A stretch of DNA of 64,000 bases, taken from the NCBI GenBank assembly GCA_944388955.1, contig CALXKJ010000007.1, positions 57,671 to 121,670 on the forward strand, written 5' to 3'. The notes beneath the pieces were generated by a model, which saw only the letters and a program-made list of their open reading frames with translations, was not told where the DNA came from and ran no database searches. The stretch's first letter is position 1, and the number at the start of each line of letters is the position of its first letter. This stretch comes from an uncultured Spirochaetaceae bacterium. Its GTDB lineage: Bacteria > Spirochaetota > Spirochaetia > Sphaerochaetales > Sphaerochaetaceae. Shown here piece after piece: positions 1 to 64,000 of this stretch. The translations under genes were made by a program, and so were the position numbers.

Positions 1-1
1 G

Positions 2-385
2 AACGGGTATTTAGAGGCTGGAAGAAGGCGTGTAAGCCAGAAAGGAAGACTGATTGCCAGCCCTGGTGGCTTCTATAGGAATGCACAGTCTTTTGATGAA
101 GACATGGTAAGTTGCTCATGCGATGTAGAGGAATTTGATGAAAAATCCGAATCAAATCCAACTTGTAAAAGAAAAACGAAGTCGCGTTGCATTTCTTTCA
201 GTAATATAAAGATAATTGCTGAAGCAGGTTTTCCTGAATTGGGATCCTGTATGGATTTCTCGACGAAAATGATGTATATTGCTGATTGGATAAAGACCCT
301 CGCACGCCTCCTGACAATGCGTACCATGCGGGGGCCGAATTTTTATAAGATATGCCGCCAGAAAACTTGTCCTGAAGGTTATTGA
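2..385 (+). pseudogene. Edge-truncated ORF: RadC-like N-terminal fragment fused to unrelated Cys-rich sequence (probable radC remnant)
   Basis: Frame 2 is open from the window edge to TGA 383-385. nt 11-60 match nt 857-906 inside the intact radC at 44/50 positions (hand alignment). Encoded LEAGRRRVSQKGRLIASP vs LELGRRRVSQKGRLIVSP. No JAB/MPN motif follows. Confidence 0.4.
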
Positions 386-525
386 CGTTCTCTGATAACG
401 AAGAATGGAAGTCGTATGTCATCCCTGAAATGAAGCGTTTGTTTTATGAGTATGAGAATACAATAGATCTCAAGGATCTTGGTTTTCCAGCTGACTGGGA
501 AAAAGCTCTGAAGCGGGGTATTTAA
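382..525 (+). CDS. Hypothetical small ORF (TTG start, 47 aa) or C-terminal remnant of a decayed gene
   Basis: Frame 1 is open 376-525. The translation FSDNEEWKSYVIPEMKRLFYEYENTIDLKDLGFPADWEKALKRGI looks protein-like, but there is no ATG and no family I recognise. Confidence 0.2.
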   Translation: MTFSDNEEWKSYVIPEMKRLFYEYENTIDLKDLGFPADWEKALKRGI

Positions 526-580
526 CGTATTGTACATTATAATTCTTACCAAACCAGCCACATAATGCGTATAGATTGAT

Positions 581-1264
581 ATGAGGAAATATCATATCGG
601 GAACGAGTACGCGGTATTCAGGGAAACGCGGCTGGAAGACAGGCCACGTGAAAGGATTGAGCGGCTTGGCTCAGAAGCTCTTACAGATAAGGAGCTCCTG
701 ATGCTGCTCATAGGCTCTGGTAATCAGGGGAGGGCTGTCGATGAGATAGCTTCCGATCTTCTTGAGTATCTTGATAAGAATCCAGCTCTGACGATGCAAT
801 CCATATTGCAGATTCCTGGGATAGGGAAAGCCAAGGCATCAGCCATTGATGCAGCTTTGGAGCTTGGAAGAAGGCGAGTAAGCCAGAAAGGGAGACTGAT
901 TGTCAGTCCCAGGGATATCTACAGGGAAGTGCAGCATTATGCCTCAAGGACGCAAGAGCATCTTGTTGTGGTGCTTCTGAATGGTGCACATGAGGTTATA
1001 AGCACATTTGTAGCGACTATAGGCCTCCTCAACAGGACGATAGTCCATCCACGGGAAGTGTTTTCCGATGCGATAAGCCGCCGGGCTGCTGCGATAGCCA
1101 TTGCGCATAACCATCCATCGGGCAATATAGAGCCTTCGGATGATGACAAAGATGTGACATCAAGGATTGTAAAAGCAGGTGAAATCCTCGGAATCAAAGT
1201 GCTTGATCATCTGGTATTCACAGATGAGCAGTATTTCTCATTCCTTGAGCATGGGCTGATGTGA
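581..1264 (+). CDS. radC: RadC-family JAB/MPN domain protein (UPF0758)
   Basis: 227-aa ORF with N-terminal LTDKELLMLLIGSG and IPGIGKAKA (HhH-like) and a C-terminal HNHPSGNIEPSDDD JAMM-like motif. Length is typical of RadC. Confidence 0.9.
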   Translation: MRKYHIGNEYAVFRETRLEDRPRERIERLGSEALTDKELLMLLIGSGNQGRAVDEIASDLLEYLDKNPALTMQSILQIPGIGKAKASAIDAALELGRRRVSQKGRLIVSPRDIYREVQHYASRTQEHLVVVLLNGAHEVISTFVATIGLLNRTIVHPREVFSDAISRRAAAIAIAHNHPSGNIEPSDDDKDVTSRIVKAGEILGIKVLDHLVFTDEQYFSFLEHGLM

Positions 1265-1314
1265 ATATATATCTTGAAATATATATTTATCTGATATATT
1301 TATATGAGAGAGGT

Positions 1315-1594
1315 ATGAATATCCTCACAATGGATGGAAGGTTCGAGTGGGACAGTCGGAAGAACAAAGAGAATATGAGAAAGCATAATATCAGATTTGC
1401 AGAGATTCTAAGTGTATTTGATGATCCATTCCCAAAATGAAGACAGATATATTGCCATCGGTGCAGTGCAGGGTTGTCTTCTTGTGTTTGTTTGCTTTTC
1501 GGAGCGGAACGGCAGAATTCGGCTGATCAGCGCAAGACGTTGCAATCCTAAAGAGAAGGAGGTTTATTCCAAGAATGTCCAAAGGTTTATCTGA
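1315..1594 (+). pseudogene. brnT: BrnT-family (DUF497) toxin disrupted by frameshift or internal deletion
   Basis: ATG 1315 in frame 1 gives GRFEWDSRKNKENMRKHNIRFAEILSVFDDPF, then TGA 1438-1440. The conserved C-terminal half HSQNEDRYIAIG...GRIRLISARRCNPKEKEVY continues in frame 2 (ORF 1412-1594). Confidence 0.7.
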
Positions 1595-1850
1595 TAAAAG
1601 AATCAGTGAGATAGAAGCAACACCTATTGTCTATGATGAGGATTCACCCAAACTTTCAGATGAAGAGCTTTCCAGATTCCGCCCTGCCATGGAAATCCAT
1701 CCAGAATGGTTCATGGTAACCCCAAAGAAGAAGCGGATATCCATTCTCATCGATGTTGACATTATCGAAACGCTTAAGTCAGAGGGCAGAGGGTATCAGA
1801 CTAGAATCAACACAATTCTCAGAGAAGCTGTATTCGGTGAGAAACACTGA
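1575..1850 (+). CDS. brnA: BrnA-family antitoxin (DUF4415/COG3514)
   Basis: 91 aa. C-terminal KKRISILIDVDIIETLKSEGRGYQTRINTILREAV matches the BrnA signature. It overlaps the brnT 3' end, in the usual toxin-first order. Confidence 0.75.
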   Translation: MSKGLSDKRISEIEATPIVYDEDSPKLSDEELSRFRPAMEIHPEWFMVTPKKKRISILIDVDIIETLKSEGRGYQTRINTILREAVFGEKH

Positions 1851-1981
1851 GCGTTGTGATTAGGTCCCTGGTATTTTCTCTGACATTGGATATCATTAGC
1901 AGTAATTTCAAAGCAATATTTATGTGCATTGCATTTGCGAAATCAGTAAATAATGCTATATCTTAATCAGGCGAGTATGGT

Positions 1982-2254
1982 ATGCCGACACAGAAAAGCA
2001 ATCTTACGATTCGTATAGAGCCAGAACTAAAGAAGGAGGCCTCAGCTCTCTTCAGATCTTTAGGCTTAGATTTGAGCACAGCAACCGGCATTTTCTATCG
2101 TCAGGCCCTCAGATGCCATGGCCTTCCATTTGAAGTCAAGCTGGATGCACCCAATGAGATTGCATACAAAGCAATGGATGATGCAGAAAATGATAGAGAT
2201 ATGCATGGCCCTTATAACAGTGTAAAGGAGCTCATGGAGGCTCTCAATACTTAA
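1982..2254 (+). CDS. RelB/DinJ-family antitoxin
   Basis: 90 aa. N-terminal NLTIRIEPELKKEASALFRSLGLDLSTATGIFYRQAL is the RelB/DinJ ribbon-helix-helix pattern. Confidence 0.85.
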   Translation: MPTQKSNLTIRIEPELKKEASALFRSLGLDLSTATGIFYRQALRCHGLPFEVKLDAPNEIAYKAMDDAENDRDMHGPYNSVKELMEALNT

Positions 2255-2570
2255 GCCTGAATTCACTGGCCAGTTCAAGAAAGATTATAAACTTGCAGTG
2301 AAAAGAGGCTGCAGACCAGAGAAGCTGGAAGATGCAATCACTCTTTCATGCGAAGAGAAACCTCTTCCGGAGAAATTCGGGGATCACCAATTGCAGAATT
2401 CACGGAATTACAAAGGCATGAGGGAATGTCATATAGAGCCGGACTGGCTTCTGATATACAGGATTGAAGCAGAAAGGCTTATTCTTGAACTTATCAGGAC
2501 AGGAACACATAGCGATTTGTCTGACCAAAGCAGCAAATATGGCATACATCAGATAATTCTAGTTCAATGA
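2247..2570 (+). CDS. yafQ: YafQ-family mRNA interferase toxin, probably defective (no canonical start; altered C-terminus)
   Basis: Conserved KPEFTGQFKKDYKLAVKRG...RECHIEPDWLLIYR...RTGTHSDL. The first canonical start (GTG 2298) lies downstream of the conserved FKKDYK segment. In-frame upstream there are only ATA 2247 and CTT 2250, after GGAGG 2236-2240. The usual terminal ...HSDLF-stop is replaced by ...HSDLSDQ plus a 16-aa extension. Confidence 0.7.
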   Translation: MLKPEFTGQFKKDYKLAVKRGCRPEKLEDAITLSCEEKPLPEKFGDHQLQNSRNYKGMRECHIEPDWLLIYRIEAERLILELIRTGTHSDLSDQSSKYGIHQIILVQ

Positions 2571-2776
2571 AGACGAACAGATTTTCCTGTAAATGAAAGC
2601 ATGGATAATTACCATAAGCCAAATTTGATGATTGCATCATCACGTATATCCAAACACATCTGGTAGCAAGGACATTCAGTTGCAAAGCAGATATGCTTCC
2701 GCACTGACAGGAAAACAGAAACAGCGGAATAAAAATAGCTTCCATTCTCAAGATGCTGTATCGGTGACGGAAAAGA

Positions 2777-3646
2777 ATGTTTGAGATAATATCACCATGT
2801 ATGAAAACAGCTGTTATCGATGTGGGCGGCGGCATGAGAGCTGTCTATGGAGCGGGAATATATGACTATCTGATGGATAATGATCTTTATCCATTCTCAC
2901 TTGGGCTCGGTGTGTCAGCGGGCGCTGCTGATATAGCGACTTATTTCGCAAAGCAGAGAGGCCGTGTGCTTAGATATTACACAATCTATCCGAAGCGGAA
3001 GGAGTATATGGGACTCTATCCGCTTCTTAAGCATGGCACATTCATGAATCTCAAATATATCTATGAGGATCTTTCTCTTCCTGGATGCGAGGATCCTTTC
3101 GATAGCGATGCCTTCCTCAAGTCGCCGTCTGACATGTATTTTGTTACTACAAACGCAGCTACAGGAAAGCCTGAGTATTTTCCCAAGTCCTCTATAAAAA
3201 CAGGAGACCTCACAATACTGGAGGCGACTGCAGCTCTTCCTGTCGCATGCAAACCGATAAGAATCGGGGATAACGAGTATTTCGATGGCGGTATATCGGA
3301 TCCGATACCATACAGAAAGGCGTTTGAGCTTGGTGCGGATAAAGTCGTTGTCATACTGACAAAGCCAAAGGAGATGCGGCGTGACCCCGATAAAGACAGA
3401 TGGGTTGTCAGGGCACTGTCGCGCAAGCATCCGGAAACTGGGAAGGCGATGGCACTCCGTGCTGAGGTATACAACCGCGAGATGGATGGCATGGATGAAT
3501 ATGAGAAATCTGGAAGGCTTCTTGTTATAGCTCCAGATGACACATGTGGCGTGACCACACTCCGTCATACAGATGAGAGCATCATGAAGCTTTATAGCAA
3601 AGGCTATAAGGATGCTGAGAGGATAATGCCGTTTCTTGAGGAGTAA
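2777..3646 (+). CDS. Patatin-like phospholipase family protein
   Basis: Motifs GGGMRAVYGAG (oxyanion), GVSAGA (GxSxG nucleophile) and DGGISDP (catalytic Asp). The real start may be ATG 2801 (MKTAVIDVGGG). Confidence 0.85.
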   Translation: MFEIISPCMKTAVIDVGGGMRAVYGAGIYDYLMDNDLYPFSLGLGVSAGAADIATYFAKQRGRVLRYYTIYPKRKEYMGLYPLLKHGTFMNLKYIYEDLSLPGCEDPFDSDAFLKSPSDMYFVTTNAATGKPEYFPKSSIKTGDLTILEATAALPVACKPIRIGDNEYFDGGISDPIPYRKAFELGADKVVVILTKPKEMRRDPDKDRWVVRALSRKHPETGKAMALRAEVYNREMDGMDEYEKSGRLLVIAPDDTCGVTTLRHTDESIMKLYSKGYKDAERIMPFLEE

Positions 3647-4092
3647 TGATGGGGCGCTACAGGATAGGTGAAATCGCGAAGCTTTCAGGCTTATCGCTAA
3701 GGACAATAAGGTACTATGAGGAAGAAGGCCTTATAAAGGCATCTCGCACTGATGGCGGCCAGAGATGGTACCGCGATGAGGATCTTGTATACCTGAGGCG
3801 GATTATCGAGCTCAAGGGGCTTGGTTTCTCGCTTTCTGAAATCAGAAGAATATTCCAGATGAAAGACGAGGATGCAAGCGGGAACAAACGGCGTGAGGCT
3901 CTTCTTGCTGAATACAGGAAAAAACTCGATGAGGACAGGGCGAGAATAAGAAAGCTGCAAGCTCATATTGATGAGCTTGAATGGCATGTCCATCAGCTGG
4001 AGAAAGCAGAAGGTGGATTCACGGAGTGTCCTGGTGCGCTCTGCGCCTCATGCCAGTACAGCTCAAGATGCATCTTCTTCAGGAAAGGCTGA
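3646..4092 (+). CDS. MerR-family transcriptional regulator with C-terminal Cys cluster
   Basis: N-terminal YRIGEIAKLSGLSLRTIRYYEEEGLI HTH, a coiled-coil region, then CPGALCASCQYSSRC. Confidence 0.85.
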   Translation: MMGRYRIGEIAKLSGLSLRTIRYYEEEGLIKASRTDGGQRWYRDEDLVYLRRIIELKGLGFSLSEIRRIFQMKDEDASGNKRREALLAEYRKKLDEDRARIRKLQAHIDELEWHVHQLEKAEGGFTECPGALCASCQYSSRCIFFRKG

Positions 4093-4906
4093 GAAGAAGA
4101 TTTGCTATATCATAGCTGAGAGAAGCGATTGCTTCCCCTGATTTCTGAGGAAACGTTTTTCCGAAATACATGCATTCATAATTGAGATAACCTTTATAGC
4201 TCTCATTGAAAGCTTCCATTGCGGATTCCCAGTCTATTGTGCCGAAGAATGGCAGAAGATGCTCATCTTTATGCCCGTTATTGTCGGCAATGTGCGTAGC
4301 TATGAGATAATCCCCGGCCCTGTGTATGAAATCAGGGATGGAGTGTCCGCACATATGCGCATGGCCTGTATCGAGGCAGATTCCGGCTCTCCCGGAGAGT
4401 GCATCCACAATCTGCAGAAGCTCATCCACGCTGTTTATCTCATCTTTTGTTTCCATGTTCTCGATAGCGATTGTGATATTCCCTTCGTGTTTGCCGAGAA
4501 TGGATGAGAAGTAATCGATATTCTCCTTGATACTTCCTTTTATCGGATGGATGACAGCAACTGGAATTCCAAGTGATTCTGAGAAAGAGAGCGCCTTGAG
4601 AATGGCTTCATCTGACTTCGCCTTTCCATCCTCGTCCAGTGCCGTGTAATTCTGAGGATAGGGAACATGGGATTGTATGAATGAGACATTGCATGTCCGG
4701 CCTATCTCTCTGATTCTTTCAATATATGAGAATGCATTATCAGTATTAAGCTCCGACTTCGGATTCATCATTTCGCAGAAATTCAAATCAGCATATCTGA
4801 ATCCTGCCTTGCTGAGCATAGGGATGATCTCATCCATCGTCCTATGCCCATCGGAAGAAAACGCCAGGAGATTAGTGTTAGTCGATATTCTGAGCTCTGT
4901 ATTCAT
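4079..4906 (-). CDS. Sugar phosphate isomerase/epimerase (xylose isomerase-like TIM barrel)
   Basis: The ORF translation has the family pattern (ISTNTN..., IAIENME, CLDTGHAHM, THIADNNG). Start taken at MNTELRIST (4906); the maximal ORF reaches 4939. Confidence 0.75.
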   Translation of the reverse strand: MNTELRISTNTNLLAFSSDGHRTMDEIIPMLSKAGFRYADLNFCEMMNPKSELNTDNAFSYIERIREIGRTCNVSFIQSHVPYPQNYTALDEDGKAKSDEAILKALSFSESLGIPVAVIHPIKGSIKENIDYFSSILGKHEGNITIAIENMETKDEINSVDELLQIVDALSGRAGICLDTGHAHMCGHSIPDFIHRAGDYLIATHIADNNGHKDEHLLPFFGTIDWESAMEAFNESYKGYLNYECMYFGKTFPQKSGEAIASLSYDIANLLLSLS

Positions 4907-6179
4907 CGATTGCCCTCTGGATAAGCGTGGCCATATCATGAACAGCCTCGTCGATATCCTTCCCGTCCTCAGTGACAGCTCTTATCTCGCTCTGGAATGA
5001 ATAATATATCTGATAAGCCGAAGGAAGCCATATGCTCGTCACAGCCGGGTTCGATTGAAGCATCTGCTCAGTTGCGACCTTGAATGCTGGGTTCTCATCG
5101 AGGAATGCCAGATATTCAGGATTATCATAAAGCGCGGTGTTGATAGCGAGGTACCCCGTATCCTCCGCCCATTTCATCTGCACATCCTGTGATACAAAGT
5201 ATTCAATGACAGTCTTCACGGCATCTGATGAGTCAAAGAGAAAGAAGGCCCCACCTCCGATGTTAACGCCGCCTGTTGCCTCTTCGTCTGTCATTGGCAC
5301 GAATGCCGTGCCGACTTCAAACCTTCCGCCTACTGTATTGATGACAGCTGTAAGGCTGGAGGAAGAGGCGAGCATTGTTGCAGTTCTTCCCGCCGCGAAT
5401 TCCGTGCTTATACCTGATGTGATGTTGTTCACGAAGCCTGTATCATAGAGGGCTTTCCAATGCCCGAGGAAATTTCTGAACGTGCCATCCTCCTCAAAGA
5501 GTACCTTTGAAGGTGTCCCCATGTGTCCATTCTTCTCATCGACGATATACGACAATCCTTTCTGCGCTCCGATGAATGCACCAAGCTCATATGTGGCTGG
5601 AACACCAGCAAAGGCGTAGCGTGTCACCTTTCCTGTGCTGTCTTTCTCTCCGAGAAGCGGTGCGATAGCAGCAAAATCATCAAGAGTCTCTGGTGGATTG
5701 AGTGAAAGCGAATCAAAAAGCGTTTTGTTGTAATAGAAGAGCAGCGATGACGCATTGAAGGGGACACCAAGAAGTCCTTTATCTGACATGAGGGCTTCTA
5801 TCGCGGCAGGATGTATTTCCGATATCTCTATATCTGCGCTTTCTGGAAGGATGAGATAATCCGCATTGCGCATATCCAGGCATGCTGTTGCATCAAGCTG
5901 CGCGATATCCGGAAGTGATGATATGTCAGCGGAAGCCGCGGCTTTCACTTTCGTAAGCACATCATTCGCAAGCCCCTGATAGATAGCTTCAATGACGATG
6001 CCTTTCTCTTCTCCGATTGTGCTGTTGAAGTCATCGACAATCTCATCAAATGCTGTCCCTGAAGGTCCTGAATTCGAATGCCAGATTTCGACAACTGTCT
6101 TGCCGCTTTCCTTGCTTCCCCTCGCAAAGAGCATCATTCCCGCCATAAGCAGCAATGATAACGCAATCATCTTTTTCAT
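4878..6179 (-). CDS. ABC transporter substrate-binding protein (family 1, carbohydrate type)
   Basis: 433 aa with an N-terminal signal peptide, MKKMIALSLLLMAGMMLFARGSKES. Size and composition are typical of CUT1 binding proteins, and it is adjacent to two permeases. Confidence 0.8.
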   Translation of the reverse strand: MKKMIALSLLLMAGMMLFARGSKESGKTVVEIWHSNSGPSGTAFDEIVDDFNSTIGEEKGIVIEAIYQGLANDVLTKVKAAASADISSLPDIAQLDATACLDMRNADYLILPESADIEISEIHPAAIEALMSDKGLLGVPFNASSLLFYYNKTLFDSLSLNPPETLDDFAAIAPLLGEKDSTGKVTRYAFAGVPATYELGAFIGAQKGLSYIVDEKNGHMGTPSKVLFEEDGTFRNFLGHWKALYDTGFVNNITSGISTEFAAGRTATMLASSSSLTAVINTVGGRFEVGTAFVPMTDEEATGGVNIGGGAFFLFDSSDAVKTVIEYFVSQDVQMKWAEDTGYLAINTALYDNPEYLAFLDENPAFKVATEQMLQSNPAVTSIWLPSAYQIYYSFQSEIRAVTEDGKDIDEAVHDMATLIQRAIDEYRAQNID

Positions 6180-6988
6180 ACGCTTTCACCTTCCTTTATA
6201 TCCATTGAGTCCATTATTTTCTTTCTCAGAATCTGCAGCATGATAATAAACGGTGCTGTGATCATGACAATCGAAGCGAATTCAGCACCGGCGTCACCTG
6301 TCTCTGAAAAACCGAGCATCGTTATTCCTACCTGCACAGTCCTCATTCTTGGTCTGTTTGTCACCAATAACGGCCAGAGATAGCTGCCGAAAGATGTTAT
6401 GAATGTCTGTATGAATACTGTAGCTGACACCGCTGCTGTCAGATGGATGAGAATCCCGGTTATGTATCTGATATCCCCAGCCCCATCGAGGCGTGCCGCA
6501 TCGTATACGTCCCTGTCATATGATGAGAAAGCCCCAATCATGAATAGCAGTGATGATGCTGAGAATACTGATGGCAGTATTATTCCCCAGTAGGTGTCAA
6601 TCAATCCCGCTCTAGCGATAGTCGAATAATTCTGGAAGAGTATCGCGTCGTAGGGGATGAACAGCGTTGACAGAAGCATGATGAGAATGACTTTCTTTCC
6701 TTTGAATGAAAGATGGGTGAATGCGAACGCAGCCATTGTCGTCACGATAAGGCGGAAAAACGCCGCCATCAGTGATGTGATAATTGAATTGAGAGCATAG
6801 CGCGGGAAGTACCTGTTGGCGGAGGCAGTCACGTAATTCTCGAAAGTGAATGCAGATGGGAAAAAATGAGCATAGCTATCTGTGAAATCCACATTCTGGA
6901 AGAATGAAAGCGAGATGGTATACGCCATCGGAAAAAGGATTATCATCCCGATAATACCAAGAAGCAGGATCCTCAGCGCTTTAAGCAT
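6176..6988 (-). CDS. Carbohydrate ABC transporter permease
   Basis: 270 aa, multi-TM, with the EAA-like loop DAARLDGAGDIRYITGILIHL. Overlaps its neighbours by 4-8 nt. Confidence 0.85.
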   Translation of the reverse strand: MLKALRILLLGIIGMIILFPMAYTISLSFFQNVDFTDSYAHFFPSAFTFENYVTASANRYFPRYALNSIITSLMAAFFRLIVTTMAAFAFTHLSFKGKKVILIMLLSTLFIPYDAILFQNYSTIARAGLIDTYWGIILPSVFSASSLLFMIGAFSSYDRDVYDAARLDGAGDIRYITGILIHLTAAVSATVFIQTFITSFGSYLWPLLVTNRPRMRTVQVGITMLGFSETGDAGAEFASIVMITAPFIIMLQILRKKIMDSMDIKEGESV

Positions 6989-7868
6989 CCTTCCTCCTCA
7001 GCACCGCGATGATGCCCATTATTATTGCGGAAGTAATGACCATCATGGAGCTTATTGCGCTTTCATACGCTCTGTTGCCGCTCTTGAATGCCTCAAGATA
7101 GTAGAAATACATGATAGTCTCTGTCGATCTGAAAGGACCGCCTTCCGTGAGAATCATCACTGGTGCGGATATCAGGATGGCATCTTTTAATGCCATGAAG
7201 ACTGTTATTGAGAGCATTGTGGCAATCATCGGTGTTTCAATCGCGAAAAGCTTACGCACCTCACCAGCACCATCTATCTCGGCGGCCTCAATCACACTCC
7301 TGTCTATAGAGCGGAATGCCGCAGTAAGAAGAATGTAATCGATAGCGAAATCGAGGAAGAGGCCAAGAATGACAAGCACAGCCATGGCGCTTCCAGGTCT
7401 GTCGAGCCAGAGAAGGGAAGTATGGAGTATCCTGTTGATGATGCTCACTTCTCCCCGGAATATCTCCTTGAATACAAGCGCGAATGCCGATAGCGAGAAG
7501 GCAAGCGGGGTTATGAAAATAGCTTCCATAATCCATGTGCATTTCCTTCTCCTTCTGGTAAGCGCTGCGGCAAGGAATGTCATTACCGTGTTCAGCGGAA
7601 GAAAATACAGCGTGAAGCGTAGTGTATTGCCTATGCTTGAGATGAATGCCTTGTCTTCAAATAACGTTTTGTAATTATCGAGACCTGCGAAACCGATAGC
7701 TTTCCCCGATTGTGATATCGTCAGGAATGAGCTGACGAATGTTTTGAGGAAAGGAATGACAGAAAAGCATAGTGCCAGCGCTATAGCTGGCATAATGAAA
7801 AGATATGCTTTTGCTGTCTCTCTTTGTTTCACGTTAGATAATCTACGTATATAGAGAGCAAAAATCAA
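6981..7868 (-). CDS. Carbohydrate ABC transporter permease
   Basis: 295 aa, multi-TM, with the EAA loop EAAEIDGAGEVRKLFAIETP. Confidence 0.85.
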   Translation of the reverse strand: MIFALYIRRLSNVKQRETAKAYLFIMPAIALALCFSVIPFLKTFVSSFLTISQSGKAIGFAGLDNYKTLFEDKAFISSIGNTLRFTLYFLPLNTVMTFLAAALTRRRRKCTWIMEAIFITPLAFSLSAFALVFKEIFRGEVSIINRILHTSLLWLDRPGSAMAVLVILGLFLDFAIDYILLTAAFRSIDRSVIEAAEIDGAGEVRKLFAIETPMIATMLSITVFMALKDAILISAPVMILTEGGPFRSTETIMYFYYLEAFKSGNRAYESAISSMMVITSAIIMGIIAVLRRKDA

Positions 7869-7964
7869 TAGGAAATATATGTTAATTATATATTATACAA
7901 TAAAATATATAACGTATAAAAACCTAACGTAATATTTATGATTGTTAGCTTTTGTTTTGTATCT

Positions 7965-8228
7965 TCATAAAACATCAGAACATGTCACGCATTTCCACTC
8001 AGCAATCTCTCTTGTCTCTGATGATATCGAGAGTCCTATCTTGTGAATGGTTATCCCTTGCTTCTTGAGATACGCATAGCGTCCTGCATAGTCCTTCTCC
8101 TCAATCTGCTTCAGTGCATCATCCGCGCTCCCGTCCACCTTCAATTCGAATATCCACAAGTGCTTTCCCGCCGCCACGACAGTGTCTATCCTTCCCCTAT
8201 ATGTCCGCTTCTCGAAGTCATTGGGCAC
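7965..8228 (-). pseudogene. C-terminal fragment of an AAA-ATPase-like/PD-(D/E)XK (PDDEXK_9) protein
   Basis: 87 aa. GRIDTVVAAGKHLWIFELKVDGSADDALKQIEEKDY...IHKIGLSISSETREIAEWK aligns with the last ~85 aa of the 530-aa protein at 14164-15756. An in-frame stop lies immediately upstream, and no N-terminal ATPase part is present. Confidence 0.7.
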
Positions 8229-8674
8229 TAAGTGTTACCCTATATGGGCGCATATCATCGCTGTTGCAGTTACTCTGTCTTGATGCAGTTGCCCTGTCAA
8301 CGTTGCACTTCACTTGTCACTTCACCAAAGACTATAGAGTTTTTCATAACTCTGTAAATCAGGATGAATATACACCCGGAATCGGATGAATATGCATTTT
8401 AGATGGAAATATCTTCTGAAACGGACTTTTTCCATGTTTTCTATAATTCAGTCCGGTTCAGACCATGTTTTCGGATTTGTTTTGCTTAAAGATGTAGAGT
8501 AACTCCTATCTCTAAAAAGTATTGCTTCTGGATTCGGATGATTTGAAAACATAGCAGGGCTGATGATTATGAAAGTCATTTCATATGACGTTTTTCGCCA
8601 TCTGAACAATATGATGGATTATTGTCACCAACTACAGTAAACTGATAGAAGATTCCAAAAGGAGGAATGAGAGA

Positions 8675-9586
8675 ATGAAACCAACACTTCTTGTTATGGC
8701 TGCTGGACTCGGTTCACGCTATGGTGGAGTCAAGCAGATTGATGCTGTAGGAATGCATGGAGAGACTCTTCTCGATTTCGGTGTTTATGATGCATTCCAT
8801 GCAGATTATGGCAAGGTAGTATTCATAATCAGAAAGGATATCGAAGCGGATTTCCGTGAGCGTCTTTTTGACAGAATCGCACGCAATATGGATGCGGAGT
8901 ATGTCTTCCAGGAGAGGACTGGATTGCTGACTGCTGAGGAAGCTGCGCTTTCTGCCGAGAGGAAGAAGCCATGGGGAACTATCCAGGCGATTCTCAGTGC
9001 AAAAGATGCAGTAAAGACTCCGTTTACAGTCATCAACGCTGATGATTATTACGGACGCTCTGCGTATAAGATTCTCGGAGATTATCTTTCCACGCTTAAT
9101 AATGATGACACAACGCACGCTATGGTAGGCTTCACGCTCAAGAATACGATGAGCCCTTCTGGCTCTGTCACAAGAGCTATCTGCGTTATAAAGAATGGTA
9201 CGCTTGTTTCCATGGAAGAGAACTCCAAGATTGAGTATACGGCAGATGGCGGTGTTGTTTCGCATATGCCAACAGGAGATGTGATCCTCACTGGCGATGA
9301 GCCTGTTTCGATGAACTTCTTCGGTTTCACTCCGAAGGTTTTCGACAGCTTCATGACATACTGGGAGAACTTCAAGAAAGAGAACATCAGGGAGCCTAAG
9401 GTTGAGTGTCTTCTTCCGAATGGTGTTTCCGAGATGGTCACTTCAGGCGAAGGCTCCGTGAAGGTATTCACAACGCCTGATAAGTGGTTCGGCATGACAT
9501 ATCCTGAAGACAAGGCGAATGTCATGGCGGAGCTCAGGAAGAAGATTGAGACTGGATATTACCCTGAGAAGCTCTGGGAGAAATAA
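8675..9586 (+). CDS. Nucleotidyltransferase (sugar-phosphate NTP-transferase fold)
   Basis: The N-terminal LLVMAAGLGSRYGGVKQ matches the G-x-G-[ST]-R nucleotide-binding loop. RBS AAGGAGGA lies upstream. Confidence 0.7.
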   Translation: MKPTLLVMAAGLGSRYGGVKQIDAVGMHGETLLDFGVYDAFHADYGKVVFIIRKDIEADFRERLFDRIARNMDAEYVFQERTGLLTAEEAALSAERKKPWGTIQAILSAKDAVKTPFTVINADDYYGRSAYKILGDYLSTLNNDDTTHAMVGFTLKNTMSPSGSVTRAICVIKNGTLVSMEENSKIEYTADGGVVSHMPTGDVILTGDEPVSMNFFGFTPKVFDSFMTYWENFKKENIREPKVECLLPNGVSEMVTSGEGSVKVFTTPDKWFGMTYPEDKANVMAELRKKIETGYYPEKLWEK

Positions 9587-10483
9587 TCAGTGCTGCGTGA
9601 CGTCGCTTGAGGATGCAATCTTCTCTATAGGTGTGTAGCCTTCGCCAAGTACATGAAAGGCTTCGTGTATGATGAGGAAGGCTTTTGGATCTGACTGATG
9701 CACGGCACGCGTGAGCTTTGAAATATCCTGATTGGGAATCACGGTCATAATCATTGGCCGTGATTCTTTCGTATAAAACCCTTTTGCATCGAGTATAGTC
9801 GCTCCACGTTCCAGCGTGTTGATGATATATTCTCCGATTTCATCAGTCTTCTCCGAGATGATGAACACAGTCTTCGCGTAATTCGTGCCCATCGATAGCA
9901 CGATTTTGTTCACGACCACTGTCGTGATATATGCAACGACGATTGCATACAATGCGTTTTCGATTGAGAAGAATATGGCGGAAACTGCGATGATGACACC
10001 ATCGACGATAAATAGGGCAGTGCCAAGCGAGAGGGAAGTGTATCTCGCGATAATCTGGGCGATGATATCCGTGCCGCCTGTATTCGAGCCTGATTTCATC
10101 ACAAGCCCCATTCCAAGCCCTGTGATAACGCCGCCATATAGCGCGGATAGCCATATTGAGATGTCTTTCGAATAATCGAGAAGTCCGGCATCGCCGAATA
10201 CCGATGCCCATATTGATGTGAATACAGATAGCAATACAGAGCCAAGGAGTGTTTTCACTCCATATTGCTTTCCGAAAAGCTTCGCGCCGATCAGGAATAT
10301 GGGGATTGTGAGAACAAGTATCGTGAGTCCAAGATCAAGGCCTAGCGTGTGGAAGAGTATCGTCGCGATACCAGACACTCCGCCAGGCGCAAGCATCGCT
10401 GGATTTAGAAAGAGCACAATGCCGAGCGCAGTGATTGCGGAGCCTATGATGATGTAGCTGTAGTCGATGATGTCTCTTTTCAC
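9587..10483 (-). CDS. YitT-family membrane protein (DUF2179 C-terminal domain)
   Basis: 298 aa with 5-6 TM segments and the characteristic C-terminal soluble domain. Pattern GGVSGIATIL...GSNTGGTDI. Confidence 0.75.
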   Translation of the reverse strand: MKRDIIDYSYIIIGSAITALGIVLFLNPAMLAPGGVSGIATILFHTLGLDLGLTILVLTIPIFLIGAKLFGKQYGVKTLLGSVLLSVFTSIWASVFGDAGLLDYSKDISIWLSALYGGVITGLGMGLVMKSGSNTGGTDIIAQIIARYTSLSLGTALFIVDGVIIAVSAIFFSIENALYAIVVAYITTVVVNKIVLSMGTNYAKTVFIISEKTDEIGEYIINTLERGATILDAKGFYTKESRPMIMTVIPNQDISKLTRAVHQSDPKAFLIIHEAFHVLGEGYTPIEKIASSSDVTQH

Positions 10484-11058
10484 CCTAATTTCTCCGGGAC
10501 TGTGTATTTCTCACTCTGAAGTCTATCGAGAAGGATGGATGGGTTTTCCTCTGTAATAAGAAGATTCCTCACTTCCTTTCTGATGAATCCCTTTTCAAAA
10601 CCTTCATCGAGCATTCTTATGAAAGGATTCCAGTAGCCGAGTGTATTCAGAAGAGCGATGTTCTTGTCGTGGTAGCCGAGCTGTCGCCATGTGTATATCT
10701 CGCTTATCTCCTCGATTGTCCCGATACCGCCTGGCATGGCGATGAAGGCATCCGCTTCCTCATACATCCGTTTTTTCCTTTCGTGCATGTCAGGAACGAT
10801 AATCATCTCGTCCTCAACAGCCTTGAGCCTGACAGATGGTTTATTCATCGATTCTGGCAGTACGCCTATAACATGTCCGCCGTTTTCATGGACAGTCTCG
10901 GCAATTACACCCATAAGCCCTTTAGCTCCACCGCCATATACAAGCGAGATGGATCGTTTCACCATCTCGAGCCCAAGTCTTATGGCATTCTCCCTGTATT
11001 CATCCTCTTTTCCGAATGACGAGCCGCAGAAAACAGCGATACGTTTTATTTTACTCAT
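10480..11058 (-). CDS. LOG-family protein (TIGR00730; cytokinin riboside 5'-monophosphate phosphoribohydrolase-like)
   Basis: Motifs YGGGAKGLMG and PGGIGTIEE; 192 aa. Confidence 0.85.
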   Translation of the reverse strand: MSKIKRIAVFCGSSFGKEDEYRENAIRLGLEMVKRSISLVYGGGAKGLMGVIAETVHENGGHVIGVLPESMNKPSVRLKAVEDEMIIVPDMHERKKRMYEEADAFIAMPGGIGTIEEISEIYTWRQLGYHDKNIALLNTLGYWNPFIRMLDEGFEKGFIRKEVRNLLITEENPSILLDRLQSEKYTVPEKLG

Positions 11059-11141
11059 GTTGATGATTATATCATTTTCCGTACTTTCTTTTTCTTGCCG
11101 AGATTCCGGATGCTATTTAGAATCTTTTTGTAGGAGATGTT

Positions 11142-11438
11142 ATGAAAATCTTACGGAAACTGCTTGTTTTTTGTGTCATATTGACATCTGTAGCCTCGCT
11201 TTTCGCAGGTACGATGACCGCCCAGTGGTCATGGATCCTCGATGATCCTGAGGTGACAGCTTATAGGTATCAGCTGGATGGGGAGGAGAGCGACGGCTGG
11301 ACAGTATTGGATGGTGACACAGATTCTGTGACTATCGAAGGTCTCGATGCGGAGAAGGAATACACACTTTACCTCCAGCGCTCATATGATGGCGTGAACT
11401 GGTCGCCATCTGCGGCGTGTACAGTGAAAGCTTCCTGA
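11142..11438 (+). CDS. Small secreted protein consisting of a signal peptide plus one Fn3-like module (paralog of the next gene's N-domain)
   Basis: Signal peptide MKILRKLLVFCVILTSVASLFA. The module WSWILDDPEVTAYRYQLDGEESDGWTVL...YTLYLQRSYDGVNWSPSA is closely similar (roughly two-thirds identical by eye) to residues of the downstream protein. Confidence 0.6.
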   Translation: MKILRKLLVFCVILTSVASLFAGTMTAQWSWILDDPEVTAYRYQLDGEESDGWTVLDGDTDSVTIEGLDAEKEYTLYLQRSYDGVNWSPSAACTVKAS

Positions 11439-11516
11439 TTGTGTGATTTTTATTGCTTCATGGCACACAATGGATTTAAAATCATGACTAATAAAGCAAA
11501 GTTTAAGGAGATGCTG

Positions 11517-12605
11517 ATGAAAAGATTTAGAAAAGCTGCTGCGGTTGCTGTATTGCTCATTATCATGCTTCCGCTCGCTGCAGCCCCGATGAGCGTAGAA
11601 TGGTCGTGGCTACTGGATGATCCGGATATTTCAGCATTCAGATATCAGATAGATTCAGAAAGCGATGATGGCTGGACAGTGCTTCCTGCCGATACGGATT
11701 CCATTACTATTGATGGACTCGATTCTTCTGTGGAATATGCTTTCTACCTTCAGCGCTCATATGATGGTGAGAACTGGTCTGAATCAGCTGTAAGCTACGC
11801 AAAGGCGACAGAGACAGCCCCGATTGAGCCTGTTGTCGAAGAAGAGCCAGCTCCTGTGGAGGAGACAGTTGTCGCTGAGGAGCCTGCTCCTGCTGAGGAA
11901 GAGGTTGCTGCTGTAGAGGAAACAGCTGTTGTTGAAGAGACTGCCACTGTTGAGGAGCCAGCACCAGCAGAAGAGGAAGTGATTCCTGCTGAGGAAGAAG
12001 TTGTTGTAGTTGAGGAAATCACTCCAGCTGAAGCTCCTGCAGAGAAAGCTCCAGCCGAGAGCAGATTCGCGTTCTCGCTTCTCCCGCGCTTCGGTGTCGC
12101 ATCCACTCTCTTTGATTTCGACAGAGCGCTTGCTGAAGTCGGAATCGGTTTTGATTTCGCTCACATCATCTCCGCTGGTGACCACTTCTCACTTGGCCTG
12201 AGATCGGATCTCGTGTGCAATTTCCTGCCTGTTGAGGGCTCATGGACTTATGAGGATAAGCTCGAGTACTTCAATATTATGAATTATGCAGAATCAGTGC
12301 TCCTTGATCTCAAGCTCATGATGGATGTCACAGCAGGACCAATGGATCTCTATATTGGCGGTGGTGCTGGTTATGGTATCTGCAACCCTGTTGATGCACC
12401 TAATCTTGAAGACCTCTTCAAGCTCTATGACTTCAGCATTGGTGGTGCAGATTTCGGCTCAGACTGGTTTGCATCCGCAATCGCTGGCATCAGATTCTCA
12501 ATCGGTAATGTCTTCTCACTTGGTGTTGAGGCGAATTACCGCTACATGGTCACTGCTAAGCAGCATGTCGGATCTGCCGATGTTGTACTTGGATTCACAT
12601 TCTGA
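11517..12605 (+). CDS. Outer-membrane beta-barrel protein with N-terminal Fn3-like module and acidic E/P/V/A-rich linker
   Basis: AAGGAG 11505-11510 favours ATG 11517. Signal peptide MKRFRKAAAVAVLLIIMLPLAAAP, then a module paralogous to 11142-11438, then a low-complexity linker. The C-terminal ~185 aa has alternating hydrophobic strands and ends ...VVLGFTF (terminal Phe OMP signature). Confidence 0.65.
   Translation: MKRFRKAAAVAVLLIIMLPLAAAPMSVEWSWLLDDPDISAFRYQIDSESDDGWTVLPADTDSITIDGLDSSVEYAFYLQRSYDGENWSESAVSYAKATETAPIEPVVEEEPAPVEETVVAEEPAPAEEEVAAVEETAVVEETATVEEPAPAEEEVIPAEEEVVVVEEITPAEAPAEKAPAESRFAFSLLPRFGVASTLFDFDRALAEVGIGFDFAHIISAGDHFSLGLRSDLVCNFLPVEGSWTYEDKLEYFNIMNYAESVLLDLKLMMDVTAGPMDLYIGGGAGYGICNPVDAPNLEDLFKLYDFSIGGADFGSDWFASAIAGIRFSIGNVFSLGVEANYRYMVTAKQHVGSADVVLGFTF
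11808..12062 (+). repeat. Imperfect tandem coding repeats (EEPAP / AEEEV / VEET units) forming an acidic linker
   Basis: The translation reads TETAPIEPVVEEEPAPVEETVVAEEPAPAEEEVAAVEETAVVEETATVEEPAPAEEEVIPAEEEVVVVEEITPAEAPAEKAPAES. Confidence 0.7.
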
Positions 12606-12629
12606 TCCATCTATATATTGTTGTTCTGT

Positions 12630-12655
12630 GGGCTGGGCAAACCAGCCCTTATTTC
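12630..12655 (+). terminator. Rho-independent terminator
   Basis: GGGCTGG-GCAAA-CCAGCCC followed by TTATTTCAT, 25 nt after the stop at 12605. Confidence 0.7.
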
Positions 12656-12677
12656 ATAAATTTGGTAATGTTTTCAT

Positions 12678-13199
12678 ATGATTTGCAGATTCGCAGAAGA
12701 TAGAGATATTGATGATGTTGTCGCGATGTATGATGAGATTATCGACGACACAGATGGAAAGGAATGCTCTCCACGCTGGACAAAGGGCGTGTATCCTGAA
12801 AGGACTTACTTCAGAGATGTCATAAAAAGACGGGAGCTTATCATCGCGCTTGATGGTGATTGTGTTGTCGGCGGTGTCGTTTTCAATCATAAATGCGCTC
12901 CTGGCTATGAGAATGTTCCATGGGCAGTGGATGCAGATAGCGAGCATTCATATACAATCCACACGCTTGGCGTACACCCATCGCATCAGCACAAAGGCAT
13001 TGCTACGCTTCTTGCAGATGCAGTGATTGAAGAGGCGAGGAAGAATGGTGCCAAGGCAGTAAGGCTTGATGTCATCGATGGGAATACACCATCAATCCTT
13101 CTGTTTGAGAAGCTTGGTTTCATCAATCATGGAAAACAACCTCTTCAGTATGACAGTGTCGGTGATGTAGCTTTCACGCTTATGGAGAAAGTCCTCTGA
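12678..13199 (+). CDS. GNAT-family N-acetyltransferase
   Basis: 173 aa. The acetyl-CoA motif HPSHQHKGIATLL fits Q/RxxGxA, and the length is typical. Confidence 0.85.
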   Translation: MICRFAEDRDIDDVVAMYDEIIDDTDGKECSPRWTKGVYPERTYFRDVIKRRELIIALDGDCVVGGVVFNHKCAPGYENVPWAVDADSEHSYTIHTLGVHPSHQHKGIATLLADAVIEEARKNGAKAVRLDVIDGNTPSILLFEKLGFINHGKQPLQYDSVGDVAFTLMEKVL

Positions 13200-13612
13200 T
13201 GTGGTTTGCATTTGCTCTCCTCTCCGCTGGTTTTGCCGCATTCACGTCGATTCTCGCGAAGATTGGTATCTCTGGCGTCAGCTCGAATCTTGCTACAGCT
13301 ATAAGGACGATTGTCGTTTTATTGATGGCTTGGCTCATGGTGTTCATCACAGGCGAGGGTGGTGGTATCAGCACGATAAGCCGTAAAAGCTGGATATTCC
13401 TCATATTTTCAGGCCTTGCCACTGGCGCGTCGTGGCTATGCTATTACAAGGCGCTTCAGCTTGGTACGGCAAGCAAGGTCGCGCCTGTCGATAAGTTCAG
13501 TCTGGTAATCACCGTGATATTCGCTTTTGCATTCCTACATGAGCAAATTACATTGAAGATGACTATCGGGCTTGTGCTTATTACAGCGGGTACATTGCTG
13601 ATGGTGTTTTGA
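13199..13612 (+). CDS. Single-domain EamA/DMT-family small membrane transporter
   Basis: 137 aa with 4-5 TM segments. The pattern SILAKIG...ASKVAPVDKFSLVITVIFAFAFLHEQIT is typical of an EamA domain. Confidence 0.75.
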   Translation: MWFAFALLSAGFAAFTSILAKIGISGVSSNLATAIRTIVVLLMAWLMVFITGEGGGISTISRKSWIFLIFSGLATGASWLCYYKALQLGTASKVAPVDKFSLVITVIFAFAFLHEQITLKMTIGLVLITAGTLLMVF

Positions 13613-13617
13613 ATCTA

Positions 13618-13695
13618 TTATTGGAAAAGTGACGAAATTGGCTCGAAATTTATTGGAAAAATGATAAAAACAGCCTTAATTTTATTGGAAAAATG
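13618..13695. repeat. Three direct repeats of TTATTGGAAAA(A/G)TG at exact 32-nt spacing
   Basis: The copies start at 13618, 13650 and 13682. Copies 2 and 3 share AAT(T)TTATTGGAAAAATG. They sit in a 551-nt convergent gap. Confidence 0.8.
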
Positions 13696-14163
13696 CGATT
13701 GCAGTCTTGTAATTTCTTCTAAATAAAGAAAATAATCTGAAATTGTAAAAAGTTTGCTGTTACATAAAGATTATCAATCAGAATACCCTCTTTGGAATAT
13801 ACGCCCTCATAATTCGTTCAAGTTCATTCTCGCGGATGAATCTATTTTGAAATACCATTTCATTTGGCTATTTCAGGTGTAAGAAAATCATAATTCTGAG
13901 ACAGCTTTCTGATTTCATCTTTTTTCCGCATCCTGTTATGCTTATATTGCAAATTAAATAAGCACCGAAGTATAAAATATTTTTCTGATATTCGCTGCTT
14001 GAAAAGAGCTGTGTGCTTCTGAGTATTCTGTGAAGACTCACCGCATGCAATTCCTGCTATCAGGATAAGCCTTGATATAGTAGCAGACCTTCATATCATC
14101 AGTATTGAGCTGCATTGCTGGAGCGACGATATCTCTTGGTCTATGCTTTGATATTTCTCTGAA

Positions 14164-15756
14164 TCAGCATCGCATGACTTCTTCTTTCCAGTCTGAGATA
14201 TTTCTAGTTGCGGATGAGAAGTTGATTCCAAGCATATGTATTGTATTACCAGCCTTGCAATATTTCTCATAGTATTTTCTCTCTTTGATCTGATTCAGTG
14301 CTTTTTCTGAGCTACCATCAAGTTTGAGCTCGATTATATAGAGCAGATTTTCTGTAACTTGCACTGTGATGTCTATTCTTCCTATGTTTGTCTTCTCCTC
14401 AGCCTCCACTTTCATGAATCCGAGGAACATCAAGGCAGAATAGAATGCAATCTGATAATTATTTTCCTTCTCCATAAACATGTCGTATGGAATATTCATA
14501 TATGCGTCCCTGAATATGCTGATAATCGCATTTGTATCAGCATTTCTGAAAGCGTTGTAAAGATATGGAAAACGATTCTCATCTATATCGAGACCGTACG
14601 TGCCAAGCAGCTTTGCATTGATAGTATCGGCAACTTCCCTATTAGGGAATGAAAGAAGCATCTTCCCGTATTCCATTCCTTTTATAGTCATATATCCAGT
14701 CTGTACAAGGAATGCATAGATCGATTCAGGTTTTGCATTCTTCGTGAATAGCTCGTTGATACTGAGGGTATTCATCGCAGAAGGATATGTAAAGAAGCTG
14801 TCAGGATCTTTAAAAAGCTCTGGACGCATCTGGATTATCTCATTCACAAGATTCTGCGATCCTGTCTCAATCCAGAAGTTGTCGAAACTGCATCCACCTG
14901 TGAAGAAGCGTCCAATAGAAAGAGGGTTGTAAAGTCTTGTCTTGCATTTCGTGCTGAAACGATAACCGTCATAATACTTTCTTATTTTTTCCCTGAAAGT
15001 CTCTTCATTGTTTCCCGTCGGAAGGTACTCTTTGATATAAGGCCCGAAGTATTCATCGATTTCCTCATCGGTATAGCCGCATATCGAAGCATATTCAGGT
15101 GAATCAGAGATATCAACGAGATTGTTTAGTTTTGAGAATATTGAGACATGCTGGAAGCGGGTGACACCTGTGAGAAAGCAGAATCTAAGGTTTTCGTCTT
15201 CTGCTTTGAGTATGTTGTAGAAATTGGCAAGCTCATCCCTGATAGCTATAAAATGCTCATTTCTCATGTTCTCTATCAATGGATAATCATATTCATCGAC
15301 AAGCACTACAGCTTTCTTGCCATATTTTCTCCTGACGCTTTCTATAAGGGAGGCCAGATTATCTGATGGGTTATTGCTTATTTCCGAGGATTCCGTGAAA
15401 ACGCCGCATGTAATCCCTGCCTTCAGGATAAGATTTGATAGCTGGCTTGTCATGCCGTGTATACCACGCTGGTTGATATAGCTCATGTTGAGACGTATTA
15501 CAGGGAAGGCTTCAAAATCATACCGGTTGTATATATATAGATTTCTGAAAAGCTCTTTGTTGCCGATGAATATATTCTCGATTGTATCAATGGTAAGGCT
15601 TTTGCCGAATCTTCTTGGCCGGGAAAGGAAGAAATACTTGCCTGAGTCAATCATGCGGAAAATGAATTCGGTTTTGTCCACATAAATCCTGTCATTCCCG
15701 ATTATCTCACTAAGTGAGCTTGTATCAGTTGCTATCTTCCGCAGTTTCGTTTCCAT
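14164..15756 (-). CDS. AAA-ATPase-like (PF09820-type) protein with C-terminal PD-(D/E)XK nuclease domain (PDDEXK_9)
   Basis: 530 aa. N-terminal FFLSRPRRFGKSL (Walker A-like) and VVLVDEYD (Walker B-like). C-terminal GRIDITV...YIIELKLDGS...ALNQIKERKY is the PD-(D/E)XK pattern. The gene is visibly AT-richer than its neighbours. Confidence 0.75.
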   Translation of the reverse strand: METKLRKIATDTSSLSEIIGNDRIYVDKTEFIFRMIDSGKYFFLSRPRRFGKSLTIDTIENIFIGNKELFRNLYIYNRYDFEAFPVIRLNMSYINQRGIHGMTSQLSNLILKAGITCGVFTESSEISNNPSDNLASLIESVRRKYGKKAVVLVDEYDYPLIENMRNEHFIAIRDELANFYNILKAEDENLRFCFLTGVTRFQHVSIFSKLNNLVDISDSPEYASICGYTDEEIDEYFGPYIKEYLPTGNNEETFREKIRKYYDGYRFSTKCKTRLYNPLSIGRFFTGGCSFDNFWIETGSQNLVNEIIQMRPELFKDPDSFFTYPSAMNTLSINELFTKNAKPESIYAFLVQTGYMTIKGMEYGKMLLSFPNREVADTINAKLLGTYGLDIDENRFPYLYNAFRNADTNAIISIFRDAYMNIPYDMFMEKENNYQIAFYSALMFLGFMKVEAEEKTNIGRIDITVQVTENLLYIIELKLDGSSEKALNQIKERKYYEKYCKAGNTIHMLGINFSSATRNISDWKEEVMRC

Positions 15757-15872
15757 ATGCGCATTGTATCATAGCTTATCGTATCCTGTCCGAGGTTTTC
15801 TCTTTCATTGACCGCATCTGTCTATCCTGATATCATTCGAAGAAGCATTAAGAGGGGTAAAGAAAAAACCTT

Positions 15873-16643
15873 ATGAAGAACGACCGGCTGGATATCAGCC
15901 TCGACTATCTTAGATTCACCGTTGAAGCAGACGGAGAAACGCTCTCCGAGGAATTGGAAAATACATTCAGAGATATCCTTGAAGGAGATCTCAAAGCAGA
16001 TAAAGCTGTCGCGGATTATATCCGGCAGGAAAAACTTGAGTCATATGACAACTCAGGTTTCAATGAGATGTCTTCTTATCCTGAGACGAGATGCCTTGTG
16101 AATTACTTCGGCATCAAGGATAAGCCGCTTCTTCGCCGCATTGACAAGAAAATCTCATCGATAAGAACTGCTGAGCTTCTGAGATCACCTATTGATATGC
16201 CTTTCTCATTCGATCTTCTTAAGGCTATCCACTCACATCTCTTCGGAGATATGTACCCATCAAGCGGCATGATACGCACATCGTCATCAAAAAAGCACAG
16301 GGAATATTGCCAGCCCGAGTTCATCGAGTCGTCTGCTGAGAGGCTTTTCGGAAATCTCCGCGAGTCGAAGTATCTGAGAGGTATCGAGGATGTTGATGAT
16401 TTCGTGAATGAGCTTGCTTATTATATGGGGGAGGTGGAGGCGCTGCATCCATTCCTTGATGGCAATGGACGCACGACACGTCTTTTCTTCAACGCCCTTT
16501 CTCTCAAGGCAGGCTATGTCATAGGCTGGGGGAGCGCAGACCCCGATCATTTTCTTGAGGCCAATGTAGCCGCTCTTGATGGAGATTACCAGGCGCTCAT
16601 CGATGTGCTTGAGGAGATAGTCATTCCTATTCAGGAAGACTGA
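15873..16643 (+). CDS. fic: Fic/Fido-domain protein (putative AMPylase)
   Basis: The canonical Fic motif HPFLDGNGRTTR is present. An N-terminal SEELEN fits the [ST]xxxE[GN] auto-inhibition motif. Confidence 0.85.
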   Translation: MKNDRLDISLDYLRFTVEADGETLSEELENTFRDILEGDLKADKAVADYIRQEKLESYDNSGFNEMSSYPETRCLVNYFGIKDKPLLRRIDKKISSIRTAELLRSPIDMPFSFDLLKAIHSHLFGDMYPSSGMIRTSSSKKHREYCQPEFIESSAERLFGNLRESKYLRGIEDVDDFVNELAYYMGEVEALHPFLDGNGRTTRLFFNALSLKAGYVIGWGSADPDHFLEANVAALDGDYQALIDVLEEIVIPIQED

Positions 16644-17088
16644 TTCCTTCAATCCCGAGAAGCTTCATTTTCGTTTCTCTTCCACCATACATGCTGAAGC
16701 CCCCGAGGCTTCCATCTCTGTGTATCACGCGATGGCACGGTATGATGATTGGTATTGGATTGGCGCCAACTGCATTCGCTACAGCGCGGACCGCGTTTGG
16801 GTGACCAGAGAGAATGGCTATATCGCTATAACTCCTCGTCTCGCCATATGGTATCTTCCTTAAAGCTTCCCATACAGATTTCTGAAAGGCTGTACCTGCT
16901 GCTTTTGCTGCTACAGAAAATGATGTACGTTCACCAGAAAGGTACTCTTTTATTTCATTTTCTGCCTGAATGAGAATGGGAGAGGAATCATCCTCTCCGC
17001 ATTCTTCTGTACCTTTTATGGATGTTATGGTATTCCCATCCGCGCTGATTTCAAGAATGCCGATTTCAGTCCTCAGATACCTCTTCAT
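16627..17088 (-). CDS. ogt: Methylated-DNA--protein-cysteine methyltransferase
   Basis: The active site IPCHRVI is preceded by the PYGETRSYSDIA helix-turn-helix region. Confidence 0.9.
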   Translation of the reverse strand: MKRYLRTEIGILEISADGNTITSIKGTEECGEDDSSPILIQAENEIKEYLSGERTSFSVAAKAAGTAFQKSVWEALRKIPYGETRSYSDIAILSGHPNAVRAVANAVGANPIPIIIPCHRVIHRDGSLGGFSMYGGRETKMKLLGIEGISLPE

Positions 17089-19312
17089 TCGCTCTCACCT
17101 TCACAACCGGTTTCCTGCCAGGTTTTGCGAGCTTCACCTTATTCCTTATGAGGAAGCATTTGTGGATATTCATATCGTTCTTGAAATCCTCACCGATTGT
17201 CTTCTCCGTTATGTCCTCGACGATGAATCTATCAAGGATGCCCTCATCCATGCGGAAGCGGCGATAGTTCGTAGAGAAGATCAGGACTCCTCCTGGAGCA
17301 AGGTGCATGCATGCCGCTTTGATAAGTCTCCAGTGATCTCTCTGCACATCGAATGTATTCCGTCCCGTGCTGTTGGAGAATGTTGGAGGATCGCAGAATA
17401 TGAGGTCATACCTGTCATATGTCTCCCAGAGCCATGAGATGGCATCATCGCGATAGAAGAAATTCTCTATATCGGTGGGGTAGCCATTGATCTTCAGATT
17501 CTCTATAGCCCAGTCAAGGTAAGTCGAGGATGCGTCGACAGAGACTGTTGAGACAGCCCCGCCCTTGATTGCGTTGAGCGTGGCAGTTCCTGTGTAGCAG
17601 AAGAGATTCAGGAATCTCTTTCCTTCTGCCATTTCCTGAATCATCTTCCTTACAGGTCTGTGGTCGAGGAAGATTCCGGTGTCGAGATAATCCTGGAAGT
17701 TGACGAGAACCCTCAGCCCGTTCTCACGCACGATGTTGAATCTATTTGATGTCGCGAGGCGGTTGTACTGATTCTTGCCTTTCTGGCTCCTCCTTTCCTT
17801 GACGAATATGTTCTCGATATCTATGCCTGTCGCGCGCTCTGTAGCGTAGATGATTTCATTCAGTCTCTCCTCAGCTTTATCCTGATCGATGTAATCAGGG
17901 GCGGCATACTCCGAGAGATTTATCCATTTCCATTCATACACATCGATAGCCGCTGCGTATTCAGGGATATCTGCATCATAGATGCGATAGCATGTGACAC
18001 CTTCTTTCTCCATCTTGTCCTTGAGGCTCTCGATGTTCTTGAGAAGCTTTCTGTAGACAATCTCTGCACCCTCTGAGAGCGGGGTTGAGAGGCGGATGCG
18101 CTTCTTTTCCTTCGCTCTTTCCACCATCTCCGCTTTCTCTTCATCTGTGAAGATGATATAGTGCGCGGCCTGGCAGAGAATCGCACCATTGTAGAGCGTG
18201 TTCGTCCTGTCAGGTTTCATGTCTATATTCGAAAGCAGCTCGCTCGAGCCTGTGAGGATTGTTGCCCTCCAGCCTTTGAAGACACTCTGAAGCACATCGC
18301 CTATGCCGGAATAGAGTCTGTCTATATCCTCGACGCGCATACGCTCACCATATGGTGGATCGGTGACGATGAAGCCTTTCGGGGAAGGCGCATCGCCTTC
18401 CTTGAATGAGAGGAAATCCTTCACCGAGAAGTTTATCAGACCATCAACGCCAGCTTCTGCTGCAGCTTTCTCGGCAATGCGGATGGCTTTTCCGGAGATA
18501 TCTGAGGCGTAGATTGTTATATCACGCTCATCGATAGCCTTCGCTCTTCTCTCTTCAGCTTCCTTCCTGATTCTCTCCCATGCTTCACTGTCAAAGCATT
18601 GCAGTCTTTCGAATGCGAAAGGCTTTTTCCTTATAAGTCCCGGTGCTGTGTCAGAGGCCATGAGCGCCGCTTCTATAGCTATAGTCCCGGAGCCGCAGAA
18701 TGGATCAAGGAAAACTCCTGGCGTGCCGTCATTCACAGTCTTCTTCCACTCGCTTCGTGAGATGAGAGCCGCTGCAAGGTGCTCCTTGAGAAGCGCATCA
18801 GTCTGCTCATCCCTGTAGCCTCTCTGATGCAGTCCCTCTCCTGAGAAGTCGGCATACCAGATGACTGTCCTGTCATGGATGTGGACATGGATTGTTATAT
18901 CCGGGTCGTTGATATCTACATCGGGGCGGAGACCGTCATTCTTCTCCTTAAGATGGTCACATATAGCGTCTTTCACTTTCAGTGCGGCATAGTGGCTGTT
19001 GCGTACCCATTTGCATGCCTGTGTCGTGCATGTGACTTTTATTGTTGTCTCAGGGGTAATCCAGTCCTCCCAGGGAAGGGCGAGAGTCGATTCATAGAGC
19101 TCCTCGTCGCTTTCGGTATCCTCATCGATATAAAGTGCCATCAGAAGTCTCGAGGCTATTCTCGACTCCATGCAGAAACGCATACCTGTTTCCACTGAGC
19201 CCTCGAACTCAACTCCTGATGATGTCTGTCTGGCGTTCTCACCGCCTATTTTCCTTGCTTCATCCAGTACTAAGTCAGCCTGATTTGCTGCACATGCCGC
19301 GAAGAATATCAT
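17066..19312 (-). CDS. rlmL: Bifunctional 23S rRNA (guanine-N2/N7) methyltransferase RlmK/L
   Basis: 748 aa. N-terminal THUMP-like region, DPFCGSGT and VTDPPYGERM in the first methyltransferase domain, and CDPPTFS in the second. Confidence 0.85.
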   Translation of the reverse strand: MIFFAACAANQADLVLDEARKIGGENARQTSSGVEFEGSVETGMRFCMESRIASRLLMALYIDEDTESDEELYESTLALPWEDWITPETTIKVTCTTQACKWVRNSHYAALKVKDAICDHLKEKNDGLRPDVDINDPDITIHVHIHDRTVIWYADFSGEGLHQRGYRDEQTDALLKEHLAAALISRSEWKKTVNDGTPGVFLDPFCGSGTIAIEAALMASDTAPGLIRKKPFAFERLQCFDSEAWERIRKEAEERRAKAIDERDITIYASDISGKAIRIAEKAAAEAGVDGLINFSVKDFLSFKEGDAPSPKGFIVTDPPYGERMRVEDIDRLYSGIGDVLQSVFKGWRATILTGSSELLSNIDMKPDRTNTLYNGAILCQAAHYIIFTDEEKAEMVERAKEKKRIRLSTPLSEGAEIVYRKLLKNIESLKDKMEKEGVTCYRIYDADIPEYAAAIDVYEWKWINLSEYAAPDYIDQDKAEERLNEIIYATERATGIDIENIFVKERRSQKGKNQYNRLATSNRFNIVRENGLRVLVNFQDYLDTGIFLDHRPVRKMIQEMAEGKRFLNLFCYTGTATLNAIKGGAVSTVSVDASSTYLDWAIENLKINGYPTDIENFFYRDDAISWLWETYDRYDLIFCDPPTFSNSTGRNTFDVQRDHWRLIKAACMHLAPGGVLIFSTNYRRFRMDEGILDRFIVEDITEKTIGEDFKNDMNIHKCFLIRNKVKLAKPGRKPVVKVRANEEVSED

Positions 19313-20238
19313 TTTTCCTCCGTGAATATTCTCTCAATCTCATCTTTATCAAAGCCATAATCGGAGCCGCAGTTAAGGCACTCAAGCACGAGGGGGAACT
19401 CTCCCTCGAGTATGGCTTTCTTCTCATTTTCGGGAAGCCCCTTAAGGTATGTCGCGAAATGCTCCCTTGAGCAAGGGCACGAGAAACCAACAGGTGTATG
19501 TCCTATATGCTCTGGCTTCCATACATCGAATTCCTTCATTATATATTCCTCTGCGCTATTGCCTTCTGAGAGGAATAGTCCCATATTGCCAAGATTCCCA
19601 GCTTTATCCTGAAGCTCCTCAAGAAGGCTTTCAGGGCATCCCGGAAGCGCCTGTATGAAGATGCCGCCTGCGCCCCAGACCCTGCCTTTCTGGTCAAAAC
19701 GTATTGAGATATAGAAGAGGGAAGGTGTCTCGACTGAGCGTGTGTAGTAAAGCGCGAGATCTTTCGCTATATTGCCGTACTCAAGCATTATCTGGCCTGA
19801 TACAGGTGTCTTTGAGCCTTCAAGGATTTTTGTTACTGTCAGGAATCCAGGCCCGAATATCGGAGATGTGTCCAGGCTTTCAAGAGGCTTGTCGAGCGGG
19901 ATAGGGTTGTTTCTGAGAAATCCTCTGACCGCGCCGGAGGCCCAGGCTTCCACTGAGACTCCCTTCACTGGCCCTCCGCATTCTATATCAAGCTGTATTC
20001 TGTCATTGCCTTTGACCTCCGATGACAGCAACGCTCCCGCGATATAAGCCTGTCCAAGGATGTATGTCTCCAGCAGTCCTGTCCTGTGATTGGCTTTCAT
20101 CTTGTTCACCATATATGTGGCGGAGACTGCTGAAAGCCTTATCTTCCCATCAGAGAGAAGGAAAACCTCCCTTCCATCAGGTGGAAGAGAGGATATATGC
20201 TCTTCAAGATTCTTGTCGTCTATAGCTATGGAAATCAT
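19309..20238 (-). CDS. hslO: Hsp33 redox-regulated chaperone
   Basis: The C-terminal zinc centre CPCSREHF...CLNCGSDY (CxC...CxxC) is present, and the N-terminal domain length is typical. Confidence 0.85.
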   Translation of the reverse strand: MISIAIDDKNLEEHISSLPPDGREVFLLSDGKIRLSAVSATYMVNKMKANHRTGLLETYILGQAYIAGALLSSEVKGNDRIQLDIECGGPVKGVSVEAWASGAVRGFLRNNPIPLDKPLESLDTSPIFGPGFLTVTKILEGSKTPVSGQIMLEYGNIAKDLALYYTRSVETPSLFYISIRFDQKGRVWGAGGIFIQALPGCPESLLEELQDKAGNLGNMGLFLSEGNSAEEYIMKEFDVWKPEHIGHTPVGFSCPCSREHFATYLKGLPENEKKAILEGEFPLVLECLNCGSDYGFDKDEIERIFTEEK

Positions 20239-20247
20239 GGCTATAGA

Positions 20248-22221
20248 TTATTTGACAGTATGCTTTTCTGCAAGTGCCGCGAACTCGTCTCCTTCTATGA
20301 CTTCCTTCTCAAGAAGACGGGTTGCGATTGTCTCCAGCGCGTCCCTGTTCTTTCTGAGGTTTTCAACGACTTTGCTGTAGCGCTCTGAGAGGATACGCTC
20401 TGTCTCGCTGTCGATATATTCCTGCGCAGCTTCCGAGTATTCACGGCCTCCGTTCACGCCTTCTATGCCGCTCTGTGTCTTCGGAAGCGTCATGTTGCGG
20501 TATTTTTCCGACATTCCGTATTCCGTGATCATCTGCCTAACGGTATCTGAAGCACGGGATATATCATTGCTTGCGCCTGTCGAGATGTCCCCGAAGATTA
20601 CTTCCTCTGCCGCTCTTCCGCCAAGCATGACATCAACAGAGCCGAGAAGCTCATTTTCGGAAAGGAGGAATCTGTCCTCTGTTGGATACTGCAAAGTATA
20701 ACCAAGTGCCCCGAAGCCTCTGGGGATTATCGATATTTTCGATACAGGCGATGAGCCTGGCGTGAGATATGCCGTGAGCGCATGTCCTGTCTCATGGTAC
20801 GCGACTCTCTTTCTCTCCGCTTCGCTGAGCACTCTGCTCTTTCTCTCGAGACCAGCGATGGATTTCTCGATAGCCTCCTCGAAGTCAGCCTGCGATATGC
20901 TCTCTCTTCCATTGCGTACAGCCTGGAGCGCGGCTTCATTCGCTATATTCGCAAGATCTGCACCTGCAAGTCCCGCTGAAGCCTGTGCGATTTTCCTCAG
21001 ATCGACATCTTCTCCGAGCTTCATGCCCTTCGTGTGGATTTTCAGTATCGCCTCTCTTCCATCGAGGTCCGGCTTATCTACAAGAACCTGCCTGTCGAAT
21101 CTGCCTGGACGGAGAAGGGCGGGATCGAGTACCTCAGCCCTGTTTGTGGCGCCAAGGATTATCACACCGGTTCTTGAGTCGAAACCATCCATCTCGACAA
21201 GAAGCTGATTGAGAGTCTGCTCGCGCTCATCGTTGCCACCAACAGCGGCATCAGAGCGTTTTCTGCCTATCGCATCGATTTCATCTATGAATATGATGCA
21301 TGGGCTTTTTTCCCTTGCCTGCCGGAAGAGGTCACGGACTCTCGCCGCTCCCACGCCGACGAACATCTCCACGAAATCCGCACCGCTCATGCGGAAAAAT
21401 GGTACACCGGCTTCTCCCGCGACAGCTTTCGCCAGAAGTGTCTTACCCGTTCCCGGAGGTCCTACAAGAAGGACTCCCTTCGGGATTTTCGCGCCCATCT
21501 GGGTGTATTTCTCAGGATTCTTGAGGAAATCCACGACTTCCACAAGCTCGGCTTTTGCCTCGTCCTCGCCAGCGACATCGCTGAATCTGACTCCGGTGTT
21601 CTCCTCAGCCACAAGTTTCTTGCTGTTCTGGCTGAATGACATTACGCCTTGAGCCCCGCCTGTGAGTTTTCTCGACATCCACCAGTAGATGACCATGAAG
21701 ATGATGACAGGGAGTATCATCGACAGAAGATAGCTGAACACCGATGGCTCTGCCGGCTCTGTCGCGTAATACTCGACATTCATCTCGTCAAGAAGCGGCA
21801 CGAATGATGGATCGTCAATCATATATGTCTGGTACGCGGTTATGGCAGATGTGTCGATGGAAGCTGGGATGCGCCGTTCTGAGGCTATGCTTCTCAGTGT
21901 CGATACCGCATCGGCTTTCGTCATGCCGTAGCCTATGTACTGGTCACCATCGAAGGCCACCTGCACGATTTTCCCGTCGCTTATAAGCGATTTGAATGTG
22001 CTGTAGTCAACGCTGATAGCTTCGTTGAGCGTGTGTGACAGCATTACATTGTTGAGGATTATTATCAGGATGATGGCAATGATGAAATACCAGATGGAGA
22101 ATGTGAATTTCTTCCTGGTGTTGCTTGACTTGTTATCATTCTGCAGTCCCGGCTGCTCTTTCTGCGTTTTCTTATGATCCTTGGCATTGCTTTCAAGAAT
22201 CTCGTTTTTTTCTTCACTCAT
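20248..22221 (-). CDS. ftsH: ATP-dependent zinc metalloprotease FtsH
   Basis: [13 protein letters not shown] Walker A, IIFIDEID Walker B, SRH PGRFDR and the zinc site HETGHAL. Start taken at ATG 22221 (MSEEKNE). The ORF extension to 22491 overlaps the divergent kinase gene and looks spurious. Confidence 0.9.
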
Positions 22222-22296
22222 AATCCAGAATATCATCATGCAGATGTAAAAAGGAAATAGCACAATTGTGTAGTCTTTGTGTGTTATCATAGCTGT

Positions 22297-23583
22297 ATGA
22301 AAAAACGGGACTATAAATGGACTGCCGAGAAGAAAGAAGCCTGGATTTCTGTCAGTATCGTGACAGTCTTCTTTCTTGCGAGCCTTGTCCTTATAGGCTT
22401 CATGTCCTATCTCATAGTCTCTTCGGAAAGCCTTCGTCTGGAGAATTCCGTCGAGAGGGCTTTCAATGATGTCACATGGGCGCTTCAGCAAGGGGAGGAG
22501 TCAATCCCTGAGACCATGCAGAACCGTGATGTGCTTGGCTTCGGGTATTATACCCCGGCTGGTAATCCTATATATCTCTGGGGAGATGCATATATGCGAT
22601 TGCCATTCTCCCTCTTTGATGACAATTCATCTCTTTCCGATACGCTCATATCCATAAATAGGGATTCAGGGCGCATAGAATGCATGCGCTACGCTGAGCT
22701 TATCTCATTCAATCCTGATAATCTCCTTTCTGGGAAAGGCAAGGATATGCTTGATTTCCCAGATGTGATCTATCTTGCGTTTGATGCATCCGCGTTTATT
22801 GAGAGGATAACTTTCACTCGTGCCGTGTCTGTAATCGTGGTGCTTGTCATCATCGCGTGTTATTTCATCGTTCTCTGGGTGCTTGGAAAGAACAGACAAT
22901 ACAGGAATGCGCTCAGGCAGCAGGAAAGCCTTGTGAGCCTTGGCGAGGCCGCAAGAACACTCACGCATGAGATAAAGAATCCGCTCTCCGCGATAAGACT
23001 GGAGCTTGCGATACTCAAGCGCTCAGTCACAGGTCCCGTCCTCGATGATGTTCTTGTCATCGATCATGAGACGGAGCGGCTGACAAAGCTTACAGACAGA
23101 GTCTCGGAATTCCTGCATAATCCTCTTGGGCATCCTGAGGTGGTCGACCTTGTCGAGGCTCTCAGGGAGCTTGTCCCTCTTTTCCACGGTGATGTGAAAT
23201 GGCTGGAGCCAAAATTCCGTATAGCTCCTGTCTATTTTGATAAGGAGAAGCTACGCTCCGTGCTGGAGAACCTGATGAAGAATGCTATCGAGTCGTGCGA
23301 GGGAATGGAGAAAACAGATGTGGAGGCTGAGGTTATAGCGGATAAGGAAGGCTTCTATCATGTATATGTAAGGGATCGCGGCTGCGGTGTAAGCAAGAAG
23401 GATGAGAAGAGAATCTTCGATCCCTTCTTCACAACCAAGGTGCACGGCTCTGGAATCGGGCTGTCGATAACCTCGAAATTCGTTACCGCTGCTGGTGGCT
23501 CTATAAGGCTGTATCCGCGTCAGGGAGGGGGAACAGTCGCTGATGTGAGAATTCCTGTTTATGGACGGAAGGATGTTCGATGA
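22297..23583 (+). CDS. Sensor histidine kinase (NtrB/AtoS-like) with two TM segments flanking a ~150-aa extracytoplasmic domain
   Basis: H-box LTHEIKNPLSAI, N-box LMKNAIES, G-boxes DRGCGV and GSGIGLS. ATG 22297 (MKKRDYK) is preferred over GTG 22279. Confidence 0.85.
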   Translation: MKKRDYKWTAEKKEAWISVSIVTVFFLASLVLIGFMSYLIVSSESLRLENSVERAFNDVTWALQQGEESIPETMQNRDVLGFGYYTPAGNPIYLWGDAYMRLPFSLFDDNSSLSDTLISINRDSGRIECMRYAELISFNPDNLLSGKGKDMLDFPDVIYLAFDASAFIERITFTRAVSVIVVLVIIACYFIVLWVLGKNRQYRNALRQQESLVSLGEAARTLTHEIKNPLSAIRLELAILKRSVTGPVLDDVLVIDHETERLTKLTDRVSEFLHNPLGHPEVVDLVEALRELVPLFHGDVKWLEPKFRIAPVYFDKEKLRSVLENLMKNAIESCEGMEKTDVEAEVIADKEGFYHVYVRDRGCGVSKKDEKRIFDPFFTTKVHGSGIGLSITSKFVTAAGGSIRLYPRQGGGTVADVRIPVYGRKDVR

Positions 23584-24914
23584 AAGTACTTATATGCGAT
23601 GATGAAGAGAATATCAGAAACCTGATGAAACGCTTTCTTGCTCTTGAAGGCGTTGAGGCTGATACAGCTGAAAATGGCCTGTCCGCGGAGAGGATGCTCC
23701 GCGCTTCTGTCTATGATGCCGCGCTTCTTGATCTGAAGATGCCAGGCCTCGACGGTCTGGGACTCCTTAAGTGGATACGGCAGGAAGGCTTCCGCATGCC
23801 TGTGATCATGATCAGCGCGCATGGGGATGTCACGGATGCGGTGGAGGCGCTTAAGAATGGCGCTGATGACTATATCGTGAAACCTTTCGACCCTGAGGAG
23901 GTTGTCATAAAGCTTAAAAGCCTGGTAGATGCGGCTTCTCTGAAATCCATAGTCGAAGGCTCGGCTGCGGGAGGAAGCTTCATAGGCGAGAGCATGGCCA
24001 TGCAGGATATAAGGCGCATCATACAGAAAATCGCACCTACAGCTGCCACTGTGCTCATCACAGGCGAATCAGGGACTGGAAAGGAAGTCGTCGCGAGGGA
24101 AATCCATAAGTGCTCTTCAGTCAAGGACGGGCCTTTCATCGCAATCAATATCGGAGGTGTTCCTGAGAATCTTCTCGAGTCGGAGCTCTTCGGCTATGAA
24201 AAGGGTGCTTTTACAGGAGCTTCGCAGCGTAAGACAGGTCTGTTTGAGCTCGCTTCAGGCGGAACTCTTTTTCTGGATGAAATCGGTGATATGCCACTTT
24301 CCCTTCAGGTGAAGATACTCCGTGTCCTGCAGGAGAAGAAGATAACGAGACTCGGTGGGACTGAGCCGATGCCGATTAACGCGCGCATCATTGCGGCTAC
24401 AAACAAGAATCTGGAGAAGATGGTCGGCGAGGGACGTTTCAGGGAGGATCTTTTCTATCGTCTGAATGTGGTGAGAATCCATATACCACCTCTCCGTGAA
24501 CGCCGTTCTGATATACCTGTGCTTGCGGCATATATAATCGCGAGATACGGCAAGGAGATGGGACTTCATATCACGGGTTTCACGCCGGAAGCTCTCGAGA
24601 TGCTCAAGAATCATGATTTCTATGGTAATGTGCGGGAACTTGAGAATATCATCGAGCGCGCCATGATCTTCGCCGATTCCGAGCTTATCGGGACAGGTGA
24701 TCTTGACTTGCGCTCAAGTCTGCAGCGGAAGACAGCGCCCTCTCTTGTACCTGATGTGGAAGCCCTCTCCCTCCGCGATATGGAAAGGAATGCGATAATC
24801 CGTGCCTTGCAGCGATGGGAAGGCAACAGAACGAGAGCCGCTGATGAGCTTGGGATATCGAGAAGGACGCTTATAAACAAGATTCAGGAATACGGAATTG
24901 GAAAAGATTCCTGA
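23580..24914 (+). CDS. Sigma54-dependent response regulator (NtrC family enhancer-binding protein)
   Basis: Receiver domain (LLDLKMPGLDG), AAA+ GESGTGKE, the sigma54-contact loop GAFTGA, and a C-terminal Fis-type HTH ISRRTLINKI. Confidence 0.9.
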   Translation: MKVLICDDEENIRNLMKRFLALEGVEADTAENGLSAERMLRASVYDAALLDLKMPGLDGLGLLKWIRQEGFRMPVIMISAHGDVTDAVEALKNGADDYIVKPFDPEEVVIKLKSLVDAASLKSIVEGSAAGGSFIGESMAMQDIRRIIQKIAPTAATVLITGESGTGKEVVAREIHKCSSVKDGPFIAINIGGVPENLLESELFGYEKGAFTGASQRKTGLFELASGGTLFLDEIGDMPLSLQVKILRVLQEKKITRLGGTEPMPINARIIAATNKNLEKMVGEGRFREDLFYRLNVVRIHIPPLRERRSDIPVLAAYIIARYGKEMGLHITGFTPEALEMLKNHDFYGNVRELENIIERAMIFADSELIGTGDLDLRSSLQRKTAPSLVPDVEALSLRDMERNAIIRALQRWEGNRTRAADELGISRRTLINKIQEYGIGKDS

Positions 24915-24947
24915 TGTGGCTAGAATCGTAGCAAAGGAGTTTTCGGT

Positions 24948-25889
24948 ATGAAAAGATTTCTTCTTATGCTCATGTTTCTTCTCTCGCTTTCTCTTCTTGC
25001 GGCAGGGACTGTGAATGTCGCCGCTCTTCGCGGGCCAACAGCAATGGGGCTTGTGAAGCTGATGGAAGAGAGCGGGAATGGACTTACAGATAATGATTAT
25101 TCGTTCACGCTTGAAGGCGCGCCAGATGCGATAGTCCCGCTTATCGTTAAAGGTGATGTCGATGCTGCTGCAATCCCCGGCAATCTCGCATCCGTGCTTT
25201 ATAACAACACCAAGGGCAAGATAGAGGTCATAGCAATCAACACGCTCGGTGTCCTCTATATTGTAGAGAATGGTGATTCAATCCATAGCATCGATGACCT
25301 CAGAGGCCGCACGATATATTCAGCCGGGAAAGGCTCAACGCCTGAATATGCTCTTATGTACATTCTCCAGTCAAACGGCCTTGAGGTAGGCAAGGATGTC
25401 TTCATTGAATGGAAGAGCGAGCATGCCGAGTGCGTTGCAGCGCTTTCATCCGATGCTTCCGGATGCGCTATGCTTCCTCAGCCGTTCGCAGCTACAGCGA
25501 TGATGCAGAACGGGAATATAAGAATAGCGCTCGATCTCAATGATCTATGGGAAGCCGAGACAGGCACTGTCCTCATAACGGGCGTCACAGTCGTCAGAAA
25601 GGATTTCGCTGAAAGCAGTCCAGATGCTCTCAGAGCTTTTATGGATGATTACGCTTCATCGGCAGCATACGCAGTCTCTGATGTTCCTAGAGCTGCTGCC
25701 CTGATAGGTAAATATGGCATAGTCCCCGAGAAAGCCGCGCTGAAAGCACTGCCATATTGCAGTATTTCCTTCATAACAGGGGATGAGATGAAGAAGGCTC
25801 TCTCTACATATCTCTCGATACTCTTCGAGGCGAACCCGAAGAGCGTAGGTGGCGCGCTTCCTGACGATGGCTTCTACTATACGGAATAG
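24948..25889 (+). CDS. ABC transporter substrate-binding protein (NMT1/THI5-like, NitT/TauT type)
   Basis: Has a signal peptide and is 313 aa. It is followed by a cognate permease and ATPase. Substrate unknown. Confidence 0.65.
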   Translation: MKRFLLMLMFLLSLSLLAAGTVNVAALRGPTAMGLVKLMEESGNGLTDNDYSFTLEGAPDAIVPLIVKGDVDAAAIPGNLASVLYNNTKGKIEVIAINTLGVLYIVENGDSIHSIDDLRGRTIYSAGKGSTPEYALMYILQSNGLEVGKDVFIEWKSEHAECVAALSSDASGCAMLPQPFAATAMMQNGNIRIALDLNDLWEAETGTVLITGVTVVRKDFAESSPDALRAFMDDYASSAAYAVSDVPRAAALIGKYGIVPEKAALKALPYCSISFITGDEMKKALSTYLSILFEANPKSVGGALPDDGFYYTE

Positions 25890-26622
25890 GGCGACAAAAG
25901 CCGCGGCAATAGCTTTCTGGCTTATAGTATGGGAGGTGTCTTCTCTTCTTATAGGAGAGGAGATATTCCTCCCGTCTCCGCTCTCTGTCATAAGAGCGCT
26001 GAGCGTCTCCATGGCAGAAGTTTCATTCTGGGAGGCAATCCTTTTCACGCTCTCCCGCATTATTCTCGGATTTGTTTCAGCGCTTGTCTCCGCGCTTCTT
26101 CTTTCAGCCATGAGCTTCCGATGGAAATGGCTCGGTATTCTTCTCGATCCGGCTCTGAAGATTGTCAGGGCAACGCCTGTTGCATCTATTGTGATCCTCA
26201 TACTTGTATGGGTGAGAAGCAGGAATCTCTCTGTCATCATCTCATTCATGATGGTTTTCCCTGTGGTTTATCAGAATATACTCAGTGGGCTAAGAGATAC
26301 GGATCACGGCATTCTCGAGATGGCTGAGGTATATAAGATAAAGCTTCCGAAACGTATCAGATATATATATCTTCCCCATCTTGTTCCCTACATCGAGAGC
26401 GCGATAAGCACCTCCCTTGGGCTTGCATGGAAGAGCGGCATCGCTGCCGAGGTCATCGGGCTTCCCGATGGCTCGATAGGGGAGCGTGTCTATGAGGCAA
26501 AGATTTATCTCTCGATGCCTGATCTCTTTGCTATGACGCTTACTGTCATTATCCTCGCGTTTCTCTTTGAGCGTGTTTTCCTTGCGCTTTCGCACTCTCT
26601 GCTGAGGAGGGCCTTCAGATGA
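25849..26622 (+). CDS. ABC transporter permease (NitT/TauT family)
   Basis: 257 aa, 6 TM segments, EAA-like loop ILEMAEVYKIKLPKRIRYIYLPHLVP. An alternative start is ATG 25867. Confidence 0.8.
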   Translation: MARFLTMASTIRNRATKAAAIAFWLIVWEVSSLLIGEEIFLPSPLSVIRALSVSMAEVSFWEAILFTLSRIILGFVSALVSALLLSAMSFRWKWLGILLDPALKIVRATPVASIVILILVWVRSRNLSVIISFMMVFPVVYQNILSGLRDTDHGILEMAEVYKIKLPKRIRYIYLPHLVPYIESAISTSLGLAWKSGIAAEVIGLPDGSIGERVYEAKIYLSMPDLFAMTLTVIILAFLFERVFLALSHSLLRRAFR

Positions 26623-27176
26623 AAGCTGTTATCAACAATAAGGCCTTTGGCGATAAAACCATATTCAATAATCGTGTATTTCACATCCCTGATGGGATGA
26701 CAACCGCGATTCTCGGTCCGTCAGGAAGAGGTAAGACAACGCTTCTCCGCATCCTTTCCGGACTTGATAAGGATTACGATGGCTGCATTGAAGGTTTGCC
26801 GGAAGCTCCAGCGATTCTCTTCCAGGAGGACAGGCTCCTTGAGCGCCTTACTGTGCTGTCGAATCTGATGGCTGTCACGAATGATAGGAATAAAGCCCTT
26901 GAAGCGCTGAAGAGCATAGGACTCAGCGGTGAAGAAGGACATTACATACATGAGCTTTCCGGAGGGATGAGACGCCGTGTGGCGATTTCCCGTCTTCTGC
27001 TCTTTCCCGGCGATGCTGTTTTTCTCGATGAGCCATTCCGAGGGCTTGATGATGAGAGCGCGGCGGTGTGCGCTAGCGTGATAAAGCAGTATGCGGAGGG
27101 AAAGACTCTTCTCTTCATCACGCATAATGAGCACGATCTGGAGCTTCTCTCCCCTGATAAGACAATAGCACTCTGA
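26619..27176 (+). CDS. ABC transporter ATP-binding protein (short, 185 aa)
   Basis: Walker A GPSGRGKTT, signature LSGGMRRR, Walker B VFLDEP and H-loop ITHN. It ends about 20 aa after the H-loop. Confidence 0.8.
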   Translation: MKAVINNKAFGDKTIFNNRVFHIPDGMTTAILGPSGRGKTTLLRILSGLDKDYDGCIEGLPEAPAILFQEDRLLERLTVLSNLMAVTNDRNKALEALKSIGLSGEEGHYIHELSGGMRRRVAISRLLLFPGDAVFLDEPFRGLDDESAAVCASVIKQYAEGKTLLFITHNEHDLELLSPDKTIAL

Positions 27177-27232
27177 GGCTTCAGTTGACTGTCTCCGAGT
27201 ATTGGGTCATTATTGCTCCGTGAGGTGTATTC

Positions 27233-28339
27233 ATGGCTCTTAACTGCGGTATAGTAGGACTTCCTAATGTGGGGAAATCAACAATATTCTCAGCTGTCAC
27301 TTCAGCTCCGGCGGAGGCTGCTAACTATCCATTCTGCACAATCGATCCGAACATCGGTATTGTCGCTGTTCCAGATAAAAGACTGGATGAGATTTCCCGG
27401 CTTATCCCATCGAAGAAGGTGACTCCTGCGACTGTTGAGTTTGTTGATATAGCTGGACTTGTGAAAGGCGCCTCCCAGGGAGAGGGCCTTGGAAACAGAT
27501 TCCTTGCATCCATCAGGGAAGTCGGTGTCATCGCGCATGTCGTGAGATGCTTCGAGAATCCTGATATCATCCACGTTTCGAATAGAATCGATCCCAGAAG
27601 CGATATCGAGACTATAAACATAGAGCTTTCACTCGCTGATCTGGAGACTGTAGAGAAGCGCTATGAGAAGATGACGAAGATGTCCAGGGTCTCCAAAGAG
27701 CAGCAGAAGGAGAATGAGAAGGTACTTCCTGTCATGGAGAAGATAAAGGCATGTCTTTCTGAAGGGATTCCTGCACGTACGCTTAACCTCGATGAAGATG
27801 AGCTCGAGCTGGTATATGACCTTCATCTCATGACGCTCAAGCCTGTAATTTATGTATGCAATGTCGATGAGGATGGAATCGGGGAAGATAATGAATATGT
27901 GAAGATTGTCCGCGAGATAGCAGAGAAGGAGAATGCGCCTGTTGTCGTCATATGCGGCAAGATTGAGGCGGAAATCGCGGCTTTGGAATCAGAGGAGGAC
28001 AGAAAGGAATTCCTCGAGGCTTCCGGGCTTGCTGAAAGCGGTCTTAACCCGCTTATCAGGGCGGCATACTCAGCCCTTGGACTGCGCACGTTCTTCACCG
28101 CAGGCCCTGATGAGGATAGGGCATGGACATTCCGTGAAGGTGCCAAAGCTCCTCAGTGCGCAGGCATAATCCACTCAGATTTCGAGAAGGGCTTCATAAA
28201 AGCGGAAGTCTACGGCGTGGATGACCTAGTTGCATACGGCTCCGAGGCTCATGTACGCGAGGCTGGAAAGCTTCGTCTCGAAGGCAAGGAATACATTGTG
28301 CAGGATGGGGATATCGTCTTCTTCCGCTTCAATGTATAA
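27233..28339 (+). CDS. ychF: Ribosome-binding ATPase YchF
   Basis: GIVGLPNVGKSTIF P-loop, 368 aa, and a C-terminal TGS-like VQDGDIVFFRFNV. Confidence 0.95.
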   Translation: MALNCGIVGLPNVGKSTIFSAVTSAPAEAANYPFCTIDPNIGIVAVPDKRLDEISRLIPSKKVTPATVEFVDIAGLVKGASQGEGLGNRFLASIREVGVIAHVVRCFENPDIIHVSNRIDPRSDIETINIELSLADLETVEKRYEKMTKMSRVSKEQQKENEKVLPVMEKIKACLSEGIPARTLNLDEDELELVYDLHLMTLKPVIYVCNVDEDGIGEDNEYVKIVREIAEKENAPVVVICGKIEAEIAALESEEDRKEFLEASGLAESGLNPLIRAAYSALGLRTFFTAGPDEDRAWTFREGAKAPQCAGIIHSDFEKGFIKAEVYGVDDLVAYGSEAHVREAGKLRLEGKEYIVQDGDIVFFRFNV

Positions 28340-28449
28340 GGTTTCTTTTCCTTTTCTGATATTGACATAGATTCCCATTCTGACGTAGATTAGGCATGCT
28401 GTCAGAAGATGGCAGAAATGCAAGCAATGTTTACTGGAGGGTAAAATCT

Positions 28450-29043
28450 ATGGCAAGATACAGAGGTCCTAGATTCAAGCAGTGCAGAAGACTTGGTGTT
28501 AATGTATGTGGACATCCCAAGGCAATGGAGAGAGCGGGTGCTCCTGCTTTCGCTAAGAGAAAGAAGCCTACTGATTACAGCAGGCAGCTGACTGAGAAGC
28601 AGAAGCTCAAGGCATATTACGGTGTACTTGAGAAGCAGCTTCGCAAGTATTTCGACAAGGCTCTCAAGTCAAACCTCAACACAGGTGACGCTCTTGTTAT
28701 CTCTCTTGAGAGAAGACTTGATAACGCAGTCTATCGCATCGGCTTCGGCAATTCGATCAGACTTGCTCGCCAGCTCGTTTCCCATGGCCATATCCTTGTG
28801 AATGGCAAGAAGGTTGATATCCCTTCATACCAGATCAATGTAGGTGATGTTATCACACTCAAGGAGAAATCAAGGAATAATGAGCTTTTCAAGGAATGCT
28901 TCCTTGGTCATCCATCATTCAATCTCCCGTATTTCGAGAGAAACACTGATGAGTTCTCAGGCAAGCTCACAAGACTTCCTGAGAGGAATGAGATTCCAGT
29001 ACAGGTTAACGACCAGCTCGTTGTTGAGTACTACTCAAGGTAA
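28450..29043 (+). CDS. rpsD: 30S ribosomal protein S4
   Basis: [16 protein letters not shown] start, preceded by GGAGG. Contains the S4 domain [11 protein letters not shown]...[14 protein letters not shown]. The ORF track extension to 28396 lacks support. Confidence 0.95.
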
Positions 29044-29181
29044 TAGTCTTCAATAAGCGCCTTCAGACCGGCCCACATCCGGTGGATTAAAGGGAGACTG
29101 GCCACATTCCAATATTGCCGCTCCCCGGATACGTACTCTGACGGCTGCCCTCAAGAAAAGAGTGCGGAATAAGGCGACTAG

Positions 29182-29208
29182 ATCCCAGCTTCGGCTGGGA
29201 TTTCTTTT
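29182..29208 (+). terminator. Rho-independent terminator (8-bp stem, UUCG tetraloop, U-tract)
   Basis: ATCCCAGC-TTCG-GCTGGGAT followed by TTCTTTT. It lies 138 nt after the rpsD stop. Confidence 0.8.
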
Positions 29209-29210
29209 GT

Positions 29211-29240
29211 GAAACGAAATCCTCCGCATGGTGCGGAGGT
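29211..29240 (-). terminator. Rho-independent terminator for the minus-strand lipoprotein transcript
   Basis: The minus strand reads CCTCCGC-ACCAT-GCGGAGG followed by ATTTCGTTTC. It lies ~146 nt after the stop at 29387. Confidence 0.7.
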
Positions 29241-29386
29241 TCCGGAGAGCTTTAGTTATACATAAGGAAAATCCCATTCTACTATCGAAGGTGCGACTGC
29301 CAGGAAGCACCGAGAAGGAGGAGAATGGGAAATGGATAATGCGAGTCTAGCTCATACCAAACTACGTCTTTTAGGCGTGGTCATGA

Positions 29387-30085
29387 TTATGTCCATGCGG
29401 CAGAGAATTCAATAGGCTCGTTAAGAAGCAGGAAGTCGATGATAGGGAAGCTGAAGCGTACAGAATTATCATCAAGCTTCTCACCGCCTGTGACTTCTGT
29501 CAGTGTGCCAGGAACATTCATTGTGACGGAGATGAGTCCATTCCTTATCGCATCAGGGCCATCTTCACCTAAGAGGAAGTAAATCATATCAAGATAATCA
29601 TCCTCGCTCATTCCCTGATTGTATTCAGGACCATAGACCTCAAAATTGGGATCTGAAAGGAATGGGATGATTTCCTTCAATTCCGCATAGCTTTCTATAT
29701 CGAGGTGGAAGGATATTGAATTTCCGGTGATATCCAGCAGTGTCTGGCTATCGGCATTGAAGTCCTTCAGAAGCTCATCCAGTGATTTGTATGAGAAGCT
29801 GAGAATGTATTGATTCTCGCCTGTCTTCTCCCATTCCGCGTTCTCTATGGATTCTATATTGCCAAGGCTTCCCGCATAGCCTGACACAGCGCTGTCCATT
29901 ATCGTCTGGTCACTTTCTGGAAGGAAGTCAGAGAAATCCTCGAGAACATCGACAAAGAACTGCTCGACGTTTATGTCTGAATAGCTCTTTCCGCTTCCGT
30001 CTGCGTTTATCGTCAGGTCTTCGGTGACCGTGCATGATGTGAGAATAATAAGGATTATAGCGATAGAAAATAGAAAACGTTTCAT
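29387..30085 (-). CDS. Hypothetical lipoprotein
   Basis: Start taken at MKRFLFSIAIILIILTSC (lipobox LTSC). The acidic mature protein has no recognised domain. The maximal ORF reaches 30271. Confidence 0.6.
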   Translation of the reverse strand: MKRFLFSIAIILIILTSCTVTEDLTINADGSGKSYSDINVEQFFVDVLEDFSDFLPESDQTIMDSAVSGYAGSLGNIESIENAEWEKTGENQYILSFSYKSLDELLKDFNADSQTLLDITGNSISFHLDIESYAELKEIIPFLSDPNFEVYGPEYNQGMSEDDYLDMIYFLLGEDGPDAIRNGLISVTMNVPGTLTEVTGGEKLDDNSVRFSFPIIDFLLLNEPIEFSAAWT

Positions 30086-30176
30086 AGCAAAAGGATAATC
30101 GAACTTGAGCTCAGTTGCAAACATCGGTAGACAGGTTTCCTTCTTTTGTGATATGACCAAGAAACCGGAGAGATAA

Positions 30177-31004
30177 ATGACAAAAAGACACTTGTTTGTT
30201 AGTTTTCTTCTTATTGCTGCATCATATATTTCAGCAGCTGCCATGCATACGGAGGCCACAGCAAATCCCACATCCGTGGATTTCTCGTGGAGTTCTGTCG
30301 ATGGTGCTGTTTATTACGACATATATAACGGTGAGGACTTCATTGTCCGTCTGCCTTCTGAAGAGCAATCATATACGGTAAAGAATCTTCCATCCTCCAC
30401 GGCTTTCGGATTCGCGATAGCCGCACGCACTGAGGATAATTCGACACTTGATGCCTCGTTTGTGGATATAACGACAACATGCTGGGATGGTGTTTATCGC
30501 TGGGTGAATGAGACAGATGATGATAACGGCGGGAAGATGAAGGCCTACACAGTGAGAGTCGAAACCGGAAATGATTCTAAGGTAGGGCAATTCTATACTT
30601 TATATATGATAAGGGATGATGGCTCTGAGCTGCGTATTTTCCCGCTTTTTGATTTCTCCGATTCCGCATCCGGGGATTGGATTGATTATGATGATGAAGG
30701 AAACGCCGGTACTGCTTATAGAGTGAATGCGGAGCTTTTCAATACAAGTCCATTCAACCCTGGAAAGTGGAGAATGGACAAAGTCGTGATTGACTATGAT
30801 TCAACTTCCGCTTACATTCAGACAAGCGTGTTAGGCATGGTATTCGATACTGTGACGACATACACATTCTTCATTGAGGATGGATGCAGGAAGATGTCTC
30901 TTATGACAGATGGAAGCGGGGTGGTGAAGAGCTTCCTCTTTGACAATCCGAATCCTGACGCGGGGGATGCTTTTGTACTTACACGCATGGATGAGGAGGT
31001 GTAA
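30177..31004 (+). CDS. Secreted protein with N-terminal fibronectin type III-like domain
   Basis: Signal peptide MTKRHLFVSFLLIAASYISAAA. The Fn3 pattern is VDFSWSSVDGAVYYDIY...SYTVKNLPSSTAFGFAIAAR. Confidence 0.6.
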   Translation: MTKRHLFVSFLLIAASYISAAAMHTEATANPTSVDFSWSSVDGAVYYDIYNGEDFIVRLPSEEQSYTVKNLPSSTAFGFAIAARTEDNSTLDASFVDITTTCWDGVYRWVNETDDDNGGKMKAYTVRVETGNDSKVGQFYTLYMIRDDGSELRIFPLFDFSDSASGDWIDYDDEGNAGTAYRVNAELFNTSPFNPGKWRMDKVVIDYDSTSAYIQTSVLGMVFDTVTTYTFFIEDGCRKMSLMTDGSGVVKSFLFDNPNPDAGDAFVLTRMDEEV

Positions 31005-31006
31005 GC

Positions 31007-33541
31007 TTGGTTGCAGATCCAGATAAGAGTACGCTGATAATAGTCGAATCCCCTACAAAGGCTAAGACTATCTCGGGGTTTCTTCCCGCTTCATGTACTG
31101 TGATGGCTTCAATGGGCCATGTCAGGGACCTTGCCCCGGCACCAACGACAGGTGTTTATGGTGTCGATGTCGATCATGATTATGGTCTGGAATATGCAGA
31201 TGACCCGGCGAAAGCTTCTGTCATAAAGGAAATGAAAGCCAGGCTGAAGAAAGCTGAGCAGCTTGTGCTTGCGACTGATGAAGACCGCGAAGGTGAGTCT
31301 ATATCATGGCATCTGATGCAGATTCTCAAACCAAAATGCCCTGTATTCAGGATGGTTTTCCATGAAATAACCAAGAATGCGATTCTCAACGCCTTCTCCG
31401 CATGCCGTGAGATTGATGTGAATCTTGTTCATGCACAGGAAGCAAGACGCGCTGTTGATCGTCTTCAGGGCTATGGTATCTCGCCGCTTCTTTCCCATAA
31501 GCTCGGCGGTAAGTACTCTGCAGGGCGTGTTCAGTCGCCAGGACTTAAGCTTGTTGTTGAACGCGAGAAGGATAGAAGGAGATTCAAGGAGTCTGGATAC
31601 ACTTCACTTGAAGCGGAGATGGAAGCATCTGACATCCGTTTCTCATCAACACTGATACGCATCGGTGATGTTAAAGTCGCTTCATCCTCAAGCTATGACA
31701 GGGAAACAGGAGAGCTCAAGGAAGGTTATAAAGCGCTTTCTGAATCTGATGCGAAGGATATTGCAGAGAAGATAAAAGGCCGTCAGGCTTCTGTATTCAG
31801 TGTCACGAATCAGGAGAAGACGCAGTCTCCGGCAAAACCATTTACTACTTCCACACTGCAGCAGGATGCGGCCCGTAAGCTTCATAAGTCGGTCAAGGAG
31901 ATAATGTCTATTGCCCAGTATCTCTATGAGAACGGCTTCATTACATATATGCGTACAGACTCGCCGACGCTTTCGTCAGAGTGCATAGCCGCATCGCGGG
32001 CACAGGTTGAGAATCTCTTTGGTGCGGATTATCTTTCCCCGCGACCGAGAAACTATAAAGCCACTGACCAGAACGCCCAGGAGGCGCATGAGGCTATAAG
32101 GCCAGCGGGAGACCACTTCAGAAGACCTGAGGAGACAGGACTCTCTGGCGATAATCTCAGGCTTTATACGCTGATCTGGAAAAGAACGCTTGCGACGCAG
32201 ATGAAGGATGCTGAGAAAAGCACTACGACAGCGATTTTCACGCTTGATGAATATACATTCTCATCATCTGGTACAACAATAAGATTCCCGGGATTCCTGA
32301 AGCTCTATCAGGTAGCTACAGATAATAGCGAAGAAGAGAAGGAAGAAGGAATCCTGCCTTCTCTTGAGGCTGGTAAGACGGTCGGCATCGTGAACGCTGT
32401 GGGGAAAGCACACACGACAGAGCCTCCTGCAAGATTCAACGAGGCTTCGCTTGTCCAGAAACTCGAGAGCGAAGGCATTGGCCGTCCGTCTACATATGCC
32501 ACAATCATCTCGACGTTGCTTGACAGGAAATATGTCGTGAGGAGCAAAGAGCAGCTTGTCCCGACATTCACTGGTTTCTTCGTTGATTCATTCCTGGAGA
32601 ACACATTCCCGGTTTATATCGGTTATGGATTCACATCCGAGATGGAAAAGGGGCTGGATAAGATAGCGAGCGGAGATGAGACAAAGACTGCATTCCTGGA
32701 TAGATTCTGGAAAGGCGCGGAGGATTTCCACGGGCTGAAAACCGATCTTGAAAGCGTTCAGCGTACAGTCAGGAAATCTGAGGTCAAAAGCCTTTCAATC
32801 CCCGGCCTGGAATATAAGTTCCTGCATGACGGAAAGAGTGTTGGGTATTCAATAAGGATAGGTAAGTTCGGTCCTTACATCGCCTCTGATTACACCGATG
32901 AAAGCACCGGAAAGCTTAAGATGGCTTCAATTGACCAGACGAAGTATTTTCCCGGCACTTTCAGCGATAAGGATGCGGAGAATATCCTTTTCCCCGCGGA
33001 TAATGCAATCAAGATAGCAGATGGGATTTATCAGGAAGAAGGAAGATACGGTATTTATTATCGCAGAGAAAGCGATGGAAAGACTGTGAGAGGTCTTAAG
33101 GATAAGAAGAAAGCACTCTCTCCAGAGCTTATAGAACTCGCATTCGAGCTCCCGAAATCACTGGGGGAAGATGAAGAAGGCAACAGCGTGATGCTTTCAT
33201 TCGGACCTTATGGTTTCTATGGAACGTATATGGGAAAGAATTATCCTGTCAGTGATCCTCTGAATGCGGATAAATCCATGATTATCGAGGCTTCTGCGGA
33301 AAGCGGAAAGAAGGATTTTCCTGTCCTGAAGGATTATGGAGTCTTCGAAGGTGAGCCGCTGCAGCTTCTTGATGGACGCTATGGCATTTTCCTCCGCTGG
33401 GGAAAGAAGAACTGTGCGCTATCGAAGGAGATGAAGGAGAAGGGTGTCCATCTTAGCGAGGAAGAGGTTAGGAAGATTGCTTCTGAAGCGCCTGAGAAAA
33501 AGAGCCGCAGATATCCTAGAAGGCAGAAAGCCAGGAGCTAA
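31007..33541 (+). CDS. topA: DNA topoisomerase I
   Basis: TTG start 10 nt after GAGGAGG. Toprim IIVESPTKAKTI and ATDEDREGE, and the active-site region ITYMRTDS. 844 aa. Confidence 0.95.
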   Translation: MVADPDKSTLIIVESPTKAKTISGFLPASCTVMASMGHVRDLAPAPTTGVYGVDVDHDYGLEYADDPAKASVIKEMKARLKKAEQLVLATDEDREGESISWHLMQILKPKCPVFRMVFHEITKNAILNAFSACREIDVNLVHAQEARRAVDRLQGYGISPLLSHKLGGKYSAGRVQSPGLKLVVEREKDRRRFKESGYTSLEAEMEASDIRFSSTLIRIGDVKVASSSSYDRETGELKEGYKALSESDAKDIAEKIKGRQASVFSVTNQEKTQSPAKPFTTSTLQQDAARKLHKSVKEIMSIAQYLYENGFITYMRTDSPTLSSECIAASRAQVENLFGADYLSPRPRNYKATDQNAQEAHEAIRPAGDHFRRPEETGLSGDNLRLYTLIWKRTLATQMKDAEKSTTTAIFTLDEYTFSSSGTTIRFPGFLKLYQVATDNSEEEKEEGILPSLEAGKTVGIVNAVGKAHTTEPPARFNEASLVQKLESEGIGRPSTYATIISTLLDRKYVVRSKEQLVPTFTGFFVDSFLENTFPVYIGYGFTSEMEKGLDKIASGDETKTAFLDRFWKGAEDFHGLKTDLESVQRTVRKSEVKSLSIPGLEYKFLHDGKSVGYSIRIGKFGPYIASDYTDESTGKLKMASIDQTKYFPGTFSDKDAENILFPADNAIKIADGIYQEEGRYGIYYRRESDGKTVRGLKDKKKALSPELIELAFELPKSLGEDEEGNSVMLSFGPYGFYGTYMGKNYPVSDPLNADKSMIIEASAESGKKDFPVLKDYGVFEGEPLQLLDGRYGIFLRWGKKNCALSKEMKEKGVHLSEEEVRKIASEAPEKKSRRYPRRQKARS

Positions 33542-33587
33542 GGGCTTGACTGTTGAAGATAAACACTGTACGTTAACGTAGTCAGAT

Positions 33588-33661
33588 GACCCTGTAGCTC
33601 AGCTGGATAGAGCGTCCGCCTCCTAAGCGGAAGGTCGGCAGTTCGAATCTGCCCAGGATCA
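33588..33661 (+). tRNA. tRNA-Arg (anticodon CCU)
   Basis: Hand-folded cloverleaf: acceptor GACCCTG/CAGGATC (one C3-A70 mismatch), D arm GCTC-AGCTGGATA-GAGC, anticodon arm TCCGC-CTCCTAA-GCGGA, T arm GGCAG-TTCGAAT-CTGCC, discriminator A. CCA is not encoded. Confidence 0.9.
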
Positions 33662-33680
33662 TTAGATTGATTATATTGTG

Positions 33681-33719
33681 AAATCCCTTATCCATCCGAG
33701 ATCAAGGGATTTATTTTTT
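33681..33719 (+). terminator. Rho-independent terminator after the tRNA
   Basis: AAATCCCTT-(14-nt loop)-AAGGGATTT followed by ATTTTTT. Confidence 0.65.
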
Positions 33720-33799
33720 CATAAGTATTCATCTTGGTCTTATTATTTCCTTTTGAAATGGTTTCTGATTATTGACGGCCATGTTCATATAGATAAGCT

Positions 33800-35095
33800 G
33801 TGAATATGGATAAGACGAATGATGTCATAAGAGGACTGTTGGTGATTATCTCCCACTCGGTCTCACTCTATATCATCACCACGCATAAAGAGAGAGTCAG
33901 ACATCCCGCGTTTTACTGGTTTGTTGTCACAGTGCTGGCTTCTCTCATCATCTCTCCGATTTTCTATGCTCATGGATTTACATTCAGGGCAGGTGGATTA
34001 TCGTATTTTCTGCTTGCAATCATTTATGCTCTGGCATTCTTCCTTGTAGCATCGGGTCCTGTGATGAGGAATGTATTCATCTTCCTTTTCTATGTTGCTT
34101 TTTTCATGCTTGCCGCGACAGTGGCATCACTTCTTGGACAGCTTTTCCTGAATGGTAATACGCTTGGCATTGCCTTGATCCGCACGTCTTTCTCTCTAGT
34201 CTTCTGCATCATATATCCGCTCTATGCGAAGAAGCCACTTATGAAAGCGCTTGATGAAATCAATCGTGAATGGTGGATACTTGTCTCATTCGAGCTTATA
34301 GCATTCCTCACTATATCGTTGCTCTCATTCCTTGGGACATTCTTCTTCGATAGCAACAGCATTTATCTTCTTTTCATTATCCTTGTATCGTTTCTGATTG
34401 TTGCCTCCTATATTCTGATGATGAAGATAATCATCCTCCTGAAAAGGGAAAGCGGTTTCAGACAGCTTGAGGCACAGCAGTCGATTCTGGAGAACGAGCT
34501 CGAAACAGAGAAAGAGTTCGTTGAGTCAGCAAAGCGTTTCCGTCACGATTTAATCCAGCATGACCGGATTATCAGAGCTATGATTCTTGATGGAAAAACA
34601 GAAGAGGCTCTGTCATATATGGACGAATATGAGGAGAGGATTGATAGCTCATCTCTTCATGATTGGTGTGAGAACAGGATTCTGAATGCGCTTTTATGCA
34701 TAGCCGCCAGACGTATGTACCAGCTTGGAGGTGAAATCTCGATTGATGCAGCTGTTCCTGATGATATCGCGATAAAGCGTGTCGATCTGACAACGATATT
34801 CGGAAATATTCTAGACAATGCCTACGCATCATGTATCAGCGTGGAACAGCCTTTTTTCTCATTCCGCGCTTTTGTACGGAATGGTAGCCTCTATGCTGAA
34901 ATAAGAAACAGCGTAGATGATGATACCAGATGGCAGGATGGACTTCCTGTATCAAAGAAAGCGAATGGTGGGATAGGGCTGAGAAACGTGCGGGATGCTG
35001 TCAATCGCTATAATGGGATTCTGGAGATGAAAGCTGCTGGTGGCAGTTTCCTGACTCGGCTTGTGATACCATTCCTGAACGAAAAAGATTTGTAA
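33800..35095 (+). CDS. Membrane sensor histidine kinase, AgrC/HPK10-like (GHKL HATPase_c_5 type), no adjacent response regulator
   Basis: About 6 N-terminal TM segments, H-box FRHDLIQH, N-box FGNILDNAYAS and G-box GGIGLRNV. GTG 33800 or ATG 33806. Confidence 0.8.
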   Translation: MNMDKTNDVIRGLLVIISHSVSLYIITTHKERVRHPAFYWFVVTVLASLIISPIFYAHGFTFRAGGLSYFLLAIIYALAFFLVASGPVMRNVFIFLFYVAFFMLAATVASLLGQLFLNGNTLGIALIRTSFSLVFCIIYPLYAKKPLMKALDEINREWWILVSFELIAFLTISLLSFLGTFFFDSNSIYLLFIILVSFLIVASYILMMKIIILLKRESGFRQLEAQQSILENELETEKEFVESAKRFRHDLIQHDRIIRAMILDGKTEEALSYMDEYEERIDSSSLHDWCENRILNALLCIAARRMYQLGGEISIDAAVPDDIAIKRVDLTTIFGNILDNAYASCISVEQPFFSFRAFVRNGSLYAEIRNSVDDDTRWQDGLPVSKKANGGIGLRNVRDAVNRYNGILEMKAAGGSFLTRLVIPFLNEKDL

Positions 35096-35101
35096 GAGCT
35101 G

Positions 35102-36484
35102 ATGTCTGGTAGTATTCTTCTGAGTATGGGAAGAGTACTTATAAAGAATGGATTAGTCGTTGATGCCGATAAACAGTTTAATGCTGATGTGCTTATAAAC
35201 GGAGAGAAAATCGAGCGCGTGGCTCCATCTATCCCGGAAGAGGATGATATGGAGACCGTTGATGCCTCCGGTATGTACGTCATGCCCGGCATGATTGATG
35301 CTCATACGCATTATCATCTGGTGTCGAGAGGAACAGTTACAGCTGATTCATTTATCGAAGGCTCCCGTCTTGCGGCATTCGGCGGGGTGACAACTGTCAT
35401 CGATTTCGCTGATGACAATAAAATCTCCCTCAAATCCTCACTTGATGCAAGGAAGGCGGAGATGAAGAGCATGGCGATAGACTATGCGCTTCATCAGGGT
35501 GTTTATAAGTACCGTGATGATATTTCTCAGGAGCTTGCCGTTATAAAAGATGAGGGTATCAAGGCGCTGAAGATCTTCACGACATATAGGAACGTCGGCT
35601 ATCTTGTCGAGGACAGGAATGAGCTGAAAGCTATATTCAAGGATGCCAGGGATCTCGGGATGATGATTACAGTCCATGCCGAGGACGATAAGACCATCGA
35701 GGATATAGCAGCCGCATGGGACAGGGATTTCAAGCCCGCTTCCCACGCCGATCTGAGACCAGCGGATGCTGAAGCGAAAGCTATTCTATATGTCGGACAT
35801 ATCGCCGCGGAGCTTGGTATGCCTATATATATTGTCCACCTTTCATCGCGCAAAGGCCTTGAAGCGGTAAGGCAGCTTAGAAGCGAGGGCGTGGAGGTTA
35901 TCGTCGAGACAACGCCAACATATCTCTTCCTTGACCGCTCGCTGCTTGAGAGAGAGGATGGCTCGCTGTTTATCATGACACCGCCGCTGAGGACGAAAGA
36001 TGACAACAAAGCGCTGCTTGAAGCTCTTGTTGATGGGGAAATCCAGATTGTCGCTACAGATCATTGCTCTTTCACATATGCGCAGAAACTTGAAAGCGAT
36101 GATTGCCGCACCGTTTATCCTGGAATACCTGGAACAGAGGAGCTTCTTCCATTGCTGCACACATTTAGCGTAGAGACAGGAAGAATCGGAATCAATGATA
36201 TAGTGAGGCTGCTTTCAAGGAATCCTGCGCATTATTTCTCGCTTTATCCAGAGAAAGGCTCGCTTGAAGCTGGAACGGATGCAGACATCATCATCTTCAA
36301 TCCTCATGAGGAGTGGACACTCTCTTCATCAACACTTCATTCCGCCTCCGGCTATACGGCGTATGATGGGAGAAAAGTCATTGGCAAGACAATGAGGACT
36401 TATCTTAGGGGCCGTCAGATAGTCTCTGGATCTGAGTATTATGGTATAAGCGGAGAAGGGCATTTCATAGCGTCTCGGATCTGA
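35102..36484 (+). CDS. Dihydropyrimidinase/D-hydantoinase-type cyclic amidohydrolase
   Basis: PGMIDAHTHY metal ligands, the GIKALKIF candidate carbamylated Lys, VHAED, IVHLS and ATDHCSF. 460 aa. Confidence 0.8.
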   Translation: MSGSILLSMGRVLIKNGLVVDADKQFNADVLINGEKIERVAPSIPEEDDMETVDASGMYVMPGMIDAHTHYHLVSRGTVTADSFIEGSRLAAFGGVTTVIDFADDNKISLKSSLDARKAEMKSMAIDYALHQGVYKYRDDISQELAVIKDEGIKALKIFTTYRNVGYLVEDRNELKAIFKDARDLGMMITVHAEDDKTIEDIAAAWDRDFKPASHADLRPADAEAKAILYVGHIAAELGMPIYIVHLSSRKGLEAVRQLRSEGVEVIVETTPTYLFLDRSLLEREDGSLFIMTPPLRTKDDNKALLEALVDGEIQIVATDHCSFTYAQKLESDDCRTVYPGIPGTEELLPLLHTFSVETGRIGINDIVRLLSRNPAHYFSLYPEKGSLEAGTDADIIIFNPHEEWTLSSSTLHSASGYTAYDGRKVIGKTMRTYLRGRQIVSGSEYYGISGEGHFIASRI

Positions 36485-36492
36485 TATTCTAC

Positions 36493-37806
36493 GTGTTGCC
36501 GATTCATTCTCTTTTTCATACAATGCGGGAGATGTTTCACAGGATTGCTCTTGTCATTCTGATAGTCCTATCTCTCGCATCCTGCGCCTCTACAAAGGAT
36601 TTTGTTTCTCCAATAGCCGTCTCTGATACAATGAGCCTTGACGAGAAGCTTTCAGCCTTCGGAGGTGAGAGGGTTTCTGTCCCTTATCCTGAGGTTTTCT
36701 TCGATGGCACGGAATGGATGGCGAGGCTTACCCAGCTTATAGAGGAAGCGGAAGACTATATTCTTATATCGACATTCCTTGGCTCTTTCTCCGATAGTGA
36801 GGTAGGGCTCTTCAGAGCGCTTATGGAAGCGGCGGAACGTGGCATTGATGTCTATTTCATCATGGATGGAATCTCTTCCTATGATATGACAGAGACGCAG
36901 AAATACATGACGCCTCTCTATTTCCTCAAATCAAGTGGCATCCATCTGATTGAATACAATCCTCTTTCTGGAATGAATCTCATCAATCCGATGACTGTTG
37001 TTATCCGCGACCATCGCAAACTGATTGTCATAGATGGGGAGATGGCAGCCATAGGAGGGATGAATCTCAATTACATTTCAATCGGGGCAGGGGAAGGCAG
37101 GACACAGCGGGACAGTACATATCTATTTGAATCATCATCGCTTTCGAGAGCTTTGATGAAAAGCTTCGTCAGAATATGGAATGAATCATCTGTAGAGAAA
37201 ATCGATGAATCAATGTTCCCTATAAAAGACGGTGAGGATGGTGAATACAGTGCCTATCTTTTCAACATGGAGCTTGGTGGGGATGTGAGCATCCCTGGAA
37301 TGTATTCATCGCTTTTCAATGAGGCAGAGGAGCGTGTGATTCTCTTCCCGTATCTTCCTATGCTTGATAAGAACATGAAAAGCGCAGTCAGGGAAGCAAC
37401 TGAGCGAGGTGTGGATGTGGATTTCGTCATGCCTGTTGATCTCAGGGGCTATGCGGCAAGCGGGGTTTACCAGATGCTTCCGTCCCTCATAGAAGATACA
37501 GGGGTGGAAATATACATAACCGCGTATGGCGAGAATGGTGAGATTCTGCCGCTCCTTCATGAGAAGCTTATGGTTGTCGATTCCGACAAAGTCGTTATAG
37601 GCTCCGCGAATTTCAATTTCCGCTCTATGAAGCTATCTCATGAGCTCGCGCTTGTGATTGAGTCTGAAGAGCTTGCTGCGATGCTGACGGAGCATGCTGA
37701 GAAGATAATGGCTATCTCTGAGTATGTCGACTACGACGAGGCTGAAAGACGCAAAGCCGAAGAAGGCAATGTCTTCAGTTATCTCTTCACTTATTTCGGA
37801 GGCTGA
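36493..37806 (+). CDS. Phospholipase D-family (cardiolipin synthase-like) lipoprotein with two HKD motifs
   Basis: HKD1 RDHRKLIVIDG...GGMN and HKD2 LHEKLMVVDSDKVVIGSANFN. Lipobox LSLASC. The start is uncertain (GTG 36493, ATG 36523 or ATG 36532). Confidence 0.8.
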   Translation: MLPIHSLFHTMREMFHRIALVILIVLSLASCASTKDFVSPIAVSDTMSLDEKLSAFGGERVSVPYPEVFFDGTEWMARLTQLIEEAEDYILISTFLGSFSDSEVGLFRALMEAAERGIDVYFIMDGISSYDMTETQKYMTPLYFLKSSGIHLIEYNPLSGMNLINPMTVVIRDHRKLIVIDGEMAAIGGMNLNYISIGAGEGRTQRDSTYLFESSSLSRALMKSFVRIWNESSVEKIDESMFPIKDGEDGEYSAYLFNMELGGDVSIPGMYSSLFNEAEERVILFPYLPMLDKNMKSAVREATERGVDVDFVMPVDLRGYAASGVYQMLPSLIEDTGVEIYITAYGENGEILPLLHEKLMVVDSDKVVIGSANFNFRSMKLSHELALVIESEELAAMLTEHAEKIMAISEYVDYDEAERRKAEEGNVFSYLFTYFGG

Positions 37807-37807
37807 T

Positions 37808-38302
37808 ATGAAGAAAATCATTCTTGCAGTCATCATATTGCTTTCAGCCTTCAATATTTTTTCTTCGGCATCCTTCGGCTATTCCCTCGCGCCTGTTGGT
37901 GCGATGACACCGACAGGGAATTACGGGGCGCTTACTATCTCGGCAATCTTCTCTCCATATAAGGAGACGCATATCGGAGATATGGAGCTTGCTATTGATC
38001 TGTCTCCGGTTTATCCATTCTTCGAGAGTGCGAGGGCAAGGATACAGAGTCCTTTATTCATGTTTCTTCATCATCCATTCAACTGGATGTTCCATAATAG
38101 CGTAATCTGGTCTCCTCTGCTTTCATTCGGAGCTGAATATCGTCTTAGGAATGAATGGAGTATAACCATGGGGCTTTCTCCTTTCGCATTCCAGAATACG
38201 CATTTCATCTATGAGTTCTTCTCCCCATACGCTATCTATTCCATCACTTCAGACAAGTGGGGCTGGGGGATGTATATCATGAGATTCTCATATTTCTTCT
38301 AG
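37808..38302 (+). CDS. Small secreted protein, candidate outer-membrane beta-barrel
   Basis: ATG 37808 is preceded by GGAGG, 1 nt after the PLD stop. Signal peptide MKKIILAVIILLSAFNIFSSA. The protein is aromatic-rich and ends RFSYFF. Confidence 0.55.
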   Translation: MKKIILAVIILLSAFNIFSSASFGYSLAPVGAMTPTGNYGALTISAIFSPYKETHIGDMELAIDLSPVYPFFESARARIQSPLFMFLHHPFNWMFHNSVIWSPLLSFGAEYRLRNEWSITMGLSPFAFQNTHFIYEFFSPYAIYSITSDKWGWGMYIMRFSYFF

Positions 38303-38308
38303 GAGGCT

Positions 38309-38836
38309 GTGATGAGAAGAAAGATTTCTGTCCTTGCTGTGATTCTTTTCCTTTCAATACCAGTCTTCGCTGGGGATTATCATGATATAGCATTGGGTTT
38401 TGGCCATCAGACATATAAGTGGCCAGAGAAGGGCATAAGCTTTTCCTATTCATTCTCACTTGGTCTTACAGAGCGGATGGAGCTTGATATATGGGGAAAT
38501 TCAGAAGCGGTGCCAAAGCCCTTCGCGTCAAATCTTTTCGGCGTTGATCTCACATTCTCTCTTCTGGGAGCGAGATCGACAGCATCGCGTGTTGCGGGGA
38601 GCGGTATAAACATGCTTCTTTCAGTAGGTGGTTTCTATTCAACCTCTGACAACGGTGCTGGACCCATGATATCGATAACACCACTGACAGTAGGAACTCC
38701 GATCTCTGGAAGCAGGGAAAGGCTTCTCAGGACCGGAGTCGGTTATGATTTCGTTAACTGGAAATTCGTGATTACATTCTCGCTGCTATCTGTAGATTAT
38801 TATGTCAGAGGCAGCTGGCGAGACTACACGTTCTGA
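38309..38836 (+). CDS. Small secreted protein, candidate outer-membrane beta-barrel
   Basis: Signal peptide MMRRKISVLAVILFLSIPVFAG. It has alternating-hydrophobic segments and ends WRDYTF. Confidence 0.55.
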   Translation: MMRRKISVLAVILFLSIPVFAGDYHDIALGFGHQTYKWPEKGISFSYSFSLGLTERMELDIWGNSEAVPKPFASNLFGVDLTFSLLGARSTASRVAGSGINMLLSVGGFYSTSDNGAGPMISITPLTVGTPISGSRERLLRTGVGYDFVNWKFVITFSLLSVDYYVRGSWRDYTF

Positions 38837-39280
38837 TTATTTTCCCTCCAGTGCCATCATCTTCTCGATACGACGCTCGTGACGGCCACCCTGGAATGTG
38901 GCATCAATATAGCCATCGAGGATATCAAGAGGGTTTTCGCTATATTCAATACGGCCTCCAAAAGCGATGAAATTGGCATTGTTATGCTCTTTTGCCATAG
39001 TAGCTGCATACTTTGTCTCAGGAAGCGCGCATCTGATGCCTTTCATCTTATTTGCCGATATTGATATCCCGATGCCTGTCCCGCATAGAAGAACACCGAA
39101 ATCATAGCCTCCTTTGCGGTACTCCATTACAGCTTCCTCTGCTTTGTCTGGATAGTCGATGCTCTCTTCATGATCTATGCCCAGATATGTTACCTCAAAG
39201 CCTCTTTTCTCAAGATGCCTTACGACTTCCGCTGCCAGTGAGACAGCACCATGATCATTGGCTACAACTGCTTTTGACAT
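38837..39280 (-). CDS. rpiB: Ribose-5-phosphate isomerase B (RpiB/LacA/LacB family)
   Basis: VVANDHGAVSL and LLCGTGIGISISANKMKGIRCAL. ATG 39280 lies 5 nt after GGAGG. The ORF track start is TTG 39292. Confidence 0.9.
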   Translation of the reverse strand: MSKAVVANDHGAVSLAAEVVRHLEKRGFEVTYLGIDHEESIDYPDKAEEAVMEYRKGGYDFGVLLCGTGIGISISANKMKGIRCALPETKYAATMAKEHNNANFIAFGGRIEYSENPLDILDGYIDATFQGGRHERRIEKMMALEGK

Positions 39281-39428
39281 TTCAGCCTCCAATGGATTTT
39301 AGCATTCAATGCCTATGATGCGGAAGATGGGGTTGAAATCAGGGGGAAATCTATTTCTTTCAGCAGTTTGCTTGCAGCAACCATAGTACGCACATTATTT
39401 CATCAGCTTCATTCATGATATCTATGCC

Positions 39429-39674
39429 TCAGCAGGACAAAACCTCATTATTCCAGAAACATGATAAGCTGGTATATCCGAGAATATCGTCATTCTCATT
39501 TGTCACAAGATAGGTTCTGGCATTGTCACTCTTCTCATAAGCGACAGCATTGGTACGGATGAAGTTTTCAACATCCGGATTTCTCTTCACAGAAAAAGAG
39601 GATAAAGCCTGTAAAGCCCTATCCTCTCCTACGAGATCCATGAACTCACGGAGCTCAGTACACTCCAATCTCAT
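39429..39674 (-). pseudogene. N-terminal half of a GNAT-type (TacT/KacT-like) toxin; truncated
   Basis: 81 aa. FSVKRNPDVENFIRTNAVAYEKSDNARTYLVTNENDDILGYTSLS resembles the N-terminal half of ~160-175-aa GNAT toxins. The acetyl-CoA-binding half is absent, and the following 130 nt contain stops in all frames. Confidence 0.4.
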
Positions 39675-39865
39675 TTACCATACCTTGCCTTAAGTCTTGC
39701 AGCTTTTTCAGGCGTCATCGTAGTTGCCTCTTTGAAGCGAGCCTTGGCTTCTGGAGTGCTCAGCCTCTTTACAGTGGGAGAGCCGTTGTCGATAGCTTTC
39801 TCAAGGTTCTTGATGCCCCAGTCTGGGTTTACAGTAAAAGTTCTGCTGAATGATTCTGTCGCCAT
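39671..39865 (-). CDS. Small hypothetical protein (possible cognate antitoxin), 4-nt overlap with the downstream fragment
   Basis: 64 aa, Lys/Arg-rich C-terminus, GGAGGC RBS. No family recognised. Confidence 0.35.
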   Translation of the reverse strand: MATESFSRTFTVNPDWGIKNLEKAIDNGSPTVKRLSTPEAKARFKEATTMTPEKAARLKARYGK

Positions 39866-39969
39866 GGCAATGCCTCCTTCACTTTGAATTTATATGGAAA
39901 ACGCATTTCCGGATACAATTAAATGACAAAACATTCAAATCATCAACATATTGTTAATGAATCTCTTTC

Positions 39970-40009
39970 AAACGCTTTGTCAATTTTCTTATATTTTGAC
40001 AAAACGCTT
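39970..40009. promoter_or_regulatory. Imperfect inverted repeat AAACGCTTTGTCAA-N12-TTGACAAAACGCTT in a divergent promoter region
   Basis: 12 of 14 positions are complementary. A third half-site, TGACAAAAC, is at 39924-39932, and a second small inverted repeat, GGAAA-N5-TTTCC, is at 39896-39910. Confidence 0.5.
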
Positions 40010-40114
40010 ATGCGAAATTGTATTATTGCCAATAAATTTTGAATTTAATGACCAATTTTATATTCCTGCTTTATTCTACTTTCTATCTCAACTGAAATGC
40101 TTTAGCATTTAGGC

Positions 40115-41749
40115 ATGAGAGTTTATATCACAGGGCACCGCAACCCCGACATGGATTCTGTGTGCTCGGCATACGCTTATTCAGTACTGAAGAACAAGAT
40201 TGATGAAGATAACGAATATATTCCAGTGATGCTTGGAAAAGGGAATAGGAATACAGTGAAGGTTTTCTCTTCACTGGGACTTGAGATGCCTATGTATCTT
40301 CATGATGTGCGGCCTCGTGTTGCAGCCGTGCAGCGGAAGCCCGTGACCTCTGTGAAGAGCTCTGATCCGCTTTTCATGCTTATGGATATCTTCCAGCGTC
40401 TTAAGCCATCTGTTGTTCCTGTAATCGATGAGGATGGATATAAAGCACTCCTTTCAGCCGATGACATAAATGCATTCTTCCTTCGTGAGAACAGAAGTGG
40501 TGCAAGACAGCTTTATCTCCTTTCAGAAGATAACATCGAGCGCACGATAGAAGGTGAGTATGTGAAGAGAAGCGGCAGCGATGTTCTCCGCGCTCCCTAT
40601 ATGGTGGGCGCTATGGAGTATCAGGTGTATCTTGAGCGTCTTGGAAGGTGTGTTGATAAACCCGTACTTGTGATAGGAAACAGACCAAAGCATCTCAGAG
40701 CTGCTGTTGAGCATCAGCTTCCAGGGATTGTCGTAACAGGTGTTTCCGCACCATCAGAGCTGAAGATTGATTTCTCTTCATTCCATGGCTTTGTTTATCT
40801 TTCCATGCTTGATACCGCTGAAACACTTCGTCTGCTGCGCCTTTCCACACCTATTTCAGACATCATCCCCTCATATCCGGCAGATAACCGCATTGATGGT
40901 GATATGCTTTTCGATGATGCGAAGAAAAAACTTCAAGACAGTGGCTTCAGAGGGCTCTCTGTATTCCAGAATGGAGTCTGGACCGGATTTGTGACAAGGA
41001 GATGTTTCCTCGATAAACCTCGGCAGAAACTCATACTCATGGATCATAATGAAGCGGAGCAGAGCGTGCCAGGTATTGAAGATGGTGAAATCATTGAAAT
41101 ACTCGACCATCATAGACTCGCGGCCCCAAGGATGCGAAATCCTATCTACATATGCTCAGAGCCGCTTGGCTCAACATGCTCAATTGTCTATGAGCAGTTC
41201 AAGAAGTGGGGTGTGGATATAGATCCTGTCACTGCCAGGGTCCTCCTTTCAGGTCTCGTAGCAGATACAGTCATGCTTAAGAGCCCGACAACCACTTCTT
41301 ACGATAAGCATGTGGCGAGAAGGCTTTCAGAGATAGCTTCTGTCAATGATTTCGATGCATTCTGCAAGGATATCTTTGCTGATGATCACAATCTGGCGGA
41401 GAAGGATCCAAAGACAGTCATTGAGAGCGATATGAAGATTTATGATGAAAGCGGTGTCAAGTTCGCAATCGGACAGGTCGAGGTCATGAATCTCGAAGAG
41501 GTGAGGGACATAAAGGATGATTACCTTGAAGCTCTTGAAACTGTCAGGGAGACAAAAGCCCTGGACTGGTGTATGCTCCTCATTACAGATGTCATCAAGG
41601 AGGAATCGATTCTTCTTGCAACGGAATTCGAGAAGGAGTCACGGCTTGTCTATGACAGGATAGAGAAAGGCTGTTACTCGCTTCCTGGAGTTCTCTCGAG
41701 AAAGAAGCAGCTTCTTCCTGAGATCCTGCGAGTGCTTTCTGAAAAGTGA
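40115..41749 (+). CDS. CBS-domain-containing family II (DHH/DHHA2) inorganic pyrophosphatase
   Basis: DHH motifs GHRNPDMDS, DHNE, LDHHR and GLVADTVMLKSPTTT, with an inserted CBS/DRTGG region. 544 aa. Confidence 0.85.
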   Translation: MRVYITGHRNPDMDSVCSAYAYSVLKNKIDEDNEYIPVMLGKGNRNTVKVFSSLGLEMPMYLHDVRPRVAAVQRKPVTSVKSSDPLFMLMDIFQRLKPSVVPVIDEDGYKALLSADDINAFFLRENRSGARQLYLLSEDNIERTIEGEYVKRSGSDVLRAPYMVGAMEYQVYLERLGRCVDKPVLVIGNRPKHLRAAVEHQLPGIVVTGVSAPSELKIDFSSFHGFVYLSMLDTAETLRLLRLSTPISDIIPSYPADNRIDGDMLFDDAKKKLQDSGFRGLSVFQNGVWTGFVTRRCFLDKPRQKLILMDHNEAEQSVPGIEDGEIIEILDHHRLAAPRMRNPIYICSEPLGSTCSIVYEQFKKWGVDIDPVTARVLLSGLVADTVMLKSPTTTSYDKHVARRLSEIASVNDFDAFCKDIFADDHNLAEKDPKTVIESDMKIYDESGVKFAIGQVEVMNLEEVRDIKDDYLEALETVRETKALDWCMLLITDVIKEESILLATEFEKESRLVYDRIEKGCYSLPGVLSRKKQLLPEILRVLSEK

Positions 41750-41751
41750 AG

Positions 41752-41801
41752 AAATTATTTCTTTGCAACTCGCATGATTTCTGCAAATTATTTCTTTGCA
41801 A
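41752..41801. repeat. Two copies of AAATTATTTCTTTGCAA 33 nt apart, each containing palindromic cores
   Basis: The copies are at 41752-41768 and 41785-41801. The first contains AGAAATTATTTCT (13-nt palindrome). The second contains TGCAAA-N7-TTTGCA. GTGAAG flanks both sides. Confidence 0.75.
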
Positions 41802-41993
41802 AATGCAATTGGTGAAGTGACTTTAAGCCGCTGAATTGACAATTTAAGGTTCTGATGGTAGTTCAATTATAGGGCTTGGCGCTCGAATCGCCTCTTTGGA
41901 GAGTGGTCCATCAATGAGGTCAGGCTTATTTTTTTATCCCAACCAATTCTATTGTATATAGTGTATTGCCTTCGATATTTCTCATCTTCATCA

Positions 41994-42206
41994 TTATCTG
42001 AGCCCATCTGCGTTTACCTGAGGGGCTAGATTCACTGACTTCTCTCGTGCTTTGTTTGATATCATCTTATTGCGGACAACAGAGCCATATCTTGCAATTG
42101 TACCGTCTGAGATGTTTTTTATACTCTCTCCTTGATGTTGCTTCAGATAATACGTAGCTTGTTCATTATTAGCCGCATAAACTGTCTTTACCATTTTCCC
42201 TAGCAA
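41994..42206 (-). CDS. Hypothetical small ORF downstream of relA/spoT
   Basis: 70-aa ORF (MVKTVYAANNEQATYYLKQHQGE...). No recognised family and no clear RBS. Confidence 0.2.
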   Translation of the reverse strand: MLGKMVKTVYAANNEQATYYLKQHQGESIKNISDGTIARYGSVVRNKMISNKAREKSVNLAPQVNADGLR

Positions 42207-42302
42207 AATTGATTTGTCTGGGAATTTTAAGAGATGATGAAACCAATTTCATGCCGCTAAATTATCATTTTACATTCAGATTGTGTTCTTGAGGAAGGAG
42301 AA

Positions 42303-44318
42303 TCACACACCTTGCACTTTGATTATCGATGGAATCTGCCTGATTGCTGTCGTTGTCTTCTTCATCGCTTCCTCGTTGTCCGCACTGATAGTGAATGTGC
42401 CAACAAGGCCTTCTGGCTCGACATCGAGGGAGCCTTGGATGAGATGACTGTTGTGCTTTCTTACAGCATTGTCTATCTCGCTGAAAAGCTCGGAATTGAA
42501 TTTGGCAACGACTGAGAAGCGGCGTACGAGCTCTTGGCTATCCCATTCAACAGGAACTATACGCTCATCAGCTTCAGGCATGTTGCGGAGGTTCGGACAG
42601 TCTTTTTTATGGATTACATAACCTCTGCCACGGGTTATATACGCGACAATCTCATCTCCATGCACAGGATTGCAGCACTTAGCGAAGTCGAAGAGTATGT
42701 TGCTGTTCTCGCCTATGATGACAGTGCCTTTCTTTTCATGGGAAATGAAACGTAATCCCTGAAGGGTAGGAATACGCTTCTTGGCATTCTCCATCGCTGG
42801 ATTCTGTACAGGCTGTGGCTTCTTGGCAGTCTGGGCTATAGGGAGATTGGTTGTCTCATTCTTGTTGAGCCACGCCCTTATCTTCTTCTTTGCGGATGTT
42901 GTCGCTGCGTACTCCAGCCATTGCTGGTTGGGATGCGCGCTTGGGCTTGTCATGATCTCGACTATCTGGGTGTTCGAGAGTGGCTTGTTGAGTGGGATTA
43001 TCGAGCCATCTGCTCTCGCGCCGGAGCAATGATTCCCAATCTCAGTATGTACTTTGTAAGCAAAATCAAGAGCGGTTGAGCCAACTGGAAGCTCTATGAC
43101 ATGGCCTTGCGGGGTGAAGACGACTATTGAGTCCTTCAATAGCTCATTCTTTATCTCATCCATGAAGTCCTCGCTCTGCGCAATCTCACGGGACCATGTC
43201 TTTATCTTTCTGATTATCTTCTGGTAATTGATTGAATCTACAGTCTTCCAGGTACCTGACTCAGAGCCAGAGGCCGCCTTGTAGGCCCAGTGTGCGGCAA
43301 CGCCTTCTTCCGCAGTCTTGTGCATTTCCTGCGTCCTGATCTGGATTTCAAGATGCCTGTTCTGTGGTCCAAGGACTGTGGTATGCAATGACTGGTAGTT
43401 ATTTGCCTTAGGCATTGCAATATAATCCTTGAATCTTCCCTCAATAGGTATCCACATCGAGTGGATTACACCAAGAATCGTGTAGCATTCCACCGCTGTC
43501 TGGCATATGACCCTTATGCCGAGAATGTCGTAGATTTCATCAATCTCCTTCTTTCTTTTCTTTATCTTCTGGTAGATTGAATAAGCGTGCTTTACACGTC
43601 CTGTTATCTCAATATTGTCAATTCCTGCTTTATGACATGCCTCAGCTATGGCCTTTGATACCTGTTTGATATAAGCGGTATACTCACTCTTCTTTTCGAG
43701 AAGATAACCATTGATGTAATCATAGGATTCAGGTTTAAGTGCCTTGAGCGAGAGATCCTCAAGCTCGGATTTTATCGTCTGCATACCAAGGCTGTCCGCG
43801 ATAGGGGCGAAGATATCGAGACAGTCTTCGGCGAAGGCCCTTTTCCGCTCAGGGGAGAGACCTTCTATTGTTCTCATGTTATGGAGCTTGTCAGCAAGCT
43901 TGATGAGAATCACCCTGAGATCCTTCGACATTGCGAAGAACATCTTCTTTATGGTCTCGGCTTCCTGTATCGACTTTTCATCGGTGATACGGGAAATTTT
44001 CGTCACGGCCTGAACCATTTCACCGACTTCCTTGCCGAAAATCGTCGCTATCTCTTCTTCTGTTGTATCTGTGTCCTCAAGTGTGTCATGAAGAAGTCCA
44101 GCGGAGACAGTGTCGGCATCCATACCAATCTGCATGAGTATTTCAGCAACCGCAATAGGGTGGGTTATGTAAGGCTCTCCGGACTTCCTTTTCTGGTCAC
44201 CATGCTTCTTTGCGGCAAAGACAGCGGCGGAGGCGATTTTATCTTTATCCTCATCGCTGTAGCGTATGATGTTCTTGACGAATTTATCTATCAGATCCTT
44301 GTTTGGGAAATCTTCCAT
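42303..44318 (-). CDS. relA: Bifunctional (p)ppGpp synthetase/hydrolase (RelA/SpoT homolog)
   Basis: HD hydrolase motifs HPIAVAEIL and LHDTLEDT, a synthetase region ...YQSLHTTV, and TGS and ACT-like C-terminal domains. 671 aa. Confidence 0.95.
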   Translation of the reverse strand: MEDFPNKDLIDKFVKNIIRYSDEDKDKIASAAVFAAKKHGDQKRKSGEPYITHPIAVAEILMQIGMDADTVSAGLLHDTLEDTDTTEEEIATIFGKEVGEMVQAVTKISRITDEKSIQEAETIKKMFFAMSKDLRVILIKLADKLHNMRTIEGLSPERKRAFAEDCLDIFAPIADSLGMQTIKSELEDLSLKALKPESYDYINGYLLEKKSEYTAYIKQVSKAIAEACHKAGIDNIEITGRVKHAYSIYQKIKKRKKEIDEIYDILGIRVICQTAVECYTILGVIHSMWIPIEGRFKDYIAMPKANNYQSLHTTVLGPQNRHLEIQIRTQEMHKTAEEGVAAHWAYKAASGSESGTWKTVDSINYQKIIRKIKTWSREIAQSEDFMDEIKNELLKDSIVVFTPQGHVIELPVGSTALDFAYKVHTEIGNHCSGARADGSIIPLNKPLSNTQIVEIMTSPSAHPNQQWLEYAATTSAKKKIRAWLNKNETTNLPIAQTAKKPQPVQNPAMENAKKRIPTLQGLRFISHEKKGTVIIGENSNILFDFAKCCNPVHGDEIVAYITRGRGYVIHKKDCPNLRNMPEADERIVPVEWDSQELVRRFSVVAKFNSELFSEIDNAVRKHNSHLIQGSLDVEPEGLVGTFTISADNEEAMKKTTTAIRQIPSIIKVQGV

Positions 44319-45120
44319 AAATCACACGCTCCTTGCCAGAGAGATCTTTATCGACATCGATTGATGAGAAACCTCTCATTCTAAGAAGATTAGCACATAA
44401 AGCAATCTGCCGATAGTCACACTCTATGGCAAGATAACCATTCTCCTTCAGATAATCAGGGCTTTCGCTGATGATTCTTCTTATTAGTCCAAGCCCATCA
44501 TCATCCCCGCCTATGAATGCTGCGACAGGCTCTGCTTTCACGTCTTTATCTGTTTCGATGTACCAGTTATCTGTAAGATATGGCGGGTTTGTGACGATTA
44601 TATCGAACTTCTTATCTTTCCATGGCTCCAGAAGATTGCCTTCGCGCGCATCAGGGACTTGTCCACATATTGTCTTGTAGTTTTCGATTGCGATTTCCAA
44701 GGCTTCATGTGATATATCCGAAAGCGATACCGGACGCGATAGCGCGTAACTGACAGATGCCCCGATAGCTCCGCTTCCTGTGCATAAGTCGAGAATTTCC
44801 GGATCCTTTATCGTCCTTGCTATAGCGATTGCTCTTTCAACAAGCGTTTCCGTATCAGGACGCGGTATAAGGGTTGCTTCTGTGACCCTGAAGCTGTGGC
44901 CGTAGAATTCCTTTCTGCCTGTTATGTAAGCCATGGGAATCCCGGAAAGCCTCTTTTCCAGAAGGGCAAAGGCTTTCTTCGCCTCATCGTCCGTTACTTC
45001 CCTGGAGCTTTCTGTTATCTGATGGATATCATCAAGGCCAGTTGCGATGGATATGATAATCCTGGCATCTACAGCTTCTGTCCTGCTAATGAGTTCACGT
45101 CTCAGTTCTGAGAGCTTCAC
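44284..45120 (-). CDS. prmC: Release factor glutamine N5-methyltransferase
   Basis: [13 protein letters not shown] motif and IVTNPPYL. It lies immediately downstream of prfA. Confidence 0.9.
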
Positions 45121-46187
45121 GCTTCTTTCAGAGCCTCCTCTCCAGCTGCAAGACGGAGTGCATCGATAAGCTCATCGAGATCGCCTTCTATGATTGTATC
45201 GAGCTTGTACAGCGTCAGGTTGATTCTGTGGTCTGTCACCCTGTTCTGCGGGAAGTTATATGTGCGGATACGCTCTGACCTATCTCCGGAGCCGACCATG
45301 CTTCGTCTTGCATCCGCTCTTTCCTTCTGTTTCTTCGCCTCTTCGAGGTCATAGAGCCTTGAACGGAGAACACGCATCGCTTTCGCTCTGTTCTTTATCT
45401 GTGATTTCTCATCCTGGCATATAACGACAAGACCTGTAGGAAGGTGCGTGATACGTACAGCGGAATCTGTTGTGTTGACGCACTGTCCACCCGGGCCTCC
45501 AGCTCTCATGACATCTATTCTGAGATCTTCCTGCTTTATCTCGATATCTGTCTCTTCCGCTTCCGGCAGAACAGCTACAGTGATAGCCGAAGTATGGATT
45601 CTGCCTCCCGACTCGGTTTCAGGAACACGCTGCACGCGATGCACGCCAGACTCATATCTCAGATACCCGTAGACATCCTTCCCTGATATAGAGACAACTA
45701 TTTCCTTATAACCACCCATCTCCGTTTCATTGAGAGACATGACTTCCATTTTCCAATGCTTGTTTTCAGCATAATGGGAGTACATGCGGAAGATGTCGGC
45801 GGCAAAGAGTGCGGCTTCATCACCGCCAGTGCCTGCCCTGATTTCCATGATTATATTCTTCCCTTCAAGCGGGTCTGGTGGAATAAGGAGGATACGGCAT
45901 TCCTTCTCAGCGCTTTCCAGTGCGCTTTCCAGCGATGAAAGCTCCTCTTTTGCCATCTCCACGAGCTCGGCATCGCTTTCGGTGCGGATCATCTCCTTTG
46001 AATCGGCTATTGCCTTCTCGAGAGCTTTCATCTCCTCAAGTTTGTCGACAACAGGCTGAAGGTGCGCTCTTTCCTGCATGAGCGTCTTGTAGAGCTTCAT
46101 GTCGCTGAGAGCTTCCGTAGAAAGTTTTGAATCTATCTCATCAAGCTGCTTCCTGTACTCAGAAAGCTTATCTGTCAGTTCTGGCAT
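45117..46187 (-). CDS. prfA: Peptide chain release factor 1
   Basis: GGQ motif [25 protein letters not shown]. The RF1-type tripeptide position reads P-E-T in RVPETES. Confidence 0.95.
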
Positions 46188-46200
46188 ATGCGCTATTATA

Positions 46201-47595
46201 TTATTCTATCACTTTTCGGTGAAGTTCCTCTCCGTACCTCTGAAGAGACAGGAGTATTTCCTTCGCTCTGTAGTCTGTATCGACGCTTTCAATGCGCTCT
46301 TTTATCGTTCTCATATAGAGCTCATAAGTCGGTGTTCCCTCGACAGGAGGGTTTATAAGACGGAGCGCGCAGAAATTCTTCCAGTTTGCTTTCTCTTTCT
46401 CCGGAAGCACTTCAGGCCAGTTCCTCGCCACTTGTCTCCATAGAAGCTTGTGGTATTTGTCATCCTCGAAAAGGTGCTCGCCCTTGGTAAGCTTCTCCTC
46501 TGGTTTCATTGCTCTTATGGATGCCATCACGCCTTTATCGTGATCGGAGGGGAAGGAGCTGTAGATAGTCAGATCCGGATCCTTCACGTCATCATGATAT
46601 GGCTCCTTCGCCTTGAGGATGGCTTCCTTTGTCAGGAGTGGGCATTTCATCGCTTCATTCACTTTTCTCTGGATATCAGCATGCGTGAATCCAAGTCTCT
46701 CCTCGCTTTTGCTGTCAAGGACTGACAAGGGCGCTATGAATGGGGAGCGGTTTATCATCAGGCGCAGGATGCCTGTCTCATGATAGCCCCCATCAAGACT
46801 TGTTGGCAGCTCCTTCGTAAGATCGAAGCAGTAAAGAGCTGCTGATTTCTCAGCCTCATAAAAAAGCGGAAGCAATGGATGCGTGTTGCCTCTATCAGAC
46901 ACGAAAAGGGGACATGTGTGCAGAAAAGGCTTATGCTCAAGCACCTTTATCTCATTCGCTATCTGATTCTTTCCTCTGTGGTTAAGTGCCCATGTGAAAA
47001 GGCGTGGCTGTTTTTCTTTTATAAGCTTTGCAATGGCGATTGTCGCCTCTACATCACATAACGCATCGTGCGCGTGTGTCTGCTCAATATGATTCTCTTC
47101 TGTGAGATCTGTAAGCTTGAAAGACGGAGCGTTGGTTTCAGGATTGGTTTTCTCGAATGATATCCCTTGAGGTCTCAGATCCCTTGTCGCCCTGACAAGA
47201 TTTATAATGTCCCATCTTGAGCATCTGTTCCTATATTCGCGCTCAAATGGATCATAGAGATTCCTGTAAAGCGTGGAGCGTATGACTTCATCATCGAAGT
47301 TTATGCTGTTGTAACCGACTGTAATCGTGTCAGGAACAAGGAATTCCTGCTGCAGCCTTTCTATCATCTCCGCTTCAGGAATCCCTTTTTCATTCACCTC
47401 CTGCGGTGTTATGCCTGTCACAAGGCATGAGTCGGGAGATGGAAGGTAATCAGGGGAGAGCTTTGAGTAGAGGACAATAGGCTCCCCGATCTGATTGAAA
47501 TCCATATCGGTGCGTATACATGCGGCCTGGGCAATCCTGTCATATTTTGGATTCAGGCCGAATGTCTCGAGATCATACCAGAGAAAAGTCTTCAT
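46201..47595 (-). CDS. sbcB: Exodeoxyribonuclease I
   Basis: The N-terminal [20 protein letters not shown] DEDDh exonuclease motif, [10 protein letters not shown], and a length of 464 aa. Confidence 0.9.
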
Positions 47596-47617
47596 ACAAT
47601 GATATTAGCACTTTTTC

Positions 47618-48016
47618 TCAATGACAGCAGTGGTGTGCTCCATCGCTGTCGTGATGGCAGCCTCCTTCATGTTCATGATCATGGTGATGGCACTCAACAT
47701 TCTCATCGAATTCCAGTCTTCCTTCCGCGAAGGCTTTGGCGGCATCATCAGCAGAGCCGGAGACTCCCGGATAGATTTTTATTCCGCATGCGCCAAGAGC
47801 GGCCCTTGCGCCTCCTCCGATGCCTCCGCATATGAGAGCTTCCACACCGTGGTCGCGAAGGAATGGTGCGAGAGCTCCATGTCCACCAGTGGATGAAGCA
47901 TCGACTTTCTCTTTGTCTGTGACTTTCCCGTCTTCGATTGTGTAGATCATGAATTCCTCAGTTCTTCCGAAGTGCTGGAATACTGAGCCGTTATCATAGG
48001 TAATTGCAGCTTTCAT
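47618..48016 (-). CDS. NifB/NifX-family (dinitrogenase FeMo-cofactor-binding fold) protein with His/Cys-rich C-terminal tail
   Basis: ATG 48016 lies after a GAGGAG RBS. Core FGRTEEFMIYTIEDGKV...ALICGGIGGGA. Tail CHHHDHEHEGGCHHDSDGAHHCCH. Confidence 0.75.
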   Translation of the reverse strand: MKAAITYDNGSVFQHFGRTEEFMIYTIEDGKVTDKEKVDASSTGGHGALAPFLRDHGVEALICGGIGGGARAALGACGIKIYPGVSGSADDAAKAFAEGRLEFDENVECHHHDHEHEGGCHHDSDGAHHCCH

Positions 48017-48074
48017 TGTAATCTCCTCTCTCTGAATATAGCCGCACTTTCGTTTGTCGTGTAGAGTCGTAGGT

Positions 48075-49361
48075 ATGAAGGATTCTAGAAAAGAGATTAT
48101 CTCGTGGTCTTTGTATGACTGGGCGAACAGCGCGTTCGCCACGACTGTTATGGCTGCTTTCTTTCCTATTTTCTTCTCCCAGTACTGGTCAATGGGAGCA
48201 GATAGCGCGGAAAGCACATTCTTCTTAGGGCTTGGCAATTCACTCGCTTCGCTTCTTGTGGCTGTCCTTTCGCCAATCATAGGCGCTATTGCAGATAAAG
48301 GCAGCTACAGAAAGAAGCTTCTCATACTTTTTGCATTCCTTGGTGCTGCGATGACAGCAGGTCTCTTCCTCGTCTCAGCGGGAATGTGGCCTGTTGCTAT
48401 CATACTGTATGTTATAGCCAACATAGGTTTTGCAAGCGCAAACACATTCTATGATTCGCTTCTTCCTTCAATTGCATCGGAGAAGAAGGTCGACTTTGTT
48501 TCCTCTCTCGGATATTCCCTCGGGTATATCGGAGGTGGGCTTCTTTTCCTGATAAATGTTCTCATGTATCTCATGCCAACGGCTTTCGGACTTCCTGACG
48601 ATGGAGGAATAACGGCAGTAAGGCTTTCATTCCTGATGGTCGGTATCTGGTGGATAGTCTTCTCCATTCCTCTCATGGTCTTCGTGAAAGAGCCTGAAGG
48701 CGAGAAGATGAAACTCTCAAGAGCTATAAAAGAAGGTTTTGGGGATCTTGGAAAAACACTTAAATCACTGAAGCAGCTGAAGAACACAGCACTCTTTCTG
48801 GTCGCTTATTGGTGTTATATCGATGGTGTAGACACAATCATCAAGATGGCTACTGACTATGGCACAGCCCTTGGATTCTCCGCCTCAAGCCTTATCGTTG
48901 CGCTTCTCATAACGCAGTTTGTCGCATTCCCTGCAGCTCTCCTGTATAACACATTCGGAAAGAAGGTCGGCGTGAAGCGCGCGCTTCTTGTGGCTATAGC
49001 GGCATATATGATTATCGCCTGCCTTGGCTTCTTCATGACAAAAGAGAGCCAGTTCTATGCGCTTGCAGTCTGCATTGGTCTGTTCCAGGGTGGTATACAG
49101 GCACTGTCGAGATCTTATTTCTCAAGGCTTATACCGGAAGGCGAGACAGCACAGTTCTATGGCTTCTTCAACCTTCTAGGCAAATTCGCGGCAATCATAG
49201 GGCCGCTTCTCCTTGGTGTCGTGACGCTTATAACAGGTCAGCAGCGCTTTGGAATTCTTTCGCTGATAATTCTCTTCCTTATTGGTTTTATCCTTCTGAG
49301 AAAAGTCGATGATAGCCGTGTAGAAGAGGACCTCAAGGCATTCAAAGCCGCAAAAGGCTGA
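48075..49361 (+). CDS. MFS transporter, UMF1 (Atg22-like) family
   Basis: The N-terminal ISWSLYDWANSAF signature and about 12 TM segments. Confidence 0.8.
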   Translation: MKDSRKEIISWSLYDWANSAFATTVMAAFFPIFFSQYWSMGADSAESTFFLGLGNSLASLLVAVLSPIIGAIADKGSYRKKLLILFAFLGAAMTAGLFLVSAGMWPVAIILYVIANIGFASANTFYDSLLPSIASEKKVDFVSSLGYSLGYIGGGLLFLINVLMYLMPTAFGLPDDGGITAVRLSFLMVGIWWIVFSIPLMVFVKEPEGEKMKLSRAIKEGFGDLGKTLKSLKQLKNTALFLVAYWCYIDGVDTIIKMATDYGTALGFSASSLIVALLITQFVAFPAALLYNTFGKKVGVKRALLVAIAAYMIIACLGFFMTKESQFYALAVCIGLFQGGIQALSRSYFSRLIPEGETAQFYGFFNLLGKFAAIIGPLLLGVVTLITGQQRFGILSLIILFLIGFILLRKVDDSRVEEDLKAFKAAKG

Positions 49362-49374
49362 GAATCATTGCAAA

Positions 49375-49404
49375 CGGCTTGCTTCAAACTAGTGGAGCGA
49401 GCCG
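49375..49404 (+). terminator. Hairpin after the MFS gene (11-bp stem with 2 G-U pairs, no clear U-tract)
   Basis: CGGCTTGCTTC-AAACTAGT-GGAGCGAGCCG, 14 nt after the stop. Confidence 0.35.
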
Positions 49405-49474
49405 CTGTAAATAACAACACATCCTCACCATCCCTTCGTAGGCAGCGATTCTGTTTCGCACATAAAAGTTTTGC

Positions 49475-49505
49475 TTGACAGATTACAACCGGGGGGGGGT
49501 ATTTT
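49475..49505 (+). promoter_or_regulatory. Sigma70-like promoter TTGACA-N19-TATTTT whose spacer ends in a G9 tract
   Basis: TTGACA 49475-49480 and TATTTT 49500-49505, with RBS ACGGAGGA 49521-49528 and ATG 49533. Confidence 0.55.
49491..49499. repeat. Homopolymeric G9 tract
   Basis: The sequence reads CC GGGGGGGGG T. This is confirmed by PPP in the antisense ORF translation. Confidence 0.95.
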
Positions 49506-49532
49506 TGAGATATCAAATATACGGAGGATGAA

Positions 49533-50057
49533 ATGAAGAAGATTTCTGTATTGCTTTTTGCAGTATTGATGGTGTTTGCATTCACAGCTTGTGACAACAC
49601 AACAAAAGGACCAGATGAACCTGTATACCTTTCAACAGGAACTATGGGGGATGTCGAGTTTGAAAATGGCTCTGTAACACTGACGACGGAAAATCATAAG
49701 GATTATGTTGTTGATGGCTCTCTTGCGACGATGAAAGCGGATCAAGCTAAAGCATTCAGTGGTGGTGGAGATGGATGGAAAGAAGGCTCCCACTATATTT
49801 CATTGAATGTGAGTGGAGTGAGCGAAGAGAATAAAGTCGAAAAGCAAGGCTGGGTTTCTGCAATTGATTCGACTGATTATCTTGATGAGAAAACTGGATC
49901 TGTAAAGACTGGAAAGATTCTCGCGATAACAAACGGTGGTACTGTACGCTCTGAGCTTGGAAATCATTATATCTGGAAGATTGTTCTTGAAGATGGCAAG
50001 GAATATACAGTTGATTTTACTAAGCAGTTCAATGCGCTTAGCAATCAGGGTGAGTGA
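49533..50057 (+). CDS. Hypothetical lipoprotein (candidate phase-variable surface protein)
   Basis: Signal and lipobox MKKISVLLFAVLMVFAFTAC. 174 aa, no recognised domain. Confidence 0.65.
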   Translation: MKKISVLLFAVLMVFAFTACDNTTKGPDEPVYLSTGTMGDVEFENGSVTLTTENHKDYVVDGSLATMKADQAKAFSGGGDGWKEGSHYISLNVSGVSEENKVEKQGWVSAIDSTDYLDEKTGSVKTGKILAITNGGTVRSELGNHYIWKIVLEDGKEYTVDFTKQFNALSNQGE

Positions 50058-50090
50058 TTGAATCACTCCTAATGAAATTTCACTGAATAG

Positions 50091-50122
50091 ATCCGGAATC
50101 AGATAAAGGTTCCGGATTTTTT
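50091..50122 (+). terminator. Rho-independent terminator
   Basis: ATCCGGAA-(11-nt loop)-TTCCGGAT followed by TTTTT. Confidence 0.8.
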
Positions 50123-50205
50123 AGTACTATATTTCATATTGATTTAACAACGGTGATACTTCCGTATTAACATCTGTGCACAATACTTCCACCTAAGGTT
50201 ATCAG

Positions 50206-51165
50206 ATGGAGATACGGGTAAGAAACATAAGAAAGTCATTTGGTGAGAAGACTGTCATAGGAAACCTCTCCCTTGATATCACATCCGGAAGCTTCACAAC
50301 GCTTTTAGGACCTTCTGGATGCGGCAAGACAACACTTCTCAGAATGATTGCAGGTCTTGAGACTCCTGATAGCGGGGAGATATATCTTGGTGATCGCTGT
50401 GTGTTCTCTTCCGTGAAAAACATATCAATACCACCAGAAGAACGGGGTATTGGTTTCGTTTTTCAGGATTTTGCACTCTGGCCGCATATGAGAGTCCGTG
50501 ACAATGTGGCTTTTGGTCTTAAAGCGAGGAAAGTCTGCGAGTGTGTGGATGAAAGGGTGAAGGAAGCCCTTCATGCCGTACAGCTTGATGATTATATCAA
50601 TCGCTATCCCTCAGAGCTTTCTGGAGGGCAACAGCAGCGTGTTTCATTTGCAAGGGCTATAGTGACTGAGCCTGAGTGTATCCTGTTCGACGAACCGCTT
50701 TCCGCACTCGATGCTCTTCTTCGTGAGGAGATGCGCGCAGAGTTAAAGTCTCTTGTTTCGGAAAGAGGTATCACATCCGTGTTTGTTACACATGATCAGA
50801 CTGAGGCTATGTCCATGTCTGACATGATTGCCGTCATGAATGGGGGATTTATCGAGCAATACGATACACCTGAGAATATATATAGTAATCCAAAGACTGT
50901 TTTTACAGCACGCTTTGTCGGTGTCTCAGACTGGCTTGATGATAGTCGTATGTTCCGTCCTGAGAATGCTGTTCTTTCTGACGATGAAGGAATGTACAAA
51001 TCGAGTGTAACAGGACTGGAGTTCATGGGCTCCTGTTATCGTCTCATTCTCAATCATGAAGGACAGAAGTGGATAATCAATGCTGACAAGCCATATCAGA
51101 TTGGCTCGTTGGTATATGTGAATATCGAAAACAAATCGATAGTTTCTATCGGAAAGAGAGGCTGA
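50206..51165 (+). CDS. ABC transporter ATP-binding protein (FbpC/PotA-like, Fe3+/polyamine type)
   Basis: GPSGCGKTT, LSGGQQQRVSFARA, ILFDEPLSALD, and a C-terminal TOBE-like extension. Confidence 0.85.
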   Translation: MEIRVRNIRKSFGEKTVIGNLSLDITSGSFTTLLGPSGCGKTTLLRMIAGLETPDSGEIYLGDRCVFSSVKNISIPPEERGIGFVFQDFALWPHMRVRDNVAFGLKARKVCECVDERVKEALHAVQLDDYINRYPSELSGGQQQRVSFARAIVTEPECILFDEPLSALDALLREEMRAELKSLVSERGITSVFVTHDQTEAMSMSDMIAVMNGGFIEQYDTPENIYSNPKTVFTARFVGVSDWLDDSRMFRPENAVLSDDEGMYKSSVTGLEFMGSCYRLILNHEGQKWIINADKPYQIGSLVYVNIENKSIVSIGKRG

Positions 51166-51166
51166 A

Positions 51167-52135
51167 ATGAAAAAAGCATTGATACTTATTCTTGCTGTTT
51201 TTGTATCATTGTCTGCTGTATTTGGTGCATCAGACAAAGGAATTGTGACAGTCTACATGCCGTCTCCGGCGGGACTTGCAAATAAGCTCGCCGCTGATTT
51301 TGAGGCAAAGACCGGTATTGAGGTAAAGACATTCCAAGGAACGACTGGAGAAATCCTTGCGCGCCTTGAGACAGAGAAGGCAAATCCAGTGGCTGATGTC
51401 GTTATCCTTGCATCTTGGTCGGATGGACTTTCTATGAAGGAGAGCGGACAGCTTGAGTCTTATATTCCTGCCAATACTGAGAATGCTGTTGGAGGTTGGA
51501 TTGATGATGATTCAATGCTCTTTGGATACAGTGCTTCAGCCGTTGGTGTCATATATAATACCCTTATCTATCCTGAGCTTGATGCTGATTGGGCTGAGCT
51601 TGCCGATCCTCAGTTTAAAAATGATATAGCAATTCCCGATCCTGAGCTTTCTGGTGCATGCAAGGATTTCGTTGCAGGTTTTGTCAATGCATTTGGTTGG
51701 GACACATTTGAAGCTCTTGCGGCAAACGGAATGACAGTGCCTGGCGCGAATAAAGCCGCGCTCGAAGCTGTTACAACAGGCGAGGTGGGGATTCTTATTG
51801 CTGGTGTGGATTACAACGCCTACTCATCGATGAAAGAAGGTGAGCCACTGTCAATATACTATCCAGAGAGCGGTACTGTCGTGAATCCACGTCCGGCAAT
51901 GATTATGAAGAGCGCACCAGATATGGACAACGCAAAAGCCTTCATTGACTACCTTTACTCTGAAGATGCCCAGAAGATGGTGACAGAGGCCTACCTTCTT
52001 CCTGGAAGGACTGATATTGAATATACAAATAGATCTACACTCGATGAGATTCCTCAGATAGAAACTGACTGGAGTGCTATGATGGAGATTTCATCAGAAG
52101 CGGCGGCAAGAATCAACGAGCTGTGCGAAAGGTGA
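51167..52135 (+). CDS. ABC transporter substrate-binding protein (Fe3+/thiamine-type family 1)
   Basis: Has a signal peptide and is 322 aa. It sits between the cognate ATPase and a double permease. Confidence 0.7.
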   Translation: MKKALILILAVFVSLSAVFGASDKGIVTVYMPSPAGLANKLAADFEAKTGIEVKTFQGTTGEILARLETEKANPVADVVILASWSDGLSMKESGQLESYIPANTENAVGGWIDDDSMLFGYSASAVGVIYNTLIYPELDADWAELADPQFKNDIAIPDPELSGACKDFVAGFVNAFGWDTFEALAANGMTVPGANKAALEAVTTGEVGILIAGVDYNAYSSMKEGEPLSIYYPESGTVVNPRPAMIMKSAPDMDNAKAFIDYLYSEDAQKMVTEAYLLPGRTDIEYTNRSTLDEIPQIETDWSAMMEISSEAAARINELCER

Positions 52136-52139
52136 AATC

Positions 52140-53798
52140 ATGAAGCGTACAGTTATTAAGAGAATCCCATCGTTTTTAGCTGTCGTGGTATTGGTTCTCA
52201 TGATAATCTGTCCGCTTCTCTCTATCTTCAGGGAAGCTGCATTTCCTGATGGCAACTTTGATATCTCGATGGCGATAAGCACAATTGCCGAAAGTGAGAA
52301 TGCAAGGATGATAGCATCCTCCATTCTTCTAGGTGTGCTTGTCGTCATGGTCTCATCTCTAATTGCTCTTCCACTTGCGTATATATTCTCAAGAACACAA
52401 TTCGCCCGTTATCGTTTTTTCGATGTTATCTTCATGATACCGTTCATGACGCCGCCTTATATTGCATCAATGGGATGGATACTCTTCATGCAGAAGCGTG
52501 GGCTCATGCAGCAGATTTTCCCTTCATTGGCTTTTCTCAGTGACTGGTTCTTCTCTTTAGGCGGTCTTGTGCTTGTGATGAGCTTTCATGTCTTTCCATT
52601 CATGATGACACTCATGAAGAATGCCATGCTAGCCGTTTCTTCATCTCTTGATGAGGCAGGAGCTGTGCTTGGTGCGCCTTTTCGTGTGAGACTCCGGAAG
52701 CTTTTCTTCCCTCTGCTGACAGGCAATTATGCAATTGGCGCGCTGCTGGTATTTGTTAAAACAATATCTGAATATGGAACACCATCCACATTAGGGCGGA
52801 GAATCGGGTTTGAAGTATTCACCACCGATATTCATCGCTATGCGACTGTTGCGCCAATTGAGTTCGGAAAATCGGCATCGCTTGCTTCTGTTCTCATAGG
52901 TATCTGTCTTCTTATATGGTTCTTTCAGAATTACGTGACAGAACATCGAGCATATAGTCTTGTGGGAAGCAGGCCGGGCAGTATCAGGATAAAAAGAATG
53001 GGAAGAAAGCAGAGCGCCCTATGCTGGACTTTCATTGTCATTGTCATATTTTTCACAATGCTGATTCCTCTTTTTTCTGTCGTCACTTCATCACTCATAA
53101 AGCTCCGTGGCTATGGATTGAGGGCTGGGAATTTTACATTTGGCAATTATGTAAAGCTCTTCACGGAAGATAATCAGGGAACAGGTGCTCTTCTTATTTC
53201 AATTTTCCTTGCTGTCTCATCCGCCACTATAGCGTCTATACTCGGTACGATATCAGTTATCATCTCAAAGCAAGCCGGGAAAAGGTGTGGAAGGCTCATC
53301 GAAGGACTGTCGTTGATTCCGGAGATGCTTCCAAGCATCGTTCTGGTACTTGGAATCATGCTGTTCTATAACAGGATATACAGAATCGTGCCGATTTACG
53401 GGACAATCTGGATAATGGTACTCAGTTATGTGATTCTCTTCCTGCCATACACGGTTCAATATGTTACTTCCTCCTTCTCTCAGATTGGAGATAGCCTGAT
53501 ATCAGCAGGCCGTATATGTGGAGGGAAACCATTGTATGTTTTCATGCATATAACGCTTCCTCTTATATTCCGTGGCATACTTTCAGGATGGATGATGACA
53601 TTCATAATCGCGTTCAGGGAGCTGGTGACACCGTCTCTTATCGCACCGACGAACACCCTCACAGTCTCGACGTACATCAACAGACAATTTGAGCAGGGAA
53701 GTGTTGGAAAGGGAATGGCGATGGCTGTGATATGCATTCTCTTCAGTACTGTTACCCTTCTTATCCTCAATAAAGCAATTTCGGAAAAACGCAAGTGA
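52140..53798 (+). CDS. Iron(III)-type ABC transporter permease with two fused transmembrane modules
   Basis: 552 aa, about 12 TM segments, and two EAA-like loops (DEAGAVLGAP..., LISAGRICGGKP...). Confidence 0.8.
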   Translation: MKRTVIKRIPSFLAVVVLVLMIICPLLSIFREAAFPDGNFDISMAISTIAESENARMIASSILLGVLVVMVSSLIALPLAYIFSRTQFARYRFFDVIFMIPFMTPPYIASMGWILFMQKRGLMQQIFPSLAFLSDWFFSLGGLVLVMSFHVFPFMMTLMKNAMLAVSSSLDEAGAVLGAPFRVRLRKLFFPLLTGNYAIGALLVFVKTISEYGTPSTLGRRIGFEVFTTDIHRYATVAPIEFGKSASLASVLIGICLLIWFFQNYVTEHRAYSLVGSRPGSIRIKRMGRKQSALCWTFIVIVIFFTMLIPLFSVVTSSLIKLRGYGLRAGNFTFGNYVKLFTEDNQGTGALLISIFLAVSSATIASILGTISVIISKQAGKRCGRLIEGLSLIPEMLPSIVLVLGIMLFYNRIYRIVPIYGTIWIMVLSYVILFLPYTVQYVTSSFSQIGDSLISAGRICGGKPLYVFMHITLPLIFRGILSGWMMTFIIAFRELVTPSLIAPTNTLTVSTYINRQFEQGSVGKGMAMAVICILFSTVTLLILNKAISEKRK

Positions 53799-53868
53799 GA
53801 ACGCGATTAATAGTTGCGTCCTTAATTCGGCATTGGTAGAATTTCATTATCCAATGGAGGACCAGAGT

Positions 53869-54498
53869 TTGAAGAAAGCTTTAGTTTTCATCACATTCCT
53901 GTTTGTCTTCTGTTGCTCTGCATTCTCTTCAGCTGCCGTAAGCGCCATAGAGGGGATTTATGATGGCATATTGGCGGCAGTCGCATCGTCAATCACGGTG
54001 CCACGCGTTGCATTGCAAGGGGTTACGGTTGTCCGAGACGGTAGCATTATACCTGTCAGGATATCTTTCGTGCGCTCCGATGTGTCCGGGTATAGCGATT
54101 CGCTCCAGTTCTTCTCAAACGGAGCTGGAAACAGCATCCTGAGCGCTATATCATCTGAAGAGTACCTTTCAGCTATTTCCGGTTTTGCGGTCCATGCGCT
54201 CAATCATTCGGATTTCAGTACCGGGGAGATTATTCTCGATGGCTCTGTCAGACGCATAGAAGCCGATCCCGTTGTTCTTGATGATTTTGTCCGGAATGAT
54301 GACTGGAGTGAATTTGATGGTCTTTTTTCATTCTCTTTCCTTGTCACCGGAAAGCTTATTGATGGCGGAATGATTGTCGAAGGGACGTTTTCTATATCAG
54401 GAGGAGCTGAAAAGACGATGACAATAAGGGCTGAAAGCCTTAAAGTCGATAATGTTGAATATAAGCTTGAGCCAGCAGTTCTCAGGTTTGCGGATTAG
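53869..54498 (+). CDS. Hypothetical secreted protein
   Basis: TTG 53869 lies 8 nt after GGAGG and gives a canonical signal peptide (M)KKALVFITFLFVFCCSAFSSAAV. The maximal ORF starts at 53833. Confidence 0.5.
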   Translation: MKKALVFITFLFVFCCSAFSSAAVSAIEGIYDGILAAVASSITVPRVALQGVTVVRDGSIIPVRISFVRSDVSGYSDSLQFFSNGAGNSILSAISSEEYLSAISGFAVHALNHSDFSTGEIILDGSVRRIEADPVVLDDFVRNDDWSEFDGLFSFSFLVTGKLIDGGMIVEGTFSISGGAEKTMTIRAESLKVDNVEYKLEPAVLRFAD

Positions 54499-54509
54499 GA
54501 GGTTTTGAA

Positions 54510-55802
54510 ATGGGGAAGACGGAGGATTTTCTCAGGAAGCACATGCTCTCTGCTGCTTCAGTTGATACGGATAAGACACTTGCATTCATTCTTTCAGAGA
54601 TGAAGAAAGGGCTTGATAAAGAGAATTCCAGCTCTTTGCAGATGATTGCGACTTATGTGCAGCCCGACACAGAGATAAAGCCAGGGGCTTCTGTCATTGT
54701 CCTCGATGCAGGTGGAACGAATTTCCGCACATGCCTTGTGACCTTCGACGAGAATCGTCAGCCTGTGATTTCCGATTTCCGTAAAGTAGGTATGCCTGGT
54801 GTAAAGAGCGAAGTATCTGCAAAGGAGTTCTTCTCAATCCTTGCAGATAATGTCGAGCGCCTGATTGATAAAAGCGACAGGATAGGATTCTGCTTCTCAT
54901 ATGCCGCTAAGATAACGGAGGAGCACGATGGTATTCCTCTTCTCTTCTCAAAGGAGATAAAAGCACCTGAAGTCATCGGCATGCCTATAGGTGAGAATCT
55001 TCTCAAGGAGCTTGCATCAAGAGGATATGATGTGTCGAAGAAGAAGGTATCTGTTGTAAATGATACAGTAGCGACGCTTCTCGCCGCGAAAGCCGCACAC
55101 CCGGATAACGCTTCCTCATATGTAGGTTTTATCCTTGGTACAGGTACGAATACAGCATATATCGAAGAGAACAGCCGTATCGGTAAGCTTGGCTGGAAAG
55201 AAGGACGTCAGATTATAAACGTTGAATCCGGATGCCTTGCACTCGAGCTTGGTGATCTCGATAAGAAATTCACTTCTTCCACGAAGGATCCGAAATCCTA
55301 TTGGTTTGAAAAGATGATAAGCGGTGCTTATATCGGGCCTTTCTCCGCATGCGTCATTGAGGAAGCTATAAAAGAGTGTGTTCTTTCCCAGAGCTTTGCG
55401 GAGCGCTATAAAGAGATAGAGCCTCTCAATACAACGCGCATGAGCAATTACCTTGAGATGTGCCATAACACCGATTATGACCTTGTGCGCTGTGTCGAAG
55501 GAAACGAAGAAGATGCGACAGCACTGTATAAGATTCTCAAGAGCATTATCGAGAGGGCTGGAAAGCTCACTGCTATAAATCTCACAGCAGCGGTACTTTC
55601 ATCCGGTCAGGGCCTCGAGCCAAGGAATCCTGTAGTCATCAATGCTGATGGAACGACATTCTATAAGACCGCATTCCTTGAATTCTACACACGTCTTTAT
55701 CTTGATGAGATACTCGAGAAGAAGAATGGAAGATATTTCGAGATTGTCCAGATTGACAATTCACCGACCCTTGGGGCTGCCATCGCGGGACTTGCTATCT
55801 GA
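54510..55802 (+). CDS. Hexokinase-family sugar kinase (eukaryote-type)
   Basis: VLDAGGTNFRTCLV, GFCFSYAA, VVNDTVATLLAA and GFILGTGTNTAYIE parallel the hexokinase signature blocks. Confidence 0.85.
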   Translation: MGKTEDFLRKHMLSAASVDTDKTLAFILSEMKKGLDKENSSSLQMIATYVQPDTEIKPGASVIVLDAGGTNFRTCLVTFDENRQPVISDFRKVGMPGVKSEVSAKEFFSILADNVERLIDKSDRIGFCFSYAAKITEEHDGIPLLFSKEIKAPEVIGMPIGENLLKELASRGYDVSKKKVSVVNDTVATLLAAKAAHPDNASSYVGFILGTGTNTAYIEENSRIGKLGWKEGRQIINVESGCLALELGDLDKKFTSSTKDPKSYWFEKMISGAYIGPFSACVIEEAIKECVLSQSFAERYKEIEPLNTTRMSNYLEMCHNTDYDLVRCVEGNEEDATALYKILKSIIERAGKLTAINLTAAVLSSGQGLEPRNPVVINADGTTFYKTAFLEFYTRLYLDEILEKKNGRYFEIVQIDNSPTLGAAIAGLAI

Positions 55803-56620
55803 TGCCTGTTCTCGCGATTCACGACCTCTCGTGCTATTCGAAATCATCGCTTACGGTAGTGCTTCCGGTCCTGGAGGCACTATCTGTTGAGACTGCAGTC
55901 CTCCCTTCAGCGCTTCTCTCGACGCAGACTGATGGATTTGATGATATCTACGTACGCGACAACCTGGACTCAATGAAAGCCATTATCTCGTGTTTTGAGC
56001 GTCTGGAGCTTTCGTTCGATGGCATTTATACAGGGTATATAGGCTCTGCGGATGAGATTGAGCTTGTGCGTGATTTCGTCTCGTCTTCTTCCTGTCCAAT
56101 ACTTGTAGATCCCGTGATGGGGGACGGCGGGGAGCTTTATCAGACTGTTGATAGCAAAGCTGTTGACGCGACGATACGTCTTGTGCGGAAAGCGGGAATA
56201 ATAACACCGAACTGGACTGAGGCTGAGATAATCACGGACTTGGGATATCGAGGTAAAAAGGCTACAGGCACTATGATAAGGGACGAGATAAAGGTTCTTA
56301 AGTCGCTGGGACCTGGAAAAGGCGTTATAACAGGAATCCCGCTAGAGTCAGGCGGGCTGGGAAACGCCGCTTGGGATGGTGATGAGATAAGACTTTTTCA
56401 GTATGAGGATGAAGGTGTGTCATTTCCTGGCTCTGGAGATCTCTTTGCCTCCCTGTTATTCGGGCTGCTGATAAAAGGTGATAGTTTCTTCGGCTCCGTG
56501 CTTCATGCTACTGATATCGCGACATACGCTGTGCATATGACAAAAAAAGCCGGAAGGGAGCGTAGGCTTGGAATAATGCTTTCTCCCGTGATGGATGAGA
56601 TAAGGAGGAGGATGCTCTGA
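55802..56620 (+). CDS. pdxK: Pyridoxal/pyridoxamine kinase
   Basis: Ribokinase-fold pattern with GYIGSADEIELV and DPVMGD. 272 aa. Confidence 0.8.
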   Translation: MPVLAIHDLSCYSKSSLTVVLPVLEALSVETAVLPSALLSTQTDGFDDIYVRDNLDSMKAIISCFERLELSFDGIYTGYIGSADEIELVRDFVSSSSCPILVDPVMGDGGELYQTVDSKAVDATIRLVRKAGIITPNWTEAEIITDLGYRGKKATGTMIRDEIKVLKSLGPGKGVITGIPLESGGLGNAAWDGDEIRLFQYEDEGVSFPGSGDLFASLLFGLLIKGDSFFGSVLHATDIATYAVHMTKKAGRERRLGIMLSPVMDEIRRRML

Positions 56621-57186
56621 AAACCATCATTCTTGTCTCAGATAAAGCCGAGGCGAAATCGCTTGGCTCATATATGACTATCGTGACAGGTACTGGACCT
56701 GTGCAGGCAGCTGTTGCGGCGTCATATGCTATAGCGGAGTATAAGCCTGATGTAATCATCTCCGCCGGAAGCGCCGGCAGTTTCGGGCGATTCGGAATCG
56801 GGGATATAATCTCATTCAGCTCTGTCATCTCCCCTGATAACGATCTCACTCGCTTTCATCTTCCGAAAGGATCTGTATTGCGTCCTGACCGCTCCACGGC
56901 ATCAGTAATGCCTCTCCGCGGTGCTTCTGGGTATATCCTCTCTTCATCAGCTGCCTTTGAGAGCGGTGCAAACAGGACAATAGGGGATGTAATGCCTGAC
57001 GCTGCAGATATGGAAGCCTATGGGGTAGCAATGGCGTGCTCTTTTTCGTCTATTCCATGTTTTGCGATTAAAATGATTACAGATATCATCGGAGAGAATC
57101 TACGGATAGGAGATTACTCCTCGCGGCTCCGGGCGATGCGCTCAGCGCTTCCTGAAATCATCGAGAAGGAATTGATGCTTCTCTAA
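56617..57186 (+). CDS. Short PNP/UDP-1 family nucleosidase (MTA/SAH nucleosidase- or futalosine hydrolase-like), probable CTG start
   Basis: PDVIISAGSAGS, GDIISFSSV, DMEAYGVAMAC and IKMITDI parallel MtnN blocks. The conserved KTIILVS strand lies upstream of the first ATG (56674). CTG 56617 lies 6 nt after AAGGAGGAG and overlaps the pdxK stop (CTGA). Confidence 0.65.
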   Translation: MKTIILVSDKAEAKSLGSYMTIVTGTGPVQAAVAASYAIAEYKPDVIISAGSAGSFGRFGIGDIISFSSVISPDNDLTRFHLPKGSVLRPDRSTASVMPLRGASGYILSSSAAFESGANRTIGDVMPDAADMEAYGVAMACSFSSIPCFAIKMITDIIGENLRIGDYSSRLRAMRSALPEIIEKELMLL

Positions 57187-58301
57187 GCGAGTCTGTCAAT
57201 TGTACGGATTCTGACGCTCTCATGAGTAGGCTCGTTCGCGATTCTCTCGGCGAATTTCATGAGCTCAGTCTCTTTCGCCTGAAAAAGGCTCTCAGCAATA
57301 TCGAGAAGAAGTCTTATCGTATCGCTTTTTGTCTCGTCCAGCTTGATGCGGCGTTCGCTTCTGCCTGTCCATATCCTTGTGTATTCCACGTCTTTTATGT
57401 TTTCGGCAGTAAAGTCCGCGGTACGAAGCTCTGCATCCTGGAATATGCGTGTAAGCGGGCTGGCCCAGCCTGTGAGACCACCGAACGAGAGATCCGGCTC
57501 GTAATGGAAGACAGGCTCTTCTGTTGAAAGACTGAGTATGGAATGTTTCTCAGCTTCCGGATAGAGCTTCCTCGACAGGGAATACGCGATGAGGGATGGA
57601 TTATTCGCGGCGACACCGCCATCAATGAGATATCTTCCATCGAGACGGTAAGGTGGAAAATAGAGTGGGGCGGCAGAGCTTGCTCTCGCACCTTCCCATA
57701 TGTATGAATCCATATTGCCCCAGCTTGTGATGGGGAGGATGCATCCTTCGTTGGCAGAGTATGTGATGAATGCCGTCGGCACCATAAGCTCGCCCATCTT
57801 CCTCTCTCCATACATGCGCTGGAGAAAAGCTTCATATGGCTTCGCGTCATATTTATCCGTGAAAAGAGGCCCGAAAATCGATTTGACACTTCGGGAAGGG
57901 AATATCTCGGGACCGTGTGAGGCATATAGTGACACGAACTCGTCCGGATCCGCGCTTCTTTGAATATTGCCCTTAAGATATTTTCTGACGTGTTTCCTGA
58001 AAAAGCGCCTATAATGGTATTCACCATAGACAGGGGACTCGTCACCGTCTTCTGGAGTGAATGATGTTCCTTCTGCTGGCACAGAGAGCGCTCCTGCGAT
58101 AAGCGCTCCTGTACTTGTCCCCGCGATGAGGTCGAAATGGGAGTAGAGAGGCCTTGTATCGCCTTTGTCTTTCAGGATCGAGCCAAGGCGGCTCAGGATA
58201 TATGCCGGGATTATTCCCCGTATTCCGCCACCATCGATTGCAAGGATGAAACGCTCACTGTCCATACCAAGGATTTTCAGCACTTGAGATGAATACGTCA
58301 A
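57183..58301 (-). CDS. Patatin-like phospholipase family protein
   Basis: IDGGGIRG, GTSTGALIAG (GxSxG) and DGGVAANNP. 372 aa. Confidence 0.85.
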   Translation of the reverse strand: MTYSSQVLKILGMDSERFILAIDGGGIRGIIPAYILSRLGSILKDKGDTRPLYSHFDLIAGTSTGALIAGALSVPAEGTSFTPEDGDESPVYGEYHYRRFFRKHVRKYLKGNIQRSADPDEFVSLYASHGPEIFPSRSVKSIFGPLFTDKYDAKPYEAFLQRMYGERKMGELMVPTAFITYSANEGCILPITSWGNMDSYIWEGARASSAAPLYFPPYRLDGRYLIDGGVAANNPSLIAYSLSRKLYPEAEKHSILSLSTEEPVFHYEPDLSFGGLTGWASPLTRIFQDAELRTADFTAENIKDVEYTRIWTGRSERRIKLDETKSDTIRLLLDIAESLFQAKETELMKFAERIANEPTHESVRIRTIDRLA

Positions 58302-58304
58302 CTC

Positions 58305-59255
58305 ATGATATTATCATTGGGTATGGACGAATATAGATCATGCCATCTCTGCCCGAATATGTGCGGGGTGAATCGATACGAAAGAACTGGTGTATGCATG
58401 GAGACTGATACGGTACGCATAGCCTGGTCAGGACTTCATAGGGGAGAAGAACCACCCATCACTGGAGAGCATGGATCGGGGATGATTTTCTTCTCAGGCT
58501 GTCCGCTTCATTGCCAATATTGCCAGAATCGGGAGATATCCGGATCTGATGGGATGAATTATGGTATCGACTTCACGATTGATGAGATGACTGAGCTGAT
58601 GCTCTCCCTTCAGGCAATGGGGGCTGCGACGCTCAATCTTGTTACTGGTACTCATTTCATACCATCCATCGTCACATCTCTTGAGGAGGCGAAGAGGAGA
58701 GGTTTCTCTCTTCCTGTTGTCTGGAATAGCTCCGGATATGAAAGACCTGAGGCGCTTTCTCTTATCGATAAGCATATCGATATCTATCTCTTGGACTGCA
58801 AGACCCTTTCACATGGAACCGCATCCCGTTTCTGTGGCAGGAAAGAGTATGCCGATGCAATCATTCCTGTGATGGAATATGTGAAGAAAACGCATCCATA
58901 TACGGATATGGATAAGATGAGGGGTACGATTCTCCGTCATCTCGTGTTCCCCGGCGAGCTGAAATCGACATTCAGTTTCCTCTCGTACTTCGCAAAGCAC
59001 TATAAAGACAGCTTCTATCTTTCGCTCATGACGCAGTTCGTCCCGCCGCTTGGGAATCCAGGTTTTGAGAAGATCACTGACGATGAATACAATGCCCTTG
59101 TCGATATGATGGAAGTCCTTGGCATCGATGATGGTTTCATGCAGGATCCTTCAGATGATGATATCCTCTGGATCCCTGAATTCATGGATGATGTGCCGTT
59201 CCCTGAGTCTTTTGCAGACCCCTGTCCGTATTTTCTTGCAATCAAGCACCGATGA
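58305..59255 (+). CDS. Radical SAM protein (PflX/YjjW-like activase family)
   Basis: A CPLHCQYCQN CX3CX2C cluster, plus an N-terminal CHLCPNMCGV Cys motif. Confidence 0.75.
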   Translation: MILSLGMDEYRSCHLCPNMCGVNRYERTGVCMETDTVRIAWSGLHRGEEPPITGEHGSGMIFFSGCPLHCQYCQNREISGSDGMNYGIDFTIDEMTELMLSLQAMGAATLNLVTGTHFIPSIVTSLEEAKRRGFSLPVVWNSSGYERPEALSLIDKHIDIYLLDCKTLSHGTASRFCGRKEYADAIIPVMEYVKKTHPYTDMDKMRGTILRHLVFPGELKSTFSFLSYFAKHYKDSFYLSLMTQFVPPLGNPGFEKITDDEYNALVDMMEVLGIDDGFMQDPSDDDILWIPEFMDDVPFPESFADPCPYFLAIKHR

Positions 59256-59934
59256 CAGTGCCTTCAAATGGAAGTCCTTCCAGAATCTTTCTTATATTCT
59301 CCGTGTTGCGTCCATCTGCGCATATGACACGCATGCCTTCTTCTTCCGCGATTTTCGATGCGATAGGATCGAATGGTGCATTCAGCCCCGGATTCCATTC
59401 ATCTCCGACCATCTTCCTGAAGTCTTTCCATGATATTGAATCAAGCGGTTTGGCATCCGGATCCTTTCTTGGATCTGCCGTGTAGACTTTCTTTATGTTA
59501 GACAGGTTGATTATCGTTCTGGCTCCGAAGCGTTTTGCAAGATAGACAGCATCTGTGTCTGTTGAAAAGCCCGGTTTCCAGCCTCCTGCGACGAGGACTT
59601 TTCCTGTAAACGCTACATCATCAGCTGTAGGATTCAGCACGAGTTCATCATTGTCATAATCCCCGAAAACAGCCTTCAGAAGCATGGCGTTGAGATGAGT
59701 TGCCCTGATTCCCAGCCAGTCCTGCAGAGCAGGAGAAGCGGATGGGTTTACTTCTCTGAGCGCACTCTGGTACTTTCTCGCGGGAGCACCGCCGCCTGCG
59801 ACTAGGATGAGTCTGTTATCCTCATTCTGCTCAATGTGCTGTCTAGCCATTTCATAGAAGCTTTTGAGAAACGATGTATCGATATTATCCGGGGCTATGA
59901 TAGAGCCTCCGACTGAAATCACTGTAAGTGCCAT
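59242..59934 (-). CDS. pyrH: Archaeal-type UMP kinase (amino acid kinase fold)
   Basis: ISVGGSIIAPDN, LILVAGGGAPARKY and GGWKPGFSTDTDAVYLA...VYTADPRKDPDAKP closely parallel archaeal PyrH as I recall it. 230 aa. Confidence 0.7.
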   Translation of the reverse strand: MALTVISVGGSIIAPDNIDTSFLKSFYEMARQHIEQNEDNRLILVAGGGAPARKYQSALREVNPSASPALQDWLGIRATHLNAMLLKAVFGDYDNDELVLNPTADDVAFTGKVLVAGGWKPGFSTDTDAVYLAKRFGARTIINLSNIKKVYTADPRKDPDAKPLDSISWKDFRKMVGDEWNPGLNAPFDPIASKIAEEEGMRVICADGRNTENIRKILEGLPFEGTVIGA

Positions 59935-60036
59935 ATTGCCTCCTTTGGATGATTATATAGTCTTTTACGTTATTTTTCTCGAAAAGCAAACATTTTCCTC
60001 ATCTCCGCGCGTATAGGATTATAGGAGGTGATTGTA

Positions 60037-60459
60037 GTGAATCATCTAAATAGCGTATTGCTTGAAGGAATTCTGGTTGATGATCCAAAGCTTATTCCGC
60101 TTGCAGATCCACCAGACGGGGTCAAATTGGTGAAGTTTGACATGGCCAGCGACCGGTTTTATCTGAATAAGGATGGAGAGAAGTCCGTCGAAACGGTCTT
60201 TATCCCCGTGCAATGCTGGGGAAAACTCGGTGAGAGATGCCTTGAGAAGCTGAAGAAAGGCATGACTTGCCGTACAGTGGGACGGCTAAGGCTTTCTAGA
60301 TGGATGGCGAATGACGGCTCGTCGAGAAAGTCGATAGAAATCGTCGCGCAACATCTGGAATTCAGGATTCCGAAGACTAAAAGCAAAGTCGAGATACTCG
60401 AGGATAGGGACAATGAAGCAGATACTGCGAGGGAATCTGAGGTCATCTATGCATTCTGA
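60037..60459 (+). CDS. ssb: Single-stranded DNA-binding protein (short, atypical C-terminal tip)
   Basis: OB-fold pattern NSVLLEGILVDDP...FIPVQCWGKLGE...RLRLSRW. GTG 60037 lies 8 nt after AGGAGG. The protein ends ESEVIYAF. Confidence 0.75.
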   Translation: MNHLNSVLLEGILVDDPKLIPLADPPDGVKLVKFDMASDRFYLNKDGEKSVETVFIPVQCWGKLGERCLEKLKKGMTCRTVGRLRLSRWMANDGSSRKSIEIVAQHLEFRIPKTKSKVEILEDRDNEADTARESEVIYAF

Positions 60460-61400
60460 GAGTATGGATTGTAGATATTGTTCCTGCCGAATGTCGATCC
60501 TGATGTCTCGGTGATGAAGAAATCTGAGGAGGTGTCAGTATCGACCCCGCCGGGAAGTCTCGCGATTACCCTTGTCGCTGTGACAGAAAGCGAGGATACG
60601 GCATCTCCTGACCATTTCCCGATAGCTCTCAGCTTCTCAGCAGCTCTTTCTGTCCTCATGTTTCCGTATCCACCGCATAGCTCGCTTTCGCCGGTTGTGT
60701 AGATTACGCCATCGATGATCTCCCCATCCATCTCATCAAAGAGCAGCACAGCGCCATTTGTGCCGGAGAGCGTCCTGTCACTTCCTCCGGAAACAATATA
60801 ACCTGACATGCCATTGTCATAGATGACATCATATGACTCCGGCTCTGTATCCCAGTAGATTACAACTGTATCATACGGCTTCACGCTGATATCGGGGAGG
60901 ATGACGGAGACGCTATCATCATCAGGAAGCCCATCGGAGACAATCATTCCGGCAGAGCTTCCTTCTTCAAGAAAGAGTATCTCGATTCTGTCTGGGTTCG
61001 TGCCGGAACCTTTAGGGGAGATTTCGTTGATTATAGCGCGCGGAATCTCCAGATTCCTGCCTATTATCATGAGCGAGGCTCTGGAAGTGTTGCCGCTCCT
61101 GTCCTCTGCCGTGATTGAGAAGACTGCCTCTTCTCCCCGTGAAAGCGTTCTTCCAAGCGGTATCATCAGTACCGTGCCGTCAGGATTTCCCCTGAGGGGG
61201 ATATCATCAAGCCTTGCATCTATCACTGTCACAGTCTCATCATAGACAATCTTCATATAGCTGTTGTCCACAAGGGAGAAGCTCTGCATCTCCGGAGGCA
61301 TCCTGTCTTTGCCGCTGAATGCGTCATAGATTCTTCCTCCATCATAGGGACATGATGAAAGCACGATCAGCAAAAGTGAAATGAAAACCAATATCTTCAT
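60447..61400 (-). CDS. Hypothetical lipoprotein, possible lamin-tail-like (LTD) beta-sandwich domain
   Basis: Start taken at MKILVFISLLLIVLSSC (lipobox LSSC). The segment AIINEISPKGSGTNPDRIEILFLEEG resembles the LTD signature. The maximal ORF reaches 61601. Confidence 0.5.
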   Translation of the reverse strand: MKILVFISLLLIVLSSCPYDGGRIYDAFSGKDRMPPEMQSFSLVDNSYMKIVYDETVTVIDARLDDIPLRGNPDGTVLMIPLGRTLSRGEEAVFSITAEDRSGNTSRASLMIIGRNLEIPRAIINEISPKGSGTNPDRIEILFLEEGSSAGMIVSDGLPDDDSVSVILPDISVKPYDTVVIYWDTEPESYDVIYDNGMSGYIVSGGSDRTLSGTNGAVLLFDEMDGEIIDGVIYTTGESELCGGYGNMRTERAAEKLRAIGKWSGDAVSSLSVTATRVIARLPGGVDTDTSSDFFITETSGSTFGRNNIYNPYSQNA

Positions 61401-61478
61401 ATAAAGATATACGCAACAATGCGCATGAAATGTTTGCTTCTCTGGAAAAAAAACATCCAAGAATGTAGATTTAACATT

Positions 61479-62846
61479 ATGAAGAAACTCTGGGAGAAGA
61501 ATTACACGCTCGATTCGATGATGGAGCATTTCACAGTCAGGAATGACTATGTATATGATGAGGAGCTGATGCTTTCCGATATTATAGGCTCTGCAGCCCA
61601 CGCCAAAGGCCTTGAACGTATAGGGATTCTCACTGCAGAAGAGCTTGAGAATCTTCTGAAAGGACTCAGGGAAATTGCCTCTTTGAGACTTTCGTCATCA
61701 TTTCCTATAACTGTGAAGGATGAGGATTGCCACACCGCTATCGAGGGTTATCTGACGGAGCATTACGGTGAGTGCGGCAAGAAAATCCATACCGGCAGAA
61801 GCCGCAATGACCAGGTACAGACAGCGCTTCGCATATATATGCGTGAAGCCATACTCCGTCTTGCTTCGCATTCCATCTCTTTCTCCTCCTCCCTGATAGC
61901 TCTTGCTGAGAAGAACGAGGATGTTCCTATGCCTGGCCGCACGCATATGCAGATTGCCATGCCATCTTCAGTAGCTTTGTGGGCGCTGTCATATGCCGAG
62001 GAGATTCTTGAAGAATGCTCGATGCTCTTCTCCCTGTATAAAGTGCTGGATCAGAGTCCTCTTGGCTCGGCTGCGTCATATGGTGTCACGCTCCCTCTCG
62101 ATAGGCTTTATACAGCATCTCTGATGGGCTTCTCGAAAGTGCAGAACAATGTGCTTTATGCGAATAACTCCAGAGGGAAGTTCGAGGCGTTCTTCCTCGA
62201 TCATGCGGAGTACATTGCGCTGACGATATCGAAACTGAGTCAGGATCTCATGCTTTTCACTCTTCCTGAATTTGGTTATTTCTCCCTGCCACGGGAGTTG
62301 TGCACAGGCTCGTCCATCATGCCGCAGAAAAAGAATCCAGATGGGCTTGAGCTTGCAAGGTCCAGAGCAAGCCTTATCGGTTCATGCTCTATGCGTGTGA
62401 AGTCTATCATCAGGGCTTTGCCTTCGGGATATAACAGGGATTTCCAGGATACGAAGGAGCCTTTGATTGAAGGTTTCCGCACAACTGAGGAACTTGTCAT
62501 GATAATGGATGAGATGGTCAGGAATCTTGAAGTGCATCCTGATGCCTTGATAAAAGCATGCGTGCCTGAGCTTTACGCTACAGACAGAGTGATGGAGAAA
62601 GTCCTCTCTGGCGGCAATTTCCGCGATAGCTATAAGGATGTCGGTCTCAATCTCGATAAAGTGGACGGGGAGGATCCTGTCTCATCGCTCAAGAAGCGCA
62701 CATCGATAGGAACGACAGGCAATCTCGGCCTCGAGGAGGATAAAATGAGGTGTGAAGCGCTGAAAGCCGAAGTCGATGAACGTCTTTCATTCCTTTCATC
62801 TGTCTATGGAGCGCTTATTCCGGAAATCAAGAGGGTTGTGCTATGA
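61479..62846 (+). CDS. argH: Argininosuccinate lyase
   Basis: GRSRNDQV and the fumarate-lyase signature GSSIMPQKKNPD. Start taken at MKKLWEKNY. Confidence 0.9.
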   Translation: MKKLWEKNYTLDSMMEHFTVRNDYVYDEELMLSDIIGSAAHAKGLERIGILTAEELENLLKGLREIASLRLSSSFPITVKDEDCHTAIEGYLTEHYGECGKKIHTGRSRNDQVQTALRIYMREAILRLASHSISFSSSLIALAEKNEDVPMPGRTHMQIAMPSSVALWALSYAEEILEECSMLFSLYKVLDQSPLGSAASYGVTLPLDRLYTASLMGFSKVQNNVLYANNSRGKFEAFFLDHAEYIALTISKLSQDLMLFTLPEFGYFSLPRELCTGSSIMPQKKNPDGLELARSRASLIGSCSMRVKSIIRALPSGYNRDFQDTKEPLIEGFRTTEELVMIMDEMVRNLEVHPDALIKACVPELYATDRVMEKVLSGGNFRDSYKDVGLNLDKVDGEDPVSSLKKRTSIGTTGNLGLEEDKMRCEALKAEVDERLSFLSSVYGALIPEIKRVVL

Positions 62847-63301
62847 AACGATATTTCCTGTTTTCATTTCTTCTGGTTTCATTGCTGCTTTCTACTTATG
62901 CCGGCGGATCCGCAGAAGCGACAGACTCATCAATTCTCGCATCTATGGGGAAGATCGATAAAAACTCTTCCGATAAACCTCTTTCCACGGAGGAAAACAG
63001 AGCGAGCCATCGTCCTTCAGTCTTCAGCACAGTCTTCGGGCTTTCCGATAGCGAGATAATGGCTATCATCGAAGAGTCGATAGGCAGAAGCGATATGCGG
63101 CCCTGGGAGGAGTCGACGTTGAGAATAGCTCTCAGCGAGGATGACGGGAAGACTTTCGTCGATAGAGTGAAGAGTGAGACAAGCGGCGATGAGGAGAAGG
63201 TGAGAAGAATGTTCCTCTCACAGGATGGAATCAAGAAGATGGGCGATGCGGCTGAATACGTCTTCATGGGAAAAGGTACCCTTGTCGATTTCTATTTCTG
63301 A
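62843..63301 (+). CDS. Hypothetical secreted protein
   Basis: Signal peptide MKRYFLFSFLLVSLLLSTYAGG. There is an ATGA overlap with the argH stop. Confidence 0.5.
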   Translation: MKRYFLFSFLLVSLLLSTYAGGSAEATDSSILASMGKIDKNSSDKPLSTEENRASHRPSVFSTVFGLSDSEIMAIIEESIGRSDMRPWEESTLRIALSEDDGKTFVDRVKSETSGDEEKVRRMFLSQDGIKKMGDAAEYVFMGKGTLVDFYF

Positions 63302-63348
63302 GTGTGGCTTTTCTTCCAACCTTTCGCGTTTCAGGCTAGAATGAGAAT

Positions 63349-63813
63349 ATGGGAAAAGTAAAAAGCTTCTTTGGTGGGCTTATTGGAGTCCTGCTGCTAT
63401 CAGTAATCGTGTTTTTTATCATATATTTCTTCGTTCCGGCAGTGTCGATGAAATTCTTCGGCATCGCGTTTAACGAAAATTCCGACTCAGGAAGCGAGAT
63501 TGTCGCCCTGATAGATAGTCTTGAACTTGGAGATGACGCTGCAAGGGCGGAGATAGAATCCTATCTTTCATCTCCCGCTGGGCAGGAAGCTGTCAGTGCA
63601 ATTCAGGATGCGGCCTCCAAGGCAGGTGAGAGCTTTGACGCGTTTGTCGAAAGCGATGACTTCCAGAACGCAGTTTCGAGCGCCAAGGAGAAAGGCGTGG
63701 ATATTGTGTCCGGCATAGTTACATCGCTGATGAAGAATGATGGCGCAAATGAAGAAAGTACCGTTGCGCCCACTGCCGCGCAAGGGCAGGATGCTGTGAA
63801 GAATCCTGTATGA
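63349..63813 (+). CDS. Hypothetical membrane-anchored protein
   Basis: One N-terminal TM segment (LIGVLLLSVIVFFIIYFFV) and an acidic Ala/Ser-rich C-terminal region. Confidence 0.45.
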   Translation: MGKVKSFFGGLIGVLLLSVIVFFIIYFFVPAVSMKFFGIAFNENSDSGSEIVALIDSLELGDDAARAEIESYLSSPAGQEAVSAIQDAASKAGESFDAFVESDDFQNAVSSAKEKGVDIVSGIVTSLMKNDGANEESTVAPTAAQGQDAVKNPV

Positions 63814-64000
63814 CAAGAATTGAGTTTCTGGGCACAGGCACAAGCCATGGAATCCCTGTCATAGGCTGTCACTGCCCGGTATGCACATCTTCTGATCCGC
63901 ACGATAAACGTTACAGATCGTCAATCCTCATACAGAAGGGAAATACATCAGTTGTCATTGACACTGGCTATGAATTCCGTCTGCAAGCACTGCGTGCGGG
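63810..64000 (+). CDS. MBL-fold metallo-hydrolase, PhnP-like (3'-truncated by window end)
   Basis: ATG 63810. The translation MTRIEFLGTGTSHGIPVIGCHCPVCTSSDPHDKRYRSSILIQ...VVIDTG matches the PhnP-type N-terminus with its Cys zinc knuckle. Confidence 0.7.
   Translation, partial: MTRIEFLGTGTSHGIPVIGCHCPVCTSSDPHDKRYRSSILIQKGNTSVVIDTGYEFRLQALRA

Follow-up and report, generated by a model that had tools for sequence, protein, structure and literature searches.

A polymorphic poly-G tract in a lipoprotein promoter of an uncultured gut spirochete as a probable contingency element

A run of nine guanines (G9) forms part of the promoter of a lipoprotein gene in an uncultured gut spirochete. On the evidence of sequence comparison we think it likely that this run is a contingency element of the simple-sequence-repeat type, set in a sigma-70-type promoter, which would switch expression through slippage. 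We prefer a slippage-driven switch because the length of the run differs between otherwise identical strains and because the same design recurs in front of dozens of lipoprotein genes. The features of the locus are given below by their position in the window, by which we mean the whole 64-kb stretch of DNA that was analysed.

49375 to 49404, forward strand: upstream stem-loop with a 12-bp stem and a 6-nt loop, without a U-tract
49475 to 49480, forward strand: -35 hexamer TTGACA, a perfect sigma-70 consensus
49481 to 49490, forward strand: half of the spacer outside the repeat, GATTACAACC, closing with an ACC that is semi-conserved across the promoter family
49491 to 49499, forward strand: G9 homopolymer, the 3' half of the spacer, directly abutting the -10 hexamer
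49500 to 49505, forward strand: -10 hexamer TATTTT (TAnnnT), conserved in 30 homologous promoters
49512, forward strand: predicted transcription start, 7 nt past the -10 hexamer, placed on the basis of family conservation
49523 to 49528, forward strand: RBS GGAGGA, 4 nt before the ATG at 49533, conserved in the promoter family
49533 to 50057, forward strand: lipoprotein gene, monocistronic, 174 aa, with a lipobox
49646 to 49650, forward strand: coding G5 run within the lipoprotein gene, G6 in three related contigs
50089 to 50122, forward strand: intrinsic terminator, a hairpin at 50089-50119 followed by T6, with a 12-bp GC-containing stem and a 7-nt loop

The original prediction had drawn the promoter, RBS, ATG and open reading frame around G9, and on re-reading of the sequence all of its coordinates proved correct, as did its -35/-10 spacer of 19 nt (49481-49499), which consists of GATTACAACC followed by G9. 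It is the G9 run that sets the distance between the two hexamers at 19 nt. A consensus promoter scan missed the TTGACA/TATTTT promoter for the sole reason that it accepts spacers of 16-18 nt only. The bare pattern TTGACA-N15-21-TANNNT was found four times in the window against 3.2 expected and is therefore not rarer than chance, so the assignment of the promoter rests on comparative conservation and not on the consensus match alone. The G at -14, which adjoins the -10 hexamer, could serve as a partial extended -10 and make the promoter less sensitive to spacing. As DNA, the region 49420-49540 folds only weakly (z -2.2), the fold of the leader RNA is not significant, and a structural role for the G tract was rejected as unsupported on these grounds. 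Readings of the conserved GAAC/ACC flank as an ECF-type, sigma-54 or sigma-28 element, made by eye, came without a matching downstream element and were also rejected.

Within the window the run is exceptional. It had been described as the longest homopolymer, with no other long run of G or C, and both statements hold: after it come A8 (61446-61453), A7 and a pair of T7 runs, and G9 is the only G or C run of more than five. Dinucleotide-preserving shuffles give an expectation of 0.02 per window for the sequence GGGGGGGGG, and one shuffle in 100 contained it. Among 9-mers with at least seven G we found no further degenerate family promoter in the window, which holds a single copy of the promoter-plus-signal-peptide module described below.

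We compared the tract between contigs of the same species, using alleles taken from the consensus assemblies of ~25 independent contigs from several projects (L-numbers label contigs here and below). As the original prediction had anticipated, the tract varies, in composition as well as in length, beside flanks that are nearly invariant. There were 13 tract alleles, including G9, G10, GGAG6, GGAG7, GGAG9, GGAG10, GGAGGAG8, GGAGGAG9, CGGAGGAG8, GGGTG11, G4TG4 and TGAG4AG3, together with one truncated tract, a G5 that ends at a rearrangement breakpoint. Outside the tract, the window and contigs L001-L005 do not differ over up to 1.5 kb; within it L002 has gained one G and L004 carries a G-to-A change. 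A non-G9 allele was present in nine of the 16 contigs with matching flanks. The 24 control homopolymers from the same 7 kb, which at 5-6 nt are shorter than G9, showed one length change in total. The polymorphism of the tract between close strains is far above the background level of mutation. Differences between assemblies may in part reflect homopolymer sequencing error, chiefly for the single G10 of a Logan contig and for the contigs of ~3-4x coverage. A search of JGI metagenomes with the window-specific pattern gave zero matches; the species is absent there.

Could the tract itself be an error of sequencing or assembly, or a homopolymer that arose by chance and has no function? Poly-G is error-prone on Illumina instruments and some contigs have low coverage (3-4 for L004, L181 and L184). 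Against this, the tract lies at the same place in the ~25 independent assemblies and in 30 homologous promoters, and by chance it would be expected only at the low rate given above. The alleles of the substitution type and those with GGA duplications recur in several contigs and so are not simple length miscalls. This explanation is effectively refuted, and we give it a negligible probability.

The 30 homologous promoters are unique sequences from metagenome-assembled genomes (MAGs) of related Spirochaetaceae and Treponemataceae, and they bear out the hexamers that had been proposed. Directly after the tract the T, A and final T of TAnnnT are each present in 100% of them, with G at the third position in 80% and no preference at the fourth and fifth. 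TTGACA, or a form of it with one mismatch, precedes the tract in 27 of the 30 by 7-10 nt (mostly 9-10 nt, in one case 13). The three positions before the tract are A, C and C in 77%, 70% and 70%, and position +13 after it is A in 87%, preceded by C in 60%. The tract is G9 in 17 promoters, G8 in nine, G10 in three and G7 in one. The spacer measures 19 nt in 14 and 18 nt in eight, and in none is it 17 nt. All 30 stand before lipoproteins that share a conserved signal peptide, MLFAFxACD, and have unrelated mature parts, and tblastn matches to our lipoprotein are mostly confined to residues 1-30.

Runs of at least seven G in the family loci lie, with one exception, in this promoter context, and G runs of that length are missing from Clostridia loci whose signal peptides are similar. 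One MAG, BRZ_FG__bin46 (CALXKY01), carries at least eight family promoters on six contigs (L013, L014, L016, L018, L021 and L026). Family members are dispersed, at times paired (L010, L011, L013 and L016). Synteny was looked for among the distant homologues, which are not syntenic; the tract is thus not a site conserved between orthologs but belongs to a 5' module that moves or duplicates, and it is conserved together with that module. Its length also differs between close homologous promoters: G9/G9 in L011 against G8/GGTG7 in L013, G8 in L029 against G9 in L035, G8 in L034 and L039 against G10 in L041, and G8 in L038 against G9 in L040. In L037 an (AT)7 repeat takes the position of the tract ahead of a signal peptide of the family type. 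The generic architecture also occurs in metagenomes, where it stands ahead of genes for surface proteins and of an HsdS-like gene, with G8, G9 and G10 alleles between samples.

The same family raises the question of whether the tract is instead a fixed cis-element, either structural or a contact for a lineage-specific regulator or sigma factor, with its polymorphism being unused mutational noise at a dispensable and decaying gene. We regard this as unlikely, though several observations favour it. The length is constant at G8-G10 (mode G9) in the 30 promoters, across several genera and whatever the length of the fixed spacer; it stays at 8-10 even where the fixed part is only 7-8 nt (L019, L022 and L025), which hints that the tract itself is constrained beyond the total spacing. 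The flanks, ACC on the 5' side and TAG on the 3' side, are conserved, 17-nt spacers are lacking, and in Treponema pallidum a CRP homologue binds the poly-G tpr promoters and works together with tract length (PMC7864442). A required element would not be expected to show 13 alleles in one species beside invariant flanks. Homopolymers of eight or more decay quickly without selection, yet dozens of paralogous and orthologous promoters have kept them, and G runs of more than five are otherwise absent.

The product of the gene bears on the same question. The 174-aa protein starts with MKKISVLLFAVLMVFAFTAC and has a signal peptide with the lipobox FTAC and Cys20, and we infer that it is exposed at the surface. 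It matched no Pfam or NCBIfam family, its hits in Pfam, NCBIfam and PHROGs being at the level of the signal peptide only. An AF2 model (pLDDT 83.7) predicts the mature part to be a small, beta-rich domain, for which Foldseek returned nothing significant in PDB or BFVD (best E 0.04-0.05, TM <0.3). Compared with contig L006 the lipoprotein gene has six nonsynonymous and two synonymous codon changes, against none and ten in the neighbouring MFS gene, so that protein divergence is elevated. Surface lipoproteins with a high nonsynonymous rate are classic targets of contingency loci, which speaks against a fixed element, whereas the frequent pseudogenisation and deletion at this locus are what a decaying gene would show. 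Among the same-species contigs the gene has repeatedly been inactivated or replaced; in L178, L180 and L186 the coding G5 has become G6, a frameshift that leaves a 43-aa product. The locus is a hotspot for frameshifts, for loss of the gene and for exchange of the cassette as a whole.

That the gene forms a self-contained cassette between an upstream hairpin and a strong terminator had also been proposed, and the comparison supports it. The hairpin at 49375-49404 is real (-23 kcal/mol, z -5.2, no U-tract); it closes the MFS transporter gene region and is the 5' boundary of the exchangeable cassette. The 3' stem at 50089-50119 (-21 kcal/mol, z -5.1) is followed by T6, which makes it a canonical intrinsic terminator, and with its T6 (50089-50122) it is the 3' boundary; a consensus terminator scan missed it owing to the loop limit of the scan. 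An ABC transporter operon begins at 50206 and has its own promoter-like site (50144-50173). In two strains (L177 and L179) the slot is filled by another lipoprotein gene, which brings a poly-G promoter of its own. Their homology to the window stops at 49403, one base before the last paired base of the hairpin at 49404.

We return to the contingency element that we favour. The copy in the window belongs to a clade-wide family in gut Spirochaetaceae and Treponemataceae, in which promoter, G8-10 tract, RBS and signal peptide are joined to many unrelated mature lipoprotein bodies; each cell would thereby have a combinatorially variable surface lipoproteome. Slipped-strand mispairing during replication would add or remove G residues, and we infer that it does so inside clonal populations. 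Each G gained or lost would shift the -35 and -10 hexamers relative to each other, in distance and in angle, by a step of 1 bp, and transcription, which would then depend on tract length, may rise or fall with these steps in a heritable and reversible manner. Substitutions within the tract (GGAG..., G4TG4) and GGA duplications would give longer, interrupted and less slippery alleles, which may act as locked, probably OFF, states. An ON state reached by shortening to a 17-nt spacer, which the original prediction can be taken to assume, finds no support in the comparison: no family member has a 17-nt spacer, the shortest among the alleles of the species is 19 nt, and G9 is the commonest allele in the species, with an intact ORF in every copy. 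Indirect evidence points to 18-19 nt spacers being functional and to those of at least 22 nt being OFF. Disrupted ORFs accompany five of eight alleles with a spacer of at least 22 nt and one of 13 with a spacer of 21 nt or less (Fisher p = 0.014), an association that is no longer significant if each shared mutation is taken as one event (p = 0.17). The enrichment is consistent with long alleles being silent.

The clustering of spacers at 18-19 nt also fits another explanation, in which the tract is a rheostat that tunes promoter strength while a transcription factor at the same promoter makes the main ON/OFF choice. Sigma-70 promoters with spacers of this length are weakened but not dead. In vivo expression of T. 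pallidum tprL follows G number without a clean correlation, and extra factors have been proposed (PMC7864442). On the other hand, neither a candidate operator nor a regulator gene is tied to the cassette in the window, and conservation among the family promoters is confined to the two hexamers, the flanks of the tract and the start region. We consider a rheostat of this kind quite improbable.

Our locus has three features of a promoter-spacer repeat switch: the tract lies between the hexamers, it is polymorphic between strains, and it precedes the gene of a lipoprotein under variable selection. Other promoter repeats are the poly-C of Bordetella fim and the (TA)n of Haemophilus hif. Poly-G promoter switches of this sort are already known from T. 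pallidum, and the present locus is very probably a further case. The poly-G work on tp0126 and on tprE/G/J/F/I/L is reportedly due to Giacani et al. in 2007 and 2015. Our comparison with T. pallidum was drawn from published descriptions. In tp0126, which encodes an OmpW homologue, the poly-G occupies part of the stretch that separates the -35 from the -10, and promoter activity is set by how long it is (Haynes et al. 2021, PMC7864442). In tprE/G/J/L the tract ranges from 7 to 11 in vivo and is mostly G9, with G8 active and G10 not, and G9 is the commonest in vivo length in tprL (PMC7864442). The organisms belong to the same bacterial order, and the systems have in common a promoter homopolymer of ~7-11 G, placed between the hexamers in tp0126 as it is here, a downstream gene for a cell-envelope protein and several tract loci per genome. 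They differ in that the protein here is an orphan lipoprotein with no family match, neither a Tpr/MOSP nor an OmpW beta-barrel. The tpr tract runs into the -10 region, with the TSS 4 nt past the tract, whereas here the tract abuts an intact TAnnnT, and tp0126 works best at a 17-nt spacing, which no member here has. T. pallidum is moreover a pathogen and our organism an uncultured gut commensal, in which the promoter goes together with a conserved signal peptide that many unrelated lipoproteins have in common.

Three more distant systems show similar designs. The lipoprotein promoters of T. phagedenis vpsA, vpsB and prrA carry a variable (TA)n (Mushtaq et al. 2016, as summarised in PMC13474147); as far as that summary describes them, these too are treponemal lipoprotein genes with an isolate-variable repeat in a putative promoter and allelic lipoprotein variants, the repeat being a TA dinucleotide there and poly-G here. 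In Neisseria meningitidis porA, changes in tract length alter the -35/-10 spacing and hence transcription of a surface protein (PMC7864442). There too a repeat between the hexamers precedes a surface protein gene, in an unrelated organism and for an unrelated protein, and high expression comes with a 17-nt spacing. The porA tract sits in the middle of the spacer and not against the -10. The Vlp promoters of Mycoplasma hyorhinis have poly-A in the spacer. Vlp is a switching multigene family of surface lipoproteins (Rosengarten and Wise 1990/1991, as cited in PMC11868660). It resembles our family in joining a conserved 5' module, made up of a promoter homopolymer between -35 and -10 and a signal peptide, to divergent mature regions, and each gene switches independently to give combinatorial surface variation. 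It differs in that the homopolymer is poly-A and not poly-G, in that the mature regions have tandem repeats with size variation, of which we found none within 49300-50200, and in that the genes are clustered, whereas ours are dispersed and sometimes paired.

A broader proposal we hold only tentatively, as distinctly more doubtful than the switch itself. The clade-wide family in uncultured gut Spirochaetaceae and Treponemataceae may represent an expression module that is portable as a 5' cassette of TTGACA, N9-10, G8-10, TAnnnT, leader, GGAGGA and MLFAFxACD and is fused to dozens of unrelated lipoprotein bodies. The module may be exchanged between strains at the hairpin boundaries and operate with a spacer of 18-19 nt and not 17 nt. 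A possible reason for such an operating length is that poly(dG).poly(dC), being rigid and A-like, may shorten or untwist the spacer. Commensal spirochetes would in this way have a surface lipoproteome that switches stochastically and in combinations.

The syphilis spirochete, an organism that is hard to manipulate genetically, is recognised to evade immunity by means of poly-G promoter switches. The conserved poly-G device before dozens of lipoprotein genes in its non-pathogenic gut relatives suggests that the mechanism is ancestral in the group. The natural alleles, whether pure, interrupted or expanded, are material for reporter tests of length against strength, and TTGACA-N9-10-G8-10-TAnnnT can be used as a marker of contingency loci in metagenome annotation. 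In gut spirochetes the orphan lipoprotein family is marked out as a likely target of selection by host or phage. If the clade-wide module holds true, the poly-G control seen in T. pallidum would be an ancient trait of the treponemes rather than an adaptation specific to the pathogen.

The lipoprotein gene lies between an upstream MFS/Atg22-like transporter and a downstream ABC transporter operon. Re-reading of the sequence placed each element of its promoter and coding region exactly, to the base, where the original prediction had put it.

Promoter and gene elements (window coordinates, strand, feature; read from the sequence)
49475-49480, +, -35 element TTGACA
49491-49499, +, G9 tract, which with the preceding GATTACAACC makes up the 19-nt spacer
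49500-49505, +, -10 element TATTTT
49523-49528, +, GGAGGA
49533-50057, +, lipoprotein ORF, ATG at 49533, 174 aa, N-terminus MKKISVLLFAVLMVFAFTAC

The 174-aa product opens with a signal peptide carrying a lipobox cysteine. The window has 4 occurrences of the pattern TTGACA-N15-21-TANNNT where 3.2 would be expected, so a consensus match is by itself no evidence of a promoter. The G9 run is the longest homopolymer of the 64 kb and is expected 0.02 times per window in dinucleotide-preserving shuffles; every other G or C run is 5 nt or shorter, in agreement with the first impression that none exceeded 5-6. The two hairpins proposed to bracket the gene are both very stable on folding, at 49375-49404 (-23 kcal/mol, z -5.2) and 50089-50119 (-21 kcal/mol, z -5.1). 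The second has T6 on its 3' side and is a textbook intrinsic terminator. Also upstream, and unrelated to the poly-G finding, are an exonuclease I homologue (46201-47595, -) and a Nitro_FeMo-Co (NifB/X-like) domain protein with a His/Cys-rich tail (47618-48280, -).

Contigs were looked up by exact match to four proteins: the lipoprotein, a variant of it with 97% identity, and the neighbouring ABC ATPase (downstream) and MFS protein (upstream). This recovered the same locus on about 25 independent contigs from several ENA and Logan assemblies. Tract alleles were read directly after the invariant TTGACAGATTACAACC.

Tract alleles in the window species (L numbers denote comparison contigs or loci)
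G9: window and seven other samples
G10: L002
GGAG6: L004
GGAG7: L008
GGAG9: L176, L183
GGAG10: L186
GGAGGAG8: L169
GGAGGAG9: L180
CGGAGGAG8: L006, L007
GGGTG11: L178
G4TG4: L170
TGAG4AG3: L184
G5 then unrelated DNA: L181 (rearrangement breakpoint within the tract)

The alleles differ by single-G steps, by interrupting G-to-A or G-to-T substitutions and by an extra copy of a GGA unit. Of the 16 contigs whose flanks match, 9 carry a tract other than G9. Between the window and L001-L005 up to 1.5 kb is identical outside the tract, with differences inside it only. To gauge assembly noise, the tract was set against 24 homopolymers in the surrounding 7 kb (5-6 nt, shorter than the tract), which showed a single length change over all contigs. 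No other site in the region thus comes close to the tract in variability, and that the tract represents an artefact or a chance run is scarcely credible. The proposed comparison of tract length across related strains thus gave a variable result in these same-species contigs, which, at the level of sequence, favours the predicted switch.

The gene itself is also unstable. A nonsense mutation at 49743 is present in L176 and L183, the C-terminus is truncated in L170, and in L167, L181 and L187 the promoter and 5' part of the gene are replaced by unrelated DNA. A coding G5 run at 49646-49650, a second and irreversible-looking slippage site, is G6 in L178, L180 and L186, where the frameshift cuts the lipoprotein to 43 aa. 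Compared with L006 the lipoprotein gene has 6 nonsynonymous and 2 synonymous codon changes, and the neighbouring MFS gene 0 and 10. In L177 and L179 the slot is held by a different lipoprotein (MKKIVVALLALSVVFMFASCD...) with its own promoter, TTGACG-N10-G9 (or GGAG6)-TATTCT; L177 has G9; L179 has GGAG6 and a broken ORF, called as two products of 177 and 119 aa. Here positions 2330-3287 of both contigs replace window 49404-50122, the entire cassette 3' of the hairpin. Homology ends at 49403, one base before the final paired position of the hairpin (49404), which supports the self-contained cassette originally envisaged.

Homologues of the lipoprotein are few. Two loci encoding proteins of 42-43% identity, L010 and L011, share the promoter design, and each has a second copy before another lipoprotein. 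Small ORFs of 67-94 aa with weak HTH_23/HTH_29 matches follow the poly-G lipoprotein genes of these distant relatives (L010 2231-2434; L011 3621-3905 and 6280-6540). Peptidase_M78/HTH genes lie nearby, as does a gene that looked Hint-like on visual inspection but has no Pfam match, so these genes may belong to a mobile element or prophage.

A family-alignment scan of one genome per GTDB species returned 31 loci, mostly from uncultured Spirochaetaceae, Spirochaetales or Treponemataceae gut MAGs, including Candidatus Ornithospirochaeta. Almost all spirochete loci have the same order 5' of the matched gene: cTTGACA, 7-10 nt, G8-10, TAnnnT, about 25-35 nt, GGAGGA and ATG. The few Clostridia matches, to the signal peptide alone, have no such G tract. 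The 30 unique promoters carry G9 (17), G8 (nine), G10 (three) or G7 (one), with TTGACA or a one-mismatch version upstream in 27. The six bases 3' of the tract are T (100%), A (100%), G (80%), two unconserved positions and T (100%), the invariant T, A and T being the three most conserved positions of the sigma-70 -10 hexamer. An A at +13 after the tract (87%) is a plausible start site. Among ORFs with a family-type signal peptide at these loci, 31 of 43 have the tract upstream; the other 12 are mostly Clostridia loci or unrelated lipoproteins, with one cut off by a contig end. Most tblastn matches cover residues 1-30 alone, indicating a conserved promoter and signal-peptide module attached to mature proteins that are unrelated. 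One MAG fairly close to the window organism, BRZ_FG__bin46 (ABC transporter components 79-88% identical), has at least eight family promoters.

Tract length differs within sets of close promoters (L011/L013, L029/L035, L034/L039/L041 and L038/L040), and the tract is kept at G8-10 even with a fixed spacer part of merely 7-8 nt. A fixed cis-element whose polymorphism is incidental mutational noise we consider unlikely. The interrupted tracts of two family promoters, at L028 9304-9315 and L031 475-485 (G6AG5 and G6TGGG), are probably locked alleles, like the GGAGn alleles of the window species.

The simple expectation is that a 17-nt spacer would be ON. This does not fit the family: among the 30 spirochete promoters (L010-L042 and the window), none of the 27 with a recognisable -35 has the canonical length, and 18-19 nt dominates; spacers are 15 nt (one), 16 nt (two), 18 nt (eight), 19 nt (14) and 20 nt (two). 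In the window species the commonest allele is G9, with a 19-nt spacer, and the ORF is intact in every G9 copy; longer alleles often accompany pseudogenes. ORFs were disrupted in 5/8 cases with spacers of at least 22 nt versus 1/13 with shorter ones (Fisher p = 0.014), an association no longer significant once shared mutations count as single events (p = 0.17). For Treponema pallidum tprL, G9 is reported as the prevailing length and G8 as the active one (PMC7864442); by analogy, the populations here may sit mainly in a low or OFF state. More speculatively, the G tract could move the best spacing away from 17 nt, either by forming a stiff A-like helix or because a G at -14 serves as a partial extended -10. 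A rheostat acting jointly with a regulator is a still less likely reading of the tract than the fixed cis-element.

The promoter design extends well beyond spirochetes. A metagenome collection contains at least 120 exact matches to TTGACA-N9-10-G8-N0-2-TAG. Among the matches listed, source contigs differ greatly in G+C content and about half continue as TAGAAT although the pattern required TAG alone, which marks many of them as real promoters. Recurrent human gut loci carry G8, G9 and G10 alleles between samples. Sampled matches precede sortase-type, Big_2 and ESPR-autotransporter-like surface proteins and lipoproteins, and one (L125) an HsdS-like ORF of a type I R-M system. TTGACA-N-G8-to-G19-TAG(AAT) promoters were seen in many unrelated taxa (L047-L166). 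Spacer poly-G is thus a widespread contingency-promoter design and no spirochete peculiarity; the spirochete-specific aspect is its conserved linkage to the signal peptide.

The nearest precedents, from the same order as the window organism, are T. pallidum and T. phagedenis. Poly-G lies between -35 and -10 in T. pallidum tp0126, and the tprE/G/J/L poly-G promoters are length-dependent too (PMC7864442). In T. phagedenis the vpsA/vpsB/prrA lipoprotein promoters have variable (TA)n repeats (PMC13474147). A family-type lipoprotein (MKKILPFLMILMMLFAFVACD) in a Treponema sp. MAG (L037, about 63-85) is reminiscent of the vpsA/prrA promoters, its own promoter having TTGACA followed by (AT)7 in place of poly-G. 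A related Spirochaetaceae MAG (L017, minus strand, ATG at 5407) has G8 at 5384-5391, within the part of another lipoprotein gene that encodes the signal peptide. G8 or G9 gives a stop after 28 or 17 aa and G7 or G10 a 160-aa lipoprotein, making this a candidate translational on/off switch. By mechanism the window locus is of the porA/tp0126 type. In architecture the family resembles Mycoplasma Vlp (PMC11868660), with a conserved 5' module and divergent lipoprotein bodies, although Vlp-type tandem repeats are absent at the window locus. Membership of the Tpr or OmpW families was rejected, as a domain search found none. The literature searched, whose coverage was incomplete, contained no account of a lipoprotein family with poly-G promoters in spirochetes of the gut or of termites.

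Slipped-strand variation of the -35/-10 spacing in a sigma-70-type promoter is the best-supported reading, and we regard it as probable; the comparative tests proposed with the original prediction point the same way. The promoter anatomy, its conservation and the hypervariability between strains are established by the sequences. Slippage of G residues within populations would alter the spacing and, with it, transcription of the monocistronic lipoprotein gene, heritably and reversibly, with one tract length presumably ON, and interrupted and expanded alleles would be locked states. The window locus taken singly is a textbook-style contingency promoter and adds to an already known kind of system; the parts worth following up are the clade-wide module and the puzzle of the 18-19-nt spacer.
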